Shown here one piece after another: positions 1 to 13,233 of a stretch of 13,233 nt of DNA. Position numbers and translations under genes: made by a program. Origin of the DNA: Okeania sp. (GTDB lineage Bacteria; Cyanobacteriota; Cyanobacteriia; Cyanobacteriales; Microcoleaceae); contig NZ_JAYKGW010000107.1 of the NCBI RefSeq assembly GCF_035285525.1, positions 1-13,233 of the forward strand. The letters are read 5' to 3'. Every line of letters begins with the position of its first letter. Within the stretch, counting starts at the first letter, position 1. Under the pieces are notes generated by a model. It did no database searches and was not told where the DNA came from. It saw nothing but the letters and a program-made list of their open reading frames with translations.

Positions 1-1
1 C

Positions 2-170
2 ATACCGATAAATTTGGGTGTGTGTGGGGCGGGTTTATTTAATTTAATATTTATACCGATAAATTTGGGTGTGTGTGGGGGCGGGTTTATTTAATTTAAT
101 ATTTATACCGATAAATTTGGGTGTGTGTGGGGGCGGGTTTATTTAATTTAATGTTCATACCGATGAATTT
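2..170. repeat. Tandem direct repeat with a 51-52 bp unit: three full copies plus a truncated fourth. It may continue beyond the left window edge.
   Basis: Unit ATACCGATAAATTTGGGTGTGTGTGGGG(G)CGGGTTTATTTAATTTAATATTT starts at 2, 53 and 105. A fourth copy starts at 157 and diverges after ATACCGATGAATTT. Copies differ only by one G in the G-run and two substitutions at the end of copy 3. There are no unique spacers. Confidence 0.9.
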
Positions 171-187
171 CTTGTGAAACCCGCCCC
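130..187. repeat. GC-stem hairpin element (GGGGCGGGTTT, 36 nt, AAACCCGCCCC) closing the tandem array
   Basis: GGGGCGGGTTT at 130..140 is the perfect reverse complement of AAACCCGCCCC at 177..187. The same 11-bp arms recur three times at 5244..5489. Confidence 0.8.
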
Positions 188-225
188 TACATACATTGGG
201 GGTGTAGGGTTGGTAGAAAAATTGA

Positions 226-260
226 GCTGACTGCTGATAGCTGAATGTTGAATGCTTAAA
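226..260. repeat. Degenerate tandem heptamers (STRR-like) immediately downstream of the sbcC stop
   Basis: GCTGACT GCTGATA GCTGAAT GTTGAAT GCTTAAA read in register from 226. A related GCTAATA GCTGATA GCCGAAT run lies at 3830..3850. Confidence 0.6.
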
Positions 261-262
261 GA

Positions 263-3200
263 TCAGACCGACAACATAATCTGAGAACCTTGACCAGTTT
301 TAGTAACTTCAATTCTAGCTTGAAAAGCTTCTTTAAAATGAGGAATATGAGTCACTGTTAATATACAAGAAAAATCAGCAGCAATGGCATTAATAGCAGC
401 AATTAATCTGTCACATCCCTCCGCATCTTGAGTACCAAAACCTTCATCAATAATCAACATTTGTAAGGCAGTACCAGAACGTTGCGCCAACAATTTCGAT
501 AAAGCCAAACGAATGGCAAAATTAACTCGAAAAGCTTCCCCTCCTGAATAAGTTTCATAAGGTCTGGTTCCTTTAGTATCTGCTATTAAAATATCTAATG
601 TATCTATCCATTTAGCATTTTTCTTACTTCCTTTTGTGGCTTTTTGGGTAACAAATTGAATGTGCAATTGATTAGCACTTAACCTCGCTAAAATCTGATT
701 AGTTTCTGCCTCTAACTGGGGCAAAATATTCTCAATCATTAATGCCTGAATCCCCTTTTTCCCAAAAGCTAAACCTAATTCCTGATAAACTCGATATTGC
801 CGTTTCGTAGTTTGTAATTCTGCCAATTGTTGATGATTCTGAGCTTGCAAATTTTCTAAATGTTGTAACTGTTGTTTCACTCTACCTAAACTTCCTAATT
901 TTTCGTCTAATTCCTGACGACACTCTTGAATTTTTTTATCTAAATAAGCAATTTTTTTATCCAGATTAGGAGCTGGTTCTAGCTGTTGATTTAAAACAGA
1001 TATCTGACCCTTAATTCCGGCTAAATCTTGCTGTCGATTTTCGATAACTTTATTCAATTCATTGATTCTGTCTAATAACTGAGGATATTGTTTTTGAGCT
1101 TGACGTAATTTTTCAACTCTAGTTAACCAAAATTGTGCTTTTCTCAACTCCGACCTAATATTATTATGTTCATCTAAATTATATCCAATCTCTGCCATTT
1201 CTCTCTCAATAACCAAAATTTGTTGCTGTACTTCAGAACCTTGTTTTTGTCGCTCCAAATCTTTTTCTAAACTAACAATTTGTGACTCAATTTCTGGCAT
1301 CTGACCCCGAACTTTTCCTAACTTTGTTTCTGCATCCTTAATTTGCCCATACTTAATTTCTGCCCACCTTAATTTTTTCTCCTCCTCCCTCGCTAAACTA
1401 TGACTCCGGTCATCATAATTAAACTGTTGAAGTTGCTGTTCTAAAGTGCTAATTTCAGCATATAAATTAATGGCAAAATCACCCGTATGTAGCGATCGCT
1501 CAACTTCCTCTACTTCCTTTACTAACTCTTGCAATAAACTTTCATCCTTTTGAATATTATCTAACTGTACCTGTAAACCACCCCGACGCTCCCGTAACTC
1601 ATCATATTCACTCAACTCGTCATCTATTTGTCGATATTCTGTTCTTAAAACGTGAATCTCTCGCTCAGAAATAGTCAGTTGTTCCCGCGCTACCCACAAC
1701 AAATCTCTAATTTCTCTTTGCTGACTTTGATGTTTATCCACCACCAAATGCCAATGATGTTCGTCCAAAGGACGATCGCACAACGGACAAGGTGGATATT
1801 CTTTGACTGTTATTTTGCCATTACCATTACCTTGATTTAATAATTGTAACTTTTGGTCTAACTCTTTCAGTCTGGTTTCATAATCTTTTTTATTGCGGAT
1901 TAAACGTTCTAAAAATTGATGTCTTTCCTGACCTTTTTCCCGCACCCGTTGTTGATAAACTCGCTTATTCTCCAGTTGAGAAATTTCTGTAACTACTTTC
2001 TCTAAAGTTGCTTTCAGTTGGGGTTGTTTTTGCTGTTGAGTTCGCCGTAGTTGACGGACTCTAGAATTAAGTTCTTCTAAACGTGCGCTCAAACGTGCTT
2101 GACCTTTTTCGAGTTCAGTTTGTAATTTTTGCCGTTGTTGTATCAGGGGAGCAACTTCTATTTGTAACTTATCTAGTTTATTTAATTTTGCTCTTGCTGC
2201 TTGTAGTTGCGCCAAAGCATTTTCAATATCAGCACCCTTGCTCAAAATATGCAAATTATCTTGTTCCTGGTCTTTCAGAGAGTTTAACTGTCCTCGATAT
2301 TGCTGAATATGGTTTTGGAGTTTCTGTAGTTGTTGCCGTTGTAACTCCTGAAGTTGTTGACGTTGATTGAGAGCATTTTGGTGTCTTTTAAATTTGGCAG
2401 ATAAATTTTCTTCCGTAGTTTGCAGATTTTGGAAATGAGCATATCCACTCTTAATTTCATTTTCCTGCTGCAATACTGCCAATAGTTCATCTTGCTGCTG
2501 TTGCGTAGTTGCGAGTTCCTGTTTGAGGCGATAACATTCTTGCACCAACTTGTCGTATTGTTGTTGTTGACTCCGCAATAATTTTTCCCAAGTTTGGCGC
2601 TCATGTTGTTGAGTTTGAAGTTGTTGAAGTTGTTCTCTATCAGTTTCTTGTTGTTGCTGTAGTTGAGTCAGAATAGTTTGGAGGTGACTTTGTTTTTGAG
2701 CGATCGCTTCCTTTTCTTGGAGTTGTTTTTGGTTCGTTACCAGACTTTGTTCGAGTATTTCCACTTTTGCTTTAAACTGTCGAGCAATATCTTTAGCTTT
2801 TTCTCCCAAAGCATCATATTGGTCAAGTTTCAACAGAGAAGCAAGAATTTCTTTCCGTTCATTGGGGCGCTTCAGCATAAACTCATCTGCCCTACCTTGA
2901 CGCAAATATGCAGAATTTACAAATGTTTCATAGTCAAGTTTCAGATGCTCAATAATATTTTGTTGAGTTGCTCTGACACCTTTTTGGGTCAGACTTTTAA
3001 ACCTGGAACCCGTATTAATTTGAAATTCTAGAGTCGGAGACTGACCCCGACGACGACCACGAATGACGCGATAGATGTTACCGTGAGTAGAGAACGTAAA
3101 ATCTACCCGTACCTCTTTTTCTCCCAAACTAATAATATCGTCTTCAGTTGCCGCGCGACTATTTCCCCAGATTGCCCAGGCGATCGCTTCTAATAGGGAA

Positions 3201-3313
3201 GATTTTCCAGCACCGTTGGATCCGCAAATACAAGCAGTGTGCAGACCTGTAAAATCCAAAGATGCTTCGTGATAGCTAAGAAAATTTTGGAGTTGCAGTT
3301 TTTGAGGAATCAT
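263..3313 (-). CDS. sbcC: SbcC/Rad50-family SMC-like double-strand-break repair ATPase with zinc hook
   Basis: 1016-aa ORF with ATG at 3313..3311. It has N-terminal Walker A GSNGAGKSS (about 3198..3224) and a long Gln/Leu/Glu-rich coiled coil. The central CxxC hook is PPCPLCDRPL (Cys-Pro-Leu-Cys codons at 1778..1789). The C-terminus carries ABC signature YSGGEAFRV, Walker B MLIIDEGFG and H-loop VTHIP. Three HIP1 sites lie inside (1492, 2700, 3180). Confidence 0.9.
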   Translation of the reverse strand: MIPQKLQLQNFLSYHEASLDFTGLHTACICGSNGAGKSSLLEAIAWAIWGNSRAATEDDIISLGEKEVRVDFTFSTHGNIYRVIRGRRRGQSPTLEFQINTGSRFKSLTQKGVRATQQNIIEHLKLDYETFVNSAYLRQGRADEFMLKRPNERKEILASLLKLDQYDALGEKAKDIARQFKAKVEILEQSLVTNQKQLQEKEAIAQKQSHLQTILTQLQQQQETDREQLQQLQTQQHERQTWEKLLRSQQQQYDKLVQECYRLKQELATTQQQQDELLAVLQQENEIKSGYAHFQNLQTTEENLSAKFKRHQNALNQRQQLQELQRQQLQKLQNHIQQYRGQLNSLKDQEQDNLHILSKGADIENALAQLQAARAKLNKLDKLQIEVAPLIQQRQKLQTELEKGQARLSARLEELNSRVRQLRRTQQQKQPQLKATLEKVVTEISQLENKRVYQQRVREKGQERHQFLERLIRNKKDYETRLKELDQKLQLLNQGNGNGKITVKEYPPCPLCDRPLDEHHWHLVVDKHQSQQREIRDLLWVAREQLTISEREIHVLRTEYRQIDDELSEYDELRERRGGLQVQLDNIQKDESLLQELVKEVEEVERSLHTGDFAINLYAEISTLEQQLQQFNYDDRSHSLAREEEKKLRWAEIKYGQIKDAETKLGKVRGQMPEIESQIVSLEKDLERQKQGSEVQQQILVIEREMAEIGYNLDEHNNIRSELRKAQFWLTRVEKLRQAQKQYPQLLDRINELNKVIENRQQDLAGIKGQISVLNQQLEPAPNLDKKIAYLDKKIQECRQELDEKLGSLGRVKQQLQHLENLQAQNHQQLAELQTTKRQYRVYQELGLAFGKKGIQALMIENILPQLEAETNQILARLSANQLHIQFVTQKATKGSKKNAKWIDTLDILIADTKGTRPYETYSGGEAFRVNFAIRLALSKLLAQRSGTALQMLIIDEGFGTQDAEGCDRLIAAINAIAADFSCILTVTHIPHFKEAFQARIEVTKTGQGSQIMLSV

Positions 3314-3328
3314 TTTGCTATAGAAAAC

Positions 3329-3365
3329 AGGGAATAGGGAACACTTAACTCTTAACTGGGAATAG
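3329..3365. repeat. Short repeat cluster in the sbcC leader: GGGAATA GGGAACA, then CTTAACT x2, then GGGAATAG
   Basis: Tandem heptamers seen directly. With one CTTAACT copy removed, the core GGAACACTTAACTGGGAATAG equals 7149..7169. Confidence 0.55.
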
Positions 3366-3633
3366 CGGTCGTTAGCAGAGTTTCCCCCAGGGTGGGATGG
3401 ATGGGTTCCTTAACCATATCCAATCGACCAAGACAGGGAACAGTAGAATCTCAAAAATTTCCGTTGCTTCAACTGTTATACCATCTTTTCTAGGTTGTCT
3501 GAAAAACAACTACTATTATTGATGGTGTTATTTTTTGAAGCATTCAGAACTCAGCTTAAGAGCAATAAAAATTAATAGGAAGCACTCTTTTAACTTCTAC
3601 TTTTCATCTATATATCTGACCTTGTAAAACTAT

Positions 3634-3785
3634 TAGGACTTACGCACGAACGCTATTGGTAGGGTGCGTTTTGCGTTCCGCAAAGCTCCGCTTTATATGT
3701 CGGCTCAAGCGCCGAAACGCTAAGCGACATGTCAAGGGCACAACGCACCAATACTCTATAATATAGTGCCTTTGCGTAAGTCCTG
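3634..3785. mobile_element. MITE, class A, 152 bp, no coding capacity
   Basis: Terminal inverted repeats are TAGGACTTACGCA (3634..3646) and TGCGTAAGTCCTG (3773..3785). A perfect 5-bp target duplication ACTAT lies at 3629..3633 and 3786..3790. The interior is full of nested inverted repeats (GGTGCGTT / AACGCACC). Confidence 0.85.
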
Positions 3786-3829
3786 ACTATGTATATTTAT
3801 GTCCATAAATTTATAGATTTGCTTCAAAA

Positions 3830-3850
3830 GCTAATAGCTGATAGCCGAAT
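3830..3850. repeat. Three tandem heptamers GCTAATA GCTGATA GCCGAAT
   Basis: Read directly; same heptamer family as 226..260. Confidence 0.5.
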
Positions 3851-3925
3851 ACTTACTATGATTTTTCACATCTTACATTAACACAAAAAATTAATTTTGG
3901 TATTAAAGTTCTATTTAGTAAAGGT

Positions 3926-3968
3926 AAGGAAGAAGGAAAAAGAAAGAAGAAAGAAGGAGAAAAAGAGG
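3926..3968 (+). repeat. 43-nt uninterrupted homopurine (A/G only) tract
   Basis: AAGGAAGAAGGAAAAAGAAAGAAGAAAGAAGGAGAAAAAGAGG contains no pyrimidine on the + strand. It includes GAAAGAA x2. Confidence 0.9.
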
Positions 3969-4166
3969 CTTTAGTTCTCTAGGAGAGAAACTTTAAGATC
4001 AGGAGAAACCTTACTTATATGGGGGTATTTGCAAACCTTCCATATCAGCAGGTGCTATAATACCGTTGGGTGTAGTTATTTGAATACGAAGATGTTGTAT
4101 ATGGGGTTTCATCAGTTGTTTGATGGGAATATAAATTAAGTTGGATAGATGTCATTTTAATTATTA

Positions 4167-4267
4167 TAGGACTTACACGGGAGGAACCCGGTTTCTGGGA
4201 TAAACCGGGTTTCTGGGTTCAGTTCAAACCACGAAAGTTGATCAACCCAGTTTCTGCGTAAGTCCTG
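4167..4267. mobile_element. MITE, class B, 101 bp
   Basis: Ends are TAGGACTTACACG (4167..4179) and TGCGTAAGTCCTG (4255..4267). A perfect 5-bp duplication TATTA lies at 4162..4166 and 4268..4272. The interior has AACCCGGTTTCT / AAACCGGGTTTCT / AACCCAGTTTCT repeats. The first ~37 nt match the reverse complement of the right end of 7727..7830. Confidence 0.85.
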
Positions 4268-4314
4268 TATTAGTTATCAGCTTTTAGTTATTCAAAATAT
4301 GCTGTATAATATAA

Positions 4315-4405
4315 CAGAATTTATGCAAAGGCACTATATATAGAGTTTTGGTGCGTTAGCGTCAGGGTAACGAACCCTACAGATAGCGTCCATGCGTAAG
4401 TCATA
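4315..4405. mobile_element. Degenerate short class-A MITE
   Basis: Ends are CAGAATTTATGCA (3 mismatches to CAGGACTTACGCA) and TGCGTAAGTCATA. The interior GGCACTATATATAGAGTTTTGGTGCGTTA (4330..4358) is identical to 5159..5187 and homologous to the reverse complement of 3742..3770. No clear target duplication. Confidence 0.6.
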
Positions 4406-4499
4406 AAAGAATTTATGCACTGAAGCAATAAATTAGGTTTATTATCTTATTGTTTTTCTCTTTTACCAAATTTATTGGACAAACTCGCTCTAACTAAAT

Positions 4500-4602
4500 C
4501 AGGACTTACGCACTCGCAACCAAGAAACCGGGTTTATTGCGGTTATCTTGTTGCTCAGACGAGGAAATTTCCTTGATCAATCCGGTTTCTGGGTAAGTCC
4601 TA
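4500..4602. mobile_element. MITE, class B, 103 bp, ending 24 nt upstream of the VOC start codon
   Basis: Ends are CAGGACTTACGCA (4500..4512) and TGGGTAAGTCCTA (4590..4602). The interior has AGAAACCGGGTTT and CCGGTTTCT motifs as in the other class-B copies. Flanks are TAAAT (4495..4499) and TAAAA (4603..4607), matching 4 of 5. Confidence 0.8.
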
Positions 4603-4626
4603 TAAAAATTAATCTGGAAAATATTT

Positions 4627-4995
4627 ATGCAAATAACTCAATATCTCCATACTGCTCTCTTAGTTTCAGACCTAGAAAAGGCCGAACATTTTTACGGTCA
4701 AATTCTTGGTTTGGTACAAACAGATCGCTCTCTTAATTTTCCTGGCACCTGGTATCAAGTTGGTAACTTTCAAATACATTTGATAGTGTCTTCAGAAATA
4801 ATTCCTGATGTTGTTAACTCAGAAAAATTAGGCAGAAACAGACATTTAGCATTTTCTGTCGCTGACTTAGATGCTACTAAAGCACAACTGCTAGCAAATA
4901 ATTGCCCAATTCAAATGAGTGCTTCCGGTCGCGCTGCATTATTTACCCAAGACCCCGATGGTAATATTATAGAATTACAAGAGATTAATAATTAA
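4627..4995 (+). CDS. VOC-family (glyoxalase / bleomycin-resistance / extradiol dioxygenase fold) protein, 122 aa
   Basis: Single-domain ORF with typical VOC motifs: LHTALLVSDLEKAEHFY at the N-terminus, RHLAFSV, and DPDGNIIELQE at the C-terminus. Candidate metal ligands are H8, H73 and E116. Substrate is unknown. Confidence 0.8.
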   Translation: MQITQYLHTALLVSDLEKAEHFYGQILGLVQTDRSLNFPGTWYQVGNFQIHLIVSSEIIPDVVNSEKLGRNRHLAFSVADLDATKAQLLANNCPIQMSASGRAALFTQDPDGNIIELQEINN

Positions 4996-4996
4996 T

Positions 4997-5130
4997 CAGG
5001 ACTTACGCATAATCGACGAGTTTTGGTGATTTGAGATTGCTATTCTTACGGACTGCGACCCATTCATGTCGCGGAGCAAAACGCTATCGCTCGTATCGGA
5101 CAGAAATGCATTGCGCGTGCTTAAGTCCTG
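4997..5130. mobile_element. MITE, class C, 134 bp, inserted 1 nt after the VOC stop codon
   Basis: Ends are CAGGACTTACGCA (4997..5009) and TGCTTAAGTCCTG (5118..5130). A perfect 5-bp duplication TTAAT lies at 4992..4996 and 5131..5135. The left copy contains the TAA stop at 4993..4995. The interior is unrelated to classes A and B. Confidence 0.85.
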
Positions 5131-5277
5131 TTAATAATTCAGCACTTACCCAGAGAGAGGCACTATATATAGAGTTTTGGTGCGTTACGAACTGCGCTAA
5201 CGCACCCTACTAGACCGTTTCATCTAAAATGGTGTATGGGGTAGGGGCGGGTTTATGCGGTAATTTTGATACTACTC

Positions 5278-5447
5278 TAAGATTTATACAAACCCGCCCC
5301 TAAGACGGTGGCTTATATCACTGGGGGCGGGTTTATCTAACGAGCTATAGAAAACTCGTTGTTAAGATTTATACAAACCCGCCCCTAAGACGGTGGCTTA
5401 TATCACTGGGGGCGGGTTTATCTAACGAGCTATAGAAAACTCGCTGT
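5278..5447. repeat. 85-bp tandem duplication (2 copies, 1 mismatch)
   Basis: 5278..5362 and 5363..5447 are identical except T/C at 5359 versus 5444. Each copy carries one right arm and one left arm of the GC hairpins. Confidence 0.9.
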
Positions 5448-5474
5448 AGGGACGCCCTTATGCAACGTCCCTAC
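5446..5474. repeat. 29-nt stem-loop small dispersed repeat GTAGGGACG-CCCTTATGCAA-CGTCCCTAC
   Basis: 9-bp perfect stem with an 11-nt loop. It sits inside the loop of the third GC hairpin. Confidence 0.8.
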
Positions 5475-5535
5475 GGTGAAACCCGCCCCTACGGCGTCTT
5501 ACTAATGCACTATTTTAGGCGAAACAATCCACTAC

Positions 5536-5728
5536 TGAATTGTTTCATCTTAAATGGTGCATTAGGGAGTAGGGGAGTGGGGAAGTGTGGGAGTGGGGGA
5601 GAAAGATTATTGTCCTTGTTTCGTCCCTCAACCCAACCTACAGCTATTGCTGCGCTCCTTGTACGGACGTTGCATAAGGGCGTCCCTACGGTGTGTTACT
5701 AATGCACTTTTTTAGCTGAAACAGTCTA
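5536..5728. mobile_element. Inner element D2, a second unit of the same family
   Basis: Starts TGAATTGTTTCATCTTAAATGGTGCATTAG and ends CTAATGCACTTTTTTAGCTGAAACAGTCTA. CTAC lies on both sides (5532..5535 and 5729..5732). The interior has G-rich degenerate heptamers (AGTAGGG GAGTGGG ...) and a 29-nt stem-loop repeat. Confidence 0.65.
5661..5689. repeat. Same 29-nt stem-loop repeat in the opposite orientation
   Basis: GTACGGACG-TTGCATAAGGG-CGTCCCTAC is the reverse complement of 5446..5474 with one mismatch. Only the loop reveals the flip. Confidence 0.8.
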
Positions 5729-5763
5729 CTACCAATAGCGTTCATGGATAAGTCTTGTATTAA

Positions 5764-5787
5764 TTATTCATTATTCATTATTCATTA
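5764..5787. repeat. Perfect tandem heptamer TTATTCA x3 plus a partial copy, ending 14 nt upstream of the recombinase-homologue start
   Basis: TTATTCA at 5764..5770, 5771..5777 and 5778..5784, followed by TTA. Confidence 0.85.
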
Positions 5788-5801
5788 ATTTCCTACTGCT
5801 T

Positions 5802-7112
5802 GTGAAAATTATTGCCTATTCATACACAGACCCTCTGTTGGAAACTGCACCAGACCTCACAATCTGGGGATGGGAAGTTGATGAGATATATCAAGACTTG
5901 GGCGATCGCCAACAACTTGAACAACTCTTCCAAGACTGTCACATCCAACCTGTTAATTATCTCTTGATTCGCCAACTTGAAGAGTTAGGAGATTCTGTAG
6001 AGGAAGTCTGCGATCGCCTCACCGAACTGGAATTTCTCAATATTAAAATTATCTCCCTGAAATCAGATATTAAAATCAACCAAGACCAAGCTATTAATAG
6101 ACAAGCAACCAAAACTGACTTACTTAAACTTCTAAACCAAATTCGTCAAAACCAACATAGTCGGAAAATTCGTCAAGCTCACGCTCGCAACCGGATGAAA
6201 GCTATACCTCCGCCGGGGAAAGCACCTTACGGATATCGGCGAGGGAAAGACCGTTACACTCTTGACCGCAGTGCGGCCTCTGTAGTCAAAGATTTTTTTG
6301 AAAGGTTTTTATTATTCGGGTCTCTGCGGGGTGCTGTGCGTTATATTGAGAAAAAACACGGCAAAAAAATTTCTGTTACTACTGGACGACGGTGGTTAAG
6401 CAGTCCTGTTTATCGCGGTGACTTACAATATCAAAATGGGGAGGTTATCTCTAACACCCATCTACCAATTATTTCTAGGGAAGAAGCTGCCCAAGTGGAA
6501 CGTTTGCTCCGGCGCAACAGTTCCATGCCACCCCGCACTGCTAGTGCTCCCCATTCTTTAGCAGGTTTAGTTGTCTGTAGAGAATGTGAATCTCCGATGA
6601 TTACTGCTAGAGTGACTACATTTCGCAAAGATAGAGAATATCTTTATTTGCGACCTAAAAGTTGTTCTCGCAAACGCAAATGTAAAGCTTTAGCTTATCA
6701 AAAAATATTGGAGCAAACTATAGAAATAATTTGTCGAGAATTACCTCTTGCTGTTGCTGCTTTAGAAATGCCAAATATGGATGGAATTAAAAGTAAAATT
6801 AAACAGCATATTTCTGAGAAACAAGAGATTCTTTGTCAACTACCAAATTTAGTAGCTAATGGCATTTTTGATCGAGAAACTGCCGAACTCCGGACTTACA
6901 AATTAAAAACAGAAATTTCCCAATTAGAAAGTCAATTTAACCAACTACCACCAGTCAATTTATTAGAGACTGCTAAAGCAGTTTCCATACCCCAATTTTG
7001 GTGGGATTTATCTGAATCAGAACGGAGATTTTATTTACGAGAATTTATTAGCATAATTGAAATAATTCGTCAAGAGAACAGTTGGGATTTAGAAGTTATT
7101 TTTATTTTTTGA
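5802..7112 (+). CDS. Large serine recombinase homologue with a degenerate (probably inactive) catalytic domain
   Basis: 436-aa ORF with a GTG start; there is no in-frame ATG between it and the upstream stop at 5700..5702. The N-terminal resolvase-like fold reads MKIIAYSYTDP and LLIRQLEELGDS. The recombinase domain (GKAPYGYRRGKDRYTLD ... WLSSPVYRGDL), Cys-rich zinc ribbon (CRECESPM ... CSRKRKCK) and C-terminal coiled coil are intact. HIP1 sites lie at 5902 and 6010. Confidence 0.85.
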   Translation: MKIIAYSYTDPLLETAPDLTIWGWEVDEIYQDLGDRQQLEQLFQDCHIQPVNYLLIRQLEELGDSVEEVCDRLTELEFLNIKIISLKSDIKINQDQAINRQATKTDLLKLLNQIRQNQHSRKIRQAHARNRMKAIPPPGKAPYGYRRGKDRYTLDRSAASVVKDFFERFLLFGSLRGAVRYIEKKHGKKISVTTGRRWLSSPVYRGDLQYQNGEVISNTHLPIISREEAAQVERLLRRNSSMPPRTASAPHSLAGLVVCRECESPMITARVTTFRKDREYLYLRPKSCSRKRKCKALAYQKILEQTIEIICRELPLAVAALEMPNMDGIKSKIKQHISEKQEILCQLPNLVANGIFDRETAELRTYKLKTEISQLESQFNQLPPVNLLETAKAVSIPQFWWDLSESERRFYLREFISIIEIIRQENSWDLEVIFIF

Positions 7113-7148
7113 AGAAAGAGAAAAATTTATTGTTTTTAGGGGTTTGAC

Positions 7149-7169
7149 GGAACACTTAACTGGGAATAG
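7149..7169. repeat. 21-nt motif GGAACACTTAACTGGGAATAG, second copy
   Basis: Matches 3338..3365 apart from one extra CTTAACT heptamer in that copy. Confidence 0.6.
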
Positions 7170-7252
7170 GTATGGAGGAAAAAAGTATTTTTGCTAACGT
7201 GATAAAAAACCTTTTTTCTTCCAAAGGGGGGAAGGGGGGACTCCAAAATAAA

Positions 7253-7280
7253 GTAGGGACGTTGTATGCAATTGCCCTAC
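7253..7280. repeat. Diverged copy of the GTAGGGACG ... CCCTAC stem-loop repeat
   Basis: GTAGGGACGTTGTATGCAATTGCCCTAC shares its stem ends and part of its loop with 5661..5689. Confidence 0.5.
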
Positions 7281-7368
7281 TATTTGTAAAATTATTTTTA
7301 TAAAATGGTATGAGTATTTTTTTGTTGGTAAAATGAAAAATATTAAACCTATAATCAAAGGAGAAATT

Positions 7369-7506
7369 ATGGAATTTACAATAATGAATATTATGGCTGT
7401 TGCAGCATCGGGATTAATGTTAATTGTAACAGGCGGAATTATATATTTAACTGCATCTGAGTGGCGCGATCGCCGACGTCAACAAAGAGATAAAACTGGC
7501 CGTTAA
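7369..7506 (+). CDS. Small single-pass membrane peptide, 45 aa, below the ORF-track length cutoff
   Basis: AAGGAG at 7358..7363 lies 5 nt before the ATG. Translation: MEFTIMNIMAVAASGLMLIVTGGIIYLTASEWRDRRRQQRDKTGR. That gives one hydrophobic helix followed by a strongly basic tail. A HIP1 site lies inside (7466..7473) and a stem-loop follows 26 nt downstream. An in-frame alternative ATG at 7333 would add 12 residues. Confidence 0.55.
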   Translation: MEFTIMNIMAVAASGLMLIVTGGIIYLTASEWRDRRRQQRDKTGR

Positions 7507-7532
7507 ATTCAGTTATCAGTTATTGTTGCAGT

Positions 7533-7549
7533 GCGGGCATCTTGCCCGC
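7533..7549 (+). terminator. GC stem-loop GCGGGCA-TCT-TGCCCGC downstream of the small ORF; possible terminator
   Basis: 7-bp perfect stem, but no following T-run, so intrinsic terminator function is uncertain. It could equally be a dispersed hairpin repeat. Confidence 0.35.
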
Positions 7550-7704
7550 GAAGGGTGTACCTCATTTCAGTAGTTATTGTTAAAGTTTCTAATCTTTAGA
7601 TAGCTGAAAGCCTTCAAAGAGTAATAATTATTCCTAGAATTTTGTATTGTTTAGTCATGGAGAAAAAAGAAAAAAAGTTCCTTTTAGCCAATCCTCTTCT
7701 TTAT

Positions 7705-7726
7705 AAAAAAAGGTAATTATTAATTA
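7705..7726. repeat. Left copy of the 22-bp direct repeat AAAAAAAGGTAATTATTAATTA abutting the MITE
   Basis: Identical to 7831..7852 and directly adjacent to the MITE terminus at 7727. Confidence 0.9.
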
Positions 7727-7830
7727 CAGGACTTACGCAGATGAACCCAGAAACCCGATACGAGGGTAGATTATTACTGCTCAAAACAACGATTTATCCT
7801 AGAAACCGGGTTCCTCCCATGTAAGTCCTA
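7727..7830. mobile_element. MITE, class B, 104 bp, in the kinase upstream region
   Basis: Ends are CAGGACTTACGCA (7727..7739) and CATGTAAGTCCTA (7818..7830). Its reverse complement begins TAGGACTTACATGGGAGGAACCCGGTTTCTAGGATAAA, matching 4167..4204. CGGGTTTCTGGGTTCA is shared with 4167..4267. Confidence 0.85.
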
Positions 7831-7852
7831 AAAAAAAGGTAATTATTAATTA
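7831..7852. repeat. Right copy of the 22-bp direct repeat
   Basis: Identical to 7705..7726 and ends 23 nt before the kinase ATG. Confidence 0.9.
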
Positions 7853-7875
7853 TTCCCTGTTCCCTAAAAAAAAAT

Positions 7876-10800
7876 ATGAATAACAATCAAATTACTATTC
7901 TGATAGTTGATGATCGACCTAATAATTTATATCTTATTTCTGAAATTATTAGTGAAAAAGGATATAATTTAATCCAGGCAACTTCTGGGGAAGAAGCATT
8001 AAAATCTGCAAAGAGCCAGCCATTAGATTTAATTTTAATGGATGTTATGTTGCCAAAAATGGATGGTTACGAAGTCTGTAAAGTTTTAAAAGCTAATCCT
8101 AAAACTGCTAATATTCCCGTGATTTTTCTAACCGCTTTATCTGATATTGATCAAAAATTAAAAGGATTTATTGTCGGGGGAATAGATTATATTAGTAAAC
8201 CTGTTCATCCGGGAGAATTATTAGCAAGAATAGAAGCTCAAATTACAATTAGTAAACTTCGCCTAGAATTAGAAACTAAAAATCAGCAACTACAACAAGA
8301 AATAGGAATAAAGAAACAGACCGAAAAAAATTTATCGGCAATTATTAATAATATGTCAGAAGGTTTGATGATTATTAATAAAGAAGGTAAGATAGTTTTT
8401 GTGAATCAAGCTTCAGAATTATTATGGCAAAAATCAGCAGCAGAATTAATAGGTGAAGAGATAGGTTTGCCTCTGATAGATGGCAATGAAACAGAAATAT
8501 ATGTTAGACAAAAATTAGGGAAATTAATATTTCTAGAAACACGGATAGGAGAAATGATTTGGCAAAATCAAACTGCTTATCTATTGACTATGAAAGATGT
8601 TACAGAACATCGTCAAGAACAAGAACGTTTAAAGTTACTAGAAAGAGCAATATTTACTGCACCTCAAGGAATAGTAATTGGTGATGTAAATTTAGATAGT
8701 CAACCGATAATATATGTTAATTCTGGTTTGGAAAAAATTACAGGTTACTCTTCAGTTGAAGTTGTTGGGAGAGATTATCCCTTTCTAGGAGATACTGATA
8801 CAAATCAACCAGAAATAAAGGAAATTAGAGAGGCGATCGCTACGGGAAAAAAATGCCAAGTCATCTTGCCAAATACCCATAAAAATGGTAATAAATTATG
8901 GAACCAAGTAACAATTTCTCCAGTTTATGATGACTACGAAAATTTGACTCACTATGTAGCTGTGCAAGTAGATGTAACTGACCGCATAATTGCAGAAATG
9001 GAACTTTCTGCGGCTAAAGTTTCTCTGGAAAAACAAATACAACAAGCATTATTGCTCAAAGAAATTACTGATAAAATTCGCTCTAATTTGGAACCCACAC
9101 AAGTATACGAAACAGCAGCAACTCAAATAGCAAAACTTCTCAATGTAGATTCTTGTCTTATCCATACCTATATAGAATCTCCTATACTCAGAATTCCCAT
9201 AGTAGCTCACTATCAAAACTCTCATGTTGACTTAAACTCTAACTTGGAAATACCCATATTAGGTAATCCTCACGTTCAACTTATCCTGGGACAGGATTCA
9301 GCGATCGCTACCGATAATATTTACACCGAAGAAAAGCTCAAACCAGTTTTGCCTTTATTCGAGCAACTCAACATCAAATCAATAATGGTAATTAGAACTT
9401 CCTATCAAGGCAAAACTAACGGAGTAATTGGTTTATATCAATGTAGTTACACCCGTCATTGGACAGGAGAAGAAAAAGAGTTATTGGCAGCAGTAGCAGC
9501 TCAACTTGGGATTGCTATTGCTCAAGCAAATCTTTTAGCACAGGAGAAACAACAAGGACAAGAATTAGCAAAACAAAATCAACTGTTGCAGCAAGAAATT
9601 TCTATTAGAAGACAGATAGAAGAATCACTCAAAAAAAGTGAGGAACGTTGGCAATTAGTATTAAAAGGTAATAATGAAGGAATTTTTGACTGGAATATTA
9701 AAACTAATCAAGCATTTATTTCACCCAGGTTAAAAGCAATATGGGGATATGAGGAACATGAAATTATATCTCATTATCACGAATGGAGTAGTCGTATTCA
9801 TCCAGATGATTACAATAAAGTGATAAATTATTTACAAGAATATCTAGAGCAAAAGCATTCACAGTTTAGGATTGAATATCGAACAGTTTGTCAAGACAAT
9901 ACCTATAAATGGATTGCAGCTAAAGGACAAGCGCTTTGGGATAACAATGGTGTTCCCAAAAGAATGGTAATTTCTCATCAGGATATTAGCGATCGCAAAG
10001 AAATAGAAGAAGCTTTAAAAGCAAGTGAAATTCGTTATCGGGAGTTGGTAGAGTCACAGGATAGTGTATTAGTTTGTAGATGGAAACCAGATGGTACACT
10101 CACATTTGTTAATAACCACTACTGTGAATTTTTTGGGAAATCTGCAAGTGAACTATTAGGTAGTAAATTTTCCCAATCAATACAGAATGAACTAAGTCAG
10201 CAACATATTGAGTCAATGAATCCTAAAACTTTAGAAAATCAGATGACATCTGTTTCTGGAGAACTACGATGGTTAAGTTGGACTAATCAACCAATTATTG
10301 ATAGTAATCGTAATTTAATCGAATTTCAATCTTTTGGCATTGATATCACACAACAAAAACAACGGGAAGATGCTCTCAGGTTGATAGTTGAAGGTACTGC
10401 AACCCATACAGGTGATAATTTTTTCCTTGCTTGTGTTGACAAGATAGCTCAACTTTTACAAGTTCGTTATACTTGTGTTACTGAATTAAAGCAGTCAGAA
10501 AATCTCTTAGAAATGAGAGCATTTTGGAATGGTTCAGAAGTCAAAAATCATATTGTATATTCTCCCCAACACACTCCTTGTGAGAAAGTATTGGAGGGGA
10601 AAATTTATCATTATCCAGAATGTGTACAACAACTTTTTCCTAATGATACTTGGTTAGTTGACTTCAATATAGAAAGTTATTGGGGTATTCCTCTATATAA
10701 TTCTCAAGGAGAAGTTATTGGTTTATTGGGAGTGATGGATGTCTTACCCATGAATATTAGTTCGTCTCAAGAGTTAATATTGAAAATTTTTGCAGCGCGA

Positions 10801-13233
10801 GTGGGAGCAGAATTAGAACGTTTGCAAGCAGAGGAAAAACTGAGAGGTTCTCAACAAAGACTTTCATTTCTCCTAGAAAATACTCCAGTGGGTGTGATTG
10901 AATGGAATACTGAGTGGGAAATTGTTGCGTGGAACCATACCGCAGAATTAATTTTTGGTTACACTGCTAGGGAAATAATAGGTAAGAAAGGATTAGAATT
11001 AATAGTTCCTCAAAATAGTAACACTTTGGTGGAAAGTGGTGAAATAGTTGTGGGTGACAACTGCATCATCACCGAAAACTTAACGAAAACAGGTAAAACA
11101 ATTGTTTGCGAGTGGTACAATACACCTCTCTTAAATCCAGAAGGAACAACTATTGGATTTGCTTCTCTTGCTATTGATATTACCGAGCGTCAACAACAAG
11201 AATTATTAGAAAATGCTCAAAATACGACTCTGAAACTATTAGCTCAAGGTAAATCATTGCAAGAAGTATTATTAGAATTAACCACTCAAATAGACAAAAT
11301 ATTACCATCACTAAATTCTGCCATTCTTTTACTAACAGAAAATCGTGAATATTTACGTCCTTTTGTAGCACCTAATGTACCTCAAATTTGGCTTCAAGCT
11401 ATTGATTCTATACCTTGGAAAAATCTTTGTTCTTTGAGTAAAGTAATTAATCTTCATCAACGGGTAATTATTGAGGATATTGTTAATGCTCCTGAATGTT
11501 CAAGTATCAAGGAAAAAGCTTTATTTAGTGGTTTGTATTCTGGTTGGTTTGAACCAATTTTTTCTGATGGAGAAGAGCAAGTTATAGGTGTTTTTGTAAT
11601 GTACTTTCATAATCAGCGATCGCCAGAAACTAGAGATTTAGAAATACTTGCCTCTTTAGCCAGATTAACTGGTTTAATTATTGAACATAAGCAAGCAGAA
11701 ATTGATCTGAAAAATGCTAAAGAAGCTGCGGAAACTGCCAATTTTGCTAAGAGTAATTTTCTCGCATCTATGAGTCACGAATTGCGTACTCCTTTAAATG
11801 CAATTTTAGGTTTTAGTCAATTATTAGCCAGGGATAATTCTTTAAATAAACATCAAATTGAACAAATAGAAATTATTAATAATAGTGGAGAACATTTGCT
11901 AAGTTTGATTAATGATATTTTATCAATGTCTAAAATTGAAGCTGGAAAAGTTACACTCAAAGAAGATTTATTTGATTTATACAGTTTTCTGCAAAATCTA
12001 CAAGATATGCTCAGTGTAAAAGCCAATGAAAAAGGTTTAGAATTTTTATTTAAACTGGCAGATGACCTGCCTGAAATTATTACTGCGGATGAAGGAAAAT
12101 TGCGTCAAGTTCTAATTAATATTATAGGTAATGCTATCAAATTTACATCTCAAGGAAAAGTTATTTTGTCAGTATCTAATAGTAACTCTTCAGATAAGAT
12201 AAAATTTGCCATTGCCGATACTGGTCGAGGCATTGCAGAATCAGAAATAGATGCTTTATTTGAACCTTTTGTGCAAACTACTACAGGTAAAAAAACCATA
12301 GAAGGAACAGGTTTAGGTTTACCTATTAGTCGTAAATTTGTGCAGTTAATGGGTGGAGAAATATCTGTTAGTAGTCAAGTCGAGAAAGGCACAACTTTTA
12401 CATTTGAAATTATTGCCAAAAATTCCGGAAAATCAAAAGAAATATCAATCAGAGAAACATTAGCTAATCAATCAAAAATAGTAGACTTAACATCTAATAA
12501 ATATAGATATCGAATTTTAATAGCTGAAGATATCGAAGAAAACAGTCAATTATTATTACAATTACTTGAACCTTTAGGATTTGAACTTCAGGTAGCTGAA
12601 AATGGTAAAAAAGCTATATCTATTTGGGAAACTTGGAAACCACATTTAATTTTTATGGATATTGTTATGCCTGTTATGGATGGTTATGAAGCAACTAAAA
12701 TTATTAAACAAACAGCCTTGGGTAAAGCTACTACTATTATCGCTGTAACTGCTAATGCTTTTGATGAAAATCGTGATGCTATTTTAGCCGCTGGTTGTGA
12801 TGATTTTATTACTAAACCTTTTTCAGAAAATCTATTACTAGAAAAGTTAGCTAATCATTTGGGAATAAATTATTCCTATGAAAAGGAAGAAGGAATTCAG
12901 AATTCTGAATTCAGAAGGGAGGATGAACTTGGAAAAAATAACTTTTTTTCTTCAGAAAAAAGAAGGCAGGAGGAAGGAGGAAAAAATAACTTTTCTTCTG
13001 TTGCTACAAAATCACAAATAGAAGTAATAAAAGAATCTTTAAATATCATGTCTTCTGAATGGTTAGAACAATTACATTTTGCTGTATTATCTGTTAATGA
13101 TCGCCAAGTAAGTGAATTAATTATGCAGATTCCTAAAACAGAGGTAAAACTAATTAACTACTTAAAAAATCTAGTGGAAAATTTTCGTTTAGATGTTATT
13201 CTGGAATTAATAGAAAATCAGGAATATTTGTAA
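7876..13233 (+). CDS. Hybrid sensor histidine kinase: REC, PAS, LOV-like PAS, GAF, PAS, PAS, GAF-like, PAS, GAF, HisKA, HATPase, REC, C-terminal extension
   Basis: 1785-aa ORF. REC1 has DD at 12-13, acceptor D56 (LILMDVMLP, nt 8041..8043) and the ISKP lysine. There are multiple PAS and GAF blocks. The H-box is SHELRTPLN (H1301, nt 11776..11778), with N box GNAIKFT, G1 DTGRGI and G2 GTGLGLPIS. REC2 has acceptor D1595 (LIFMDIVMP, nt 12658..12660) and TKPF. Four HIP1 sites lie inside. Domain boundaries were read by eye and are approximate. Confidence 0.9.
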   Translation: MNNNQITILIVDDRPNNLYLISEIISEKGYNLIQATSGEEALKSAKSQPLDLILMDVMLPKMDGYEVCKVLKANPKTANIPVIFLTALSDIDQKLKGFIVGGIDYISKPVHPGELLARIEAQITISKLRLELETKNQQLQQEIGIKKQTEKNLSAIINNMSEGLMIINKEGKIVFVNQASELLWQKSAAELIGEEIGLPLIDGNETEIYVRQKLGKLIFLETRIGEMIWQNQTAYLLTMKDVTEHRQEQERLKLLERAIFTAPQGIVIGDVNLDSQPIIYVNSGLEKITGYSSVEVVGRDYPFLGDTDTNQPEIKEIREAIATGKKCQVILPNTHKNGNKLWNQVTISPVYDDYENLTHYVAVQVDVTDRIIAEMELSAAKVSLEKQIQQALLLKEITDKIRSNLEPTQVYETAATQIAKLLNVDSCLIHTYIESPILRIPIVAHYQNSHVDLNSNLEIPILGNPHVQLILGQDSAIATDNIYTEEKLKPVLPLFEQLNIKSIMVIRTSYQGKTNGVIGLYQCSYTRHWTGEEKELLAAVAAQLGIAIAQANLLAQEKQQGQELAKQNQLLQQEISIRRQIEESLKKSEERWQLVLKGNNEGIFDWNIKTNQAFISPRLKAIWGYEEHEIISHYHEWSSRIHPDDYNKVINYLQEYLEQKHSQFRIEYRTVCQDNTYKWIAAKGQALWDNNGVPKRMVISHQDISDRKEIEEALKASEIRYRELVESQDSVLVCRWKPDGTLTFVNNHYCEFFGKSASELLGSKFSQSIQNELSQQHIESMNPKTLENQMTSVSGELRWLSWTNQPIIDSNRNLIEFQSFGIDITQQKQREDALRLIVEGTATHTGDNFFLACVDKIAQLLQVRYTCVTELKQSENLLEMRAFWNGSEVKNHIVYSPQHTPCEKVLEGKIYHYPECVQQLFPNDTWLVDFNIESYWGIPLYNSQGEVIGLLGVMDVLPMNISSSQELILKIFAARVGAELERLQAEEKLRGSQQRLSFLLENTPVGVIEWNTEWEIVAWNHTAELIFGYTAREIIGKKGLELIVPQNSNTLVESGEIVVGDNCIITENLTKTGKTIVCEWYNTPLLNPEGTTIGFASLAIDITERQQQELLENAQNTTLKLLAQGKSLQEVLLELTTQIDKILPSLNSAILLLTENREYLRPFVAPNVPQIWLQAIDSIPWKNLCSLSKVINLHQRVIIEDIVNAPECSSIKEKALFSGLYSGWFEPIFSDGEEQVIGVFVMYFHNQRSPETRDLEILASLARLTGLIIEHKQAEIDLKNAKEAAETANFAKSNFLASMSHELRTPLNAILGFSQLLARDNSLNKHQIEQIEIINNSGEHLLSLINDILSMSKIEAGKVTLKEDLFDLYSFLQNLQDMLSVKANEKGLEFLFKLADDLPEIITADEGKLRQVLINIIGNAIKFTSQGKVILSVSNSNSSDKIKFAIADTGRGIAESEIDALFEPFVQTTTGKKTIEGTGLGLPISRKFVQLMGGEISVSSQVEKGTTFTFEIIAKNSGKSKEISIRETLANQSKIVDLTSNKYRYRILIAEDIEENSQLLLQLLEPLGFELQVAENGKKAISIWETWKPHLIFMDIVMPVMDGYEATKIIKQTALGKATTIIAVTANAFDENRDAILAAGCDDFITKPFSENLLLEKLANHLGINYSYEKEEGIQNSEFRREDELGKNNFFSSEKRRQEEGGKNNFSSVATKSQIEVIKESLNIMSSEWLEQLHFAVLSVNDRQVSELIMQIPKTEVKLINYLKNLVENFRLDVILELIENQEYL
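8638..8985 (+). other. LOV-like PAS domain of the kinase lacking the adduct-forming cysteine
   Basis: GIVIGDVNLDSQPIIYVNSGLEKITGYSSVEVVGRDYPFLGDTDT ... NTHKNGNKLWNQVTISPV ... YVAVQVDVTDR is colinear with LOV domains. The canonical GRNCRFLQG reads GRDYPFLGD, with Tyr301 at nt 8776..8778. Confidence 0.65.
12893..12912. repeat. Perfect 20-bp palindrome GAATTCAGAATTCTGAATTC inside the kinase linker
   Basis: Self-complementary over all 20 nt and contains three overlapping or adjacent GAATTC sites. It encodes part of GIQNSEFRRE. Confidence 0.9.

Follow-up and report, generated by a model that had tools for sequence, protein, structure and literature searches.

A cyanobacterial family of host-retained large serine recombinase homologues that lack the catalytic serine and arginines and are mostly encoded beside a VOC-fold protein

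Introduction

The best named relative of the protein described here is XisF, responsible for excision of the fdxN element in Anabaena/Nostoc PCC 7120. XisF is a catalytic large serine recombinase (LSR) that is encoded in the element it excises and that needs XisH and XisI. Further relatives are the phage serine integrases, including Listeria A118/LI (4KIS), Bxb1, PhiC31 and the integrases of the att complexes 9dxd, 9dxf and 9dxh, which are phage-borne, use att sites, and share invariant R-x-S and D-R-x-x-R motifs together with helix alpha-A. A regulatory DNA-binding output is also established within the serine recombinases, as the Tn3/gamma-delta resolvase represses tnpA/tnpR by binding res. 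Herein, we compare these systems with a gene from Okeania sp. that retains the LSR body plan and in which the nucleophile serine and all three catalytic arginines are substituted.

Results

Gene and domain architecture

The window, by which we mean the whole 13,233-nucleotide stretch of contig NZ_JAYKGW010000107.1 that was analysed, contains the following features of interest:

4627..4995, + strand: gene for a VOC/glyoxalase-fold single-domain protein, the conserved partner (122 aa; Pfam, NCBIfam, PDB)
4996..5801, no strand: spacer between the VOC gene and the recombinase-like gene (806 bp, with small repeat elements)
5802..7112, + strand: LSR homologue gene, predicted to be catalytically dead (436 aa, GTG start, stop included)
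5802..6101, + strand: degenerate resolvase-fold N-terminal domain (residues 1-100; PF00239, model, Foldseek)
5823..5831, + strand: codons Y8-T9-D10, at the canonical R8-V9-S10 positions that include the nucleophile (MAFFT, family counts)
5979..5993, + strand: codons E60-E61-L62-G63-D64, at the canonical D-R-L-G/S-R positions (gamma-delta D67, R68, R71)
6111..6215, + strand: helix alpha-E and basic linker (residues 104-138; GHA.NR...PPPG motif; dN/dS 0.02-0.1)
6216..6551, + strand: Recombinase (DNA-binding) domain (residues 139-250; PF07508, A118 integrase match)
6558..7109, + strand: zinc ribbon, inserted coiled coil and C-terminal strands (Cys259, Cys262, Cys288, Cys294)

The reading frame at 5802..7112 is unbroken and opens with GTG, not ATG, a start codon that is backed by alignment to orthologues beginning MKIIAYSY and that is also found in 12 of 64 orthologues. 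The Pfam Recombinase model PF07508 matches residues 158-239 (E = 8.6e-12; 45.6 bits against a cutoff of 21.1), a region that also aligns with the A118 integrase. The Resolvase model PF00239 covers residues 24-131 only (28 bits against a cutoff of 23.3), and the match of Zn_ribbon_recom PF13408 to residues 253-306 is marginal (25.1 bits against a cutoff of 25.3). When the family profile was compared using hhalign with a canonical LSR profile of 24 sequences, residues 23-420 were aligned with a probability of 100% and an E-value of 1.4e-59. An AlphaFold model of the protein (pLDDT 87.8), whose best matches in the PDB are full-length serine integrases on DNA, contains strands b1-b4, an alpha-E helix over residues 104-132 and coiled-coil helices spanning residues 299-381. 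Foldseek returned TM scores of 0.6-0.67 to the catalytic domains of Sin and gamma-delta, and the model superposes on the C-terminal region of DNA-bound A118 integrase with a TM score of 0.61. These Pfam matches, the profile-profile comparison and the confident model bear out the LSR architecture that a preliminary description of this DNA had proposed, and the structural overlay it suggested recovered the LSR fold with one further loss. At the position of helix alpha-A, behind the nucleophile, the MAFFT alignment has a gap and the model has a Pro-rich loop with a single helical turn.

The domains differ in charge and in constraint. The N-terminal domain is acidic, with a net charge of -12 and a pI of 4.2, and the recombinase domain carries a net charge of +12 and is under tighter constraint than any other part. 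The GHA.NR...PPPG motif of alpha-E and the linker is invariant across the family. Within the core clade, none of the four zinc-ribbon Cys (C259, C262, C288 and C294) varies, and the first three are also invariant across the wider family. The whole LSR body plan is kept, comprising a resolvase-fold domain, alpha-E, a basic recombinase domain, a Cys4 zinc ribbon and a coiled coil. An Rfam scan of the window gave no match.

Catalytic residues

The alignment register of LEELGD with LDRL(G/S)R was agreed upon by hmmsearch against the TP901-1 catalytic domain, by MAFFT and by hhalign. Local profile alignments stop short of the first 22 residues, and the register of AYSYTD with GYxRVS rests on the global MAFFT alignment and on the beta-1 strand of the model. 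The preliminary description held that every canonical catalytic residue is replaced, which stands for the nucleophile Ser and all three catalytic Arg (Y8, D10, E61 and D64, with E60 at the D67 equivalent) and fails for the equivalents of gamma-delta D36 and R45, as D32 and R36 are kept and invariant (95/95). The positions it gave for D10 (5829..5831) and for E60-D64 (5979..5993) are right, and the motifs that it quoted were all found.

Among the 24 canonical LSRs, R8, S10 and both Arg of DRLxR are invariant. In the 95 family members aligned, the R8 equivalent is Tyr in 91 and Phe or His in the other four, the R68 equivalent (position 61) is Glu or Asp in 94, and the R71 equivalent (position 64) is Asp, Asn or Glu in 94, with Asn in 13. 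Y6 is present in all 95. Conservation of the five substituted residues across the family, for which the preliminary description proposed a test, applies to Y8, E/D61 and D/N/E64, and not to position 10, which varies freely (D in 49 members, P in 17, N in 12, E in 12, S in four and A in one), nor fully to position 60, which is moderately conserved and is A, S or H in one third of the wider family. Two divergent members retain D-R in the second motif, yet have neither R8, S10 nor the last Arg, and no orthologue with the full RVS/DRLGR set was seen among the family members aligned. The losses of the nucleophile Ser, the three catalytic Arg and alpha-A are common to the entire family.

We considered whether a neighbouring residue could substitute for the nucleophile. 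Position 7 is variable (S, L, I or T), and position 9 is Ser or Thr in all 81 core-clade orthologues and I, R, Y, V, W, C, G or A in divergent members. Poor conservation of both positions led us to reject S7 and T9/S9 in this role, and the compensating Arg residues with which the preliminary description would have paired them are absent.

Distribution, selection and genomic setting

The family is carried by at least 532 species genomes, which range from Thermostichus and Synechococcus PCC 7336 to the Nostocales, with further members in Leptolyngbya, Phormidesmis, Cyanobacterium, Geminocystis and Arthrospira. It is well separated from its relatives, as members share at least 38% identity and 230 bits with one another, and canonical LSRs reach at most 30% identity and 83 bits; identity to any catalytic LSR is only 20-30%, and the closest catalytic relative is located in a phage-like region. 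Within the family, identity declines as taxa become more distant, a pattern compatible with vertical descent. The family probably dates to near the base of the cyanobacterial phylum. Each genome sampled has one locus in an ordinary chromosomal setting. No mobile-element genes were found around the family locus in the window or in the approximately 90 loci examined, which are surrounded instead by host genes.

Purifying selection is strong in every domain. The dN/dS is 0.09-0.15 overall, with values of 0.12-0.30 for the N-terminal domain and approximately 0.05 for the recombinase domain. Searches of plasmid and phage collections returned no family member and only distant canonical integrases, and a PADLOC search for defence systems gave no match; membership of a defence system or of a phage was rejected on these grounds. 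A ParA-like neighbour was likewise rejected as a general partner since it occurs only in Geminocystis and Cyanobacterium HL-69.

Our literature search found no description of this family, nor of any host-retained, catalytically dead large serine recombinase. A mention of 44 xis-like genes that have no interrupted gene close by was made by Hilton et al. 2016 (PMC4874684), and some of these genes may belong to the family described here.

A conserved VOC-fold gene upstream

In 77 of 79 informative core-clade loci, the gene immediately upstream of the recombinase-like gene, and co-directional with it, encodes a VOC-fold protein of approximately 120 aa. In most other genomes the two genes overlap by 4 bp or are separated by less than 30 bp; in the window, small repeat elements have pushed them 806 bp apart. 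Early-branching members, comprising Thermostichus, PCC 7336 and another three loci, do not have the VOC gene as a direct neighbour, and it is therefore not an obligatory partner of the whole family. This newly recognised link, with its near-universal co-orientation and frequent translational coupling, suggests that the VOC and recombinase-like proteins act together.

The VOC protein matches PF00903 with 42.5 bits against a cutoff of 20.6, and H8, H51, H73 and E116, which are residues of the metal-ligand type, are invariant in 76 orthologues. It shares its fold and positions of the His/His/Glu type with glyoxalase I, YaeR/SMU1112c-like proteins, FosA and natural-product sequestration proteins (5umq/5ump), yet falls far under the cutoffs of all named VOC subfamilies (best, 39.6 against 140 bits), including those for glyoxalase I (TIGR00068 and NF050074; 24.9-25.9 bits against 120-165), and its identity to the GloA-type glyoxalase I found in Cyanobacterium and Geminocystis is only 29%. 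In the Geminocystaceae, a second, GloA-type VOC gene adjoins the family gene.

Repeats and candidate DNA targets

The preliminary description saw neither att-like repeats nor an interrupted gene next to the recombinase-like gene. There is indeed no interrupted gene nearby; repeats are present, in the form of MITE-like elements and a 47-nt inverted pair, and are specific to the Okeania genome. The 47-nt pair (4161-4207 and 7790-7836) flanks the operon and was considered as a pair of recombination sites. It was rejected because it belongs to a dispersed genome repeat family, and it is absent from the closest orthologous loci. The uninterrupted frame does contain two HIP1 sites, as previously noted, which we located at 5902 and 6010. 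HIP1 (GCGATCGC) was rejected as a conserved target because the loci of Oscillatoria PCC 10802, Halomicronema and Thermostichus have no HIP1 in 13 kb.

We also searched for motifs by expectation-maximisation (EM) in the 250 bp upstream of the VOC gene and the 250 bp downstream of the recombinase-like gene at 26 non-redundant loci. The information content of the resulting motifs barely exceeded that of shuffled controls, and no operator or att-like site conserved across clades was found on either side of the operon at these loci. Within the Nostocaceae, the only shared features are a promoter-like block and a HIP1 site.

Discussion

The host appears to have kept this clade, in at least 532 species genomes, for a purpose other than recombination. 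We favour, with a probability of roughly 0.62, the explanation that the protein is an exapted, or 'domesticated', LSR that acts as a non-cutting, site-specific DNA binder or bridger and is functionally tied to the VOC gene. Its ancestor was most likely a serine integrase of the cyanophage or element type, gained early in cyanobacterial evolution. Judged by its residues, the protein should be incapable of serine-recombinase strand exchange. It would bind a specific DNA site as a dimer via alpha-E, the linker, the recombinase domain and the zinc ribbon, the coiled coil may bridge such sites, and the outcome would be a non-cutting transcriptional or architectural factor. The parts expected to contact DNA, namely alpha-E with its linker and the recombinase domain, are basic and better conserved than the rest of the sequence. 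The old active-site pocket appears to have become acidic and aromatic, lined by the invariant set of Y6, Y8, D32, R36, E/D61 and D/N/E64, and so remodelled would exclude the DNA phosphate, bind a ligand or partner, or both. For the VOC protein, conceivable roles are those of a co-regulated target, an enzyme whose substrate or product is sensed, or a protein partner resembling a recombination directionality factor.

We consider it unlikely that the protein instead serves as a non-catalytic partner, decoy or inhibitor of active serine recombinases such as XisF-type excisases and prophage integrases, forming mixed dimers or tetramers or occupying att sites and thereby, for example, controlling excision or blocking phage integration. 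The retention of the dimerisation helix alpha-E and the coiled coil would suit such a role, as would the kinship to XisF, the phage-borne location of the closest catalytic relative, and the many active LSRs of cyanobacteria (PMC4874684; PMC11249958). However, the low identity to catalytic LSRs is far for specific hetero-oligomerisation or common site recognition, and no linkage to a recombinase or element is seen at the loci examined. The family is also highly constant in non-heterocystous and early-branching lineages, whereas mobile-element recombinases and their sites change fast.

It is similarly doubtful that DNA binding has been lost along with catalysis, leaving a scaffold or adaptor that works through protein-protein contacts of its acidic N-terminal domain and coiled coil, for example with the VOC protein. 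The strong acidity of that domain, the tight and often overlapping gene coupling, which suggests a stoichiometric complex, and the lack of a conserved local DNA motif all point in this direction. The remainder of the protein does not, as the recombinase domain and alpha-E/linker are its most basic and most conserved parts (with invariant GHA.NR, PPPG.AP.GYRR and W.L..PVYRG), the Cys ligands of the zinc ribbon are kept, and the model superposes on the C-terminal region of DNA-bound A118 integrase.

That the remodelled pocket is so strongly conserved could equally point to new chemistry instead of none. The resolvase fold resembles metal-dependent 5'-3' exonuclease and Toprim-type folds, and a new active site could be envisaged in which Y6 or Y8 with D32, E/D61 and D/N/E64 bind a divalent metal, in a nicking reaction, in a topoisomerase-like transesterification of the Toprim-plus-tyrosine kind, or with T9/S9 as nucleophile. 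The near-invariance of Y6, Y8, D32/R36, an acidic residue at position 61 and D/N/E at position 64, the Ser or Thr at position 9 throughout the core clade, and an N-terminal domain held by purifying selection and free of drift are in keeping with this. Nevertheless, position 9 varies in divergent members and position 10 varies freely, Y8 gives way to Phe or His in 4 of 95, position 60 is A, S or H in one third and position 64 is Asn in 13, and the gene neighbourhood gives no sign of DNA cutting. Chemistry of these kinds is not known from any solved serine-recombinase relative. We regard a new active site of this kind as quite improbable. More broadly, and still only as a speculation, the pocket cluster of Tyr, Asp, Glu and Arg may be a re-invented centre for metal-dependent catalysis or ligand sensing. 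If so, the protein would carry out a new site-specific DNA transaction or form a small-molecule-gated DNA-bridging switch, with a signal that the VOC enzyme encoded next to it would produce or clear.

The sole argument for a pseudogene in decay, or for a single degenerate allele of some active integrase, is the missing catalytic residues. This reading is refuted by frames that are intact in hundreds of species, a dN/dS of about 0.1, substitutions shared by all orthologues and the lack of any catalytic orthologue inside the family. The phylum-wide shared substitutions and low dN/dS agree with the earlier suggestion of a retained, non-catalytic derivative, and among the family members aligned we saw no orthologue with a full RVS/DRLGR set that would make this copy a single decayed allele.

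The favoured reading, an exapted DNA binder, has practical consequences. Serine integrases serve as markers of mobile DNA. The family gene is labelled 'recombinase family protein' or 'DNA invertase Pin-like' by annotation pipelines, and programs that detect prophages and islands will score it as mobile DNA. The family also provides a natural experiment in which the recombinase, zinc-ribbon and coiled-coil modules exist without catalysis. Finally, it points to an unrecognised, putative DNA-binding factor and an unstudied, coupled VOC enzyme in cyanobacteria whose carriers include the bloom-formers and nitrogen fixers Trichodesmium, Okeania and Nostoc.

Comparison with known systems

The protein shares with XisF its domain order, cyanobacterial host and similar length, and matches the XisF equivalog model NF041201 (NCBIfam) over residues 35-421 at 121.4 bits, below the cutoff of 375. 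Unlike XisF, it is without the Ser and three Arg, and its gene lies outside any element with no interrupted gene nearby. With the phage serine integrases it shares the overall fold, at 13-19% identity, and neither their invariant motifs nor alpha-A. The Tn3/gamma-delta resolvase is a working, transposon-encoded recombinase, whereas the gene described here is predicted to have lost catalysis altogether and belongs to the host.

Gene content and start codon

The gene under study (the family gene) and its neighbours in the window are as follows.

263..3313, minus strand: SbcC/Rad50-like ATPase, 1016 aa, with a weak match to the Rad50 zinc hook
4627..4995, plus strand: VOC/glyoxalase-fold protein, 122 aa
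5802..7112, plus strand: family gene, a real uninterrupted ORF of 436 codons with a GTG start
7876..13233, plus strand: very large hybrid sensor kinase, >1785 aa, extending past the window end

The preliminary description of the family gene as uninterrupted was borne out: all the motifs that it quoted were found, and its two HIP1 sites were located at 5902 and 6010. GTG is also the start codon of 12 of 64 orthologues, and its use is confirmed by orthologues that open with M-K-I-I-A-Y-S-Y at the same position. The public record of a protein identical to the window protein is annotated 'recombinase family protein'. The sensor protein contains a receiver, multiple PAS and GAF domains, HisKA, HATPase and a second receiver. 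The ORFs listed for the 262 nt that remain downstream of the SbcC/Rad50-like gene include nothing sbcD-like of 60 aa or more, and the window contains no phage, plasmid or transposase genes.

The window protein has the architecture of a large serine recombinase

In architecture, the window protein is a complete large serine recombinase (LSR), and the earlier statement that the recombinase domain, zinc ribbon and coiled coil are intact agrees with the analyses that follow. Pfam identifies a Recombinase domain (residues 158-239, 45.6 bits), a Resolvase domain (residues 24-131, 28 bits against a cutoff of 23.3) and a recombinase zinc ribbon that scores marginally under its threshold (residues 253-306, 25.1 bits against 25.3). 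The top NCBIfam model is XisF, at 121 bits and below its cutoff of 375, and the closest solved relative by sequence is the C-terminal region of the Listeria A118 integrase. Using hhalign, the family profile matched a profile of 24 canonical LSRs across residues 23-420 with 100% probability (E 1.4e-59).

The AlphaFold model, calculated from a 95-sequence alignment (pLDDT 87.8, pTM 0.78), comprises strands b1 (3-9), b2 (28-33), b3 (53-56) and b4 (82-85), helices 37-48 and 66-78, a long alpha-E (104-132), a helical recombinase domain, a beta-ribbon (257-285), a two-helix coiled coil (~299-381) and closing strands (416-434). Its top Foldseek matches in the PDB are full-length serine integrases on att DNA (9dxd, 9dxf, 9dxh; Bxb1 9iu2; PhiC31 9tep/9rah). 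The DNA-bound A118 C-terminal region matches with a TM of 0.61, and the N-terminal domain matches the catalytic domains of Sin, gamma-delta and TP901-1 with a TM of 0.54-0.67.

Catalytic residues are replaced across the family

The segment L59-E60-E61-L62-G63-D64 falls on the canonical L-D-R-L-(G/S)-R in three independent alignments: a search of the TP901-1 catalytic domain with the family profile (hmmsearch), a MAFFT alignment that joins 17 family members to 15 canonical LSRs, and hhalign. A5-Y6-S7-Y8-T9-D10 falls on G-Y-x-R-V-S in the MAFFT alignment, consistent with model strand b1; local profile alignments miss the first 22 residues because real recombinases have about a dozen residues more in the segment after this motif. 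In place of helix alpha-A, which in serine recombinases bears the nucleophile at its N-terminus, the family has a Pro-rich loop with a single helical turn, as judged from the MAFFT alignment together with the AlphaFold model. R8, S10 and both arginines of the DRLxR motif are invariant across the 24 canonical LSRs.

Residues at catalytic positions in canonical LSRs and in 95 family members
Position 8: canonical R; family Y 91, F 3, H 1
Position 10: canonical S (nucleophile); family D 49, P 17, N 12, E 12, S 4, A 1
Position 60 (gamma-delta D67): canonical D; family includes E 53, A 15, S 12, H 8
Position 61: canonical R; family E 70, D 24, Q 1
Position 64: canonical R; family D 75, N 13, E 6, S 1

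The family has lost the nucleophile, the arginine triad and alpha-A. The replacement of catalytic residues first noticed in a single protein is thereby family-wide at positions 8, 10, 61 and 64; its D10 and E60 are indeed substitutions, although neither residue is fixed in the family. Y6 is kept in 95 of 95 members, as are D32 and R36, the equivalents of gamma-delta D36 and R45. S7 and T9 were ruled out as alternative nucleophiles by variability at both positions and the lack of any compensating arginine in the family alignments: position 7 is S, L, I or T, and position 9, Ser or Thr in 81/81 orthologues of the core clade, is I, R, Y, V, W, C, G or A in more divergent members. The net charge of the N-terminal domain ranges from -1 to -12 across the family (-4 or lower with a pI of at most 5.5 in 16 of 17), compared with roughly -6 to +8 in canonical LSRs, and that of the recombinase domain from +5 to +14.

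A conserved chromosomal gene of cyanobacteria

Full-length matches at 62-90% identity were returned by a word-indexed search from many cyanobacterial groups, including Okeania, Trichodesmium, Dapis, Chroococcidiopsis, Gloeocapsa, Microcoleus, Kamptonema, Phormidium, Planktothrix, Lyngbya and Limnospira. In an exhaustive representative search the family forms an island of at least 38% identity and, at full length, at least 230 bits, as against at most 30% identity and 83 bits for canonical LSRs. Queries with divergent members reach Thermostichus (a lineage of hot-spring 'Synechococcus'), Synechococcus PCC 7336, Leptolyngbya, Phormidesmis, Halomicronema, Cyanobacterium, Geminocystis, Hydrococcus, Xenococcaceae and Arthrospira. 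When one genome was scanned for each species, at least 532 genomes proved to encode the gene, and the best 80 loci each come from a different assembly. The more distant the taxon, the lower the identity, a pattern that vertical descent after an ancient acquisition would produce.

Pairwise Nei-Gojobori dN/dS between the window gene and ten close orthologues was 0.09-0.15 for the whole protein, 0.12-0.30 for the N-terminal domain, 0.02-0.11 for alpha-E, 0.04-0.08 for the recombinase domain and 0.10-0.21 for the zinc ribbon plus coiled coil; every domain is under purifying selection. The family gene is a conserved host gene and not a decayed allele, and its context is chromosomal. No members were found among 72,556 plasmids or 50,697 phage records, whose only matches were canonical integrases at 21-26% identity, and PADLOC gave no match. 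The nearest relative with its catalytic Ser and Arg residues in place (P0211, 30% identity) is encoded at L084:1093-2412, where it closes a run of small genes on the same strand, an NblA homologue and a DNA methylase among them; this region looks like cyanophage or prophage, which fits such an origin for the family.

A VOC-fold gene accompanies the core clade

When all ORFs from the 81 core-clade loci were clustered, a single common neighbour emerged, a protein of ~120 aa present in 76/81, always in the upstream position and co-oriented with the family gene; in the window this is the VOC/glyoxalase-fold protein. With tblastn adding one copy cut by a contig end and one remnant, and one further locus lacking room upstream, the VOC gene is upstream in 77 of 79 informative loci. 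A 33-aa C-terminal remnant precedes an intact family gene in Kamptonema sp. UHCC 0994 (L015:5906-5998), and two Nostocales genomes (L028, L063) truly lack the gene within 5-6 kb. The two genes overlap by 4 bp in 11 loci and lie less than 30 bp apart in ~40 loci in total; in the window they are separated by 806 bp occupied by small repeat elements. H8, H51, H73 and E116, a metal-ligand-like set, are invariant in VOC orthologues, and the protein fits no named VOC subfamily (best YaeR/SMU1112c, 39.6 bits against a cutoff of 140).

This linkage holds for the core clade and is not universal: the members from Thermostichus and PCC 7336, and three further divergent ones, are not accompanied by the VOC gene. 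In two divergent members (L083 and L088, Synechococcus PCC 7336) the family gene has mlaE (opposite strand) on one side and chlL-chlN on the other, and no VOC gene is near; the two contigs share this synteny, and their family proteins belong to different 50%-identity clusters. In Cyanobacterium aponinum (L087:5394-5798) and Geminocystis NIES-3709 (L089:5388-5819), a GloA-type glyoxalase I gene lies immediately downstream of the family gene; these copies share 89% identity with each other and 29% with the window's VOC protein. Two distinct VOC genes at distinct positions beside one family suggest a functional link with enzymes of this class, though the arrangement may be coincidental. A ParA/CbiA-like ATPase gene (~197 aa) lies ~160-240 bp upstream on the same strand in Geminocystis (L089:3167-3760) and Cyanobacterium sp. 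HL-69 (L090:3254-3844), and in none of the remaining loci.

Eight Nostocaceae loci (L032, L034, L035, L038, L058, L062, L072, L074) carry, ~50 nt ahead of the VOC start codon, a block of approximately AAACTAcGTCAAAATyTAAATA; in most of them a HIP1 site (GCGATCGC) comes next, ~12 nt before the VOC ATG. This is probably the operon promoter and 5' UTR.

Repeats around the gene pair

A 47-nt inverted repeat (4161-4207 / 7790-7836, 89% complementary) flanks the VOC and family genes. The preliminary description had seen no att-like repeats. The core of this pair recurs in other intergenic DNA of the window, and the 14 closest orthologous loci do not have it, so that it looks like a genome-specific, dispersed repeat and not a conserved site, and it was dropped as a functional candidate.

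The 12-mer AGGACTTACGCA occurs in 9 copies against 0.04 expected (3630-5130 and 7724-7740), mostly as inverted pairs 100-150 bp apart (e.g. 3635/3784, 4501/4601, 4998/5129), as expected for a miniature inverted-repeat element family filling intergenic DNA. At 5278-5447 an 85-bp unit is tandemly duplicated (99% identity), each unit holding a GC-rich hairpin, GGGGCGGGTTT...AAACCCGCCCC; the duplication adjoins an inverted repeat of 37 nt (5438-5474 / 5661-5697) and, at 5565-5604, a series of GGGAGTGG-type 8-mers. Small ORFs within this repeat DNA (5031..5213 and 5460..5702) have no Pfam match.

Proposed function

Mutant resolvases, invertases and integrases that lack S10, or any single catalytic arginine, show no cleavage or severely reduced cleavage; having lost these residues, the family protein should be incapable of serine-recombinase chemistry. 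That catalysis has died and function been retained is, taken alone, very probable. In solved LSR-DNA complexes the DNA is held by the C-terminal half of alpha-E, the linker, the recombinase domain and the zinc ribbon, and the equivalent parts are the most basic and most conserved in the family, with the invariant motifs GHA.NR, PPPG.AP.GYRR, GSLRGAVR and W.L..PVYRG. The most economical model is therefore a non-cleaving, site-specific DNA binder, and we give a probability of roughly 0.62 to the family being a non-catalytic DNA-binding derivative of LSRs. Such a protein would be dimeric, and its coiled coil may bridge sites; the conserved former active site, now acidic and aromatic, would keep out the scissile phosphate, offer a binding site for a ligand or partner, or do both. 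Its regulated target could be the VOC gene, and the VOC protein could be the source or sink of a sensed metabolite or, by analogy with directionality factors that bind LSR coiled coils, a physical partner. No conserved binding site was identified in the 250 bp upstream of the VOC gene or the 250 bp downstream of the family gene in 26 loci. HIP1 was dropped as a target, as the family is present in loci without it.

A decoy or partner for active LSRs is unlikely given the 20-30% identity gap to such enzymes and the constancy of the family in lineages without known excision elements. Much the same low standing attaches to a protein scaffold that does not bind DNA, which the basic, highly constrained DNA-binding modules oppose. 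A re-invented active site, using Tyr with acidic residues or metal, or Thr/Ser at position 9, could draw on the conservation of pocket residues, but variability at positions 9, 10, 60 and 64 and the Phe or His at position 8 make it improbable. A decaying pseudogene is refuted by the low dN/dS, the spread over species genomes and the family-wide substitutions, in line with the retention proposed at the outset.

Relation to known recombinases

In the literature covered, which is incomplete and leaves a prior description possible, we found neither this family nor any phylum-wide catalytically dead LSR. In Calothrix NIES-4101 the orthologue carries the annotation 'hypothetical protein', and the text of the recombinase survey for this genome (PMC11249958) did not yield its locus-tag number, 38090. 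Hilton et al. 2016 (PMC4874684) reported 44 xis-like genes without an interrupted gene nearby.

The family is an LSR homologue that has the LSR fold but lacks the catalytic and mobile-element attributes that define the class. Common ancestry and fold unite it with LSRs, whereas the catalytic residues and mobile-element context are LSR features that it is missing.
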